Below, in pieces: positions 1 to 64,000 of a DNA stretch of 64,000 nt. Within the stretch, counting starts at the first letter, position 1. Every line of letters begins with the position of its first letter. The stretch spans positions 90,475 to 154,474 of the forward strand of contig CAVZNM010000005.1 of the NCBI GenBank assembly GCA_963776685.1. Reading direction: 5' to 3'. A program made the translations under genes and the position numbers. Under the pieces are notes generated by a model. It was not told the DNA's origin, searched no databases, and saw only the letters and a program-made list of their open reading frames with translations. The stretch comes from an uncultured Alphaproteobacteria bacterium. Lineage in GTDB: Bacteria > Pseudomonadota > Alphaproteobacteria > Rhizobiales > Aestuariivirgaceae.

Positions 1-468
1 CTTGCGCGCCGAGATGCGGTAGCCGCCCTCGACCTTGACCGCCTTGCCGGTGCCGGGGATCCAGTCCGAACCGCCGCTGGTCAACAGGATGATCCTCTCC
101 GCCGCCACCCGCTTCAGCAGCGGCTCCACTACGGCGATCTTCTGGTGGCGCCACCGCCAGGCGGGAATGGCGACCTGGTGGGTGTGCATGGCAAAGGCGA
201 GGGCGGTGGAACTGCAATAATGAGCGAGTGTCCGCAGCATGTCGCAGACCTCTGGATAAGCCATGCCCATGCCGCCGAGTTCGGCCGGTACGGCCGCCGC
301 CAGCAGGCCCGAAGCCCGCAGCGCCTCGTAATTGTCGGCAACAAAACTGTCGGTCTCGTCGTGTTCGGAAGCCCTCTTGGCAAAATTCTCGCCAAGCCTG
401 CGGATGAGGCCAGGGGAATTTTCAGCAGAAGCGAATTCAGGTTGGACAGCAGCAGCAAGTTTCGTCAT
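1..468 (-). CDS. Acyl-CoA dehydrogenase family protein (5' part; runs off window start)
   Basis: Not in the ORF track. Manual translation from ATG 468 gives MTKLAAAV...RASEHDETDSFVADNYEALRASGLLAAAVPAELGGMG...STALAFAMHTH...AVKVEGGYRISARK, a typical ACAD N-terminus. An AGGAG RBS precedes it. Confidence 0.85.
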   Translation of the reverse strand, partial: MTKLAAAVQPEFASAENSPGLIRRLGENFAKRASEHDETDSFVADNYEALRASGLLAAAVPAELGGMGMAYPEVCDMLRTLAHYCSSTALAFAMHTHQVAIPAWRWRHQKIAVVEPLLKRVAAERIILLTSGGSDWIPGTGKAVKVEGGYRISARK

Positions 469-533
469 GGCGTTCTCCTGTGCGGAACCGGTGAAGATTG
501 AGGCGAGCCTCGGCGCGTTTGGGACAACCGTCT

Positions 534-550
534 AGTATCGAAACTGTACT
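534..550. promoter_or_regulatory. Possible HxlR operator (AGTA-N9-TACT palindrome)
   Basis: Short inverted repeat between the divergent ACAD and HxlR genes. Assignment is inference only. Confidence 0.25.
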
Positions 551-609
551 TGTCACCGCGGTTTTCGACTATGCTTCTCCAGCCGGTATTCCGGCCGAGG
601 GAGGACAGG

Positions 610-1305
610 ATGGCAAGCCAAGGCGGTTATGGACAGTTCTGTCCGGTGGCGATGGCATCGGAAATCGTCTGTGCGCGCTGGACGACGCTGATTCTGCGCG
701 AGATGATGTGCGGCAGCACGCGCTTTAACGATCTCCGCCGCGGCGTTCCGCGCATGTCGCCGGCCCTACTGTCGAAGCGCCTGAAGGAACTCGAGAAGGC
801 AGGTGTCATCGTCTCAACTCCAAGCGGACGCAATAAGTCGGTCGACTACCGGCTCTCTCCGGCCGGCGAGGATTTGCGCGACGTGGTGATGAGGATCGGC
901 AGCTGGGGCCAGCGCTGGGTAGAATTGCAAGTGTCGTTACGCAATCTCGATCCGTCACTCTTGATGTGGGACATGCGCCGCAATCTTAGGCCCGAGCCTC
1001 TGCCGCCGCGCCGCTGTACGATACAGTTTCAGTACCCGGAATTTTCCGAAGCGCGGCGCAACTATTGGCTGGTCGTGGAGCAGGGCAAGGTCGATCTTTG
1101 CGGCTTCGATCCCGGCTTTGAGGTCGATCTCTTGATACGTGGCCCCTTGCGCAGCATGACGGCGATCTGGATGGGACTTTCCACCGTTAGGCGCGAACGC
1201 GAGGCGGGCACGCTTGAACTTGAAGGCGATTCCGGTATCGCCAGGGCCATGCAGCGATGGCTGGGTCTGAGCCCCTTCGCCCGCGAGCAGCGCCGTGTGG
1301 CGTAA
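610..1305 (+). CDS. HxlR-family winged-helix regulator with C-terminal SCP2-like extension
   Basis: YGQFCPVAMASEIVCARWTTLILRE...RFNDLRRGVPRMSPALLSKRLKELE. GAGGA RBS before ATG 610. Confidence 0.88.
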   Translation: MASQGGYGQFCPVAMASEIVCARWTTLILREMMCGSTRFNDLRRGVPRMSPALLSKRLKELEKAGVIVSTPSGRNKSVDYRLSPAGEDLRDVVMRIGSWGQRWVELQVSLRNLDPSLLMWDMRRNLRPEPLPPRRCTIQFQYPEFSEARRNYWLVVEQGKVDLCGFDPGFEVDLLIRGPLRSMTAIWMGLSTVRREREAGTLELEGDSGIARAMQRWLGLSPFAREQRRVA

Positions 1306-1932
1306 TCAGCCCTTGGCCCGCGGCATCAGCTCGTAGGGATGCTTCCAGCCGGGGAGCGCCTTGATGCGGTCGAGCCAGTTCAGCACATGCGGGTAGGGGT
1401 CGAGCGGCACCGTGAGCTCGTCGCCGTAATAGAGATAGCCGCACATGGAAAGATCGGCGATGGTGGCGCGTTTGCCGAGGAGGAACGGGTTCTCCGCCAA
1501 ATGCTGATCGGCGATCTTAAGTGCATTGATGCAGCGGCCGCGCAGGAATTCGGTCACCGGCGTCTCGCCGGTCTTGGCGAATTGCATGAGGAACCGGAGG
1601 GTGGCGAGATAACTGGTGAATTTGTGATTATCGAACAGGATCCAGCGCCAGAGTTCGCGCCGCTCGTCGTCGCTCTTGGCGCCGAACTTGCGCGTCTGTT
1701 CGGCGAGGTAATCGAGAATGACTCCTGACTGGGTGAATTTCCGCGTTTCATGCACAAGGACAGGAACCTCGCCCATTGGATTGATATCACGGCGGTATTC
1801 CGGAGTGCGGGTTTCGCCGTTGAAGTAATCGACGAACACCGGCTGCCATTTGAGCCTGCATAAGGCCAGCATCAGAGCCGCCTTGTAGGAGTTGCCCGAT
1901 TCGCCGAAGCAATAGAGCTTGTAGTCGGCCAT
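1306..1932 (-). CDS. Glutathione S-transferase
   Basis: ESGNSYK, INPMGEVPVL, TQSGVILDYLA and TIADLS motifs. Confidence 0.9.
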   Translation of the reverse strand: MADYKLYCFGESGNSYKAALMLALCRLKWQPVFVDYFNGETRTPEYRRDINPMGEVPVLVHETRKFTQSGVILDYLAEQTRKFGAKSDDERRELWRWILFDNHKFTSYLATLRFLMQFAKTGETPVTEFLRGRCINALKIADQHLAENPFLLGKRATIADLSMCGYLYYGDELTVPLDPYPHVLNWLDRIKALPGWKHPYELMPRAKG

Positions 1933-1993
1933 TTTCTGAGTGATTCCCGGTCAGCACGCCCCGCCGCTGGAATAGTCCCGCTGGAGCCGCAAT

Positions 1994-2424
1994 TCAACGC
2001 CGCAATCGATGGCGCCGCAGTTTTCCCTCCGCGCCATCGCCCGCCAGTTCGTCCAGAATTGGGCAATGGGGCCGGCTGTCACCCTCGCAGGCGTCGGCGA
2101 AATGCTTGACTGTGCCGACCAGCTCGCGCATGCGGCGGATTTGCGCCTCCATATCGGCGATGTGGGCGAGCGCCACGCGCTTGACTTCGCGGCTCGGGCG
2201 TTTGCGGTCGTTCCACAATTGCAACAAGTTCGCGGATGCGCTCGACCGGAAAGCCGAGCTCGCGGGCGCGCTGGACGAAGCGCAGCCGGTGCACGTCGCT
2301 CGTCCTCATAGATGCGATAGCCGCTGTCGCGCCGTTTAGGGACTGGGATGAGGCCGATCTCTTCGTAATATCGGATCATCTTGGCCGAGATGCCCGATGC
2401 GTCCGCTGCATCGCCGATCTGCAT
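1994..2424 (-). CDS. cueR: Cu(I)-responsive MerR-family regulator (frameshifted in this sequence)
   Basis: MQIGDAADASGISAKMIRYYEEIGL N-terminus. C-terminal CEGDSRPHCPIL metal loop lies in another frame. Divergent from copA. Confidence 0.88.
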
Positions 2425-2452
2425 GGATTGCTTTCCTCTTCTGAAGTTCCGC

Positions 2453-2483
2453 TTGACCTTACCATGATGGGAAGGTTTATATG
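2453..2483 (+). promoter_or_regulatory. CueR-dependent copA promoter with 19-bp spacer and cue box
   Basis: TTGACC-N19-TATATG with the dyad ACCTTAC-N7-GGAAGGT (2456-2476), the canonical MerR/CueR arrangement. Confidence 0.85.
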
Positions 2484-2517
2484 AAGCGTCATCTTCGCTC
2501 CGCAATTGCCCGAGGAC

Positions 2518-4887
2518 ATGATGACGGAACACCGCCACGATCAAATGCAACACGCCCGTCACGCGACTGGAAGTCCAGCGGCTGCGGGACTGGCCATCGA
2601 TCCGGTCTGCGGCATGAGCGTCGATCCCGCACACCGCCAAGCACAAGGCCGATCATGGCGGCCGCCCGTATTATTTCTGCTCGGCCGGCTGCCGCACCAA
2701 GTTCATCGCCAATCCGCAGAAATATCTGGATCCCGAAGCCGCCAAGGCGGCGACTGAACCGGTTCCCGAAGGCACCATCTACACCTGCCCGATGCATCCG
2801 GAAATCCGCCAGGTGGGACCGGGCTCGTGCCCGATCTGCGGCATGGCGCTCGAGCCCCTGCTGGCCGGCGCCGAGAGCGGACCCAATCCGGAACTGATCG
2901 ACATGACGCGGCGGTTCTGGATCGGGCTCGCGGTGTCGCTGCCGGTCGTGGCACTGGAAATGGGCGGGCATCTGACCGGCCTGCACATGCTGCTGGGCAA
3001 GCAGACTTCGAACTGGATGCAGTTTGCGCTCGCAACGCCGGTCGTGCTGTGGGCAGGCTGGCCGTTCTTCGTGCGCGGCTGGCAGTCGCTGGTGACCCGC
3101 AATCTCAACATGTTCACGCTGATCGCCATGGGCACCGGCGTGGCCTGGGTCTACAGCGTCATCGCCACCGCTTTGCCGCAGATTTTCCCGGCCGCCTTCC
3201 GCGAGGCGGATGGTTCGGTCGCGGTCTATTTCGAGGCGGCCGCCGTCATCACAGTTCTGGTGCTGCTCGGCCAGGTTCTGGAATTGCGGGCCCGCGAGCA
3301 GACCTCCGGCGCCATCCGGGCGCTTCTCGACCTGGCGCCGAAGACGGCCCGGCGACTCAGCGCCGACGGCACCGACGAGGAGATCGCCCTCGATGTCATT
3401 GGCGTCGGCGATCAATTGCGGGTGCGGCCCGGCGAAAAAGTGCCGGTCGATGGCGTGGTCACCGAAGGCCGGGTGTCGATCGACGAATCGATGGTGACGG
3501 GCGAATCCATGCCGGTCACCAAGGAGCCCGGATCGAAGGTGATCGGCGGCACGCTCAATGCCTCCGGCAGCTTCGTCATGCGGGCCGAAAAGATCGGCCG
3601 CGACACCATGCTCGCCCGCATCGTGCAGATGGTGGCCGATGCGCAGCGCAGCCGCGCGCCGATCCAGCGGCTGGCCGATCAGGTCTCGGGCTGGTTTGTG
3701 CCCGTTGGTCATCGTCATTGCCGTGGCCGCCTTCGCCGCCTGGTCGATCTGGGGGCCGGAGCCGCGCTATGCCTACGGCCTGGTCGCTGCCGTGGCCGTG
3801 CTGATCATCGCCTGTCCTTGTGCGCTCGGCCTGGCAACGCCCATGTCGATCATGGTGGGTGTCGGCCGCGGCGCCCAGGCCGGCGTTCTGATCAAAAATG
3901 CCGAGGCGCTGGAACGCCTGGAGAAGGTCGATACGCTGGTCATCGACAAGACCGGAACGCTCACGGAAGGCAAGGCCGGCGGTAACTGCCATCGTGACCG
4001 CGAAAGGTTTCGAGGAAGCGGAAATCCTGCGTCTCGCGGCCAGCGTCGAGCAGGCGAGCGAGCATCCGCTGGCCGCCGCCATCGTTGCCGCGGCCAAGGC
4101 CCGCAAGATTGCGCTTGGCCAAGGTCATGGGCTTTGACTCGCCCACCGGCAAGGGCGCCATCGGCATGGTGGAGCGCAAGCGCATTGCTCTCGGCAACGC
4201 CAAATTCTTCGGCGAACTGAAGATAGCCACTGATGCATCTGGCCGAGGCGGCCGAAGGCCTGCGCCGCGATGGCGCCACCGCCATCTTCATCGCCATCAA
4301 CGGCAAGGCGGCCGGCATCTTCGCCATCGCCGATCCGGTGAAGGCAACGACACCGGCCGCACTTGCGGCGCTTAACGGCCGAGGGTATCCGCATCGTCAT
4401 GCTCACCGGCGACAATCGCACCACGGCCGAGGCGATCGCTCGCAAGCTCGGCATTGCCGACATCGAAGCCGATGTCCTGCCCGACCGAAGGCCGAAATCG
4501 TCGCCGAGTTGAAGCGCGAGGGCAAGGTCGTTGCCATGGCGGGCGACGGCGTCAACGATGCACCCGCACTTGCCGCCGCCGATGTCGGCATCGCCATGGG
4601 CACCGGCACCGATGTGGCGATCGAAAGTGCCGGCATCACGCTGCTTCAGGGGCGATCTCATCGGCATCGTGAGGGCGAGGCGCCTGTCGCGTGCCACCAT
4701 GAGCAATATCCGGCAGAACCTGTTCTTCGCCTTCATCTATAACGCAGCGGGTGTTCCGATCGCAGCGGGCGTGCTCTATCCGGCTTTCGGCATTCTGCTG
4801 TCGCCAATCATCGCCGCGGCCGCCATGGCGCTAAGCTCAGTCAGCGTCATCGGCAATGCGCTCAGGCTGCGGTGGGTGAGGATCTGA
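2518..4887 (+). CDS. copA: P1B-type Cu(I)-exporting ATPase with YHS and heavy-metal-binding N-terminal domains (several frameshifts)
   Basis: DPVCGM (YHS), [36 protein letters not shown] and YN...MALSS motifs spread over successive frames. Confidence 0.92.
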
Positions 4888-4999
4888 GAATTGCGAATGG
4901 CGCAGGTGCTGCGGCACACGCCGCATTTGGGCGTGGCCGGACGCCTTGCCGCATGCTAGGAAAGCCACCGATCAAGACCAAATGACGGGGATCGCAACA

Positions 5000-5611
5000 A
5001 TGAAGCGCATAGCACTTCTTGCTACTGTTTTCGCTCTCGCCGGCGCCGCACCGGCTTTCGCCCACACCGGAACCGGAAATGCCTCGGGCTTTGTCCATCC
5101 GTTTCTTGGGTCGGACCATCTTCTCGCCATGCTGGCGGTCGGTGCCTGGGGCGCCATGCTAGGCAACCGCGCTCTCTGGGCGGTGCCGGCGGCCTTCATA
5201 AGCGCTATGGCGCTGGGTGGTGCAATGGCAATGATCGGCGTGGACTTGCCCTTCGTCGAGGCAACCATCTTCGCCTCGGTGCTGGTGCTTGGCGCCTTTG
5301 TGCTGGCGCGGATCAGGATGCCGGTCTGGGCCTGCATGGCGGTCGCCGGCCTGTTCGCGCTCGCCCATGGCCAGGCCCATGGCGCGGAATTGCCGCCGAT
5401 GGCCGATGCCTGGATTTATGGATTTGGATTCGTGACCGCGACTGCGCTAATTCACGCCTTTGGTGCCATTGCCACGCGATTTGCTTTGAGAACACGTAAG
5501 GATCTACATGCCCCAGCGCAGCGCCGCCGTATGAACGGCAGCGTCCCAATGCTTCGCGAGGTCGCCGTCGAGCTTGGTGACGGTGATCGAACATCCGGCC
5601 ATGTCGAGTGA
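5000..5611 (+). CDS. HupE/UreJ-family Ni/Co transporter
   Basis: Signal peptide AFA-H, HPFLGSDHLLAM and AHGQAHGAE motifs. The 3' end is uncertain because it overlaps dhaK. Confidence 0.82.
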   Translation: MKRIALLATVFALAGAAPAFAHTGTGNASGFVHPFLGSDHLLAMLAVGAWGAMLGNRALWAVPAAFISAMALGGAMAMIGVDLPFVEATIFASVLVLGAFVLARIRMPVWACMAVAGLFALAHGQAHGAELPPMADAWIYGFGFVTATALIHAFGAIATRFALRTRKDLHAPAQRRRMNGSVPMLREVAVELGDGDRTSGHVE

Positions 5612-6490
5612 GGTAACGTAGCTCCCGACCAGCGAGCGCACGACGCGCACGCCCTTCTTTTCCAGGACTGTCCGCGCATTCTCGTAGACGAGATAGAGTT
5701 CCATGGCAGGGGTGCCGCCGAAACCATTGACGAACAGCAGAGCATCGCCGTCCGGCTTCTCGAGATCGCCGACAATGGCGCCCACCATCTCTTCGGCGAT
5801 CTCACGGGCCGGCTTGAGTTTGACACGGCGGCGGCCCGGTTCGCCGTGAATGCCGACTCCCATTTCCATCTCGTCTTCGTCAATCGCGAAAGTGGGCTTG
5901 CCCGCGGCGGGCACCGTGCAACTTGTCAATGCCACACCCATTGACCGCGTCGCCTTGTTGACCCGGTCGCCGAGGGCCTTGAGCGTCGCGAGATCGGCGC
6001 CCTGTTCGGCAGCGCTGCCGGTGATCTTTTCCACGACCAGCGTTCCGGCGACTCCGCGCCGCCCAGAGGTAAAGAGCGAATTTTCCACCGCCACGTCGTC
6101 GTCGGTAACAACGGTCGCGATAGTCTTGCCGCTCATCTCGCGGGCCATGTCGAAATTCATCACATCGCCTTCGTAATTCTTGACGATGAACAGGAGACCC
6201 GCGCCGCTGTCGACCGCTTCCGCTGCCGCGATCATTTGATCCGGTGTCGGCGAGGTGAAGACCTGGCCGGGGCAGGCGGCATCGAGCATGCCGTGACCGA
6301 CGAAACCGGCATGCAGAGGTTCATGGCCGGAGCCACCGCCGGAGACCAGCCCCACCTTGCCGGGCTTGAGCCTGGCGCGCTGCACGAACTTGCGCTCGGC
6401 GCCGAGCTTGACGATGTCGGCATGGGCGGCGGCAAATCCGTCGAGGCTTTCGGCGAGCAGGTTTCCCACATCGTTGATCAGCTTCTTCAT
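5504..6490 (-). CDS. dhaK: Dihydroxyacetone kinase subunit K
   Basis: GGGSGHEP, FTSP, KNYEGD, RRGVAG, GIHGEPG and TSLDM motifs. Confidence 0.93.
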   Translation of the reverse strand: MKKLINDVGNLLAESLDGFAAAHADIVKLGAERKFVQRARLKPGKVGLVSGGGSGHEPLHAGFVGHGMLDAACPGQVFTSPTPDQMIAAAEAVDSGAGLLFIVKNYEGDVMNFDMAREMSGKTIATVVTDDDVAVENSLFTSGRRGVAGTLVVEKITGSAAEQGADLATLKALGDRVNKATRSMGVALTSCTVPAAGKPTFAIDEDEMEMGVGIHGEPGRRRVKLKPAREIAEEMVGAIVGDLEKPDGDALLFVNGFGGTPAMELYLVYENARTVLEKKGVRVVRSLVGSYVTSLDMAGCSITVTKLDGDLAKHWDAAVHTAALRWGM

Positions 6491-6934
6491 CGGCGCTTTC
6501 CTTTTCGCGATTCCGGTTTCATGAGCTGCGCCATCTGGCGCACGAAATCGATGACCATCGCATGCAGCCTTTCGTTGCGGGCATCGTCGCCCAGATCCGG
6601 CAGATAGACCGTATGCGGTTTCAACCGGTGGGCATCATGGATGAGGGCGAAGCGCTTGGGGTGAGCGCCGGCCATAGGCCTCCATGAACTGCTTCCGCTC
6701 GGCCGGCGAGAAATGGCAGATGTCGAACATCACCTCGAGGTGATTGGCGGGAATGGGTGTCGGATAGGCGGGATTGGAAATCTGGCTGATGAAACTGCGA
6801 TTCTTGGCGAGGGCCGCGGCCAGCCGCTGGCGCGTGCCCGATGGCCGGCGGTCGAGCACGGCGGCGAGCATGCGCTTGTAGGCGGCGACCGCTTCGCCCG
6901 ATATGATATCCGGTTTCTCCGGCGGCACGGCCAT
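6487..6934 (-). CDS. Hypothetical protein with HTH-like segment (one frameshift)
   Basis: RQRLAAALAKNRSFISQISNP resembles a Cro-type HTH. Joining ORFs 6635..6934 and 6487..6675 fills the gap between ptsP and dhaK, with an ATGA overlap onto dhaK. Confidence 0.6.
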
Positions 6935-6936
6935 GA

Positions 6937-8528
6937 TCAGAGCTCCGCGATGGCCGCCTTGACGCGCGCCAGGGCGGCGGGCGCCACCGACAGCGACGCG
7001 ATGCCGGCCTCCATGAGCAGCGCCAGATGTTTCGGCTCGCTCGCCATGTCGCCGCAAAGGCTGACCGGAATGCCGCGCTCACGGCCGAAGGCAGCCACCG
7101 CCGCAATGAGCCGTGCGACCGCCGGGTGGGCGGGATCGTTGAGGCTTGCCACCGACGGCTCGTCGCGGGAGGCCGCGGTCACATATTGGGTGAGATCGTT
7201 GCTGCCGATCGAGAAGAAGGCGGCGGCCGCGAAGAGCTCAGGTGCAACGGCGACGGCGGGAACTTCGACCATGATGCCGATGGGCGGCAGGGCGCAGGCC
7301 ACGCCCTCGCTCTTCAGCTCCTCGACGCATTGCACGAGAAGTGCTGCCGATCTGCCGATCTCCTCCGGCACCGTCACCATCGGCAGCATGATCTTGAGGT
7401 TGCCATGCACCGCGGCGCGGGCAAGCGCGCGAAGCTGCACACGGAAGACTTCCGGGCGCGCCAGGGTAAGCCGCACGCCGCGGAGGCCCAGGAAGGGGTT
7501 CTTCTCGCCCTCCGGCGTCAGGCCGGAAATAGGCTTGTCGCCGCCGATGTCGAGCGTGCGGATGGTGACCGGCCGCTCTTCCGCCCATTCGAGAAGAGAG
7601 CGATAGGCGCGGTACTGCCGCTCCTCATCGGGAAGCTCCGCGCCGTCGCGAAACAGAAATTCCGAGCGCATCAGGCCGATGCCGTCGCAGCTTGCTGACA
7701 TCGATCGACGCAAGCTCCTCGACGCTGGCGATGTTCACCAGGACTTCGATCTTCGTGCCATCCTTGCGCCGGGCGGGTCGATGCAGGTACTGCCGTTCGA
7801 CATCGCTGCGCGCCGCCAATGCCGCCGCACGCCGTGCATAGGTCTCGATGGTTTCAGGCGGCGGATCGGCGACGACGAGCCCCGCGCCGCCATCGACGAC
7901 AGCCCGGCTGTGGCCGCCCGGCCATGACGGACCGAGGCCGACCACCATCGGTATGCCGCGCGAGCGCGCCAGCATGGCCACATGGCTCGAGGCGCTGCCG
8001 GCGGCGAGAGCGATGGCGCCGCCCTGTGTCCAGTCAGTTTCGAGAAACAGGCTGGGCGCCAGGTCCTCGCCCACCAGAATTGCGCCGCTGCGAGAGTTGG
8101 TGCCGGTCTCGCCCGCCAGGGCGCGCAGCACCCGGTCGCGGATATCCTTGAGGTCGGCGGTGCGGGCGCGGAAATATTCGTCTTCCGACATTTCGTAGCC
8201 GGCGATCTCGCGTCCGAGGGCTGCCTGCCAAGCGGCATCGGCGGCAATTCCGCGATCGATTTCGGCGAGTGCGGGAGCCGCGAGGGCTGTGTCCTCAAGC
8301 ATGGCAAGTTGAAAACCGAGCATCTCGGCGGCTTCGCCCTTCGTCTGCTCCATCAGGCGGGCGATGGCGGCGGCGGCCGCGGCGATGGCCGCTTCGAGAT
8401 CGGCGCGTTCCCGCGATGGACTGCCAGACAGCCGGTGCCGCGCGCCCGCTACCGCCAAGTCCGGCCACCGGTCCGGCAAAAATTCCCTGAGAGGCCGGAC
8501 GGCCCTTGAACTCAGCCGCTGGCCGCAT
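6937..8528 (-). CDS. ptsP: PTS enzyme I (PEP-protein phosphotransferase), frameshifted
   Basis: SSHVAMLARSRGIP (phospho-His), GIGLMRSEFLF, RTLDIGGDK, NPFLGLRG, SIGSNDLTQY and LCGDM motifs. Confidence 0.9.
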
Positions 8529-8814
8529 GGGCCAGATCCTCGTCGAAATCGCGCTGCACCAGGCCTGTGACCGCCGTCAACGCGGCCTCCGCATCGCTGC
8601 CCTTGGCGCGGACATGGAGCATCGCGCCCTGTTTCACCTTCATCCCCATCACCTTGACGATGCTCTTGGCATCGACCCAGGGACCTTCACCCGAACCCGA
8701 GATTTCAATGGCGCCGACAAAACCCTTGGCGAGCTTGGTGAGCCGCACCGAGGGCCTCGCATGCAGGCCGGCATCGTGGGTGACAAGCACTTCGTCCTGC
8801 TTCCAGCCGGTCAT
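8512..8814 (-). CDS. HPr-family phosphocarrier
   Basis: GLHARPS (His15) and DAKSI (Ser46) motifs. 100 aa. Confidence 0.9.
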   Translation of the reverse strand: MTGWKQDEVLVTHDAGLHARPSVRLTKLAKGFVGAIEISGSGEGPWVDAKSIVKVMGMKVKQGAMLHVRAKGSDAEAALTAVTGLVQRDFDEDLAHAASG

Positions 8815-9203
8815 TGCGGTGACAACTCCTCGGCGGTGCGTTTGACGTCTTCGAGACTGGAACCGCCCCAGGCCTCGGTCGCAGCCATGACGGCGCCCTC
8901 GACGATCGGCGCGTTGCACACAACAACCTTGCCCTGCCGCTCCGGCGCCAACATTTCGACCGCCATTTCGCTGTTGGTCTCGGCGCCGCCGAGATCGACC
9001 AGAATGGCCACACCCTTGTCGGACCAGGCCTGGTCGATGGCGGCGAGGATTTTCTCGACACTGGTGCCAAGCCCACCATCGGGATTGCCGCCGCAGAAGC
9101 CCAACGGCACATCGTCGCCCACCATCTGCCGCACCATGTCGGCTGTGCCTTTCGCCACGTCCGGCGAATGCGAAACGATGACGATGCCGACCTTGCCGCT
9201 CAT
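8811..9203 (-). CDS. dhaM: DHA kinase phosphotransfer subunit (EIIA-Man-like)
   Basis: VGIVIVSHS, GGLGTS, DLGGA and NAPIVEGA motifs. Confidence 0.9.
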   Translation of the reverse strand: MSGKVGIVIVSHSPDVAKGTADMVRQMVGDDVPLGFCGGNPDGGLGTSVEKILAAIDQAWSDKGVAILVDLGGAETNSEMAVEMLAPERQGKVVVCNAPIVEGAVMAATEAWGGSSLEDVKRTAEELSPQ

Positions 9204-9811
9204 GGCTTGCCCTCCAAGGCGTCGCACACTGCCTCGACAAGCAGCTGGCTCGAGCGTGCACCGGGATCCATATGACCGATGGATCGCTCGCCGAGGAAGG
9301 AGGCACGGCCGCGGATCGCCTTCATCGGCACGGTGGCATCAGCCGAGGCGGCGGCGATCTTCCGTACACTGTCGAATGTGGCGCGGCCGCTCGCCAGCTC
9401 CGTCGGCCACCGGCCCCAGAACGTCGAGCATGGTCTTATTGCCAAATTCGGCCTTGCCGCGCGCCTTGATCGCATCGACCGCCGCTACCAAGGCCCGCGC
9501 CAGATCGGCGAGCGCGGGTTCGGCGGGCAGTTCCTTGCCGAGCGCCAGGAACAAGTGTGCCGTAGAGCGGCCCCGAGGCGCCGCCGACTTTCATCACCAG
9601 CGCCATGCCGATGGCTTTCAGGGCCTCGGGCAGGGGCTTTGCCAGGATGCTTGCCTTGTCCGCCAAAACCGCCTCGAAGCCGCGCTTCATGTTGAGGCCA
9701 TGGTCGGCGTCACCGATGGCCGAGTCGAGAGTCGGTCAGTTCATCGGCATGGCCGATGATGCGGGCTGCCGCGATCTCGAGGAGTTTTGCCAGGTCGGGC
9801 GCCATCTTCAT
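9200..9811 (-). CDS. dhaL: Dihydroxyacetone kinase subunit L (frameshifted)
   Basis: [30 protein letters not shown] and [22 protein letters not shown] across frames. Confidence 0.88.
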
Positions 9812-10819
9812 CACCTGATCCTGCCGCCGAAGCGATCGAAATAGAGAGGCTTGGCCGGCTTGAGCGATACGCGGTCTCCGGCCGCGAGCGGCGAATCGGG
9901 CGCCACCAGGGTCACGATGCGGTGGCCGTTCACTTTCACATGCAGATGATTCTGGTCGCCCAGATGCTCGACCCACTCGACCGTGCCCTGGCCCGATTTC
10001 GCCCTGGCGATGGCGAGATGCTCGGTGCGTGCGCCCAAGGTCACGGCGCCCGCGGGCAGCTTGCCATTCGGCACCAAATCCGCCGGCAGCAGGTTGATCT
10101 GCGGCTGGCCAAGACGCTGGGCGACATAGACCGAACCCGGATCCTCATAGATCTGGCGCGGACTGCCGACCTGCATGAGCTTGCCTTCGTTGATGACGCC
10201 GATGCGGTTGGCCATGGTCATCGCCTCGGTCTGGTCGTGCGTGACATAGAGGATCGTGGCGCCCAGCTCCTGCTGGATGCGCTTGAGTTCCAGCCGCAAT
10301 TCGGCGCGCAGCTTGGCATCGAGCGAGGAGAGCGGCTCGTCCATGAGATAGATCGACGGCTGGCGCACCAGCGCGCGGCCGATGGCGACGCGCTGCATCT
10401 CGCCGCCGGAAAGCTGCGTCGACTTGTTGCTGAGCTTGTGCGGGATGCGCAGCAGCTCGGCGACTTTCTGCACCCGCTCCTCGATCTCGCTCTTCCGGCA
10501 GCCGCCGCGCCGGCGAGCGCAGCGGGAAGGCGAGATTGTCGAACACGGAGAGATGCGGATAGAGCGAATATTGCTGGAACACGAAGGCGACATCGCGCGC
10601 GGCGGGTTCGAGGCTTGCGGCATTGCGGCCGCCGATCCATACTTCGCCGCGATCGGCCTTCTCGAGCCCGGCCACGAGGCGCAAGGTGGTGGTCTTGCCG
10701 GCCCCCGTCGGCCCCAGCAGCACGACGAATTCGCCGTCGGCGATGTCGAGCGAGAGGTCATCCACCGCCGTGACCGACTTGAAGCGCTTGCCGATGCCCT
10801 TGAGCGAGACCTCAGCCAC
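9811..10819 (-). CDS. Sugar (CUT1) ABC transporter ATP-binding protein (frameshifted)
   Basis: [22 protein letters not shown] and YVTHDQ motifs. Confidence 0.88.
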
Positions 10820-11909
10820 GGGCGCCTCCATCGTGCAACGCGCTGCGGACAGCCCGGCCCGTTGCCTTGTCGAACAGCGACAGCCGCTCGCCCATGAAGC
10901 GCAGTCCGACGTGCTCGCCGGCCTTGACATTGTCGCGTGCCGGAAGCCGCGCCTTGATCTGGCCCTGCACGGTCGTGACGGTGACGATCTGGGTCGTGCC
11001 GAGATACTCGGTGCCGAACACTTCGCCGCGGAATTTCGACTTGTCATCGAAGCGGATATGCTCGGGCCGGGCGCCGAGGACGAGGTCGCCGGAGATCGCA
11101 TCCTCGCGGGTTTCGGGGATCGCGACGCGGGCGCCGGAAACCTCGATCGCCTTCGCACCCTTGGCCAGCTTGCCCGTGACCGGGATGAGGTTCATCGGCG
11201 GCGAGCCGACGAAATCGGCGACGAACATGCTGACGGGCCGGTCGTAGATTTCCTGCGGCGGCCCGAGCTGCTCGATGACGCCGCGATTCATGATGGCGAT
11301 CAGGTCGGCCATCGACATGGCCTCGAGCTGATCGTGGGTGACATAGACGGTGGTGGCGCCTGATGCGGTTGTGCAGCGCCCGCAGTTCGTCGCACATCAA
11401 CTCGCGGAATTCGGTGTCGAGGGTCCCCAGGGGCTCATCCATCAGGAAGGCAAGCGGGCGGCGCACGATGGCGCGGCCGAGCGCCACGCGCTGGCGGTCG
11501 CCGCCGGCCAGCCCCGAGACCGGCTTGTCGAGCAGATTGTGGATGCGCAGGAGCTTTGCCGTCTCCTCGACCCGGCCTTGATCTCAGCGGCTGGAACGCC
11601 CTGGCAGAGCAGCGGAAAGCCGATATTGCGCCTGACATTCATGTGCGGATAGAGCGCGAAGAGCTGGAACACGAAGGCGATGTCGCGTTCCGAGGCGCGC
11701 TTGAAGGCGACATCGTCGCCGCCAAGGAAGATGCTGCCGGAGGTCGGCAGTTCAAGCCCGGCGATCATCCGCAGCGTCGTGGTCTTGCCGCAGCCCGAGG
11801 GCCCGAGCAGGCAGAAGAAGGAGCCGTCGGGAATGGTGAAGCTCGAATCCTTCACCGCGATGAAGTCGCCGAATTTCTTTTGAAGATTTTGCACCCGGAT
11901 TTCTGCCAT
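10812..11909 (-). CDS. Sugar (CUT1) ABC transporter ATP-binding protein (frameshifted)
   Basis: GPSGCGKT and LMDEPLG motifs, [12 protein letters not shown], and a C-terminal TOBE-like region. Confidence 0.88.
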
Positions 11910-11912
11910 GGC

Positions 11913-12101
11913 TTACTCCGGGAACTTCGACACGACGATGAACATCACAGTGCCCACCAGCGTGGTGATGAAGGAGTAGGTGTAGAGCGTCAGCGACAGC
12001 GGCTGCAGCAGCATGAGCACGCCAAGCGCGATGACGATTGTCGCCAGATTTTCCCAGGGACCGCGGCGCAGGCGCAGGAACTTCGACCAGAGATCGTTCA
12101 T
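11913..12101 (-). CDS. Small 62-aa two-helix membrane protein within the ABC operon
   Basis: MNDLWSKF...WENLATIVIALGVLMLLQP...VMFIVVSKFPE. ATGA overlap with the permease stop at 12098. Confidence 0.65.
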   Translation of the reverse strand: MNDLWSKFLRLRRGPWENLATIVIALGVLMLLQPLSLTLYTYSFITTLVGTVMFIVVSKFPE

Positions 12102-13056
12102 TTGCGCACCGCGCCGAAGGTGATGCCGCGCAGCAGATGCTTGCGCAGCAGCACGGTGAAGACCAGGATCGGGATGAGGAACAGCGTCGTGCCCGCGCCC
12201 ACCGCCGGCCAGTCCATGCCGCCTTCGCCGATGATCGTCGGGATGAAGGGTGGCGCCGTCTGCGCCGCGCCGGAGGTCAGCAGCACCGCGAAGGCGATAT
12301 TCGTTCCAGGCGAAGATCAGGCAGAAGATGGCGGTGGCGGCAATGCCGGTCGCGGCCTGCGGCAGCACCACCTTGAAGAAGGCCTGCAGCCGCGTGTAGC
12401 CGTCGATCATCGCGGCTTCCTCGTATTCCTTGGGGATTTCGTCGATGAAGCCCTTGAGCAGCCAGACGGCGAGCGACACGTTGACCGCCGTATAGAGCAG
12501 GATCATGCCGAGCGCCGTGTCCGACAGGCCGAGTTCGCGGTACATGAGATAGATCGGAATGGCGACCGCGATCGGCGGCATCATGCGCGTCGACAGGATG
12601 AAGAACAGGAGATCGTCGGCCAGCGGAATCTTGAAGCGCGAGAAGGCATAGGCCGAGAGGACGCCGAGCGTCACCGCGAGGAAGGTCGAGCCGAAGGCGA
12701 TGATCAGCGAGTTGACGAAGCGCGGCACATAGTTGGACGGCCCGGCGATCACCATCTCGCGCCGCCGCGTCACCTCGTCGCAAACGCCCTTGGGCGGTCC
12801 CAGCGCCTGGATATATTCGTCCGTCTGCCGCGTGCGCGTGGTGAACAGGTTGCAATAGCCCTCGAGCGACGGATTGAACACGATCTTCGGCGGATAGGAG
12901 ATCGAATCGGGCGGCGTCTTCCAGCCGGTCGCGAAAATCCAGAACAGCGGCACCATGGAGATGAGCGCGTAGAGGATGACCAGGAAGGCGGCGACGCGCT
13001 TCGACCGTTGGCGACGGCTCGACGACCGAATGAGCGGTGCTGAGGGCGGCGCTCAT
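12098..13056 (-). CDS. Carbohydrate ABC permease (MalG-like; frameshifted)
   Basis: EAA loop EIPKEYEEAAMIDG, FAWNEY, several TM segments. Confidence 0.88.
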
Positions 13057-14006
13057 CTCTGCTTCACCCGGTTCAGGGCCTTGACATAGATGTTGGCGAG
13101 ACCGAACACCGCGACGAACAGGATGATGGCGAAGGCCGAGGAATAGCCGGTGCGGTAGGCCTCGAAGGCCTGGCGCTTCAGGGTGATCGAGGCGAGCTCG
13201 GTCGTCGAGCCCGGTCCGCCGCCGGTCAGCAGGATCACCATGTCGAACATCTTGAAATTCTCGATGCCGCGGAACAGCACCGCCAGCATGATGAAGGGCA
13301 GCGCCATGGGCAGCGTGATCGACCAGAACTGCCGCCACTTCGAGGCGCGGTCGACTTCGGCTGCTTCATAGATGTAGTCGGGTATGGAGCGCAAGCCCGG
13401 CGAGACAGATCAGCATGACATAGGGCGTCCACATCCAGGTATCGACGATGACGATCGCCCAGGGCGCCAGCGTCACCGAGCCCAGCATCTCGAAGGAGGA
13501 TGGTCGGAATGCCGGTGAAGAACGAGACGATGTAATTGAACAGCCCGATCTGCGGCTGATAGAGGAACTTCCAGAAATTGCCGACCACCGCCGGCGACAG
13601 CATCATCGGAATGAGAATGATGGTCGTCCAGAAGGCATGGCCGCGGAACTTGCGGTCGATGAGATAGGCGAGCGCGAAGCCGATCAGCGTCTGGAACAGG
13701 ATGGTCCAGAACACGAAATGGGCGGTCGCCTGCATGCGGCCCAGACGTCCGGCGAACCGAGAATGTCCGATACCATTTGAGGCCGACATTGATGACCGGC
13801 CGGTTCGGCCGGTTCGAGGCGTAGTTGGTGAAGGAGAGATAGATCGTCCAGATCAACGGAAAGATGTTGATCGCGAGCAGCAGGATGATGGTCGGCGCGA
13901 TGAACAGCCAGGCGATCGCCCGGTCGGACAGGCCGCGCACGCGCCGGCCCAGCGCCGGCGGCGTCGCCCGCGCGGCGCGATCGGCGATGCGCTCGAAGCT
14001 GGACAT
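13053..14006 (-). CDS. Carbohydrate ABC permease (MalF-like; frameshifted)
   Basis: IPDYIYEAAEVDRAS, LTGGGPGSTTE and IPMMLSPAVVG motifs. Confidence 0.87.
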
Positions 14007-14115
14007 CGACTTCTGTCGCATCGGCCATTGCCGGATTATCCGGCTGCCCACGGGCATTCCCCGGCTCGCATGGAGCCCGGGGACTGGCCGTCGGTGTGAA
14101 GTCGGGATGGATCAG

Positions 14116-15443
14116 TTACTGGATCTTGCCTTCTTCCTTGAAGATGGCGGTCCAGTCGGCGATCAGCCCGTCGAGCGCCTCCTTGGCCGTGCCCTTGTCG
14201 GCGACGACATAGTCGTGCAGTCCGCTTCTGCATGGCCTGCAGCAGCGAGGCATAGGCGGGCTCCTGCCAGAAGTCCTGCACGCCGCCCATGGCTTCGAGG
14301 AACTGCGCCGCGAAGGGCTGCGAGTCCTTGAAGCCCGGATCGTTCAGCACCGCGTTGTGGCAGGCATAGCCGCCGAGCGACCACCACTTCTTCTGCACGT
14401 CCGGCTGGGCGAACCACTTGATGTAGGCGAGCGCGCCTTCCATGTTGTCGGTGTTGGCGACGACCGAGATGCCCTGGCCGCCGAGCGTCGAGGCCGCGAC
14501 CTTCTGGCCCGGGTTGACGAAGAAGCCGGTCTTCGCGCCGACCTGTCTCGTCCTTGGCCATGCCGGGCATGAAGGCGAACCAGTTCATCATCATGGCGAC
14601 CTGGCCCGACTTGAAGGCGTCGAGGCCTTCACCCATGTAGCTGTCGGTGTAGCCGGGCGGCGTGCAGCACTTGTAGATTTCCTTGTACTTTTCGAGGCCC
14701 GCGACGGCGTCCGCGGAATTGACCGCGCCTTCCATGTCGTATTTGCCCGGCGTCATTTCGTACTTGAAGCCGTACGGATAGAGCGCCGAGGTGGCGCCCA
14801 TGGTGATGCCTTCCGAGGCGCGCTCGGTGAAGATCGCCGCGCCATAGACCTTCTTGCCGTCGATCTCGCGGCCCTGGAAGAATTCCGCGATTTCCTTCAG
14901 TTCGTCCCAGGTCTTGGGCGGCGCGAGGTCGCGATTGTACTTGGCCTTGTATTCGGCCATGAGTTCAGGCTTTTCGAACCAGTCCTTGCGATAGAACCAG
15001 CCATTGGCATCGCCCATCGCCGGCAGCGCCCAGTAGTTCGGCGTGCCCTTCGGCCAGGTCGAATAGGCATAGACGGTGGCCGGCGCGAAGTCCGACATCT
15101 TGATTCCTTCCTTGTCGAAGAAATCATTGAGCTTCACGTAGTAGCCGTTCTCGGCCGAGCCGCCGATCCACTGCGAGTCGCCGATCAGCAGGTCGCACAG
15201 CTTGCCGCCGGAATTGAGTTCGTTGAGCATGCGGTCGGCGAAGTTCGGCCACGGCACGAATTCGAACTTCATCGTGGTGCCGGTTTGCGCCTCGAAGTCC
15301 TTGGAAAGCTCGACCAGCGCATTGGCCGGATCCCAGGCCGCCCAGCACAGGGTCAGTTCGGCGGCCTCGGCCCTGGATTGGCCGGCGGCAAGCACGAATG
15401 CGGCGGCGGAGAGCGCCGTCGCGGTCTTGAGTAGCGTCTTCAT
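14116..15443 (-). CDS. Sugar ABC transporter substrate-binding protein (frameshifted near 3' end)
   Basis: Signal peptide MKTLLK...AEA, LTLCWAAWDPANAL, PPKTWDEL and FKSGQVAMMMNW. GGAGG RBS. Confidence 0.88.
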
Positions 15444-15494
15444 TCTCTTTCCTCCCGGGTTATCGGCCTCTCCACCCATGCGGCGGCCGGATTC

Positions 15495-15537
15495 TTGTTT
15501 AGTAATTTTGTTTAGTAAAGCGCAAATCACTAAACAA
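15495..15537. promoter_or_regulatory. Putative operator of the ABC/dha operon: TTGTTTAGTAA twice direct plus one inverted copy
   Basis: TTGTTTAGTAA at 15495-15505 and 15508-15518, ACTAAACAA at 15529-15537, 50-95 nt upstream of the operon start. Confidence 0.6.
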
Positions 15538-15585
15538 CGCAAGCCGGTTGGTGTGCAGGTGCGAAGAGACCCTCAGCAATGCAGA

Positions 15586-15610
15586 AGGGGCAACCCCTGG
15601 GGCTGCCCCT
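15586..15610 (-). terminator. GC hairpin downstream of the collagen-like gene
   Basis: AGGGGCA..CCC-CTG-GGG..TGCCCCT stem with only a weak U tract. Confidence 0.35.
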
Positions 15611-15643
15611 CTAAGTGTCGTATCGCGGCGTGTCTATATCCTG

Positions 15644-17518
15644 TTACGGCGTCGTTACGCAGATGGCGTAGGCTTGCAGCGCGTAACTCGCGTCTCCCGC
15701 TGTACTGTCGACCGTCCCGGAAACTGTCCACACAGTGGTACTGCTCGGATAGTTGGCAGTAATGACGATCTGCCCCGGGGTACCTGCGCCGGAGGTGATG
15801 AACCCGCCACCGACAACCACCTTGCCGGCCGCGCAGGTCGCGGTCACCGTCCTGGCAGCTTCGTCGTCGGCAGAAGCCGTCCCGATTACGATCGCATGTT
15901 CGCTGACACCGTTTGCGCCAGCGGGACCGGCTGCGCCGTCAAGACCGTTTGCACCATCGGCACCGGCAGGACCATCGGCACCGGCAGGACCGGCAGGACC
16001 GGCAGGACCGGCTGCGCCGTCAACACCGTTTGCACCATCGGCACCGGCAGGACCTGCGGGACCCGCAGGACCGGCTGCGCCGTCAAGACCGTTTGCACCA
16101 TCGGCACCGGCAGGACCGGCAGGACCGGCGGGACCCGCAGGACCGGCTGCGCCGTCAACGCCATCTGCACCGGCAGCACCGGCCGGACCAGCGGGACCTA
16201 CAGCACCATCAACACCGTCAGCGCCATCTGCACCGGCAGCACCGGCGGGACCGGCAGGACCTGCGGGACCGGCTGCGCCATCAACACCGTCAGCGCCATC
16301 TGCACCGGCAGCACCGGCAGGACCTGCGGGACCCGCAGGACCGGCTGCGCCGTCAACGCCATCTGCACCGGCAGCACCGGCCGGACCAGCGGGACCTACA
16401 GCACCATCAACACCGTCAGCGCCATCTGCACCGGCAACACCGGCGGCGCCGGCAGGACCTGCGGGACCGGCTGCGCCATCAACACCGTCTGCGCCATCTG
16501 CACCGGCAGCACCGGCGGGACCTTGCGGACCGACCGCGCCATCAACACCGTCAACGCCATCTGCACCGGCAGCACCGGCAGCACCGGCGGGGCCGGCAGG
16601 ACCTTGCGGACCGGCTGCACCATCTGCACCGGGAAGACCGGCAAGTCCTACAAGACCCTGGGGACCTGCCGGACCGGCGGGACCTTGCAGTCCAACTGCG
16701 CCATCTGCACCAGCAGGACCAGCGGGGCCCTGCGCACCGACTGCACCATCCACACCAGCAAGACCTTGGGGACCAGCTGCACCATCAGCACCAGCGGGAC
16801 CGGCTGGACCTTGCGGACCGACTGCGCCATCTGCACCAGCAAGACCTTGGGGACCAGCTGCACCATCAGCACCAGCCGGACCGGCTGGACCAGCGGGACC
16901 GACTGCACCATCTGCACCGGCCGGACCGACAGCGCCAGCGGGACCGACTGCACCATCCGCACCGGCGGGGCCGACTGCACCGTCTGCACCAGCGGGACCT
17001 TGCGGCCCGGCCGGGCCCGTATCGCCCTTCGCAACCAGTTGCTCCCAATAGAGACTATTGCCGGGAAGACCGGGAGTCTTGTTGAGATTCGCATAACCCG
17101 AGGGGGGCCGCTTGGCCCGCCAGCTGGCGCCCGCATGAATGACAAGATCGGGCTCGTAATACTTCTTGACTGCGCTCCAGGCGCCGCGCGGGGCCAAGCC
17201 GCGCGGTCCGCACAGGGAGACGACCGCTTTGACGCTCGGAGCAACGGCACCAATGAGCTTTAGGTCGACGACACAATCACCCGGATGGTAAACGACGTCA
17301 TAAGAGAATTCCCGCGTCCGGCCGTTGATGAGTACCGGCGGCAGATCATCGAGCTTCACTTGGGTGCCGGTTAGGCTTTTGCCTTTCAATTTGAGCCGGC
17401 CCTGTTCGATCTTCGCTTCCGTAACCGTGATGTCTGCGAAGGCTGCGCCAGCGCCGGCTAGCAAGAGCATCGCCGAGACGCTTACGCTCAAGAAGCTGCG
17501 GTACATGTGCGGGGACAT
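15644..17518 (-). CDS. Secreted collagen-like protein (about 624 aa)
   Basis: GGGAGAG RBS, signal peptide ending AFA, N-terminal globular domain, long Gly-X-Y tract, and C-terminal domain [15 protein letters not shown]...YAICV. Confidence 0.85.
15902..17026 (-). repeat. Collagen Gly-X-Y coding repeat (about 125 triplets) with internal duplications
   Basis: Uninterrupted [12 protein letters not shown] triplets. Identical 111-bp blocks at 16128-16238 and 16326-16436. Confidence 0.9.
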
Positions 17519-17684
17519 CGTAACTCTCCCAATGCCATCTTTGCGAAGGTGAACTGCAAAGAAGAATTGGTTTGTATTTAAAACATCCGCATTAAGGTCT
17601 GATGCAGGAATTCGTTTAAAGTTGAACGGACTTTCGACTGGTCCATTAACCTCGACCATGCGGTGGAGGGGACTTGGTGTCCGT

Positions 17685-18699
17685 CTATCTGACGTCCAGC
17701 ACGCTGGTTCTGGCCTTGCGCACCACATCGGTGGCGATTGAGCCCCTAAGCAGGCGTTGCAGCCGCGAGCGGCCCTCATCGGTTACCACGATCACCTTGT
17801 AAAGAGAGCCGGATTCGACGATTTCCTCGTCTGGATCGCCCACCGCCACCTTGGTTTCGGCCACCGCGATCTTCATCGCCTTGAGCAGCGCCCGGGCATT
17901 GGCGACGGCCTCCTCGGCGGCGGCTCGGGCGGCCTCGTCTGGAGCTACGGAAAACAGGGTGATCGGCTCGCCGGTCATGTGGGCAAGCACAGCGGCGCGC
18001 CGCACCGCCTGCATCGAGCGCGATGTGCCGTCGGTGCAGATGAAGAAGCCCTTCTTGGGCGAGACTTTGCCGCGCCACCAGCACGGAGCAGGGTGCCATG
18101 GTGGCTACCGTCTGGACGATGCCCGAATCGAAAAACGACATGAACTCACTGCGCCAGTGCGACGGCTCCCCGAGGATCATCAGATTGTAAGGGCCAAGCT
18201 CGTATTGATCGAGAATGCCGTTGGCGACGTCTGGCGCGGTCTTAAGCTTCAGCACCACGCTTCGGCCTTGCGGGCTCTTGTATTCGACCTTGGTGTCGCC
18301 GGCGGGATCGCCCCAGGCGTCCTGATGCGCCGTCTCTTGCGGCCAGGCCTCCGCATCGATGCCTTCTTCCTTTAATATTTCGAGGGCGCGTTTCAGGTGC
18401 CTGACGCCCGGCAATTCAAAGCCCGCCTCCATCATGTTCTGCCGCGCCAAGCGTACTTGCAGACCGCCCGAATGCAGGCCCTGGTCGATGGGACGGACAT
18501 AGAGAACGATGATGTCACAATCATCGTTGTCGGCGAATTTGGCGGCGAAGCGCACCGTGGCAAAAGCCTCATCGCTGCCGTCGATACATGCCAGAATGCG
18601 GAAGCGATTGCGCCGCTGCCCCCGCAGGTTCTGCAGGGTCTTCTGCACCGCCGCTTCCTGGCGGTCCGAAAGGGTCGTGCGCTTGAACAATCCGAACAT
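17685..18699 (-). CDS. Tandem-domain universal stress protein (one frameshift near 18060)
   Basis: ILACIDGS...APCSVLVAR, then a second domain ending [19 protein letters not shown]. Confidence 0.8.
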
Positions 18700-18722
18700 A
18701 ACCCACTATGCGTCCAGCCGCC

Positions 18723-20279
18723 TCACCGCGCAATCAGGGGCCAGTAGAAGGTTGCGGCGGCGAGGATGAGCACGATCGAGGCGGCCGTCATGCGGATGCC
18801 GGACTTGAAGAAATCGGAAGCCTTGAGATATCCCGAGGCATAGATGATGGCGAATGCCGGATGCGCCGCGGCGGTGATATAGGCGAAGGCCGAGGCGATC
18901 GCGGTGATGAATCCAATGGTCAGCGGATCGTCGCCCGCCACCGTTGCGGTGTTGAGCACCACCGGCCCGAGCACCGCCACGGCGGCGCCCGCCGTCATGG
19001 TGTTGGTGACGAAAGTGGTCAGCACCGCCACCGCAGCGTAGAGTCCGATACCGTGACCGGCCCCAAACGGCGTAAGCGCGCCGATGAAGGTTTGCGCCAG
19101 CCATTCGGCAGCGCCCGTCTCCTTCATCTCGACGCCGAGCGAAATCGCTGCCGCGTAAAGTAGCACCACGCCCCAGTTGACGCCGGAATTGATGTCCTCC
19201 CAGCGCACCAGGCCCGCCACCAGAAAAGCAATGGCGCCGGCGATAGCGACGATGCCGAGACCGAGCGTTTCGGAAAAAGCGATCCAGCCCACGATGGTCA
19301 ACATGAACAGGAGGATGGCCGACCAGCCGGCCGAACCGAGCGGTCCGTCCATCATCACTTGGGTGCGCAGCCTTGCCACGGCGCGCGACAGGTCGCGGTA
19401 TTCGGGCTTGAAGGTCCAGAACAGCAATGCCGTCACCAGTGGCAACTGGACCAGGAACATCGGATAGGCGTAGAGCATCCAGGTGAGATAATCCACGAGA
19501 TAGCGGCGTGTCTCGGGGTCGGCCGGATTGTAGAAGAACTCGCGCCAGTAGCCGATCATGATGGCGTTGCGGGCGCCGCCTGATGGCGTGCCGATGCCGG
19601 CGATGGCGCTGCCGTAGGATATCGACAGGAGCAGCACGGCGGCGAGATTCTTGACCTTCTTGGCGTCGGTCGAGGTGAGGCTGATCAGGGTGACGCCGAC
19701 TGGCAGCATCATCGCCGCTACCGTGTGCTCGCCGATGAAGGAGGCAAGCACGCCGCACACCGCGGTGATGCCGAAGCTGATCCAGAATACGCTGGTGCCG
19801 GTCATCCGCACGATGGCAAACGCAATGCGCCTGTCGAGCTTCTGCTTGACCACCGCCACGGCCAGCATCAGCGAGCCCATGATGAACAGGACGGAATCCG
19901 TCATCAAGCTCTTGGCCACGGTGGTGGAATCAAGGCCCAGCAGCACGACTTGACCGACCACGATCATCAACGCCACGGACGGCAGCGGCACCGGCTCGGT
20001 GATGAACATGATGGTCGCCATCAGCGACATGACCAGCACGATCTGGCCTTCGTGGCTGAGACCGGCGGGGGTGGGTGCCAGCATCAGCGAGGCGCCCAGA
20101 ATCAGCGCAATGAAAAACCACCGCCGCTTCCAGAAGAAGGCAAGGTCGAGATAGGACCTGAACAGCCGGTAACGCTGGTAGCCGCGGCGGCGGAAGCGCC
20201 CGAGGCCAAGGGCGGGTTCATGCGCCTGCAAACTGTCGCGGGCGAGAGAGAAGGTGGTGGCGGCGGCAAGGGTGTTCAT
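18723..20279 (-). CDS. DASS/SLC13-family anion:sodium symporter
   Basis: GIGTPSGGARNAI, VNWGVVLLY and PAFAIIYASGY motifs. More than 10 TM segments. Confidence 0.88.
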   Translation of the reverse strand: MNTLAAATTFSLARDSLQAHEPALGLGRFRRRGYQRYRLFRSYLDLAFFWKRRWFFIALILGASLMLAPTPAGLSHEGQIVLVMSLMATIMFITEPVPLPSVALMIVVGQVVLLGLDSTTVAKSLMTDSVLFIMGSLMLAVAVVKQKLDRRIAFAIVRMTGTSVFWISFGITAVCGVLASFIGEHTVAAMMLPVGVTLISLTSTDAKKVKNLAAVLLLSISYGSAIAGIGTPSGGARNAIMIGYWREFFYNPADPETRRYLVDYLTWMLYAYPMFLVQLPLVTALLFWTFKPEYRDLSRAVARLRTQVMMDGPLGSAGWSAILLFMLTIVGWIAFSETLGLGIVAIAGAIAFLVAGLVRWEDINSGVNWGVVLLYAAAISLGVEMKETGAAEWLAQTFIGALTPFGAGHGIGLYAAVAVLTTFVTNTMTAGAAVAVLGPVVLNTATVAGDDPLTIGFITAIASAFAYITAAAHPAFAIIYASGYLKASDFFKSGIRMTAASIVLILAAATFYWPLIAR

Positions 20280-20356
20280 GGCGCCACCCTTGCCGCGGCC
20301 GGACAATGCGTGGGAAGGTGCCGCCGATTCCCGCCCGCTTCCTTCAAGACGGCTTT

Positions 20357-21752
20357 ATGGCGCATTTGCAACAGATACTCGAGCGCATCGACAGCGGCTT
20401 GCCCGCCAGCCTCGAACGCCTGTTCGAACTGCTGCGGTTTCCGACCGTGGGTACCGATCCTCGTTATCATGGTGACTGCAGAATGGCGGCGGCGTGGCTG
20501 AAAAGCGAATTGGAAGCCATGGGTTTTGCGGCAAGCCTCCGCGACACCGCGGGCCAGCCCGTGGTTCTTGCGAAATATGCGCCGGAGGGCCTGCCGTCCC
20601 ATGCGCCCCATGTCCTCTTCTACGGTCATTACGATGTTCAGCCGCCGGACCCAATCGAACTGTGGACAAGCCCGCCGTTCGAGCCACAGGTCAGGAAAGG
20701 GAAAGACGGCAAAAATCGCATCTTTGCAAGAGGCGCCTGCGACGACAAGGGCCAATTGATGACCTTCCTCGAAGCCAGCCGGGCCTGGCTGTCCGTCCAC
20801 GGATCATTGCCCTTCGGGCTGACTGTGCTGCTCGAGGGCGACGAGGAGGGCGACAGCTCCCACATCGACCGGTTCGTGGCCGGTAACCACCGGGAACTGG
20901 CCGCCGACGTGGTCTTCATCTGCGACACCGGTTTGTGGAATGACGACACTCCGGCGATCGAAATCAGGCTGCGCGGCTGCATCTGCGAGGAGGTGAGGAT
21001 CACCGGCCCAAAGGTCGACCTGCATTCCGGCGATTTTGGCGGACCGGCGGTGAACCCGATTAAGACACTGACTCGTATTCTAGCGGCCATGCACGGCATT
21101 AACGGACGGGTTACCATTCCCGGCTTTTACAATGGTGTGAGGCCTGCTGCGGCCGGCCTCCGCCGGCAATGGGCAAAACTCAAGTTTCCGGCCAAGAAGT
21201 TCCTCAACGATGTCGGCCTTGGCATCCCGGCGGGTGAAATCGCGCTTTACGCCACTCGAACAAATCTGGGCTAGGCCCACCGCCGAGGTGAACGGCATCT
21301 GGGGCGGCTATCGCGGCGCGGGGATGAATACCGTCCTGCCTTCCCAGGCGTCGGCGAAATTGTCCTTCCGCCTTGTCGAAGGGCAACACCCCAGGCACGT
21401 GCGCAAGGTGTTGCGCGATTTCGTCCGGGCCAGGCTGCCCGGGGACTGCCGCGCCAGCTTTGTCTCGCAAGGTGGCGACAGTTCCGGCATCTCCGTCGAC
21501 GGCGACAGCAAATGGGTGACGGCCGCCAAGATGGCACTTGCCGAGGAATGGGGCAGGCCAGCCGTGCTGACCGGGTCGGGCGCCTCCATTCCGGCAGTCG
21601 AGTCATTCAAGAAACATCTGAAGATCGACAGTCTTCTTGTGGGCTTCGCGCGCGTCGACGACAATGCTCACAGCCCCGATGAGAAATACGATGTCGAATG
21701 CTTCCACAAGGGTATCCGCTCCTGGGCCCGGATCATTTCGCAATTTTCCTGA
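20357..21752 (+). CDS. M20 metallopeptidase/dipeptidase, copy 1 (one frameshift near 21240)
   Basis: YGHYDVQP, RGACDDKGQ, EGDEEG, DLHSG and NAHSPDE motifs. Confidence 0.88.
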
Positions 21753-21763
21753 AGGAACTACGC

Positions 21764-23161
21764 ATGACCGAACTGAACGCCGTGCTTGCCGCAGCCGACC
21801 GTGAATTCGACAAGAGCCTCGACAGGCTTTTCGGCTTCCTGCGCATTCCGTCGATCTCGGCCGATCCGGCCTATAAGGCGGACTGCGACAAGGCGGCGAA
21901 TTGGATTGCCGGCGAGCTCAAATCCTTGGGCTTCGAAGCCAGCGTCAGGCCGACACCGGGCCGGCCCATGGTGGTTGCCCATTACACACCGAAATCCGCG
22001 CCATCAACGACCCCGCATATCCTCTTCTATGGACACTACGACGTGCAGCCCGCCGACCCGCTGGATTTGTGGAAGACGCCGCCCTTCGAGCCAACGCGCC
22101 GCACGGATGCCGATGGCGTCGATCGCATCTATGGCCGAGGCACGGCGGACGACAAGGGCCAGCTCATGACAATCGTCGAGGCGGCACGAGCCTGGATCGC
22201 CACGAGCGGCGCGCTTCCCATCAAGGCTACATTCCTGATTGAAGGGGAGGAGGAGTCCGGTTCGCCCTCGCTCATCCCCTTCCTTACCGCGAACAAGGCC
22301 GAACTTTCCTGCGACGCAGCGTTCCTCTGCGACACCAACATGTGGGATGCAAGGACGCCGGCCATCACCACAAGGCTACGCGGCCTCGTGCATGAGGAAA
22401 TCACCGTGACCGGCCCGCGTGTCGATCTCCATTCCGGCATATATGGCGGCCCGGCGATGAATCCGATCCGGGTCCTCGCGAAGGTGATTGCGGCACTGCA
22501 CGACAGGACGGGCAAGGTTACCATCCCTGGATTCTACGAGGGCGTCGCCGAACTGCCGAAAGCAATAAGGAAACAGTGGCAGTCGCTCAAGTTCTCCGAG
22601 AAGAAGTTCTTAGGCGATGTCGGCCTCAAGGCGGCGGCGGGCGAAAAGGGCTACAGCGTTCTCGAGCAGAGGTGGGCGAGGCCCACCGCCGAGGTGAACG
22701 GCATCTGGGGCGGCTATACGGGAGCGGGCACCAAGACGGTGCTCCCCTCCAAGGCCCATGCCAAATTCACCTTCCGGTTGGTCGGCAAGCAAAAGCCGAA
22801 GAAGGTACTGAGGGCATTTCAGAAATTCGTGCGCGAGCGCATCCCGAAGGATTGCAAGGTCGAGTTCTCCGGCCGCGGCGGCGGCAGTCCGGCCACCGAA
22901 ATTCCCGAGAACAATCCGTGGATCGCCAGATCCGCCAACGCGCTCAAGGAGGAATTCCAGCGCACCGCGGTGCTCATGGGCTCCGGCGGTTCGATTCCCA
23001 TCTGCCACTCCTTCAAAGATATTCTCGGCATGGACAGCGTGCTGGTGGGCTTCGGTCTCAACGACGATGCCATCCACTCGCCCAATGAAAAATACAATGT
23101 CGCAAGCTTCCGGCACGGCATCAGAAGCTGGGTGCGAATTATGGGTGCGCTGGCGGAGTAG
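21764..23161 (+). CDS. M20 metallopeptidase/dipeptidase, copy 2
   Basis: YGHYDVQP, RGTADDKGQ, EGEEESGS, GGSIP and IHSPNEK motifs. Confidence 0.92.
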   Translation: MTELNAVLAAADREFDKSLDRLFGFLRIPSISADPAYKADCDKAANWIAGELKSLGFEASVRPTPGRPMVVAHYTPKSAPSTTPHILFYGHYDVQPADPLDLWKTPPFEPTRRTDADGVDRIYGRGTADDKGQLMTIVEAARAWIATSGALPIKATFLIEGEEESGSPSLIPFLTANKAELSCDAAFLCDTNMWDARTPAITTRLRGLVHEEITVTGPRVDLHSGIYGGPAMNPIRVLAKVIAALHDRTGKVTIPGFYEGVAELPKAIRKQWQSLKFSEKKFLGDVGLKAAAGEKGYSVLEQRWARPTAEVNGIWGGYTGAGTKTVLPSKAHAKFTFRLVGKQKPKKVLRAFQKFVRERIPKDCKVEFSGRGGGSPATEIPENNPWIARSANALKEEFQRTAVLMGSGGSIPICHSFKDILGMDSVLVGFGLNDDAIHSPNEKYNVASFRHGIRSWVRIMGALAE

Positions 23162-23165
23162 GGGG

Positions 23166-23525
23166 ATGGCGCGCGATCTGATCGGGCTGGTAAACCGTTA
23201 CCACGCAGCACTCAACGCGCTCGACCTGGCTGCGGTCGAGGCCATGTTCGCCGACGATGCGGAATACCATTCGCCAAGCGTCGGCGGCATTCTCGGCAAG
23301 CACGCCATCATGACGGCCATGCGCGGTTATTTCGCCGAGTACCCGGATCAAGTCACGATTGACGATCACACCAGTTATGCGGGGCCCGATGCCGTCCGCT
23401 CCGAATGGCGGCTCAAGGCAACATCGAAGGCGACGGGCAAGGTGTCGATGCGTGAGGGCGCCGAGACGATCTTCTTCGATCACCAGGGCCTCATCCGCCG
23501 AATAGAGGTTAAAGACCGGTGCTGA
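23166..23525 (+). CDS. NTF2/SnoaL-like protein
   Basis: YHAALNALDLAAVEAMFADDAEY...GKHAI pattern. 119 aa. Confidence 0.75.
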   Translation: MARDLIGLVNRYHAALNALDLAAVEAMFADDAEYHSPSVGGILGKHAIMTAMRGYFAEYPDQVTIDDHTSYAGPDAVRSEWRLKATSKATGKVSMREGAETIFFDHQGLIRRIEVKDRC

Positions 23526-23944
23526 AGCAGGTGCTGATCGGCTCTTTCGTGATCGCGCTGACGGTGGCGATCCAGGCGGAGATGTTCAATCTGCTGTCAT
23601 CGCGCTTCGAGTTGCTTGTGCAGACGGCGCGCCGGCTGCACGCCCGCATCGCCAATACCGGCATGATCATCGTCGCCATGCTTTATGTACTGTGCGTGCA
23701 TACCGTGAATGTCTGGATCTGGGCGGTGGTGTTCCTGTTCGTCGGCGCTTTCCAGTCCATAGAGCCTTCGCTTTATTTCGCGTTGGTCGCCTTCACCACT
23801 GTCGGCTTCGGCGACATTACGCTAGGACCGGAATGGCGGCTGCTGTCAGGTTTCGCAGCGGCCAACGGTTTTCTGAGCTTCGGCTGGTCAACCGCCTATA
23901 TGGTCGAACTGATGCGGAGGACGGCCTTACTCAACCGACCCTGA
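23519..23944 (+). CDS. Small potassium-channel-like protein (Ion_trans_2)
   Basis: Pore motif LYFALVAFTTVGFGDI. Confidence 0.82.
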   Translation: MLKQVLIGSFVIALTVAIQAEMFNLLSSRFELLVQTARRLHARIANTGMIIVAMLYVLCVHTVNVWIWAVVFLFVGAFQSIEPSLYFALVAFTTVGFGDITLGPEWRLLSGFAAANGFLSFGWSTAYMVELMRRTALLNRP

Positions 23945-23995
23945 ATCCGGTGATATGGCTGGCCTGGCCGATTTCCGGCATCGAGCGCCCCATGT

Positions 23996-24709
23996 CTAGC
24001 CCACAGCCTTCATGAAACTCCGGTAAAAGATACTTGCATTGGCGGTGAAATCTTTCATCAGCGGTTCGGCTTCACGAGCCAGAGCGGCAAGCGCCCCGGG
24101 GCCGCGGGTCTCTTCCAGCGCTGCCTCATAGGCGGGAACGCAACCCCAGCTCGGTATCGTGTCCGACTCAAGTTCGACATGATACTGCATCGAATATGCA
24201 TTGCCGCCGATGCGCATGGCCTGCACGGGACAGACATCGGACTCCGCAAGGATCACCGCATCCTCTGGTACCTTCGACACTTGCGCCGAATGCCATTGCA
24301 GGGCCTTGACGCGGTGGGGTAGCGAACCGAAAACCGGATCGGCCTTGCCGATATCCGTCAGTTGCACATCCAATATGCCGACTTCCGGTGGACGTTGCGG
24401 GCCACAGGTGCCACCCAGCGCATCCGCCAGCAATTGATGACCGAGACAAATGCCGAGAAACGGACGTTTCAGTTCTCGCACCCAGTGGCGAATGGCGCGC
24501 TTCTCTGCAACCAGCCAGGGGAATTCGTCCACGTCCCAGACATCCATTGGACCGCCCATGACCCACAGCATGTCATAGCCGGTAAGCGCTGGGATCGTTT
24601 CGCCGGCATCGAGTTCCACGGCATCCCACGTCACGCCATCCTCCTTCAGGAATTTGCGTAAAATGCCGGGATGTTCGCAAGCTATGTGCTGCAAGACGAG
24701 AAGTCTCAT
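23996..24709 (-). CDS. Class I glutamine amidotransferase
   Basis: MGGPM, LGICLGHQ and QYHVE catalytic triad motifs. Confidence 0.88.
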   Translation of the reverse strand: MRLLVLQHIACEHPGILRKFLKEDGVTWDAVELDAGETIPALTGYDMLWVMGGPMDVWDVDEFPWLVAEKRAIRHWVRELKRPFLGICLGHQLLADALGGTCGPQRPPEVGILDVQLTDIGKADPVFGSLPHRVKALQWHSAQVSKVPEDAVILAESDVCPVQAMRIGGNAYSMQYHVELESDTIPSWGCVPAYEAALEETRGPGALAALAREAEPLMKDFTANASIFYRSFMKAVG

Positions 24710-24729
24710 GGTTGCGAACCTAACACGGC

Positions 24730-25377
24730 CTATCCGAATTTAAACCCCGTCGCATGCGCGGGCGGCACGAGGCCAGAGAGAATCCGCGGGTCGTCAATCG
24801 GTGGCAGAACCTGTACGCCCACCGGAATGACTCCGGCCCAGATCGGCAGCGCATAATCCTCCTCATCGTCGCCGGGTGGGCCGTTGCGAATCTTGGCCGA
24901 CGCCTCATTGAGCGACAGGCCGAGCATCGTCGTGGCCTTCAGTTCCTTGGCCGTGACCGGACGCAGAATGTCCCAGCGGCCGGGATAAAGCCGGTTGGTG
25001 AAATTGCGCAGGCGCGCTTCCTTCTCGGCCGGATCGGTGATCTTGTGGGCGCGCCCGAACACCATCACCGACCGGTAGTTGCAGGAGTGGTGGAAGGCCG
25101 CGCGCGCCATCACCATGCCGTCGATGATCGTGACGGTGACGCAGACCTCGGCGTCGTCGCAGGTCTCCAGCATGCGGCTGGCGGATGAGCCGTGCCAATA
25201 GATATGATCGCCCTCGCGCCACTGCAGCGTCGGCGTCACAAAGGGCGTGCCCTTGAACACATAACCCACATGGCAGATGGGCATGGCATCGAGAATGCCA
25301 TGCACGGTCGCTTCATCGTATTTGCCACGCTTATTGAGCCGCTTGACGCGGGTTCGTTCGCTGGGGGCTTCGGTCAT
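24730..25377 (-). CDS. Pyridoxamine 5'-phosphate oxidase-like flavin-nucleotide-binding protein
   Basis: IYWHGS, ARAAFHHSCNYRSV and PIWAGVIP motifs. Confidence 0.85.
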   Translation of the reverse strand: MTEAPSERTRVKRLNKRGKYDEATVHGILDAMPICHVGYVFKGTPFVTPTLQWREGDHIYWHGSSASRMLETCDDAEVCVTVTIIDGMVMARAAFHHSCNYRSVMVFGRAHKITDPAEKEARLRNFTNRLYPGRWDILRPVTAKELKATTMLGLSLNEASAKIRNGPPGDDEEDYALPIWAGVIPVGVQVLPPIDDPRILSGLVPPAHATGFKFG

Positions 25378-25417
25378 GTCCTGTCCTCTCGATTGTGCGA
25401 CCTCCATGCTGTCGATA

Positions 25418-25462
25418 TGGTCTGCTTGAAAGGACCAAGATTGCCGCGCAATGAACAGACCA
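25418..25462. promoter_or_regulatory. Putative MocR-type operator (TGGTC / GACCA / GACCA)
   Basis: TGGTC 25418-22, GACCA 25433-37 and 25458-62 between the divergent genes. This is the inverted-plus-direct arrangement typical of MocR/GabR sites. Confidence 0.45.
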
Positions 25463-26889
25463 CTTTTGGGCACTCCTGCCATCGAAATCGGCATCGACCG
25501 GGCCGACCGCGAGCCCATCCAGTCGCAGATCGCCCGGCAAATCCGGGGGCTTGTGCTGAGCGGCAGGCTGCAAGCCGCAGGCCAAGCTGCCCTCGACGCG
25601 GGGGCTGGCCGACGAGCTCGCCGTGGCCCGCGCCACCGTGGTTGAGGCCTATGAGCAGTTGCTGAGCGAGGGCTATATCGAGACCCGCTCCGGTTCCGGC
25701 ACACGGGTGGCCGCCGAATTGCCGGAGGCGCTTCTCATGCCATCGCCGGCGCGCGTAGCGGATGAGCGGCGCAAGGCCCAGCAGGAGGAAAGGCGTGAGC
25801 CGGCACAGCCGTTCCGTTCCGGTCTCGTCGATTGGGAGCATTTCCCACACGATGAATGGGGCAGGCTTCTCGGCCGCTTCTGGCGCAATCCGCCGATTAC
25901 GCTTGCTCGAGCACAATGACGCCTTCGGCTGGCTGCCGCTGCGCGAAGCGATCGCCCGGCATCTGTTCGAATGGCGCGGCATTTCCTGCGAGCCGCGGCA
26001 GGTGATCATGACGGCGGGCGGCATGGACGCCTTCGATCTCATCAACCGCGCCGTCCTCGCCGACCGGCGACAAGATCTGGATGGAGGAGCCGGGCTATCC
26101 CACGGCGCGGCGGGTCTTTTCGTTGGGCGGAGTCGAGACGGTGGCCGTGCCCGTCGACGACGAGGGACTAATCGTTGCCGAGGGCCGCGAAAAGGCAGGT
26201 GATGCGCGCGCGCCTTCGTGACGCCTGCCCGGCAGTACCCGACCGGCGTCACCATGCCCCTGTCGCGGCGGCTTGAACTGCTCGATTGGGCGGACGAGGC
26301 CGGCGCCATCGTCATCGAGGACGATTACGACAGCGAATACCGCTATGTCGGCCGGCCGTTGCCGGCACTGATGAGTCTCGATAGCCAGGCGCGCGTCATT
26401 TATTCGGGCAGTTTTTCAAAAGTCTTCTCGCCCATCGTGCGCCTCGGCTTCATGGTGGTTCCGGCCGCGATGCTAGAGCGATTTCGCGAGGAGCGGCTTG
26501 CCCACGGCGCGCCGCCCTCGCTCATGGCCCAGCCGGCGCTGGCAGACTTCATGAATTCTGGCGCCTTCGCCATCCATATCCGCCGCATGCGCCGCATCTA
26601 TGCGAGCCGCCGCGCCGCCCTGATCGAGGCGCTGAAGCCGGGCGACGGCAAATTTTTCACCATCGACGCGGCACCCTCCGGCCTCATGCTGCTGCTGCGG
26701 CTCAGGTCCGATTTGAACGACGAGCCGATCGCGGCATGGCTCGCCGCCCGGCACATCGAGGTGCAGTCGCTCTCCAGCCACTATGCCGGCGGCCAGCGCA
26801 AACACGGACTGTTGTTGAGTTTCGCCGGATTCGCCGAGAAGGATCTGCGGCGGGCGGCCCCCGCGCTGATCGAGGGGCTGAAGCCATGA
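25451..26889 (+). CDS. MocR/GabR-family regulator (GntR HTH plus PLP domain; frameshifted)
   Basis: ARATVVEAYEQLLSEGY, TPARQYPTG, IEDDYDSEYRY and SFSK motifs. Confidence 0.88.
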
Positions 26890-28478
26890 TGGAAGCAAAG
26901 CGCTCGGCCTTTGATTGGGTGACGGCACACCGCCAGGACTGGTCGCAATGGAATGCCCATATCTGGGATCTGGCCGAAACCGCGTGGCGTGAATACCGCT
27001 CCTGCGAATGGTTTGTGAAGACGTTGCGCGCCGAAGGCTTCACCGTCGAGCAAGGTTCGGGCGGCATGCCGACGGCCTTCTCCGCCATTTGGTCCAACGG
27101 CAAGGGTCCCGTCATCATGGCCTATGCCGAATACGACGCCGTACCCGGCAATTGCCAGGTGGCCGATACCCATCGCGCGCCGCGCACGGGCTTGTCGCGC
27201 TTTGCCGGAGGCCATACCGATCCTCATTCGGCGCTCGGCATGGGCTCGCTGGTGGGCGCGCTTGCGGCCAAGGCGGCGATGGAAAAGCATGGCATCACCG
27301 GCACCATCCGCTTCATGGGCGAGCCGGCCGAAAAAGTCAGGGGCTCTAAGCCCATTCATGCGGCAAAAGGCTATTACGACGGGCTTGATGCCATCATCTC
27401 CTTTCATCCCCATTACATGATGCCCTATTGCAATACGGCACGCTGGGACACCCATTGCGGGCCCTATTACGCGGCCATCTACGAGTTCCTCTGCGAGCAG
27501 CCCGAGACATGGCTGCATGGTGCCACGCAGGATCAGGCGGGAATGCCGATTGCCGCGGCCCATACGGAGGCCCGTGCGCCGGGCGCCAACGATGCGGTCG
27601 TTGCCATGTACACGCTGTCCAAGATGCTGCGCGATCATATGCTGCCGCACACCGGCACCTGGACGCTCAACGAGACCATCCTGGCGAGCGGCCAGGCCAC
27701 CGCCGACAATCTCGCCGCCCAAATGGCGATGATCATGTTCGCTGCCCGCGCCCCCAATGTGGCAATGCTGCAGAAAATATATGCGGTTCTCGACAAGAAT
27801 GCCGAGGCCGCCGCGGCGATCGCCCACTGCGCGGTGAAACGCCACTGGGTGTCTAAATCGAAGCCGGGTCTGGCAAATCATGCCATGGCGGAGATCACCT
27901 TCGGCAATCTCGAGCTTGCAGGTGCGCCGCGCTACGGCGACGAAGCGGTAAAGGTGGCGCGGGAGTTGCAGCAGGAACTGGGCCTTAAGCCGATGGAGCA
28001 TCCATTCGCGGATGAACTGGGCCGGCTGATCGCGCCGCAGAAGGCGGAGCGCCGGGTTCGCCACGACATTCCCGCCTGGCAGACCCACTACACTTCCGAC
28101 GACTACACCGACATGACCTGGCATGCGCCCACCGTGCGCTTCTATGTCGGCCGCGCCGTGCTGAAGGCGCCGGCGGGCTACGCCTATCCCGAATGGGCGA
28201 TGAATGCCCTGGGCGGCATTCCGGCCTGTATCGATCCCACTGTCGACACCGCCGCAAAGACGATCGCCGCAACCATCCTCGATCTCATGACCGATCGTGT
28301 GGTGCTCGAGCGGGCGCAGGACGAATTCAGGGAGCGCAAAGCGCTATCCGCCGATCCCGGTCCCTGGTGCGATTATGACCCGCCCATCGATTTCCCCTGG
28401 CCGGACTATGTCGAAACGCCCCGTGGCCGCCAATGGTGGATTCCGGCGACCGCGGCGGACCGGTCGCCGGAGCGTTAG
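26886..28478 (+). CDS. M20 amidohydrolase, AbgB-like
   Basis: YAEYDAVPG, GHTDPHSALG, GEPAEK and TSDDYTDMTW motifs. ATGA overlap with the MocR gene. Confidence 0.8.
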   Translation: MMEAKRSAFDWVTAHRQDWSQWNAHIWDLAETAWREYRSCEWFVKTLRAEGFTVEQGSGGMPTAFSAIWSNGKGPVIMAYAEYDAVPGNCQVADTHRAPRTGLSRFAGGHTDPHSALGMGSLVGALAAKAAMEKHGITGTIRFMGEPAEKVRGSKPIHAAKGYYDGLDAIISFHPHYMMPYCNTARWDTHCGPYYAAIYEFLCEQPETWLHGATQDQAGMPIAAAHTEARAPGANDAVVAMYTLSKMLRDHMLPHTGTWTLNETILASGQATADNLAAQMAMIMFAARAPNVAMLQKIYAVLDKNAEAAAAIAHCAVKRHWVSKSKPGLANHAMAEITFGNLELAGAPRYGDEAVKVARELQQELGLKPMEHPFADELGRLIAPQKAERRVRHDIPAWQTHYTSDDYTDMTWHAPTVRFYVGRAVLKAPAGYAYPEWAMNALGGIPACIDPTVDTAAKTIAATILDLMTDRVVLERAQDEFRERKALSADPGPWCDYDPPIDFPWPDYVETPRGRQWWIPATAADRSPER

Positions 28479-29158
28479 GATTCCAGCGGCCGCAGCTCGC
28501 GCAGCAGCTTTTCCTTGATGGCGCGGATGAAATCGTCGAAGCCATGAGCCCGCTCGACGAAGGAATCGGCGCCGATGATGACGCGGTCGCGATAAAAGTC
28601 GTGCAAGGTCTTGTCCTCTGCTTCGATGGCGAGGCCGTTGACGGTGATGCCCGCCGCGCGGGCATGCTCGCGTGCCGCGTCGAGATCGGCTGTACCGTTG
28701 TCCGGACCATCGCCGGAGACATCGATGACCAGCCGCTGGCCTTCGAATCCGTTGCTGGTGATGAGTGCCGCGCTGTCGTCGATGGCGGTGGCGATCGACG
28801 TTGAACTTGCCCGCATCCAGCGCCGGATCAGGCCGATGCGGAAACCGAAGGCCTTGGCGTCGCGGGCGGTTTCCAGATGGGTGAAGGGCACAACGGTCCG
28901 GGTCTCGCCGGGACCACCCCACTGGGTGACGGCAACGGCGACGCCGAACGGCTTCAGCCGATCCACGGCCCCAAGGACATCGGGATCGCGGAAGGCCGCG
29001 GCAAGCCCGCGGAGTTGCAGCTGAAACTCGTCATGATCGACGCTTGCCGAACTGTCGAGCGCCAGGACCAGTTCGATGGCCACGGGCACCTTGTCCTGCG
29101 CCACGGCGGTGAACGCCCACAGCACCATGGCAACCACGACGGCAAGGCGTTTCACCAT
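28475..29158 (-). CDS. DUF1194 (vWA-like) exported protein
   Basis: Signal peptide, LALDSSASVD (DxSxS), VIDVSGDGPDN and TVNGLAI. Confidence 0.82.
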   Translation of the reverse strand: MVKRLAVVVAMVLWAFTAVAQDKVPVAIELVLALDSSASVDHDEFQLQLRGLAAAFRDPDVLGAVDRLKPFGVAVAVTQWGGPGETRTVVPFTHLETARDAKAFGFRIGLIRRWMRASSTSIATAIDDSAALITSNGFEGQRLVIDVSGDGPDNGTADLDAAREHARAAGITVNGLAIEAEDKTLHDFYRDRVIIGADSFVERAHGFDDFIRAIKEKLLRELRPLES

Positions 29159-29847
29159 TTCACCCCGGAGTAAATTTGACTTGGCCTGTGCTGGACGATC
29201 CGCGGGCTCAGCTCGCGCTTGAGCTTGCGGCGGAAAGCTTCGGCGAAGCTCTCGAAATTCTCCGCCCGGATGACGAAGGCGGCCGGTCCGGTGATCACAT
29301 GGGCGGAATAATAGGAGGCAAGCTGCGGATCGTTGTCGGTGATGGCGAGTCCGTTGACGGTGATGCTGTGGGCGAGCGCTTCGAGCCGCGCTTGCGACGG
29401 CTCGGGACCGGAATTGCTGCGGCCGTCGCCCGAGACGTCGATCTTGCGCTCGTCGCCGTGGTAGGCATTGGTCTCCAGCAATTCGACTGCAAAGGATATG
29501 GCGTGGCCGATCGCCGTGAAGTTGCCGAATTCGGCGCGCGGCAGTTGCGCCACTGCATCGGCATAGGCAGCGGCGCCGGAGTCATCGGTCAGCACCCGCC
29601 AGGCAAGCGGCACATCGGCATTGCGGGTGCCGGTCCACTGCGTCATGACGACGGCCACGCCCCGCTTATGACTGGCGATGAGAGCTGCGATTTCGGCATC
29701 GCGGAAGGCACTGGCGATGCCCTGTATCTGCAGCCCGTACTCGATGTCGTTGACACTGAGAGAGACATCGACGGCGAGGACCAGTTCCAAAGATACCCGT
29801 TCCGCCGCATGGGCCGGCATTGCCAGAAACACAAGCGCGACAAGCAT
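29152..29847 (-). CDS. DUF1194 (vWA-like) exported protein
   Basis: LAVDVSLSVN, KIDVSGDGRSN and TVNGLAI. Start approximate. Confidence 0.8.
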   Translation of the reverse strand: MLVALVFLAMPAHAAERVSLELVLAVDVSLSVNDIEYGLQIQGIASAFRDAEIAALIASHKRGVAVVMTQWTGTRNADVPLAWRVLTDDSGAAAYADAVAQLPRAEFGNFTAIGHAISFAVELLETNAYHGDERKIDVSGDGRSNSGPEPSQARLEALAHSITVNGLAITDNDPQLASYYSAHVITGPAAFVIRAENFESFAEAFRRKLKRELSPRIVQHRPSQIYSGVKW

Positions 29848-29911
29848 CCGCGACGCTCTGCCGCGCGCGCCATGACACAATCGCGCCCAATATACGCGCG
29901 ATCCGGCTGTC

Positions 29912-30400
29912 ATGCGCAAACTTGTCCTCGAAGTCTTCGCCGCCACCGCCTTGACCCTCGCCGCCATCCTAGCACTGGCGCCGGGTGTCGGTGCCAGTGA
30001 CATCATGGTGATGGGCGCCTTTGCCCGCGCTTCGGCAGTGTCCACGGCGAGAGCCGGAACCGCCTATCTGACGCTGATGAATCATGGAGCGGAATCGGAC
30101 CGGCTTGTGTCCATTTCCACCGATGCAGCCGACAAGGCCCAGCTTCACCAGACAATCGAGGAAAATGGAATTGCGAAAATGCGTTCGGTCGAAAGCCTCG
30201 ACCTGCCGGCCGGCGCCATGGTGGAGCTCAAGCCCGGCGGCCTGCATGTGATGATGACCGGCCTCAGGGCGCCCCTGGTGGAAGGCGGCAGCGTCACGCT
30301 CCGTCTCACATTCGAGAAGGCTGGCGAAATCGAAGTCAAGTTTCCGGTCGGCGCCGTCGCCGCCGGGCACGATCATGCCGAAGGTTCGTCCGGCGACTGA
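29912..30400 (+). CDS. PCu(A)C periplasmic copper chaperone
   Basis: H-x10-M...LKPGGLHVMM motif and signal peptide. Confidence 0.87.
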   Translation: MRKLVLEVFAATALTLAAILALAPGVGASDIMVMGAFARASAVSTARAGTAYLTLMNHGAESDRLVSISTDAADKAQLHQTIEENGIAKMRSVESLDLPAGAMVELKPGGLHVMMTGLRAPLVEGGSVTLRLTFEKAGEIEVKFPVGAVAAGHDHAEGSSGD

Positions 30401-30897
30401 ACCGCCCCGCGCAACGGCTCCAGCGCTTCCTCTTCCGCTCGCATGCGCCAGTAGAGCAGTCCGAGATTGAGGCCGCCGAAGATCAGCGCATACCACCACA
30501 ATCCGAACGCCATCGGCAGAATGAAGATCTCACCCGCCACCACCAGGTAATTGGGGTGGCGGAAATATTTGTAAGGCCCACTGTCGATGAGTGTTTCGCC
30601 GGGGACGACGATAATACGCGTGGTCCAGCGCCCGCCCAGCGCCGCGATGATCCAGCCCCGCGCCGCCTCCAGCACCAGATAGGCGAAGATCCACGGCCAG
30701 ATCACTTGGTGGCCCCACACCAGATACCAGAGCCCCGCCAGCCAGGCGGCATGAAAGGCGACGATCAGCGGATAATGACCGGTGCCAACCTCCACCCCGC
30801 CGCTGGCCAGCAGGCGTCTGGTATTGCGATGCGCGATTACCAGTTCGATGGCGCGTTGCAGGGTGACGAGTGTGAGAATAGTGAGGTTCAGCCACAT
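30373..30897 (-). CDS. Isoprenylcysteine carboxyl methyltransferase family (BpsB/SrsB-like)
   Basis: LGGRWTTRI, GPYKYFRHPNY and RMRAEEEAL motifs. Confidence 0.87.
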   Translation of the reverse strand: MWLNLTILTLVTLQRAIELVIAHRNTRRLLASGGVEVGTGHYPLIVAFHAAWLAGLWYLVWGHQVIWPWIFAYLVLEAARGWIIAALGGRWTTRIIVVPGETLIDSGPYKYFRHPNYLVVAGEIFILPMAFGLWWYALIFGGLNLGLLYWRMRAEEEALEPLRGAVQSPDEPSA

Positions 30898-30901
30898 GGT
30901 A

Positions 30902-31945
30902 TTATTGTAGCATGGTGAGGAAGCTCGCTGTAAAGCCCGGGCCCAACGCCGATATGAAACGGCGGCCCGTGAAATTCTCCTGCAGCGCCCGTTGCAGCAC
31001 GAACAGTACCGTTGGCGCCGACATATTGCCGAAATCCGCCAACACCGTACGCTCGTGCTGCAGATGGCCCTGGCCGAGTTCGAAGGCCTGCTCGAGCGCG
31101 GCGATCACCTTGGCTCCGCCGGGATGGAATGAGTAGCTGCCGATATCGCCGAGGCTGAGGCGATGCCGAGAGAGGAAGCAATCGGCTGCCGGGCGGAGAT
31201 CGCTTGCGGCGAGTTCCGGAATGCTGCGCGAGAAGATGGCGCCGAATCCTTGGGGGTCCATGCGCCAGCCCATGACGTCGACGGTGCCGGGCCAGGTGTG
31301 CTCACCCGCGAACTCGATCTCGCCATAGCCGTTCTTGCCGCCGGTCGAGATGACACAGGCGCCGGCACCGTCGCCGAACAGCGCGGTCGCTACGATGTTG
31401 GACTTGGTCATCTCGTCGGGGCGGAATGCCAGGGTGCAGAGTTCGACGACCACGATCAGCACATGCGAGCCGGGATCGGCCCCCGCCAGCCGTGCCGCCA
31501 GCGACAGGCCCGAAACGCCACCGGCGCAGCCCAGACCGAACACCGGCACCCGCCTCACATTGTCGCGAAATCCCATGTCATGCATCACCCGAGCTTCGAT
31601 GGAGGGCGTGGCGATGCCGGTCGACGAGACGGTGACGATGGTGTCGATCTGGCCGGGCTCGATTTTCGCTGATGCAAGCGCATCGGCGGCAGCTTGACGG
31701 AAGAGCGCCGAGGCTCCCTCGACGAAGGCATGGGTCCGCTCCGGCCAGCCCTGATCGTTGCGGAACCAAGAATAGGGCTTGACCGAATAACGGCAGTCGA
31801 TCCCGGTATTGGCGAAGACCGGCATCATCCGCTGGAAATCGGAATGCCGCCCGGTGAAGATTGCCGCCGCCTCGCGGATCACGTCTTCGGTGCGCAAGGT
31901 GAATTCCGGCACCGCCGTGGCAAGACTGAGGAGTTTGCTGCGCAA
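30902..31945 (-). CDS. Type III polyketide synthase
   Basis: Cys-His-Asn triad in GLGCAGG, FHPGG and GNMS, plus ALFGDGA and LGPGF. Confidence 0.9.
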   Translation of the reverse strand: MRSKLLSLATAVPEFTLRTEDVIREAAAIFTGRHSDFQRMMPVFANTGIDCRYSVKPYSWFRNDQGWPERTHAFVEGASALFRQAAADALASAKIEPGQIDTIVTVSSTGIATPSIEARVMHDMGFRDNVRRVPVFGLGCAGGVSGLSLAARLAGADPGSHVLIVVVELCTLAFRPDEMTKSNIVATALFGDGAGACVISTGGKNGYGEIEFAGEHTWPGTVDVMGWRMDPQGFGAIFSRSIPELAASDLRPAADCFLSRHRLSLGDIGSYSFHPGGAKVIAALEQAFELGQGHLQHERTVLADFGNMSAPTVLFVLQRALQENFTGRRFISALGPGFTASFLTMLQ

Positions 31946-32026
31946 GTCTCGATCCTTTGTTTCTCATACGCTTGCGAAGCATCGATTAGTCCCTGCATAA
32001 GGGCAATAGTCGGGGCGGGAAGCGCA

Positions 32027-32788
32027 GTGGATATCCTTGAAATCACCCTATTATTCGCAGGCGGCGTTCTGGCCGGCATTATCAATGTGATGGCCGGCGG
32101 GGCGGGCTTCATGACCTTTCCGCTGCTTGTAGCGGCGGGCATGAGCGAGATTGAGGCAAATGCCTCCAACTTTGTGGCGGTCCTGCCGGCAAATGTGGTG
32201 GGCAGTTATGTCTATCGCCACGAAATTCAGACGGTGCGCAAGCACCTGGCGCTGCGGCTGTTCCTGGCGGCATCGGGCGGCCTCATCGGTTCAATGATCC
32301 TGGTCTGGTCGGGTCAGGCTTCTTTCCAGAAGGCGATCCCCTGGCTGCTCCTGTTCGCGACCCTGTCCTTCGCACTGGGTCCCTGGCTGAAGGGCAAACT
32401 CGAGCGCGACTTTGCTTTCGACGGCAGCAAATGGCTGTGGCTGTCCTTCCTTCTGGAATTCGCCGTCTATGTCTATGGCGGTTATTTCGGCCTCGGCATG
32501 GGCATCGTCATGTTCGCCATTTATGCGATCTTTTCCCATTTGAGCATTCATCAGGCCAATGCCATCCGCAACGTCACGATCACGCTCATGACCCTGATCA
32601 GCATCGCGATCTTCGCGCGGGCCGGCGTCATTCGCTGGCTGCCGTCTCTGGTGATGATGGCGGGTGCCATCGTCGGCGGCTATGGCATGGTCAATGTGGC
32701 CAGGCGCGTGCCTATCCATCTAGTGCGGCGCGGCATCCTCGTCTGGGCCATCTGCCTCACGGGCTTTGCGTTCTGGAAATATCTTTGA
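32027..32788 (+). CDS. TSUP (TauE/SafE) family permease
   Basis: AGIINVMAGGAGFMTFP and YGGYFGLGMG motifs. Confidence 0.85.
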   Translation: MDILEITLLFAGGVLAGIINVMAGGAGFMTFPLLVAAGMSEIEANASNFVAVLPANVVGSYVYRHEIQTVRKHLALRLFLAASGGLIGSMILVWSGQASFQKAIPWLLLFATLSFALGPWLKGKLERDFAFDGSKWLWLSFLLEFAVYVYGGYFGLGMGIVMFAIYAIFSHLSIHQANAIRNVTITLMTLISIAIFARAGVIRWLPSLVMMAGAIVGGYGMVNVARRVPIHLVRRGILVWAICLTGFAFWKYL

Positions 32789-33653
32789 GCCTCGCCTCGC
32801 GGTGCGCCGCATAAATGCCGGTAACGACGACCAGCACCATTCCGGCATAGGCGAGCGCATCGGGATATTCGCCGAATACGGCAACGCCCGAGAGAATAGC
32901 AAAGAGCACGATCGAATAGCGGTAGGGCGCGGTCGCCGACAGATCGCCGAGCCGCAAGGTGGCGACCATGAACATGTAGCCGGTGCCCAAAAACACTGCG
33001 GCGCAGGCGAGGAGACCGATTTGCCAGAACTCCGGCACGATGAAGTCCTGGGTGAGCCCGAGCACGGCGCCGCCGACGGTAACGAAAACGGCATTCGCCA
33101 ATGCCACGATCAGTGTCGGCACCTTTGCCGGTATGCGCCGGGTGATGATGTCCCGCACCGCCAGTGACAGAACGATGGTCAGCGCGAAGGCCTCGTAGAT
33201 GGTGAAACTCTGTGGCGCCGGCTTGACGATCAGTAGAACGCCGATGAAGCCGACGATGATGGCGGCAGTCCGGCGTACCCCCACCTTTTCTCTCAAGAAT
33301 AGGACTGAAAGAACGGTGACCGCCAACGGCACCGCCTGCATGATGGCTGTGAGATTGGCGATCTGCATGTGCATGAGCGCGGTGATGAACAGCAGCGTAC
33401 CGACGAGATCCAGCATGGCTCGGATCAGCACGTTGCGGCTGAACATTAACGGCGCGCTGCCCAGAGCGCCCTCACGCAGACAAATGGCGGCAATGAACAA
33501 GGCTGCCATCAACCCCCGGATGGCGATGATCTCGCCGACCGGCAGGCTTCTGCCCACTAGCTTCACAAAACTGTCATTGATCACGAAGCTCGCCATGGCG
33601 AGAACCATGTAAAGGCCGGCGCGGAGTGGGACATTGGCGGGGAAGGCGAGCAT
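32757..33653 (-). CDS. DMT/EamA-family transporter
   Basis: LFLREKVGVRR, GFIGVLLIVKP and APYRY motifs. About 10 TM segments. Confidence 0.87.
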   Translation of the reverse strand: MLAFPANVPLRAGLYMVLAMASFVINDSFVKLVGRSLPVGEIIAIRGLMAALFIAAICLREGALGSAPLMFSRNVLIRAMLDLVGTLLFITALMHMQIANLTAIMQAVPLAVTVLSVLFLREKVGVRRTAAIIVGFIGVLLIVKPAPQSFTIYEAFALTIVLSLAVRDIITRRIPAKVPTLIVALANAVFVTVGGAVLGLTQDFIVPEFWQIGLLACAAVFLGTGYMFMVATLRLGDLSATAPYRYSIVLFAILSGVAVFGEYPDALAYAGMVLVVVTGIYAAHREARLKDISRTQSP

Positions 33654-33770
33654 GACTCCCGGTCTAGCCTGTCTCGCGGAAGCCGGGAATTGACAGAAAC
33701 GCATCCGCGCAATGCGCTTTGCATCGGCCGGACGGTCCAATATCATGCCATTCGACACGGTGGATTGGCC

Positions 33771-34127
33771 ATGCCCTCATCGCTTCAACTACGCCTGAAA
33801 CTGGTTCTAGGCCCGGATACGGCCCTGGGGCCCGGAAAGGCGGACCTGCTGGAGGCAATCGCTCAGGCGGGCTCCATCGCCGCAGCCGGTCGGCAATTGG
33901 GCATGAGCTACAAGCGCGCCTGGCTGCTGGTGGATACCATGAATGGCTGCTTCAAAACGCCGCTGGTATCCTCGGTGCGCGGCGGCAAGGGCGGCGGCGT
34001 CGCGCGGCTGACACCGGCAGGCAAGGACGTGTTGCAGCGCTTCCGCAATATCGAAAGGAAGACATTGGCTGGCAACCGCAATGACATCGCCGCACTAAAC
34101 GGGCTCGCCAAATTGACGCGGAAATAA
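33771..34127 (+). CDS. modE: ModE-family winged-helix regulator (HTH-only, no TOBE domain)
   Basis: LGPGKADLLEAI..GSIAAAGRQLGMSYKRAWLLVDTMN...GGKGGG.ARLT. 118 aa. Confidence 0.85.
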   Translation: MPSSLQLRLKLVLGPDTALGPGKADLLEAIAQAGSIAAAGRQLGMSYKRAWLLVDTMNGCFKTPLVSSVRGGKGGGVARLTPAGKDVLQRFRNIERKTLAGNRNDIAALNGLAKLTRK

Positions 34128-34159
34128 AGGAATTGACCAGCGCTGGACAAATTGCCGCC

Positions 34160-34187
34160 ATCGATATAGTTAAATGTACATATCGAT
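34160..34187. promoter_or_regulatory. ModE (Mo) box
   Basis: ATCGATAT-N12-ATATCGAT with perfect 8-bp arms, resembling the ATCGnTATA..TAnATAnCGAT Mo-box. Lies 14 nt upstream of the TSUP start. Confidence 0.75.
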
Positions 34188-34201
34188 TGGGCGCCTAGAT
34201 T

Positions 34202-34942
34202 ATGGATGGCAACGCGATTCTCCTGGCCGCTGGAATGTTTGTGGCGGCAATGCTGTATTCATCTGTGGGGCATGCCGGAGCCTCCGCCTATCTGGCGCTG
34301 ATGGCGCTATTCAGCCTGCCGCCGGCGGTGATGCGGCCCACCGCACTGGTCCTCAACATCTTGGTCGCCTCTCTGGTCTCGGCCCGCTTCCTGCTGGCGG
34401 GCGTATTCCGCTGGCGGGTGCTGTGGCCCTTTCTCATCGGCGCGGCGCCCTTTGCCTTGCTCGGCGGCTCACTACAGCTGCCCGGCCATTTCTACAAGCC
34501 CATCGTCGGTATCGTCCTGTTGATCGCCGCGGCGCGACTGCTCCTCCCTATTGGCCCGCCGGTGGCGAAGGACATCAGGGATCCGCCGGTCATTCCCGCG
34601 ATTGCCGGAGGTGCCGCGATCGGCTTTCTCTCCGGCCTGACCGGAACGGGTGGCGGCATTTTCCTGTCGCCGCTCATCCTGTTTCTCGGCTGGGCCGAAA
34701 CCCGCGTCATCTCGGGTGTAGCCGCGGTCTTCATTCTCTGCAATTCCACTGCGGGCCTGCTTGGCAATCTCGCCTCCGTCGGTTCTCTGCCGGGGCAATT
34801 GCCATTTTATGCAGCGGCCGTTATCGCCGGTGCGGCGCTGGGTTCGACCCTCGGTGTCAAGCGTCTGCCGCGCGAAATGATCCTCAAGGCCCTCGGCCTG
34901 GTGCTCACTGTGGCGGGATTGAAGCTGATTTTCTTCAGCTGA
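34202..34942 (+). CDS. TSUP (TauE/SafE) family permease
   Basis: YSSVGHAGASAY and SGLTGTGGGIFLSP motifs. Confidence 0.87.
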   Translation: MDGNAILLAAGMFVAAMLYSSVGHAGASAYLALMALFSLPPAVMRPTALVLNILVASLVSARFLLAGVFRWRVLWPFLIGAAPFALLGGSLQLPGHFYKPIVGIVLLIAAARLLLPIGPPVAKDIRDPPVIPAIAGGAAIGFLSGLTGTGGGIFLSPLILFLGWAETRVISGVAAVFILCNSTAGLLGNLASVGSLPGQLPFYAAAVIAGAALGSTLGVKRLPREMILKALGLVLTVAGLKLIFFS

Positions 34943-34945
34943 AAA

Positions 34946-35980
34946 TCAACCGCCGGTGACGCTCATGTGGCGGGACAGCGCCGGCTTGTTGTGGCGGCGG
35001 TCGATGATGAAGTCGTGGCCCTTGGGCTTGCGGGTGATCGCCTCGTCGATGGCGGCATTGAGCAGATCGTTGCCTTCCGAGGCGCGCAAGGGAGCCCGCA
35101 GATCGGCGGCGTCCTCCTGGCCCAGGCACATGTAGAGCGTGCCGGTGCAGGTGAGCCGCACCCGGTTGCAGCTCTCGCAGAAATTATGGGTGAGCGGCGT
35201 GATGAAGCCGAGGCGGCCGCCGGTCTCCTTAACCCGCACATAGCGCGCCGGGTCCGCCGGTCTTGTAGGGAATATCCTCGAGCGTGAAGCGGTCCAGCAA
35301 TTGGCCGCGCACCACCGAAAGCGGCAGATACTGATCGGTGCGGTCGCCTTCGATGTCGCCGAGCGGCATGGTTTCGATCAGCGTCAGGTCCATGCCCTCG
35401 CCATGCGCCCAGCGGATCATCTCGGGAATTTCCTGCTCGTTGACGCCCTTGAGCGCCACCGCATTGATCTTGATGGCGAGGCCCGCGGCCTGCGCGGCGC
35501 GCGATGCCCTCCTTGCACCTTGGCGAGATCGCCCCAGCGGGTGATCTTCTTGAACTTCGCGGCATCGAGCGTGTCGACCGACACATTGATGCGGCGCACG
35601 CCATGGGCGGCGAGCTCGCTCGCATATTTGGCAAGCTGGCTGCCATTGGTGGTGAGCGTCAGTTCGTCGAGCGCGCCAGAGCGCAAATGGCGGCCAAGGC
35701 TTTCAACCAGCGTCATGATACCCTTGCGCACCAGGGGCTCGCCGCCGGTGAGCCTGATCTTGCGCACGCCCTTGTCGATGAAGGCGCGCACGACCCGGTC
35801 GAGTTCTTCGAGCGTCAGCAGGTCCTTCTTGGGCAGGAACGTCATGTCCTCCGCCATGCAATAGACACAGCGGAAATCGCAGCGATCGGTCACCGAGACG
35901 CGCAAATAGGTGACATGCCGACCGAACGGATCGATCAGGGGAGCGGCACCCGCGGCAATGGGCCGGACAAATTCGTTCAT
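34946..35980 (-). CDS. moaA: GTP 3',8-cyclase (frameshifted)
   Basis: [31 protein letters not shown]...CL and C-terminal MSVTGG. Confidence 0.93.
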
Positions 35981-36034
35981 GCAGCCATATCTGGCGCTGC
36001 TGGACCCCGGGGTCAAGGGGAAGGATTTGCTCCC

Positions 36035-36112
36035 AGCGCGCTTTCCGCTTGGGTGGAATCACCCAAGCGAAATGAAATCGCGCAGGCCAACTACTTGGAG
36101 CATGTTCCTATT
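36035..36112. repeat. Rhizobial-type intergenic palindromic element (partial)
   Basis: Perfect hairpin CGCTTGGGTG-GAAT-CACCCAAGCG (36046-36069) followed by TTGGAGCATGTTCC. Family assignment is from recollection and unverified. Confidence 0.45.
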
Positions 36113-36162
36113 GCCAAGGTGACACGAAACAAGTGAGCCTTGCTTTCAGACGGAGACCACCC

Positions 36163-37421
36163 ATGCCCGCCCTCGAACGCCCCAGTCTGGTTGACTATCG
36201 CAACAACGGCAGAAAGGTGAAGCCCACCTTTTCCGCCGCCGAGATGCAGCGCCGCCAGGACAATATCCGCGGCTGGATGGCCAAGAGCAATGTCGATGCC
36301 TGCCTGTTCACCTCCTACCACAACATCTGCTACCTCGCCGACTTCCTCTATTGCTACTTCGGCCGCAAATACGGGCTGGTGATTACCCAGAAGGCGGCCA
36401 CCTCGGTGACGGCGGCAATCGACGGCGGCCAGCCCGCCAGGCGCACCTTCGGCGACAATGTCACCTACACCGACTGGTCGAAGGACAATTATTTCCACGC
36501 GGTCAAAGGCCTGACCAAGGGCGCCAAGCGCATCGGCATCGAGTTCGATCACGTCAATCTGGACTTCCGGAAGCAGTTGCAGGACGCGCTACCGGGCGTG
36601 GAGTTCGTCGGATGTGGCGGCTCCCTCCATGCGCATGCGCATGATCAAGTCGGCCGAGGAGATCAGGCACATCACCAAAATGGCGAAGATCGCCGACATC
36701 GGCGGCGCGGCGGTGCGTCGAAGCCGTGGCGGTCGGCGTTCCGGAGCACGAGGTGGCGCTGCATTCGACCCAGGCGATGGTGCGCGAAATCGCCAAGGTC
36801 TGGCCCCACGCCGAACTCATGGACACCTGGACCTGGTTCCAGTCGGGGATCAACACCGACGGCGCCCACAATCCGGTGACCAGCCGCAAGATCAGAAGGG
36901 GCGATATCCTCAGTCTCAACTGCTTCCCGATGGTTGCGGGTTATTACGTGGCGCTCGAGCGGACTTTGTTCGCCGAGACTGCCTCGAAGGACCATGTCCG
37001 GCTCTGGGAAATCAATTGCCATGTCCATGACGAGGGCAAGAAGCTGTTGGTTCCCGGCACCAGATGCTCCGACATCGCCAAGACGCTGAACGACATCTAC
37101 GCCCAGCCACGATCTGCTGAAATATCGCACGTTCGGCTATGGCCATTCCTTCGGCGTGCTCTGCCACTACTACGGCCGCGAGGCGCGGACTCGAACTGCG
37201 CGAAGACTGCGACACGGTGCTGGAGCCGGGCATGGTGGTATCCATGGAACCGATGATCATGATTCCCGAGGGCCAGAAAGGCGCCGGCGGCTATCGCGAG
37301 CACGATATTCTGGTCGATCACCGAAAAGGGCAACCGGAACATTACCGGCTTCCCCTATGGCCCCGAACACCTGATCGTGAAAGCGGGAGGCAAGCGGAAA
37401 CCCGCGAAGCGGAAACACTGA
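36163..37421 (+). CDS. Creatinase (M24 family; frameshifted)
   Basis: FTSYHNI.Y, YCYFGRKYG, WFQSGINTDGAHNP, LCHYYGRE, EPMI, GYREHDIL and FPYGPEH motifs. Confidence 0.87.
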
Positions 37422-37503
37422 CAAGGCGCTTCCCACGCGCAGGCTTGCATCATATGATGCCGGGCAAAACGGCAGCCGGACCATCGGGCGAGACGTTAGG
37501 GGA

Positions 37504-38622
37504 ATGATCAGCATGACCGCGGCAAGCGAAGCCATGGTGCGCTTCGTCAAGGTGCAGAAGAGCTATGATGGCGAAACTCTCGTCGTCAAGAATTTCAACC
37601 TCGACATTGCCAAGGGCGAGTTCCTGACCATGCTGGGGCCGTCGGGTTCCGGCAAGACCACGACCCTGATGATGCTGGCGGGTTTCGAACCGGCAACCCA
37701 TGGCGAGATATTTCTGAAGGGCCAGCCGATCAACAACGTGCCGCCGCACAAGCGCGGCATCGGCATGGTGTTCCAGAACTATGCGCTCTTCCCGCATATG
37801 ACGGTGAACGAAAATCTCGCCTTCCCGCTGCAGGTCCGCAATATCGGCAAGGCCGAGGTTGAAGATCGAGTGAAGAAGGTGCTCAAGATGGTGGAACTGC
37901 CCCATATGGGCAACCGCCGCCCGGGCCAGCTTTCCGGCGGCCAGCAGCAGCGCATCGCCGTGGCCCGCGCCCTGGTTTTCGAGCCCGATCTCGTTCTGAT
38001 GGACGAGCCGCTCGGCGCCCTCGACAAGCAGTTGCGCGAGCAGATGCAATACGAGATCAAGCACATTCACGACCGGCTCGGCGTCACCGTCGTCTATGTC
38101 ACGCACGACCAGGCGGAAGCACTCACCATGTCGAACCGCATCGCCGTCTTCAACGACGGCGTGGTGCAGCAACTGTCATCGCCGGACGACCTCTACGAGC
38201 GGCCGCAGAATTCCTTTGTCGCCCAGTTCATTGGCGAGAACAACAAGCTGAAGGGCACCGTCGCCGAGATCGGCAAGGACAAGATCGCCACCGTAAGGCT
38301 CGATTCGGGCGACGTGGTGAAGGCGCTGGCCGTCAATGCCGGCAGCAAGGGCGATCGCACGCTGCTGTCGCTGCGTCCCGAGCGTGTCGATATCAATCCC
38401 TCGACCGAGACCGCCGATGTCATTCTGAAGGGCCGGATCGCCGAATTGATCTATCTCGGCGATCACATCCGGGCCCGCCTCGAGGTGGCCGGTCACAACA
38501 ATTTCATCGTAAAAGTGCCAAACAAGGCCGGCAGCGACGCGATCGCCGAAGGAAAAGACGTTAAGGTGGGTTGGCTCGCCAAGGACTGCCGGGCGCTTGA
38601 TTATATCGAACTGCAACACTGA
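37504..38622 (+). CDS. PotA-like ABC ATP-binding protein
   Basis: [16 protein letters not shown] and [10 protein letters not shown] motifs. C-terminal TOBE-like region. Confidence 0.9.
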
Positions 38623-38639
38623 AGCGGAGAGGAGGCATC

Positions 38640-39351
38640 ATGCGGCGCGGGAAATCGAGCATCTCGCCCATTGCCGCGTTGCTCCTCGCAATCGTTGCGT
38701 GGCTGTGGCCGCAGCCGCAAGTCCGCAGCCAGGAGTCCGACGTCGATCTCGCCCTGGTTCTGGCGATCGATTGCTCCTTCAGCGTCGATGCCAATGAATT
38801 CCGCCTGCAGATGGAGGGTCTCGGCCGCGCCCTCATGCGCGACGACGTCAAGGCCGCCATCCGCAGGGGCGACAGGCAGCGCATCGCCGTTACCGCCATG
38901 CAATGGTCCGACGAAACCAACCAGATGGTGGTGCTGCCGTGGACGATTATCGCCGGCGACGCCGATGCCGACGAGGTCGGGGCTATTCTGGAGCGCATGC
39001 CGCGGCGGCTGGCCGAGGGTGGAACCTCGATTTCGACGGCGCTCACTCTATGGCGCGGCCCTGTTCGCGGCGGCTCCTCCCGCCAGCCGCCGGGTCATCG
39101 ACGTCTCCTCCGACGGCCGCAACAATATCGGGCCGCCGGTCAACGCCGCCCGCGACCGTATCGTCGCGCAGGGCATCACCATCAACGCGCTGGCCATTCT
39201 CAACGAATGGCCGACGCTCGATATCTATTTCGAGAGGCAGGTGGTGGGCGGGCAGGGGCATTTCGTCATCCCGGCCAATGACTATGCCGCCTATGCCGAG
39301 GCCATCTACCGAAAATTGCTCAAGGAAATAACCGGCCCAGGCATTTCCTGA
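38640..39351 (+). CDS. DUF1194 (vWA-like) exported protein (one frameshift)
   Basis: LAIDCSFSVD, VIDVSSDGRNN and TINALAI. Confidence 0.8.
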
Positions 39352-39430
39352 CTTTGCAATAACCTCGCGGTGTTAACCTCCCGGCGAAAGGCGCGCCCCT
39401 TGCCGATTGGAATATGATAGAGGCGGACTT

Positions 39431-40051
39431 GTGAGCGACGACAAATTCAATGATGTCCGCTGGCTGATCGGTGCCATCGCCCAAGAACTGAAAAAGCGTG
39501 GCGGCGAGGGCACGGCACGTGTTCTCGAACGGCTGGCGCAACAGGAGATGGACGCGGCGCAATTCCGCGATTCCGCGCCGCATCGCCAACCGGTCTGCAT
39601 TCATCTCGCCCAATGCATTGCCGAGACCATCCTGGTTGATGCCAATCTCGCGGCAGCGCTTGCCGCCGTCGAGGACCGGCTGAACTGGTGCCAGTCCGCC
39701 AGCTACAGCGATGCCGTATTGGGCGAAGGCTTTATGGCCAATTACGGCTGGTGCGAGATCGTGGGTTCTGCCGGATTTTTTCCCGGCGCCGATTTTCGCC
39801 TCGGACTGCTGCTGTTGGGCGCCCATCGCCATTACAAGGACCACTATCATCCCGCCCCGGAACTCTATTGGACGTTGACCGGCCCTTCCGACTGGAAGCG
39901 GGGAGCCGGCGGATTCGAGACGCGGGCAGCGGGCGAGACCATCTGGCACAAGCCTTTCGTCATGCACGCGACCAGGACCCTGGATACGCCGCTCCTGGCA
40001 GTCTGGTGCTGGACTGAGGACACCGCCACGCCCGCCAAGCTCGCCGGTTAG
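39431..40051 (+). CDS. Cupin of the DMSP-lyase (DddQ/DddL-like) family
   Basis: YKDHYHPAPELYWTLTG and HKPFVMHATRT...PLLAVWCW motifs. Confidence 0.7.
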   Translation: MSDDKFNDVRWLIGAIAQELKKRGGEGTARVLERLAQQEMDAAQFRDSAPHRQPVCIHLAQCIAETILVDANLAAALAAVEDRLNWCQSASYSDAVLGEGFMANYGWCEIVGSAGFFPGADFRLGLLLLGAHRHYKDHYHPAPELYWTLTGPSDWKRGAGGFETRAAGETIWHKPFVMHATRTLDTPLLAVWCWTEDTATPAKLAG

Positions 40052-40059
40052 TGGAAAGC

Positions 40060-40884
40060 ATGAACGTGTTGCGCATCGCCGTGCTCATATGCCTGTTCGC
40101 CTATGTCGGCGCCGCGGTGGCGATGTATTTAATGCAGCGAAGCCTGCTTTACTATCCGGAGAATAAGGGCTTGACACCGGAGGCCATCGGGCTTGCTGGA
40201 GTGCAGGTCGTCCATCTCGATACGAGCGATGGCGAGCGCATCGTCGCCTGGTACGCTGCACCCAAACCGGGCCGGCCGGTAATCATCTATTTCCACGGCA
40301 ATGCCGGAGAGATTGGAGATAGGCGCGGGCGATTCGAATATATCGCCGGGCGCGGTTTCGGTGTCCTGTTTGTATCTTATCGCGGATTCGGCGGCAGTAC
40401 CGGCGAAATTTCCGAAGCCGGCCTCATAACAGATGCGGTCACCTCTTACGATTGGCTGATTGGGCAGGGCGTGGCGCCAAGGCAAATCGCCCTCCTGGGT
40501 GAGTCGCTGGGCACCGGTGTCGCCGTTCAATTGGCCGCACGGAAACCAGTCGGCGCTATTGCGTTGGAGGCACCCTATACATCGACCGCCGATATAGCGG
40601 CGGCGATTTACTGGTGGCTGCCGGTGCGCCTGTTGATGAAGGATCAATTCCGCTCGATGGACCACATTGGCGCGGTTAAAGCGCCGCTGCTGGTCACCCA
40701 TGGCGAAGCCGATACGCTGATCCCGGTTGAGCATGGCAAGGCACTCTTTGCCGCAGCCAATGAACCGAAGGAATTGGTTGTCGTTCCCCAAGCCGGACAT
40801 GATGCTGTGTTCGATGAATCGACATGGGCACGCGAGCTTGAATTCTTCGGCCGGCATGCGATGCCGAAGTCTACCATTCAATAA
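40060..40884 (+). CDS. Alpha/beta hydrolase with N-terminal membrane anchor
   Basis: FHGNAG, SYRGFG, GESLG, HGEAD and AGHD motifs. Confidence 0.87.
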   Translation: MNVLRIAVLICLFAYVGAAVAMYLMQRSLLYYPENKGLTPEAIGLAGVQVVHLDTSDGERIVAWYAAPKPGRPVIIYFHGNAGEIGDRRGRFEYIAGRGFGVLFVSYRGFGGSTGEISEAGLITDAVTSYDWLIGQGVAPRQIALLGESLGTGVAVQLAARKPVGAIALEAPYTSTADIAAAIYWWLPVRLLMKDQFRSMDHIGAVKAPLLVTHGEADTLIPVEHGKALFAAANEPKELVVVPQAGHDAVFDESTWARELEFFGRHAMPKSTIQ

Positions 40885-42335
40885 CCCGGCGGCGGCACGA
40901 AAGCGGCATAGTCGCGCTCGATCAGTTCGGCGAAACGGATCGAGGTGTAGTCGCCGTATTGCCGGGAGACGATTTGCACGCCCGACGGCAGGCCCTGCGG
41001 CGTGAGCCCGATGGGAGCAACCGTCGAGGGCAGATAGAAGCAGCCCGAATAGCCGGCCCAGAACAATTGATCGGTGGCCGGCACCTCCCTGCCATTGACC
41101 GGGATCGTTCGCTCATGCCGTTCGCCTACATGATCGTGCAGAAACGCCGCCGATGCCGCCGCCGGACAAAGCAGCACGTCCCAATCCTCGAAAAAGGCCT
41201 CCCACAAGAGGCGCATCTGGTGGCGGCGTTCGTTCACCATGAGCCACGAGCGGTGCGGCATCACATAGGCGCGCACCATTTGCGCGTAGTAGGTGTGGTC
41301 ATCGGGCGCGAATTCATCGACGTTGGCGGCATTGGCGGCAAATTCCTCTTCCGTCTGCCGCCGGCTCGTCGCCGACCGCAACAGCGCGATATAGACATCC
41401 ATCGCCTCGCGCGTCGAAAACTGCGGCCGGGCCGTCATCGACAGCTTCTTCGTCCGTTTGGCCAGAAACTGCGCCAGGCGCGCCAGCAAATCCTGCACCG
41501 GCTGATCGACGTCGCTGACCGGATCGGTCAGCATGACGGCGACGCGAAAGTCTTTGAAGCTCTTCTGCCGCGCCGGGGGCAGATGAAAACGCAGGCCCCG
41601 CGCATCCGGGCCGTCGCTGCCCACCAGCAGTTTCATCATCGCCGCCAGATCGCGCGCCGAACGCGCCAGCGGCCCTGCCACGGTAATGTCGGATGGCTGC
41701 ACGATGCCCGGCAGGAAATGGCCGCGATAGGGAACGACGTTGTAGGTCGGCTTATGGCCGTAAACGCCGCAATAATGCGCCGGGTTGCGGATCGAGGCGC
41801 CGATGTCGGAGCCGATTTCGAGCGCACTCATGCCGCTCGCCAGTGCCGCCGCCGAGCCGCCGGAAGAACCGCCCGGCGAGCGCGCAACATCCCACGGATT
41901 GTTGGTGGTGCCGTAAATTTCGTTGTAGCTCTGCCAATCGGCCAGCATCAGCGGCACATTGGTCTTGCCGTAGATGACGGCGCCGGCCTGCGTCAGCCGA
42001 TTGAGCGCCACGGCATCGGTCTTGGCGATATTGTCCTTGAAGCGGGGGTTCCCCCAGGTTGACGGCGTGCCGGTCCAGTCGAAGGATTCCTTTGCCGTCA
42101 TCGGCACGCCGTCGAAGGGACCGATGGGTCTGCCGCGTTTGAGGCGCCGGTCGGCGGCCGCCGCCGCGCGCCGGGCCCGGTCAATATCCGTGACGACAAT
42201 CGCATTGAGATTGTCGTTGTGACGGGCGTACTGGTCGAGACATAGGTCAAGCAGGGCACGGGCCGATATCTTGCGGGCGCGCAACAGCCGGGCGAGGTCC
42301 GTCGCGGAGCGGAATACGAGAGGCAAAGGGGCCAT
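40878..42335 (-). CDS. Amidase-signature family amidase
   Basis: KTNVP, GGSSGGSAAA and GSDIGASIRNPA motifs. Confidence 0.9.
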   Translation of the reverse strand: MAPLPLVFRSATDLARLLRARKISARALLDLCLDQYARHNDNLNAIVVTDIDRARRAAAAADRRLKRGRPIGPFDGVPMTAKESFDWTGTPSTWGNPRFKDNIAKTDAVALNRLTQAGAVIYGKTNVPLMLADWQSYNEIYGTTNNPWDVARSPGGSSGGSAAALASGMSALEIGSDIGASIRNPAHYCGVYGHKPTYNVVPYRGHFLPGIVQPSDITVAGPLARSARDLAAMMKLLVGSDGPDARGLRFHLPPARQKSFKDFRVAVMLTDPVSDVDQPVQDLLARLAQFLAKRTKKLSMTARPQFSTREAMDVYIALLRSATSRRQTEEEFAANAANVDEFAPDDHTYYAQMVRAYVMPHRSWLMVNERRHQMRLLWEAFFEDWDVLLCPAAASAAFLHDHVGERHERTIPVNGREVPATDQLFWAGYSGCFYLPSTVAPIGLTPQGLPSGVQIVSRQYGDYTSIRFAELIERDYAAFVPPPGY

Positions 42336-42454
42336 GGAATCGTCCTTTGCAGCGAGCCTAGCGGTGGTGCCGTCCGCTGGGAAGCTGCGTGATGCCGGAG
42401 AGGAGTCCACCGAAGCGCGAGCCTCGAAGCATCAGGGTGAGGGGAAGGTGGAGA

Positions 42455-42848
42455 TTTACAATTGTCAAACAGCGTTGGGCTTCAGCCATAGCTTCGCCCT
42501 TGGTGGAAGCAGCTATTCTGCTTCCGGGGTTGGTTCCTTCCCTTTTGGCAAAGAGAAGGGTTGCGCGGGCGCTGCCCGACGCGATGTGCCGATCCTGGTG
42601 TCAGGGACCGGCGGAGTGGCGCCTTTGAACCAGCGCCCACGCGCAGCGACTTTCCTCCGGCGGCTAGCTCTTGGAGCTCCGCTCTCGAGGAAGGCAACCC
42701 TAGCCATTTAAGGCGCGTGCCACCTAGTGACACGGGTCTAGCCGGAGGCCCCCGGGGATGATGGCACGTCCTCCACCACCCGCAGGCCTGCCCATCCGCC
42801 CCATCCTTGATCATCGTCATGACCGGGACCCCTTCCGGGATGGACGGG
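42455..42848 (-). ncRNA. Candidate large structured ncRNA or structured leader (about 390 nt)
   Basis: No credible ORF, at least 8 stems with G-U wobbles valid only on the minus strand, an upstream promoter with a LexA box, and a 3' boxA-like motif. Confidence 0.6.
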
Positions 42849-42851
42849 GAA

Positions 42852-42880
42852 TAATTAGAACATAATAGGAACATTGTCAA
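42852..42880 (-). promoter_or_regulatory. Sigma70-type promoter with alphaproteobacterial LexA box in the spacer
   Basis: Minus strand reads TTGACA-atGTTCctattatGTTC-TAATTA (17-nt spacer). GTTC-N7-GTTC lies at 42858-42872. Confidence 0.75.
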
Positions 42881-42910
42881 GAGGAAAAGCGGGTGGCGCG
42901 CAGTCGATAC

Positions 42911-44471
42911 CTAACTGACGCTGTCCGGCAGCTTTTCCTTGCGCTTGGCCATAAAGGCCAGAAGCTGCTCGTCGAGGCCGGGATCGAGCGCGCGGGGCTT
43001 CGTATTCGCGCAGCATCTTCTTCCACTGGTCTCGTTGGCGCGGGCGCGCTGCATCCTTTTCGCCGTCGTCGCGCCACTGCTCGTAGGAATTGTTGTCGGC
43101 GATGCTGCGAGCGCCAGAAGGCGTTCTCGAAATTGGCCTGCGTGTGGGCGCAGCCGAGGAAGTGCGAACCCGGGCCCACTTCGCGGATGGCATCGAGCGC
43201 CTGGCCGTTCTCGGAGAAATCGACGCCCTCGGCGAAGCGCTGGAACATGGTGAGCTGATCGGCGTCGATGATGAATTTCTCATAGCCGGACGACAAGGCC
43301 GCCTTCCAGCCAGCCCGCCGCATGCAGGCAGAAATTGACGCCGCCCAGCAACGTCGGCCACAGCGTATTGGCGCTCTCATGCGCCGCCTGCGCATCGGGA
43401 AGCTTCGAGGCGCACAGGCCGCCGCCCGAGCGGAAGGGAACGCCGAGGCGCCGCGCGAGCTGTGCCGCGCCGAAGAGCACATGCGCGGGCTCCGGCGTGC
43501 CGAAGGTGGGCGCGCCCGACTGCATCGAGATCGAGCTGGCAAAGGTGCCGAACACCACCGGCGCGCCCGGCCGGCAGAGCTGCGCGAAGGCCATGCCGAC
43601 GGAGGCTTCGGCCAGAATCTGGGTCAGCGTGCCGACCACGGTCACCGCCGACATGGCGCCCGACAGGATGAAGGGCGAGATCACCGTCGCCTGATTGGCG
43701 CGGGCATAGACCTTGAGCGCGCCCACCATGGTGCCGTCGAAGACCAGCGGCGAATTGGCGTTGATGAGATTGATCAGCACGCAGTTCTGGTCGACGAAAT
43801 CGTCGCCGAACACCATCTTCGCCATGGCGACCGAATCCTCGGCGCGCTCCGGCGCCGTGACCGAGCCCATGAAGGGCTTGTCGGAATAGCGGATGTGGCT
43901 GTAGACCATGTCGAGATGGCGCTTGGCCACCGGAATGTCGACCGGCTCGCACACCGTGCCGCCCGAATGATGCAAGCGACGGCGACATGTAGGCGAGCTT
44001 CACGAAATTGCGGAAATCCTCGATCGTCGCATAGCGCCGGCCCTCGTCGAGATTGCGGATGAAGGGCGGGCCATAGACCGGCGCGAAGATCGTGTTGTTG
44101 CCGCCGACCGTGACCGAGTGTTGCGGGGTTGCGCGCATACTGCGTGAATTCGCGCGGCGCCGTCTTGATCAGCGAGCGCACCAGGCCCTTGGGAAAGCGC
44201 ACCCGGTCGCCTTTGACATCGGCGCCGGCCTGCCTTCCACATGGCGAGCGCTTCGGCATCGTCGCGGAAATCGATGCCGATCTCCTGCAGCACCGTCTCG
44301 GCATTGTGCTCGATCAGCTCGAGCTGGTCGTCGGAGAAGGGCTCGTAGAGCGGGATCTTGCGGCGGATGAAGCCGGTCTGGTGCAACGACCGTGGAGGTG
44401 CGCGCGGCGCGGCGGGCATCGGCGCCGCCACGGCCGCGGCGGCCGGATGCTGCGGGCTGGACGTCGGTCAT
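42911..44471 (-). CDS. Trimethylamine methyltransferase (MttB/MtgB) family protein (frameshifted)
   Basis: GGTVCEP, NANSPL, SMQSGAPTFGTPE, RSGGGLCASKLPDAQA and HAAGWLEGG motifs. Confidence 0.88.
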
Positions 44472-44578
44472 GGCGTCTCGCTTCTGTTGAGAAAGTCTCA
44501 CCTAGCGCGTGTTCTACGCTCAACAGAAGCGGCGGGCAGGGGAGCGAAACGTCAGCCGGTGGGCGCGGAAACGACGCG

Positions 44579-45792
44579 TCAGAACGCGACCTGCAGCCGC
44601 TCCAGCCCATGGAAATGATAGGTGTCGCGGTAGCGGGGCGGCTCCGCGAGGGCGAGCTTCGGCAGGCGCTGGAACAGGATGGGGAAGCGCCACCTGCAGT
44701 TCCAGCCGGGCCAGCGGCGCGCCGACGCAGAAATGAATGCCGGCGCCGAAGCTCACATGCGGATTGGGCTCGCGGGCGGGATCGAAACGGTCGGGCTCGG
44801 CAAAGCGCGCCGGATCGCGATTGGCGGCGCCCAGCAGCAGGCCGACTTCCTCGCCCTTGCGCGAGGCGGATGCCGGCATAGTCCAGGTCTTCGAGCGCAT
44901 AGCGGGTGAAGAGATGCAGCGGCGCATCGTAGCGCAGCAGTTCCTCGACGTGGCCGTCGCGAGATGTTGTCACGAATGCCGAGCTCGAGCAGCGCCTTCA
45001 CGCCATTGCCGATGGCATGAACCGTCGCCTCATGGCCGGCATTGAGCAGGAGGATCGCGGTGGTGACGAGTTCGTCTTCGGTGAGCTTGTTGCCTTCGCT
45101 CTCGGCGCGGATGAGTTCCGACAGGAGATCGTCGCGCGGCGACTTGCGCCGCTCCTTGACATAGCCGCGCATGAAATCGCTGAACGCGACGGTGGCGGCG
45201 ACCGCCGCATCTTCGACAGCGCGATCGCGCCGCGCCTGATACATGGCCACCATGTCATGCGACCAGGCGAGCAGCTGCGGCGCCATGTCGATCGGGCACG
45301 CCGAGCAGATCGCAGATCACGATGACCGGAATCGGCGTGGCGAATTCCGCCAAGAGATCGGCTTCACCCTTCGTCTCAAATCCGTCGATCAAGCTCATTG
45401 CGCAAGACTCGCGATTGCCGGACGCAAACGCTCCACCTGGCGCGACAGGAAGGCGCGGTTGACGAGGCCGCGCAGCCGCGTGTGGACCGGCGGTTCGAGT
45501 CTCGAGCAGCGAATGCTGCTCGAAGTCGTAGAAGGGCTTGAGATGCGGCGGCGTCTCGGGCCAGCCCAGTTCCTCGCGCGCTCGCCACATGCAGGATCTG
45601 CCGGCCGAAGCGGCGGTCGCGCAGCAGCGCGCTCACGTCCTCGTGGCGCGCGAAACACCAATAGCCATATTGCTCCCATTTGAAGACCGGGAGCCTGTCG
45701 CGGATCGCGTGATAGGCGGGATAGGGATTCTGGTAGAACTGCGGCTCGCGCGGGTCGAGGTCGACGGAACGTGTGTTGGAATCGATCTTCAT
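44579..45792 (-). CDS. Cytochrome P450 (frameshifted)
   Basis: [30 protein letters not shown] and [11 protein letters not shown] (heme Cys) motifs. Confidence 0.9.
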
Positions 45793-45798
45793 GGCGGC

Positions 45799-45805
45799 TA
45801 GCCTA
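45799..45805. promoter_or_regulatory. Overlapping bidirectional -10 elements for two leaderless genes
   Basis: TAGCCT (+) and TAGGCT (-) each lie 7 nt before the divergent ATGs at 45812 and 45792. Confidence 0.45.
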
Positions 45806-45811
45806 GCAAAG

Positions 45812-47020
45812 ATGAAAGCCAGTGAAAGCGCCGTTCGTGCCGAATTCATCGTGCTTGTCGCACTCCTCACCGCCATGGTGGCGATGTCGATCGACGCCAT
45901 GCTGCCGGCGCTCGGCGATATCGCGCGCGATCTGGGGGCGAAGAACCCGAATGACCGCCAGCTCGTGCTCACCATATTCTTCGCCGGAATGACGGTGGGC
46001 ACGCTCATCTACGGTCCGGTCTCCGACAGTTTCGGCCGCAAGCCCACCATATTCGGCGGCCTGGCGATCTTCGCGGCGGGTGCCCTGATCTGCCTGTTCG
46101 CGACGTCGTTCACCGTAATGCTGGCAGGCCGCGCCCTGCAGGGGCTTTGGTGCGGCGGGCCCCCGCGTCGTTTCGCTCGCCATGGTGCGCGATGGACAGT
46201 TCCGGCAATGCCATGGCGCGAATCATGTCCTTCGTCATGTCGGTGTTCATGCTGGTGCCGATCCTGGCGCCTTCGATCGGCCAGCTCGTGCTGCTGGTGG
46301 CAGGCTGGCGCTGATCTTCGTGGGCTTCCTCGCCATGGCGGTGATCGCCGCCGTCTGGCTGGCGCTGCGCCAGGAGGAAACCCTGCCGCGCGAGAGCCGC
46401 CTGCCTTTCTCGGCCGAAAAGCTATCTGGCGGCGGAACAGTCGAAGTTTTGACCACGCCGGTGACGCTTGGCCTACACGCTGGCGGTGGGCGCGATCTTC
46501 GGCGCCTTCATCTGCTATCTCGGCACCTCGCAGCAGATTTTCGCCGATCAGTATGGCCAGGGGAAGCTTGTTCGCCGTCTGGTTCGGCGTGCTGGCCGTG
46601 GCGATTGCCTTCGCCATGATCTTCAACGGCCGGCTGGTCATGCGCTATGGCATGCGCATGCTTTCCAAATGGGCACTGCGGGCTGCATCGTGCTATCGCT
46701 CGGTCTTTCTGGCGTTGTCGCTCGGCTATGCGCGGCCATCCGCCGCTGTGGACGCTCGGCGCTACCTGTTCGCCACCTTCTTCTGCAGCGGCATTCTGTT
46801 CGGCAATTACAACGCCATCGCCATGGAGCCCATGGGCCACATCGCCGGGATGGCCGCGGCGATTTCGGGCTCGCTCTCTTCCCTTGTGGCGCTCGGCATC
46901 GGCACCTGATCGGCCATCACTATGACGGCACGATGATCCCGCTGGTGGCCGGTTTTGCCGGCTGCGGCATCGCCGCCATGTTGCTGACCGAGTGGGTGGA
47001 ATGGGCCAAGGCGGAGGTGA
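45812..47020 (+). CDS. Bcr/CflA-family MFS efflux transporter (frameshifted; end approximate)
   Basis: SIDAMLPAL, YGPVSDSFGRKP, VPILAPSIG and AMEPMGHIAG motifs. Confidence 0.85.
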
Positions 47021-47068
47021 ACAATCCGATCCTTGTCGATGCCGCCCAATTCCTGTTAGGCAGCGCCG

Positions 47069-48332
47069 GTGTCCAAATCGTTATTCAGCCTTCGCCCTTG
47101 CCCGTCACGCGCTGTCGCCCGATCTGCCCTGGCCGCGGGCCTGGCGCTCGCCCGAGCCGAAGAAATCCTATGATGCGGTGATCATCGGCGGCGGCGGCCA
47201 TGGCCTGGCGACCGCCTATTATCTGGCGAAGAACCACGGCATCCGCAATGTCGCGGTGCTGGAGCGCAGCTATATCGGCTCCGGCAATGTCGGGCGCAAC
47301 ACCACGCTCATCCGCTCCAATTACATGATCGACGGCAACACCCAGTTCTTCGAGCATTCGCTGAAGCTCTGGGAAGGCCTCTCGCACGAGCTGAATTTCA
47401 ACTGCATGGTGTCGCAGCGCGGCCAGATCGTGCTGGCCATCAACCCGGTGCAGCTCGATACCTTCGCGCGGCGCGGCAACATCATGCGGCTCAACGGCAT
47501 CGACGCCGAACTGCTCGACCGCGGCGAGGTGATGAAGCTTCTGCCCTATCTCGATTATTCCAGGGAAGCGCGCTGGCCCATCTGGGGCGGCATTCTGCAG
47601 GGCCGCGCCGGCACCGTGCGCCACGACGCGGTGGCCTGGGGCTATGCCCGCGCCGCCGACGGGCACGGCATCGACATCATCGAGAATTGCGAAGTGACAG
47701 GCTTCGTCATGGAGGAGGGCAAGGCGGTGGCGGTCGAGACCTCGCGCGGCCGCATCGATCGCCGGCAAGATCGGCATCGCGGTCGCGGGCCACTCCTCCC
47801 ATGTCGCCAAGATGGCGGGACTGCGACTGCCGGTCGAAAGCCACATCCTGCAGGCCTTCGTCACCGAGCCGGTCAAGCCCATCGTGCATCATGTGGTGTC
47901 CTGGGGGGCGGAGCTCTTCTATCTGTCGCAGTCGGACAAGGGCGGGCTCGTCTTCGGCGGCCATATCGACGGCTTCAACACCTATACCCAGCGCGGCCAG
48001 TTCGCCAAAATCCAGAGCGTCGCCGAATGCGCCGTGTCGCTGATGCCCTTCATGTCGAGGCTGCGCCTGCTGCGCCACTGGGGCGGCATTCAGGACATGA
48101 CGCCCGACGGCAGCCCCTTCATCTGCAGGACGCCGGTTCGGCAATCTCTATCTCAATGGCGGCTGGTGCTATCAGGGCTTCAAGGCGACGCCGGCCTCCG
48201 GCTGGACCTTCGCCCACACCATCGCCCATGACGAAGAGCACGAACTGAACCGCTGCTATCTCGCTCGACCGCTTCGAGAAGGGCGGCGAACTCGACGAAT
48301 ACGGCATCGGCAACTGGACCTACAAGCAATGA
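47069..48332 (+). CDS. soxB: Sarcosine oxidase beta subunit (frameshifted)
   Basis: [25 protein letters not shown] and [10 protein letters not shown] motifs. Confidence 0.9.
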
Positions 48333-48572
48333 GAATTGCCCTGTCCCCATTGCGGTGAGCGCGACTGAGTCGAATTCCGCTATGGCGGCGATGCCACGAA
48401 GCAGCGCCCGGCCCATGGCACCGGCGATCTCAAGGCGTGGCATGATTATTATTTCCTCTTCGACAATCCGAAAGGTCCGCATACGGAATATTGGCAGCAT
48501 GTGCTGGGTTGCCGCCACTGGTTCAGGCTCACGCGCAACACCGCGACCAATGAAGTCGGGGAGGCATCGTGA
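48329..48572 (+). CDS. soxD: Sarcosine oxidase delta subunit (frameshifted)
   Basis: CPHCGER..EF.YGG and [23 protein letters not shown] read manually. Confidence 0.85.
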
Positions 48573-51556
48573 CCGCGTTCCGCCGCCTGGACGAAGGGCG
48601 GCCGCATCGACCGCGCAGCAACCGGTCAACTTCACGCTCGACGGCAAGCGCCATGCGGATTTGCCGGCGACACGCTGGCCTCGGCGCTGCTCGCCGCCAA
48701 TGTCACGACTGGTCGGCGCGCAGCTTCAAATATCACCGGCCGCGCGGGATTGTCTCGCGCCGGCGTCGAGGAACCGAACGGTCTTTTCACGCTTGGCGAA
48801 GGCGGCGAGACCGAGCCCAATATTCCGGGAACCATGGTCGACCTCGTCGAAGGCCTCGTGGCGCGGAGCGCAGAATGCCTGGCCCTCGCCCGACTTCGAT
48901 CTCATGGCGGTCAATTCGCTGGCCGCAGCCCTTCTTCCAGTCGGGCTTCTACTACAAGACCTTCATGGGCCCGACCAAGAGGTGCCTGGATGTTCTACGA
49001 GCCCTTCATCCGCCGCGCCGCAGGCCTGGCGGCGGCGACCTACGAGCAGCGATCCCGACCGCTACGAGACGCGCCCACGAATTCTGCGATGTGCTGGTGG
49101 TGGGCTCCGGCCCCGCCGGACTTGCCGCGGCGCTGACAGCAGGCCGCTCGGGCGCCCGCGTGGTTCTGGTCGAGCAGGATTCGGAGTTCGGCGGCAGCTT
49201 CTCGTCGGAACGGACGAGGCCAATTCGAAGCCTGGCGGAAAGCGCAACGTCGCTGAACTTGAGCATCGCTTGCGCAATGTGAAACTCCGCGCACGGACCA
49301 CGGCGCAGGGTCTCTATGACGACAATCTCGTCGTGCTGCTGCGAGCGCCGCGAACATCTCAACCCCGATCCGGCAAAGGGCGAGGCCGCGCCAGATCGCT
49401 GATCTCGCTCCGTGCAAGGATCAATCGTGTTGGCAACCGGCGCGCTCGAACGGCCGCTGGTGTTCTCCAACAACGACCGGCCGGGCGTCATGCTGGCTTC
49501 CGCCGTGCGCACCTATCTCAACCGCTTCGCGGTTGCGCCGCAGAAGCGTGCGGTGATCGTCACCAACAACGACACGGCCTATCGTGACGGCCTTCGATCT
49601 GGCCGAAGGCGGGCATTGCCGTCACCATTGCCGACCATCGCAAGCGCCATTCCGTCCGATCTCCTCAGCCGGGCGGCGATGCTCGGCATGGCGATGTTTC
49701 CCGGCAACCGGCGTTGCCGATGTGGAAGGGGCAAAGTCGGTGAGCGCGCGTGCAGACTCGCCGGCGCCCATGCCGCTTCCATCGAATGCGATGTGCTCGC
49801 CATGTCGGGCGGCTGGATCGCCGGTCGTGCATCTTAACCTCCCATGGCGGCATCAAGCCCCGCTATGACGAGAAGATCGCCGCCTTCGTGCCCGGCGGCT
49901 TTGCGACAGTCGCATTTCGGCGCCGGCGCCATGATGGGCACCTTCGGTCTCGCCAGGCCGCGATCAAGGACGGCTCGCAAGCGGGCCGCCAAGCGCGCGA
50001 TGCCGGATTTCGGCAAGACAGCCAAAGCCCGTGGCGCCGCCCGAAGGCAAGGACCGCGCCTATTCGATCCTGCCCGTGTGGCTGCCGCCGCTAGCCGGCA
50101 AGGGCAAGGCCTTCGTCGATTTCCAGACCGACGTGACCGTGAAGGATATCAAGACCGCCCATCAGGAAGGCTATCGTCGGTCGAGCATCTGAAGCGCTAC
50201 ACGACGCTGGGCATGGGCACCGATCAGGGCAAGACCTCCAACATCAATGCGATTGCCATCATGGCGGGCTGCGCGATCTGCCGATCATGCAGGCCGGCAC
50301 CACCACCTTCCGCCCGCCCTATACGCGCCGTCGCCATGGGCGCGATCGCCGGCCGCAGCATCGGCCATCACTTCCGCCCTACTCGCCTGTCGCCGCTGCA
50401 TGACTGGCAACAAGGCCAATGGCGCCACCTTCATCGAGGCGGGCCTGTGGCTGCGCGCCTGGTATTACGCCTGGGCCGGACAATCGCCCGAGACCGCCTA
50501 CGTCAGGGAAATGGAACTGGTGCGCAAGGGCGTGGGCCTCGCCGATGTCTCAACGCTCGGCAAGATCGATGTGCAGGGCCCCGATGCGGCGGAGTTTCTC
50601 AACCGCGTCTATGTCAACGGCTTCGCCAAGCTGCCCGTGGGCAAGGCGCGCTACGGCGTGATGCTCAATGATGACGGCGTGGTGCTCGACGACGGCACCA
50701 CCACGCGCTTTCCGACGACTCACTTTATCATGACCACGACCACGGCCCAGGCCGGCGAGGTCATGTCCTGGCTCGAATATCTGCTGCAGATCCATTGGAC
50801 CGATCTGAAAGTCCATGTCACCTCGCTCACCGACGAATGGGCCGGCATGGCGCTGTCGGGCCCGAAATCGCGCGAGGCGCTGCAACTCGCCTTCCCCGAT
50901 GCCGATGTCTCGAACGAAAATCTGCCCTATATGGGCTGCCTCGACATTCTGCATGACGGCGTGCCGGTTCGCCTGCTGCGCCTCTCCTTCTCCGGCGAAC
51001 TGGCCTATGAAGTTCATCTGCCTGCCGACTATGCGCATCGCCCTGTGGGAGCACTTCCTGAAGGCCGGCGGCCCCTCTCGGCATCAAGCCCTACGGCCTC
51101 GAGGCGCTGGCGAGCCTGCGCATCGAGAAGGGCCATGTGGCGGGCCTTGAGCTCGATCACCGCAACACCCTCGATGATCTCGGCCTCGGCAGGATGGCCG
51201 GCAAGGACAAGGCCTATGTCGGCAAGGAACTGCGCTTCCGCGACAACCTGCAGGCGCCGGACCGCTGGAGCCTTGTCGGCATTGAATTGCTGGAAGCCGG
51301 ACAAGAAACTGCGCGGCGGCTCCATCCTGTTTTCGGCAGGCGACGAGATCAAGGGCCATGGCCGCGGCTACATCACGTTCGGTCACCTGGTCGACCGAGC
51401 TTGAACAAGTTCATCGCCCTTGGCCTCTATCAGGGCGGGCTGAAACACGAAGGCGAGGAAATCATCTGCGCCTTTCCCCTGAAGAACGAGCAGGTGCGCG
51501 CCCGCATCGTCTCGCCGCATTTCATCGACCGGGAAGGAGCGCGCCTCCATGCTTGA
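48569..51556 (+). CDS. soxA: Sarcosine oxidase alpha subunit (many frameshifts)
   Basis: [43 protein letters not shown] and SFSGELAYE motifs. Confidence 0.9.
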
Positions 51557-52092
51557 GCGGCGCTCGGCGCTGGCGAGCGTAGCGCCCTATGCAAGCGCTG
51601 TGCTGCAAATCGGCGAAGCGCGCGGCTTTTCGCTCGTCCAGGCGGCAGTTTTCACGAAGGCCGCCGCAGAAGGACATTGCCCATATTACCGGCAAGTTGC
51701 CGGCAAAAGTTGGGATCGCGCTTGAAGGCAATGGCCGCACCTTCATGCGGATCGGCCCAAAGCAGTTCTGGTTCATCGGACCGGCAGAATGACGATCTCG
51801 CTGCGAAGCTCAATGGGCATTGCGATCGGTCACCCCCTGTCGCACAGCCGCACCCGCATCTTTCTCGAGGGCGCGCCCGCTCGCGCATGTTCTCGCCAAG
51901 GGCATTCCGCTCGATTTTCATCCGAGCGTGCTTTCAAGCCGGGCATGTTCGCCATGACCGGCCTCCACCACACGCCGGTGCTGGTCCACTGCGTGAGCCG
52001 ACAACCGCTTCGAACTCTACGCGCTCCGCACCTTCGCCGTCAGCGTCTGGGACTGGCTCACCGATGCGGCGCTGGAGTTTCAGGGCGCTTGA
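51549..52092 (+). CDS. soxG: Sarcosine oxidase gamma subunit (frameshifted)
   Basis: Follows soxA. IGPKQFW, LSHSRTRIFLEG and SVWDWLTDAALEF fragments. Confidence 0.78.
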
Positions 52093-52565
52093 ATCTTGGC
52101 GACATTGGCGACGATTCCGCCCGTCAGCCGCTTGAGATCATCCCACGTCAGTGCGAACACGGCATTGGGCGTTCCCGCGGCGGCCCAGATGCCGTTCAGC
52201 TTCCCGAGGTCCTCATCGAGCAGGATGACCGGCGGCGATGCATGGCCGACCGGCGGCACGCCGCCAATGGTGAAGCCGGTGTTGGCCTTGACGAATTCCG
52301 CGTCCGCCCGTCCCAAGGCTTCGCCGATTACGGCAGCGACTTTCTTCTCGTCGACCCGGTTGGCGCCCGAGGTGACCACCAGCACCGGACGGTTCGAAAC
52401 TGCGGCGCGGAAGATGATCGACTTGGCAATCTGCGCCACGCTGCAGCCAACCGCAGCAGCGGCATCGGCAGCAGTCCGCGTGCTATCATCAAATTCGAGG
52501 ACGGTGAAGGCTGGGCCAAGTACTGTCTGCACGCGCAGGGCGTTCGGATGACTTGCGGGCTTCAT
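52080..52565 (-). CDS. YbaK/EbsC (aminoacyl-tRNA editing domain) protein
   Basis: QIAKSI, TGFTIGGVPPVGH and WAAAGTP motifs. Confidence 0.88.
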   Translation of the reverse strand: MKPASHPNALRVQTVLGPAFTVLEFDDSTRTAADAAAAVGCSVAQIAKSIIFRAAVSNRPVLVVTSGANRVDEKKVAAVIGEALGRADAEFVKANTGFTIGGVPPVGHASPPVILLDEDLGKLNGIWAAAGTPNAVFALTWDDLKRLTGGIVANVAKIQAP

Positions 52566-55018
52566 CGGATCACGACCGCATCCGCTTTCCTTCGGGATCG
52601 AACGGCGGCTCGGTGATGATCGTCGCCTTGCGGTTCTCGCCGATGATTTCGATCTCGAAGGCGCCCTTGCGAGATCATCCGGCCGAGTTCCTTCGGCACA
52701 TAGCCCTGCGCCATGGACTTGTCGACGAAATGCGCATAGCCGCCGGAGGTGACCCAGCCGATGACCTTGCCCTTGTGCCAGATCGGCTCGTCGCCCAGCA
52801 CATCGGCATCGTCGGCATCGACCACCATCGACACGCGCCGCAGCTTGCCGCCGCTGCGCTTCTCCTCCATCGCCGCATCGCGGCCGATGAAATCGTTCTT
52901 GGTGAGATCGATGAAGCGGTCGAGGCCGGCTTCGAAGCCGCCATAGATCGGGCGGAGCTCGCGGTACCAGGTGGGGAAGTTCTTCTCGAGCCGCATGGAG
53001 AGCAGCGCCCGCATGCCGAAATTGACGATGCCGAAGTCCTTGCCGGCCTTCATGATCTCCTGATAGAGGCGGCGCTGATACTCCGGCGCCACCCAGATCT
53101 CATAGCCGAGATCGCCGGTATAGGTGACGCGGTTGATGAGCGCCGGACAGTTGGCCGATGTCCATCGACGCGGTGGTCCATGAACTTGAAGGCGGCGTTG
53201 GAGACATCCTCGTCGGTCAGCCGCTGCAGCACCTCGCGCGACTTCGGGCCGGCGATGGAGAGGCCCGACCAGGCCCATGTCGTAGCGGTGGATCTTGACC
53301 GAGCCGTCCGTCGGCAGATGCTTCTCGAACCAGCGCATGTGATATTTCTGCGCCTGGCTCGAGCCCCACATGTAGAAGCACTCGTCCTTCGCCTTGGCGA
53401 TGGTGAAATCGCCGATGAGCTTGCCCTTGCGGGTTGAGCATCGGCGTCAGCACGATGCGGCCCATCTTCGGCATCTTGTTGGTCATCAGCCGCGACAGGA
53501 AGGCTTCCGCCCCGGCTCCGGTGAAGCGGTACTTGGCGAAATTGGCGATCTCGGTGACGCCCACGCCGTTGCGCGTCGCCAAGCACTTCGGCCTTCACAT
53601 GCGTGAAATCGTTGGAGCGGTGGAAGGAGACGATGTCCTTGGGCTCAACGCCCTTGGGCGCGAACCACAGCGGCGTCTCGAGGCCCCATGAATCGCCCAT
53701 CACCGCGCCTTGCGCGATCATCGTGTCGTAGAGCGCCGTCGTCTGCTGCGGCCGCGCCGCCGGCAGCTCCTCGTTGGGGAAGCGGATGGAGAAGCGGCGC
53801 GCATAATTCTCGCGCACCTTCTCGTTGGTGTAGGTGCGCGTCGCCCATTCGCCGAAGCGCGCGATGTCCATGGCCCAGACATCGAAGCCCGGATCGCCGT
53901 TGACCATCCATTGCGACAGCGCCAGGCCGACGCCGCCGCCCTGGCTGAAGCCCGCCATGACGGCGCAGGCGCACCAGAAATTCCTGCAGGCCCTGCACCG
54001 GGCCGACCAGCGGATTGCCGTCCGGCGAGAAGGTGAAGGGCCCGTTGATGACGCGCTTGATGCCGGCCTTGGCCAGCGCCGGAAAATGCTTGTAGCCGAG
54101 CTCGAGCGACGGCGCGATGCGGTCGAGATCGGGCGGCAGCAACTCCGGTGCCGAAATCCCACGGCGTCTGCTTCGGCTGCCACGGCTTGCAGGCCTTTTC
54201 ATAGGTGCCGAGCACGATGCCGGAGCGCTCCTGGCGCATGTAGATTTCGGATTTGAAGTCGATGATGTGCGGCAGCTCGCGGCCGCGCTCCTTGTTGTAG
54301 GCGACGACCTCCGGCATGTCGTCGGTGACGAGATACATGTGCTCCATGGCGAGCACCGGCAGTTCGAGCCCGACCATGCGGCCCGACTTCGCGCGCCCAC
54401 AGCCCGCCGCAATTGACGACATGCTCGGCATGGATATTGCCGTTGCACGGTGATCACGTCCCAGCGTGCCGTCCTTGCGCGGCTTGAGATCGGTCACGCG
54501 GCAGTTCTGGTAGATCTCCGCGCCGTCGATGCGCGCCGACTTGGCATAGGCATGCGTCGTGCCTTCCGGATCGAGATTGCCGTCGGCCGCATCGAGCATG
54601 GCGCCGACGAAATATTTCTCCTCCAGCAGCGGATGCAGCGCCTTTGCCTCCTTCATGCGTCATGAGTCTCGGTTTCAAGGCCGAGATAGCGGGCCCGCGC
54701 ATGGGCCATCTTCAGCCATTCCATGCGCTCCGGCGTATCGGCGAGGATCAGCCCGCCGGAGCGGTGCAGCCCGCAGGCCTGGCCGGAAATCTTCTCGAGC
54801 TCGTCGTAGAGCCCGATGGTGTAGCCCTGCAGCTTCGCCACATTGGGATCGCCGTTGAGCGTGTGGAAGCCGCCCGCCGCATGCCAGGTGGAGCCGGAGG
54901 TGAGCCGGTCGCGCTCGACCAGCACGACGTCTTTCCAGCCCGCCTTGGTGAGATGATAGAGCACCGAGCAGCCGACGACGCCGCCGCCGATGACCACGAC
55001 GCGAGCCTGGGTTTTCAT
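52562..55018 (-). CDS. GcvT-family FAD oxidoreductase, dimethylglycine dehydrogenase-like (many frameshifts)
   Basis: VVIGGGVVGCS, LTSGSTWHAAG, NGPFTFSPDGNP, YTGDLGYE and VTSGGYAH motifs. Confidence 0.87.
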
Positions 55019-55116
55019 GGGATATCCCTATGGGAAGAGGTTTTGGACCGCCTCCATAGACGACCCGGGCGCCTTCCCGCAACAGTCCCGCCCGTGAGAA
55101 GATTTCAACCGGACCG

Positions 55117-55152
55117 CAAAATGCAGATGGCCCCGCCGGGAGCGGGGCCATC
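55117..55152 (-). terminator. Intrinsic terminator after HU
   Basis: Perfect 11-bp stem GATGGCCCCGC/GCGGGGCCATC (55126-55152) followed on the minus strand by TGCATTTT. Confidence 0.65.
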
Positions 55153-55175
55153 GGTCAAATCGGAATGGGCGATAC

Positions 55176-55469
55176 TTAGATCGCTTCCTTGACTTCCTTG
55201 GCGGCGCGGAAGGCGAGCTTCTTCGACGCCTTGATCTTGATCGCCTCGCCGGTCGCCGGGTTGCGGCCCATGCGGGCGGGACGCTTGCGGACCTGGAAAA
55301 TACCGAGGCCGGTGACGCGAACCTTGTTGCCCTTCTTCAGATTTCTGACCAGGAGGTCGATGAAGCCGCCGAGAAACTCATTGACCGCTTTCTTCGACAT
55401 CGCGTTCTTCTCCGCCAGCTCGCCCGCGAGCTTAGACAGCGGTATCGTCATTACTTTTTCATCAGCCAT
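55176..55469 (-). CDS. HU family DNA-binding protein
   Basis: GLGIFQVRKRPARMGRNPATGEAIKI motif. AGGAG RBS. Confidence 0.92.
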   Translation of the reverse strand: MADEKVMTIPLSKLAGELAEKNAMSKKAVNEFLGGFIDLLVRNLKKGNKVRVTGLGIFQVRKRPARMGRNPATGEAIKIKASKKLAFRAAKEVKEAI

Positions 55470-55675
55470 GTTTCTCTCCTTTGCCGGGTAGGCCGCCGCC
55501 AGCGTTAGCGCAGCGAGCGATTCGTGAAAACCCTTATTTTTAGGGGTTTTTTGATTCACCAGTGCGCAAAAGGCTGTAAAATCACGATCAGGGCTAGGCG
55601 AATGCTGGAGGAGTTAAGAATTATACAGTTAATTCAAATAGATACTGGCATCACCCGGTGCTTGTCGGCACGGAA

Positions 55676-57241
55676 TCATTGCCGATCGCTGAGTTGCCTG
55701 AACAGCAGCGCGCCGGTCACCTCATGGAAATGGTATAGGTTGGCCCTGCTTTCATAGACCATGTGGCGGTCCGGGAGTTCTTCGATTGCCACTTCGAAAT
55801 AGGCATTGAGGATACGCCGGAAGGTGTTCACCGGACTCGTGGCAGGAGAGATATGCGCCGTGTCGACGCCGGGAAGATACATGGCGCTGAAGATCGCCAT
55901 CTTCTCGCGAAGTTCGGCCGGCGTTGTCGCAAGCCAATCGACTCCGCCGAAATCGCGTCCAATGACGGTCACTTCGTCGCCGGCGTATTTCTGCGGCCAG
56001 GGGCCTTCATCCGCCTGCAGGATGATGATCGGTTTGAGCCCGGGGGCAGCAAGCAGGCGGTCGACCATCGCAAGGATTTGCCGGTTCGCGTATTTGAGTT
56101 GACCGACATAGTTCTCACTGCGGCTGCGCGACAGCGCCTCATCGAGTTCCATGCAGCGGCCCGTTTCATGCGTGACAAAAGGCGGATGCGGTATCAGGAA
56201 ATGCGCGAAAACGAACTTCGGTTTGCCGCTGCCGCCGAGATTGCCGAGAGTCTCGAACATCAACCGCGACCTCTGGCACTGCCACCACAAGGGATCGGCC
56301 GGCCTGAAACCCGCGACCCGCCCGGCTTTCACGATCAGCGAATACTCATAAATGACACGGGCCAGTTCCGGCATCTCGTAAAAATTGTGAAAGAAGTCGG
56401 CAATCGCGATGCGCCGCGTCGGCTCCCACCAGGTGCCGGAGAAATGAATCTCGTAACCCTGGCCCTTGAGGAAACGGCCGATGCGGAAATCCTGCAGCAT
56501 GTCATAGAGCGGCAGCCAGTCGGACTTGTTCTTGGTGGCCGGCGTGTCAAGCCGGTCGAGATAGTCGAAATTGAGCGACGAGATGACCGAGTGAGTGGTG
56601 CGCTGGTAGTTCGAATAGGCTTCGTCGGCGACGAAAAATCCGCGCTTGCGCAGCGCGCCGATGAATCCGGAGTTGTCGTGACCGAACACTTGCTGCAACT
56701 GGTCGCCGCGCGCATAGCGGTCGAAGATGATGTAGTAGATGTCCCGCTTTTCCTGCACCGCGGAAGCTGGAGCCGGCAGATCGTCGAAAGCGTGGGCGGT
56801 CTCCGCCCTGATTTCGGCGCGCTTCTCCCAGGTGGATGCAAAATAGATCTGAATGAGAATCGGCGCGAGAAAGACGAAGACGCCGATCGTACTCACGACG
56901 GGCAGAAGACGCCGCGATTCCTTCCAGAAGAACACAACCGCGGCCAATGCCGCCCATCCCGCCGCCCACGGGAGATGCGATTGGTTCGGACCGAGAAAGT
57001 TGACCGGCAGGAACACGGCGGCGAAGGCGATGGCCAGCAGCAGGTCCGTGAGATCGGGACGCCGGAACACCAGCCGGAGCAGCACCATGAGTGCCAAGAA
57101 TGCCGCCAGGAATGCGGCCGCGGTCCATAGCCCATGCATGAGACTCAGCCGGTCGATATTGCGCGCATAGAGCATGGAGACGGGCAGGAGCGGCAATAGC
57201 ACCGCGTAAGGTGGAAGTGAGAAGAGGCGTTTGTCGCTCAT
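55676..57241 (-). CDS. Membrane-anchored sulfatase/alkaline-phosphatase-superfamily transferase (NoeB-like)
   Basis: About 5 N-terminal TM segments, then YYIIFDRY, SNYQRTTHS, HFLIPHPPF and ILQADEG. Confidence 0.72.
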   Translation of the reverse strand: MSDKRLFSLPPYAVLLPLLPVSMLYARNIDRLSLMHGLWTAAAFLAAFLALMVLLRLVFRRPDLTDLLLAIAFAAVFLPVNFLGPNQSHLPWAAGWAALAAVVFFWKESRRLLPVVSTIGVFVFLAPILIQIYFASTWEKRAEIRAETAHAFDDLPAPASAVQEKRDIYYIIFDRYARGDQLQQVFGHDNSGFIGALRKRGFFVADEAYSNYQRTTHSVISSLNFDYLDRLDTPATKNKSDWLPLYDMLQDFRIGRFLKGQGYEIHFSGTWWEPTRRIAIADFFHNFYEMPELARVIYEYSLIVKAGRVAGFRPADPLWWQCQRSRLMFETLGNLGGSGKPKFVFAHFLIPHPPFVTHETGRCMELDEALSRSRSENYVGQLKYANRQILAMVDRLLAAPGLKPIIILQADEGPWPQKYAGDEVTVIGRDFGGVDWLATTPAELREKMAIFSAMYLPGVDTAHISPATSPVNTFRRILNAYFEVAIEELPDRHMVYESRANLYHFHEVTGALLFRQLSDRQ

Positions 57242-57260
57242 GCAACCTCTCTGGCCGATG

Positions 57261-58661
57261 TCACGCCGAGCGATCGAACAAGTACAGCGTCCGGCCGGCC
57301 GAAGAGACCTTCTCCGACCTGACGATGCGGGCTCGCGCCGAAATTGCCGCTTCAAAATTCTTCTGGGTGTAACCGGGGAAGACGTCCTCGCGCAGCGCCA
57401 GCAGCTGTTGCACGGTAGGGTCGGTCTTCTGTACAAATTCAATGATACCGATTGGCGCGGCCTTGACGAGCCAGTCGACTACGCGGTCAAGCGGCACGTT
57501 GCGGCCGATGGCGAGGTGATGTTCGAAAGCCAGCGCAACCACGGCGTCGGCGCCGCCGCGCGCCGCCACGCTCTTGCGCTCGGCGTTCGCCCATCCCTGG
57601 TCTGGTGTGGGATTGGCGCCGTCCTGGAACAGCGGCAGGAGGTTCAGCGACTTGGCACGGGCCCTGGCATAGGCCCGTTCGAGGGCGCCCTGATCGAAAT
57701 CGAAGCCGATCACGCGGCCCGCGCCAGCAGCCAACGCCACTTCGGAATAATCGCCCGTGTTGCAGCCGATGTCCCACAGGGTTTTCGGTTTCGCCTTGCC
57801 GCAGAACTCCGCCACGAATCGGCGCTTGGCCTGTTGCTCTTCGGAATGATAGGTCGTGTTCTCGGCGTAGTTCTGCCAGACCGACGCACCCGTATCCCTG
57901 GGTTCAAGACCTTTGATCCATTGGCGGAGCGACTGCAGCATGCGCTCGTAGCCGAGTTTCGGAAGCTTCACATTGCGGGCGCGCGCAACGCTTTTGCCAT
58001 TATCCGCCATGGCGCCGGCCTGCAGCCGCGCCTGCATGGTGACATGGCTCAGCACGTTGAAGGACAGGTTCCGCCACCACGGCATCATGCGCGCCAGATA
58101 CATCGTCTCGACGCCCTCGAGACCGCCGCGGAACCAGGAATTGTGAGGGATGCCGAAGAAGGCCCGCAACAGGAGCGGATTCAGGAACTGCTCGCAGAAC
58201 TGGCGATGTCCCGCCCAGACTTCGCTGTCGCGGTAGCGGCGCAGCGATAGCACGTCGATGAAAATGGGCCTCGAACCGTTGAATTGCACATTGTAGGCGC
58301 TTGCGTCCGAGAGGCTGACGCCGGCGCGCAGGGCTTCAATCTGGATGTCGAGGTGCAGCAGCGCTGCCGCCTTGAGGAGCGGGAAGGACCATTCATAAGG
58401 ATAGGAAATGAATGGGATGCGGCTGTGGCGCAAGACCATCTGCGCCTCGACGCTGGCGTCCTTCAGGACCTTGCGGTCCACTTCCTCGGTGACGACGATT
58501 TTATTCCGAGCGGCGAGTTTTTCGAGCAGGCCGCTGTCGCGGACAAAGCCGAATTCTTCGGTCGCGCTATCCGAAACCGTACGGTAGATTTCGCCGCCCA
58601 ACTCGTAAATCCGCCCGCTCGGATCCCGGAAAGAGCCCGCATCGACGAGGGCCTTGGTCAT
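57261..58661 (-). CDS. NoeA-like protein: kinase-like N-domain plus class I SAM methyltransferase
   Basis: SFRDPSG, FISYPYEW, DASAYN...IFID, WDIGCNTGDYS, LAFEHHL and IIEFV motifs. Confidence 0.8.
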   Translation of the reverse strand: MTKALVDAGSFRDPSGRIYELGGEIYRTVSDSATEEFGFVRDSGLLEKLAARNKIVVTEEVDRKVLKDASVEAQMVLRHSRIPFISYPYEWSFPLLKAAALLHLDIQIEALRAGVSLSDASAYNVQFNGSRPIFIDVLSLRRYRDSEVWAGHRQFCEQFLNPLLLRAFFGIPHNSWFRGGLEGVETMYLARMMPWWRNLSFNVLSHVTMQARLQAGAMADNGKSVARARNVKLPKLGYERMLQSLRQWIKGLEPRDTGASVWQNYAENTTYHSEEQQAKRRFVAEFCGKAKPKTLWDIGCNTGDYSEVALAAGAGRVIGFDFDQGALERAYARARAKSLNLLPLFQDGANPTPDQGWANAERKSVAARGGADAVVALAFEHHLAIGRNVPLDRVVDWLVKAAPIGIIEFVQKTDPTVQQLLALREDVFPGYTQKNFEAAISARARIVRSEKVSSAGRTLYLFDRSA

Positions 58662-58885
58662 TGTGCGGAGTCGGACTCGTCTTCCGTATCTGCCGCATTG
58701 CGTGACACGCCGAACAAGGCCTTTAGCTTGTACCAGTAGATCTTGATCACGAAGAGCGAGCTTGCGACCGTGGCGACGATCGCCTGCAGGATGATGCTTC
58801 CGGTCCCGGGATCGAGATAGGCATGGGCGTGGCCGCTGGCACAAATGAGCACCGCGAAACTCGCGAGAACGGTAGATAAACGCAT
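58658..58885 (-). CDS. Small exported membrane peptide with YLDPGTGS motif
   Basis: Signal peptide ending AHA, then YLDPGTGS, a TM helix and a charged tail. ATGA overlap with the next gene. Confidence 0.75.
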   Translation of the reverse strand: MRLSTVLASFAVLICASGHAHAYLDPGTGSIILQAIVATVASSLFVIKIYWYKLKALFGVSRNAADTEDESDSAQ

Positions 58886-58977
58886 AACCTTGACTCCCCG
58901 GACTGATACCGAATGGCATCAAGGCTAACGGCTGAATCTAAATTAACGCTTAAGCAACTATGCCGAATTGCGGGGGT

Positions 58978-59910
58978 TCAGAACTTCCTCAGCCATTCCG
59001 GGTGCGGATAGGCGACGGGTTCCTTGGGCGTCAGAAAATAGCGCCGGAAGATTTCCCAATAACTGCGCATGAGATAGCCGTGGTTCTTGGCGAGCAGTGC
59101 TTGGCGCTCGGCCCGGTAATAGGCGGGGAGCTTGTACCAGGCGAGCCGCGGATTGGTATGGTGCGCGATGTGCAAATTGTTGTTGAGGAACATCAGTGCC
59201 ATCACCGGCGAGGCCTCCACCACGATAGTGCGCTCGCCCAGGTCTCTTACCGCCTGGTGTTCGCAGAACGAGCGGACGAGCGAGAAGGCCAGCCCCGGCC
59301 ACGCGAACAGGACGAGATATTGCCAGACGGCGATATCGCAGATGAAGACGGCATAGGCCAGCACTATGGCGCAGGCCGGAACATGCAGGGCCCAGGCCTT
59401 GGTGATCTCGGCATCGCCGCGCGCCAGCGCTGCAAATTCCGCCGTCCACAGGCGCGCCGTGGCGATGATGGGTCCCATGAGCATGCGGCCGGCGAGTGTA
59501 TTGTTCATAGTGTACAGCTGCTTGAGGGGTGCGGGCAGGCGGGCCCAGTCCTCCGGCAAGAGGTAGTAGGATTCCGGATCAAGCTGCGGATCGGTGAGGT
59601 GATCGTCATTGTGATGGGTGAGGTGCAGCTTGCGGTAACGCCGGTAAGGGAACCAGAGGCCGGGATTAACGAAGACCAGGGCCTCATTAAGGAGCGCATT
59701 GCGCGTCGGATGGCCGTGCAGCGCCTCGTGCTGCAGCGAGCCGTGCAGCGCGATCAGATAGCCGGCGAGGGGCGCGACCAGCCACCAGGGAAGAGAGTGG
59801 AAATTCCACATTAACAGGGCAAGCGCGCCATAGGTGGCCGCTATCAGAACGACCGTCGGCCATTCGACCGAAGCCGGCCTGCTTTGAGCGATTTCGATAG
59901 GCATTTGCAT
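58978..59910 (-). CDS. Fatty acid desaturase-family (membrane di-iron) protein
   Basis: His boxes HEALH, HLTHH and HIAHH. Start approximate. Confidence 0.85.
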   Translation of the reverse strand: MQMPIEIAQSRPASVEWPTVVLIAATYGALALLMWNFHSLPWWLVAPLAGYLIALHGSLQHEALHGHPTRNALLNEALVFVNPGLWFPYRRYRKLHLTHHNDDHLTDPQLDPESYYLLPEDWARLPAPLKQLYTMNNTLAGRMLMGPIIATARLWTAEFAALARGDAEITKAWALHVPACAIVLAYAVFICDIAVWQYLVLFAWPGLAFSLVRSFCEHQAVRDLGERTIVVEASPVMALMFLNNNLHIAHHTNPRLAWYKLPAYYRAERQALLAKNHGYLMRSYWEIFRRYFLTPKEPVAYPHPEWLRKF

Positions 59911-59954
59911 GGGCTTCAATTATTGCGATTTGCTGTGGAGCGCAAGATGACGCG

Positions 59955-60720
59955 ATGATTGCTTCCTTGCCGATGTATGACTGGCCGGAAGTGCGCGAGG
60001 CGACCGACGCCTGGTGGGTGGGGCTTGCCCGACATCTCGGGGTTGCAACGGGTCTTGACCATGGTCCCGATCATGCCGCGTCCTGGCAGCGGTCCGATCT
60101 CCTGTTCAGCCAGACCTGCGGCTATCCCTTCACCCACGCCCTGAGGGGCAAGCTGCGCCTGGTCGCCACCCCCCATTACGGCGTCGACGGCTGCAAAGGC
60201 CCGGATTATTGCAGCATGATCCTCGCCCGGGAGGCGCGGCCACTTGCGGCCTTTCGCGGCAGCCGCGCCGCCATTAACCATGCCGATTCCATGTCGGGAA
60301 TGCTGGCGCTGAAACTGGTCTTCGCACCGCTGGCGCGGAACGGCAGCTTTTTCGACTCGGCCTTCATCTCGGGCGGCCATATCAAGATCGATGACCGCGG
60401 TCCGCGACGGGAAGGCCGATATTTGCGCCATCGATGCTGTCTGCGTGGCGCTGGCCAAGCGCTATCGCCCCGACGATCTCGAAGGCCTGGTCGAGGTCGC
60501 CCGCTCTCCCATGGTGCCGGGACTGCCTTATGTGACGGCAGCCGGGGACATCACAAAGCTGCGAATGGGCCTTGCCGAAGCCTTCGCCGACCCCACATTG
60601 CGTGAGGCGCGCGACGGGCTGTTTCTAACCGGCCATTCCGTGCTCGATGCGAAAGACTATGAGCGCATCATCGATCTTGAAACCGCCATGAAAAAGGCCG
60701 GAGGCCTGGCACTGCTATGA
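59955..60720 (+). CDS. PhnD/SsuA-like binding-fold protein without signal peptide (one frameshift)
   Basis: SLPMYD, SQTCGYP, SMSG, SGGH and ADICAIDAV motifs. Confidence 0.78.
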
Positions 60721-61370
60721 TCGATCTTTACACCTGGAGCACGCCCAACGGCCGCAAGATTTCCATCGCACTCGAAGAGATGGGGCTGGCTTACGCGGTT
60801 CATCCTGTCGATATCGGCAAGGATGAGCAGTTCAGGCCGGAGTTTCTGGCGATCTCGCCCAACAACAAGATCCCGGCGATCGTCGACCGCGATACCGGCA
60901 TCAGCGTCTTCGAGTCGGGCGCCATTCTCATGTATCTCGGCGACAAGACCGGAAAATTCTATCCGGCGGAGAAGCTCGCCCGCCTCCGCATTCATGAATG
61001 GCTGATGTGGCAGATGTCGGCGGTGGGGCCGATGCTCGGCCGCGCCCATTATTTTCTGCAATACAATGCGGGCAAGGCGCCCTTCGCCGACGACTGGTTC
61101 AGCGCCGAAGCCCGCCGCATCTACGGCGTGCTCGACCGCCAGCTTAAGGACCGCGAATTCATGTGCGGCGATTATTCCATCGTCGACATTGCGACCTTCC
61201 CGTGGATTGCCCGTCACCGCTGGCAGCGCATCGATCTTGACGATTTTCCGCAGGTGCGGCGCTGGTATCTGGCGATGGCCGCACGGCCCGCGGTACAGAA
61301 GGGCTACAAGGTGCCCGATGCCGCCGCCGAGATTCCGATGCCGGAGGGCGCTATTTCCGCACCGGCATGA
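60717..61370 (+). CDS. Glutathione S-transferase, YfcG/YghU-like
   Basis: STPNG, SPNNKIPAI and FESGAIL motifs. Confidence 0.9.
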   Translation: MIDLYTWSTPNGRKISIALEEMGLAYAVHPVDIGKDEQFRPEFLAISPNNKIPAIVDRDTGISVFESGAILMYLGDKTGKFYPAEKLARLRIHEWLMWQMSAVGPMLGRAHYFLQYNAGKAPFADDWFSAEARRIYGVLDRQLKDREFMCGDYSIVDIATFPWIARHRWQRIDLDDFPQVRRWYLAMAARPAVQKGYKVPDAAAEIPMPEGAISAPA

Positions 61371-61986
61371 CTTCATCCGCCGAAATCCGCGACTTGACGA
61401 ATTCCTCACGCATCTCGCAATGGATAGAGAGGGAGTGGAGGCGGGGATATTTACCGGTCGGAAAGGCCTCCGGAAGTCGGAGCTTGAGGTAGCCGAGCAT
61501 GCAGCCGATCATCACATCGGCCTGGGTCATGTGGCTGTCGATGAACCACGGTGCGCCGCACTGGTGCTCGAGATGTTCAAGCCCGCCCTTGGCTTGGCCG
61601 AGGCAGCGCGTCACCCAATCCTCGCTCACCGTCTTGCCCTTGTGCCAATAACGCTCGTAGACCACGGAACCCGCCTTGTCGACGACGCCCACCGCCATGG
61701 CGGCCGCCTGCAGCACTTTGCGCCGCTCCGGCCCATGGGCTGGGGTCAGTGCCCGGGCGCCCCCCGCTACCTCGTCGAGATGATCGACAATGGCGCCGGA
61801 ATCGATCAGCACGTCGCCCGACTCCAGAATGAGCGCCGGCACCCGCACCAGGGGATTGAGCTTCTGCATCGCCTTGGCGTTCTGGAACACCGAGAGTGCA
61901 TTGCGCTCGAACGGCATGTGGTAGTGATGCAGCGTCACCGCGACACGGCGAACGAATGGCGAGTCATATTGCCCGACGAGGATCAT
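61351..61986 (-). CDS. Glutathione S-transferase
   Basis: DSPFVRR, NPLVRVPAL and DSGAI motifs. Confidence 0.87.
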   Translation of the reverse strand: MILVGQYDSPFVRRVAVTLHHYHMPFERNALSVFQNAKAMQKLNPLVRVPALILESGDVLIDSGAIVDHLDEVAGGARALTPAHGPERRKVLQAAAMAVGVVDKAGSVVYERYWHKGKTVSEDWVTRCLGQAKGGLEHLEHQCGAPWFIDSHMTQADVMIGCMLGYLKLRLPEAFPTGKYPRLHSLSIHCEMREEFVKSRISADEVMPVRK

Positions 61987-61994
61987 GCGCGCAA

Positions 61995-62420
61995 TTATCG
62001 CGCGTCGGCAACCGCGATGTCGAGGGTTTTCCCGAGTACGGCAAAGGCCTTTTCGATCTTGGCAAGACTGGTTGCATGGTTGAGATCGAGCAGCCGGTCG
62101 ATTTCCTGCCGGTGCAGGTCCATCTTGCGCGCCAGATCGGCCTTGCGCACGCCGTCTTTCCACATCTGCTGGTAAAGCAGAACCTTGACGGCAGCTTGAA
62201 TCGGCAGTGTCACCCGCGGATCGGCGGCCTTACCCTTGGAAGGCGAGGGGATTTTCTCGCGATCCGAAATGCGAGCTTCAATTGCTTCTTCGAAAGCGCC
62301 AATGGCATGAGAAAGGGCATCCTCGCGGCCTTGGCCAAACGTCACGAGTTCCGGAAAATCGGGCGACGTTACGAGGATTGTGCCTTCATCATTCTCAAGT
62401 TTTACGCGATACGAGATCAT
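61995..62420 (-). CDS. hicB: HicB antitoxin with C-terminal HTH
   Basis: VTSPDFPELVTFG...DAL and KADLARKM...IDRLLD. Confidence 0.87.
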   Translation of the reverse strand: MISYRVKLENDEGTILVTSPDFPELVTFGQGREDALSHAIGAFEEAIEARISDREKIPSPSKGKAADPRVTLPIQAAVKVLLYQQMWKDGVRKADLARKMDLHRQEIDRLLDLNHATSLAKIEKAFAVLGKTLDIAVADAR

Positions 62421-62608
62421 TTCAAGCCGAGGTCTTTCTTTATGGCTTGAACGAGGCCTTTGCCCAGTTCCTTGCCCTTTCCATGTGCGGGTAGTTGGGA
62501 CTTCTTGGTTCCCCGTCGTACGGTGATGTGGCCACTACCACCTTTGTGTGTCTCAAATGTGCAACCTTGCTTGGCAAGCCAGCGGCGGAATTCGGAATAA
62601 GTCGGCAT
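62417..62608 (-). CDS. hicA: HicA toxin
   Basis: 63-aa basic protein with GGSGH, PAHG and IKKDLGL. ATGA overlap with hicB. Confidence 0.87.
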   Translation of the reverse strand: MPTYSEFRRWLAKQGCTFETHKGGSGHITVRRGTKKSQLPAHGKGKELGKGLVQAIKKDLGLK

Positions 62609-62709
62609 GCACGACTCCTAATCTGTGTTTCATAGCGCAGGTCTCCTCATTGATTCACCGCCACCTTGTTTGGTTTGGCGAGCAGGATGTCTTTAGATGA
62701 GAATGGCAA

Positions 62710-62733
62710 TTTGTCAACAAAAATGTTGGCAAA
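62710..62733. promoter_or_regulatory. Probable hicAB operator overlapping a TTGACA -35
   Basis: TTTGTCAACA-AAAA-TGTTGGCAAA inverted repeat with one mismatch, upstream of hicA. Confidence 0.5.
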
Positions 62734-64000
62734 CTAACTGAGCCGCTCAAGCGCCTTCTGGCGGCCAATCAGCGGCAGCAGGGATGCGAGTTCCGGGCCG
62801 TGATCGAGGCCGGTCAAGCGCCAGCGTAGCGGCATGAACAGGGCTTTGCCGTTGCGGCCGGTGGCGGCTTTGACCGCCTCGGTCCAACTCTTCCAGGTCG
62901 TTCTGTCCCATGGTTCGGGCGGCAGGAGACTCGCTGCTGTGCCGATGAAGTCGCGATCTTCAGGCGTCACGACCGGCTTGATTCTGTTTGCTGATGATGT
63001 CGAGCCAAATATTTGAATCGGCTAGAGTTCCCAGATTACCGCGGACCGCAGTTCCAGAACACCTCGACGCCGCCGCCGAGCCTGTCCTTCACCGCCTCAT
63101 AGGGCAGCATGTGCAGGAGCCGGGCGTTGAGATGCTTCAATTCCGCCTCGTCGAAGCGGGCAGGCGCGCGCGACAGCTTGGCGAGATCGAAGCCCTCGAT
63201 CAGTTCGCGATAATCCGCGCACGGATGAATGGACTCGGAGGTGCCGAGAAGCGCGGCATGGCTGACGACCGCCATGGCCTCGAGCCCCGCTCTCGCGCAT
63301 GGCGGCGATCGACAGCGAGCCGAGCCGCTTCGACAGGCCCTTGCCGTCGGCGCCGGTGAGCAGGCTGTGATGGGCGTAGGCCGGAGGCATGGCGCCCAGC
63401 GCCTCGATGATCTCGATCTGCACCGCCGTGTTGACCACATGGTCCTCGCCGCGGATCACATGGGTGATCGCCGAAGTCGATGTCGTCGACGACCGATGGC
63501 AGCGTGTAGAGATAGGTTCCGTCCTCGCGCACCAGCACCGGATCGGAGAGGGTGGCCGTGTCGATGTGCTGGGGCCCGCGGATCAGGTCGTTCCATTCGA
63601 CCCTGCGGTGGTCGAGCTTGAAGCGCCAATGCGGCCTGCGACCCTCGGCTTCGAGTGCGGCGCGTTCCTCATTGCGTCAGCTTGAGGGCGGCGCGGTCGT
63701 AGACGGGCGGCAGCCCGCGGGCGAGCTGGCGCTTGCGCCGCCGGTCGAGTTCGTCGGCCGTCTCGTAGCAGGGATAGAGCCGTGCCGCCGCCTTGAGCCT
63801 TTCGACCGCTTCGTCATAGCGGGCAAAGCGCTTCGACTGGTATTCGACGCGGTCCGGCTTGATGCCGAGCCAGTCGAGATCGGCAGCGATGGCCGCGTGC
63901 GAATTCATCGGTCGAGCGCGCCGTGTCGGTGTCGTCGTAGCGCAGCACGAATTGTGCCGCCGGACTTCTTGGCGAAGAGCCAGTTGAGGATCGCGGTGCG
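62734..64000 (-). CDS. gltX: Glutamate--tRNA ligase (5' end outside window; frameshifted)
   Basis: YQSKR, YPCYET, IRGEDHV.NT, GLSKR, LFMPLR and GPEL motifs. Confidence 0.9.

Follow-up and report, generated by a model that had tools for sequence, protein, structure and literature searches.

What kind of genetic element lies between an MttB-family gene and an amidase gene in the genome of an uncultured Aestuariivirgaceae bacterium? The window, the whole 64,000-nucleotide stretch of contig CAVZNM010000005.1 that was analysed, carries a candidate RNA element there, on the minus strand. A preliminary description had read it as a LexA-repressed, multi-domain RNA, possibly a stand-alone transcript of this locus. 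We find that this element is one protein-less copy of a repeated alphaproteobacterial cassette; the earlier reading overlooked its multicopy nature, its palindromic loop and its protein partner.

A structured RNA element with its own promoter

Every piece of the promoter reported for this locus is present in the sequence at its reported position. On the minus strand, TTGACA (42880-42875), the -35 hexamer of the element's own promoter, is followed by a 17-nt spacer and the -10 hexamer TAATTA (42857-42852), and the spacer holds a GTTC-N7-GTTC LexA box, GTTCCTATTATGTTC (42872-42858), such as a minority of family members have. A promoter scan of 42000-43300 returned one site against 0.3 expected, picking AATTAT with an 18-nt spacer. 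From the spacing, transcription is predicted to start at about 42846. Similarity between family members starts about 10-25 nt upstream of the -35 hexamer, inside a T-rich run.

Downstream, still on the minus strand, Domain I (42794-42849) is a long irregular 5' hairpin formed by helices 1-2 of the family consensus. Its loop hexamer UCAUGA (42817-42822), a palindrome of the kind that switches across copies, is a predicted intermolecular kissing site. The Domain II core (42751-42786) consists, as in the family consensus, of a CCUGCGGG ... CCCGGG helix with an ACGU loop (42766-42769). Family alignments place next a hairpin with a conserved CAYUA loop (42723-42729) and then a GCC-loop-GGC hairpin, together spanning 42703-42736. 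In the 3' domain (42563-42642), a GCGUGGGCGC / GCGCCCGCGC helix encloses a GCCGG / CCGGC hairpin (helices 7 and 9). The 3' hairpin (42505-42525, helix 10) shows both-sided changes in 7 of 8 pairs across 14 copies and is followed by a 3' end motif, GGCGAAGCUAUG (42487-42498), conserved in the family alignment. Beyond it lies GCUGUUUGACA (42463-42473), which we take to resemble boxA; such a motif occurs downstream in 26 of 71 wider loci among the matches listed, with none in the upstream control. A degenerate REP-like hairpin remnant (42405-42452) stands behind the window copy, which has no zinc-finger ORF there. An RNase P-like GAGGAAAGUC in the window copy is unconserved across the family and was rejected as a feature.

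The dense base-pairing described for this stretch is borne out by folding: the minus strand of 42455-42850 folds at -195 kcal/mol (z -4.44), with none of 100 shuffles equally stable, and the plus strand at -170.7. The 5' stem and the hairpins at 42757-42780, 42588-42612, 42536-42559 and 42505-42525 all appear in the fold. A long-range helix proposed between 42654-42667 and 42738-42748 can be written, yet falls outside the minimum free energy fold, the centroid and the family consensus. Many genes between 35000 and 50700, MttB included, are frameshifted, a pattern that fits indel errors from long-read sequencing; the assembly is 53% complete.

The fold is under selection

Across 14 full copies, 96% of cells pair and 20 of 74 pairs have changed on both sides, a level that none of 500 shuffles reached; these covariation figures are somewhat overstated, because the consensus structure was derived from the same 14-copy alignment and the copies are related. 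In slid controls, pairing falls to about 42%. The sense strand is more stable than the antisense in all 14 full copies, and one-sided changes are mostly G-C to G-U on the sense strand, in line with the G-U argument that had supported the direction of the promoter. Indels relative to the window copy break the frame in 130 of 150 cases, so the RNA contains no conserved ORF, as had been supposed. Judged by these substitution patterns, the fold is selected on the minus strand, the element's sense.

Among the matches listed, the Domain II loop covaries with the base that directly follows the palindrome on its 3' side: 94 of 108 loci can form the pair, which suggests a pseudoknot or a switch, less directly so for the window subtype. 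By eye, six copies (L115, L127, L136, L142, L157, L172) may form an H-type pseudoknot, its loop A-rich, just before the 3' end motif. The HDV-like, hairpin and VS ribozymes and the SRP Alu domain, compared in general layout and through Rfam, were set aside because no topology matched.

The element is a dispersed multicopy family

The window genome (G000) holds five copies, the window copy included. Among the others, L002 is internally deleted, L005 represents a second subtype, and L003 and a copy on C4 near 1128800 represent a third. L006, the orthologue of L002, is full length; L019 is likewise internally deleted. Matches by blastn occurred in 23 of 36 same-genus genomes, a few of which match only the MttB gene end, versus 0 of 24 genomes of other families, and one relative gave 24 matches to a query of one copy plus flanks. 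A covariance model of the 5' 149 nt found the family in 8 of the 120 other genomes drawn from the order; these belong to five families, and the figure is a lower bound from a first model with 25 candidates scored per genome. In a class-wide draw outside the order, 1 of 150 other genomes matched a second RNA model, again a lower bound (20 candidates scored per genome).

A pattern scan of named genomes found at least 119 loci. Titles among the matches listed include Tardiphaga, Bosea, Methyloceanibacter, Pseudolabrys, Pseudorhodoplanes, Rhodopseudomonas, Aestuariivirga and other alphaproteobacteria; one title falls outside Alphaproteobacteria/Hyphomicrobiales. With that second model, five chosen genomes yielded 21, 15, 11, 3 and 5 copies, and in another Hyphomicrobiales family, the one that includes G331, 23 of 41 genomes have 1-21 copies. 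The RNA family had no plasmid match. Ten viral sequences matched the pattern, of which L093, at a contig end, was the only one to score with the RNA model. Phage origin was rejected, the RNA being nearly missing from viral contigs and the ORF described below not found there; in the scans done, the RNA copies are not prophage-borne.

Rfam 15 returned no family at gathering score in the window. The element itself had no match in 11 loci at E ≤ 1 and none above gathering in 20 more at E ≤ 0.5, with OLE, GOLLD, ROOL and Rhizobiales-2 among the models compared, which agrees with the earlier failure to place it in a recognised family. No description of the family was found in the openly accessible literature and the few supplements covered. 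The BjsR5-7 RNAs of Bradyrhizobium gave no motif match in 12 of the 28 supplement files of PMC5082802. The cassette is apparently undescribed, although BjsR5-7, compared by motif in that part of the supplements, could still prove identical to it.

A palindromic loop switches sequence across copies

At its apex, the 5' hairpin has a loop of the form N-C-x-y-G-N. Among the matches listed, 112 of 119 loci could be parsed (7 were unparsed), and x and y are complementary in 106 of the 112, where chance would give about a quarter; the counts are AU 47, GC 22, CG 21, UA 16 and other 6. By a looser test, 101 of the 119 listed loci have a perfect hexamer palindrome, versus 23% in shuffles. In a 101-row alignment of listed matches, x-y is the top mutual-information pair, above all stem pairs. 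A rough tree from non-loop sequence of the matches listed implies at least 44 x-y changes, an approximate count because the tree was built on about 100 columns, with the palindrome kept in 100 of 105. Alternative hexamers in other copies include UCGCGA, UCCGGA, UCUAGA, ACCGGU, CUCGAG and GUCGAC, and several palindromes coexist within one genome.

Adjacent bases of one chain cannot pair with each other, and the covariation of x with y is therefore a signature of intermolecular kissing, a reading that the same signal in OLE and GOLLD supports. In those RNAs, according to PMC12286853, adjacent-base covariation marks symmetric kissing loops between molecules, resolved by cryo-EM. By sequence and by this analogy, the RNA likely pairs with a twin RNA through its palindromic loop. 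With four central palindromes and dozens of switches, the genomic signature of RNA-RNA dimerisation is unusually clean.

Two promoter types, and LexA boxes in a minority

Of 111 wider copies among the matches listed, 101 have a -35-like motif in front (TTGAC in 62, TTATCC in 38), and in most copies the promoter points at the opening base of the 5' stem. In the second promoter type, TTATCCCC occupies the -35 position. The spacer contains TTCCTA in 40 and TAGGA in 22 of the 111 wider copies listed; this recurrent half-site or palindrome between the -35 and -10 hexamers of many copies is perhaps another operator.

The LexA site itself is credible. In five of five genomes of the genus, a perfect GAAC-N7-GAAC lies upstream of recA, and the motif occurs at lexA with 0-1 mismatch in all five; in the window copy, the same motif as at recA overlaps the promoter. 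Conservation of the box did not hold up: it is perfect in 12 of 38 genus copies and in 5 of 111 wider copies among the matches listed, and in some Tardiphaga copies LexA boxes sit at a different position. Thus, what survives of the proposed LexA-repressed, multi-domain RNA is a minus-strand structured element with its own promoter, and what falls is SOS control as its defining property. Such control is plausible for the window copy and is not a family trait. Because the box lies in the promoter, DNA damage would likely induce the window copy and some others.

A Cys-rich ORF linked to the RNA

In complete copies, a Cys-rich ORF of 110-190 residues lies downstream of the RNA. Two copies of the window genome precede ORFs with C-x4-C-x-R-x3-C, one of which has 17 close and 61 profile homologues. 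The ORF is real, as median dN/dS is 0.5 over 35 pairs and the AlphaFold model of the homologue P0019 is confident (pLDDT 92). One ORF compared with Pfam, and four compared with PHROGs and NCBIfam, matched no family. Fold searches returned nothing clear (best fold Z 4.8), which is no proof that the fold is new. Cys, His, Arg, Trp and Pro make up the invariant residues, none of them acidic, and the conservation of Cys/His and Arg points to a product that would bind zinc and RNA.

The RNA and the ORF are tightly linked. ORF group A3 was found in 31 of 61 genus genomes; in the best 25 of its 37 loci, a full RNA match precedes the ORF on the same strand 20 times (one of these loci was itself in the RNA model), a partial match at a contig end twice, and no match 3 times. 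The divergent group A6 comprises 126 homologues and occurs in 37 of 201 genomes of another family, with the RNA upstream in 21 of the best 25 of 48 loci. Between the two groups, only the Cys motif aligns (hhalign probability 49%). The ORF had no plasmid match and was not found in viral contigs, and a metagenome scan with one ORF gave one weak locus.

Starting from the RNA, 40 unselected copies were taken from four genomes (20 of 21, 15 of 15, 2 of 3 and 3 of 11). The ORF is kept in 7 of the 40, 500-800 nt behind the promoter, and a stricter ORF pattern found none on the opposite strand. Protein-less copies are the majority (33 of 40) and are near-identical at unrelated sites within a genome; several stop at or soon after the ORF start. 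Among the matches listed, the ORF is clearly present in 4 of 80 pattern loci. Because 0 of 24 window-type copies in the genus have a Cys-motif ORF behind them, we infer the partner of the window subtype from its sister subtypes.

In the complete copy L005, a tRNA gene (L005:698-770) stands directly behind the Cys-rich ORF. The window genome also encodes two paralogous basic 225-residue proteins starting MDWARAIE (G000:C4:67310-67987, minus strand, and G000:C1:522614-523288, plus strand; L004, L295, L296). They have no Pfam, PHROG or NCBIfam family and share the two promoter types of the RNA family, one with a LexA box. This protein was not taken as the RNA's partner, because a search of 120 other genomes drawn from the order did not find it.

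Presence and absence of the element differ between relatives

In the closest relative, G164, whose amidase is 92% identical, the element is absent and the MttB-amidase gap is 133 nt, with only a REP-like hairpin; the amidase leader with its TAGGCT (42360-42355), earlier assigned to the amidase itself, is retained there. In more distant species, MttB directly abuts the next gene, a transporter gene. The same MttB site holds a related copy split by an insertion sequence in G005 and a different RNA subtype in G018. Both G164 and G024 lack an element at the L003 site, and since an ORF-start remnant persists in both, some empty sites look like losses. The idea of a stand-alone host RNA belonging to this locus gives way on two counts: the element is a dispersed repeat missing from the same site in the closest relative, and complete copies tie it to the downstream ORF.

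Copy ends are ragged by eye, and of the marks of a MITE, neither a clean target duplication nor terminal inverted repeats were seen, and no pristine pair of filled and empty sites was found among those compared. TTGACA stands at both ends of the window copy; in many relatives the two ends differ. In G330, two small genes lie between direct repeats (97.6%) of a 927-bp RNA+ORF unit, a composite-transposon-like arrangement (L356, G330:C2:1794500-1803500) whose enclosed pair we take to be nucleotidyltransferase-like and HEPN-type. Although it lies outside the predicted transcript, the promoter accompanies every copy, a point in favour of movement through a DNA step. No recurrent transposase was found among the neighbours of copies, and no reverse transcriptase among the recurrent neighbours of 80 loci in the matches listed. 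In five copy-rich genomes, RVT_1 was found in two and not in three, and Y1_Tnp, which the host of an IS200/IS605 or REP-RAYT non-autonomous element should encode, in one and not in four. The reverse transcriptase nearest to any copy is 3 kb off in a separate operon, with other genes between. That retron-like operon (L382:1984-4188, G076:C1) consists of three minus-strand genes, among them a reverse transcriptase of 321 residues and an ORF resembling a glycosylase.

Insertions cluster behind MttB or the neighbouring transporter gene (L027, L225, L235, L023, L229, L233), a hot spot occupied in different species by REP-like hairpins and small toxin-antitoxin-like pairs; from between MttB and the amidase, the transporter gene has been lost in both G000 and G164. 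At L034 (G005:C10) and L012 (G017:C122), an insertion sequence, IS1595-like by ORF reading, lies in the element's promoter or first bases. Insertion just behind co-oriented genes, hinted at by the genus loci, was unsupported in the wider set, where the preceding gene is on the same strand at 29 loci, on the opposite strand at 32 and missing at 16, among the matches listed.

Comparison with known systems

OLE, GOLLD and ROOL are, according to PMC12286853, multi-domain RNAs of unknown function, like the element, and in OLE and GOLLD adjacent loop bases covary between palindromes as they do here. The element differs in having no Rfam match, a shorter length, many dispersed chromosomal copies that are not prophage-borne in our scans, a dedicated downstream Cys-rich ORF, and all four central palindromes in use, several per genome. 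The dispersed intergenic repeats Br-REP1/2 (PMC5082802) and Rhizobiales-1 and -2 (PMC2864571) occur in the same order and often adjoin the element. As printed, they are 20-100 nt long and either short hairpins or unrelated motifs, whereas the element spans about 430 bp with a promoter, a multi-branch fold and an ORF partner. Rhizobiales-1 and -2 were also considered as the element itself and rejected, since their printed alignments differ.

Retrons, group II introns and DGRs have an RT gene in or beside the unit, which the element does not. Retroviral leaders carry a 6-base palindromic dimerisation initiation site near the 5' end, with exchangeable palindromes, and retroviruses encode a small basic zinc-binding nucleocapsid protein. 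The likeness to the element, a palindromic 6-base 5' loop upstream of a small basic, predicted zinc-binding protein, is an analogy only. The element is bacterial, the unit lacks reverse transcriptase, integrase, terminal repeats and capsid, and the ORF spaces its cysteines as C-x4-C-x5-C-x6/8-C, unlike retroviral CCHC knuckles. The gamma-150 RNA of Pseudomonas is reportedly a multicopy structured RNA with upstream LexA sites. It belongs to another host class and is shorter, the element has no Rfam match, and we know of no palindromic loop or ORF partner for gamma-150.

What the cassette may be

The analysis shows a multicopy family with a covarying fold, a switching palindrome, RNA-ORF linkage, presence and absence at orthologous sites, and a promoter in each copy. 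The reading we favour, at roughly even chances of being right, is a selfish RNA-protein cassette in which a dimerising RNA is handled by a zinc-finger protein, the window locus being a non-autonomous, LexA-wired copy. The promoter would likely drive a predicted folded RNA of about 380 nt. This RNA would dimerise through loop-loop contact, and different palindromes would separate co-resident subtypes. The basic Cys4 protein, a predicted zinc finger, could be an RNA chaperone or ribonucleoprotein partner and may also act in trans on protein-less copies. The cassette would spread as a selfish element through a DNA step by an enzyme that the searches above did not find, and the LexA box would wire the window copy and some others to DNA damage.

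A bolder form of this idea, in our view less likely than not, is a new class of minimal bacterial mobile element, built from a dimerising RNA plus a zinc-finger protein that resembles nucleocapsid and has a new fold. The palindrome would be its self-recognition code, protein-less copies would ride complete ones, some lineages would be SOS-wired, and the RNA may do part of the chemistry of spread.

Unlikely, in our judgement, is an RNA-protein toxin-antitoxin or addiction module, with a Cys-rich toxin kept in check by the RNA in front of it and protein-less copies serving as spare antitoxins. In the type III systems ToxIN, CptIN and TenpIN, a non-coding RNA upstream of an ORF of about 160 residues forms one unit. 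Here too the RNA sits upstream of a 110-190-residue ORF that evolves fast, and the same sites host TA-like small gene pairs, as judged from translations (L027, L225, L235, L005, L356). Against this, the alignment shows no tandem pseudoknot repeats, RNA-only copies dominate, the ORFs searched match neither a known fold nor any family in Pfam, PHROGs or NCBIfam, and no acidic residue joins its invariant Cys, His, Arg, Trp and Pro.

We give somewhat less credit to the RNA as a cis-acting 5' leader of the zinc-finger gene, an attenuator or autoregulatory site whose protein-less copies are decaying remnants. That the ORF is nearly always preceded by the RNA would fit, as would the ORF start region kept in several protein-less copies and the internal deletions in L002 and L019. 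Yet 33 of 40 copies are protein-less and near-identical at unrelated sites, and they retain the stems and the palindrome, where a plain leader needs no intermolecular loop.

Improbable, and ranked after the leader, is a host-serving, LexA-repressed, stand-alone SOS RNA amplified for dosage. The perfect spacer box here and in 12 of 38 genus copies, its identity with the motif at recA and the boxes elsewhere in some Tardiphaga copies speak for it; the 5 of 111 perfect boxes in listed wider copies, the patchy presence (0 to more than 20 copies among kin) and the site-to-site turnover speak against it. Least probable is a DNA-level REP- or MITE-like repeat, read by an enzyme as folded ssDNA with the RNA incidental: dispersed intergenic copies, often next to REP-like hairpins, and a promoter that moves with the unit agree with it, but in most copies that promoter points at the first base of the 5' stem, the G-U bias favours one strand, the palindrome varies freely, unlike a protein site, and no terminal inverted repeat was seen by eye.

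Significance for the Hyphomicrobiales

These results add a widespread, highly structured Hyphomicrobiales RNA family that is missing from Rfam and has a dedicated protein partner without a known family or fold match. To our knowledge, natural RNA oligomers are rare and their functions open. With the partner protein, the natural loop variants, the protein-less derivatives and cultured hosts that carry as many as 15 copies, Tardiphaga robiniae for one, function can be tested directly here, and the orthogonal loops could serve as RNA assembly parts. If mobile, the cassette encodes no recognisable transposase or reverse transcriptase for its spread, and it may be a new kind of selfish RNA-protein element.
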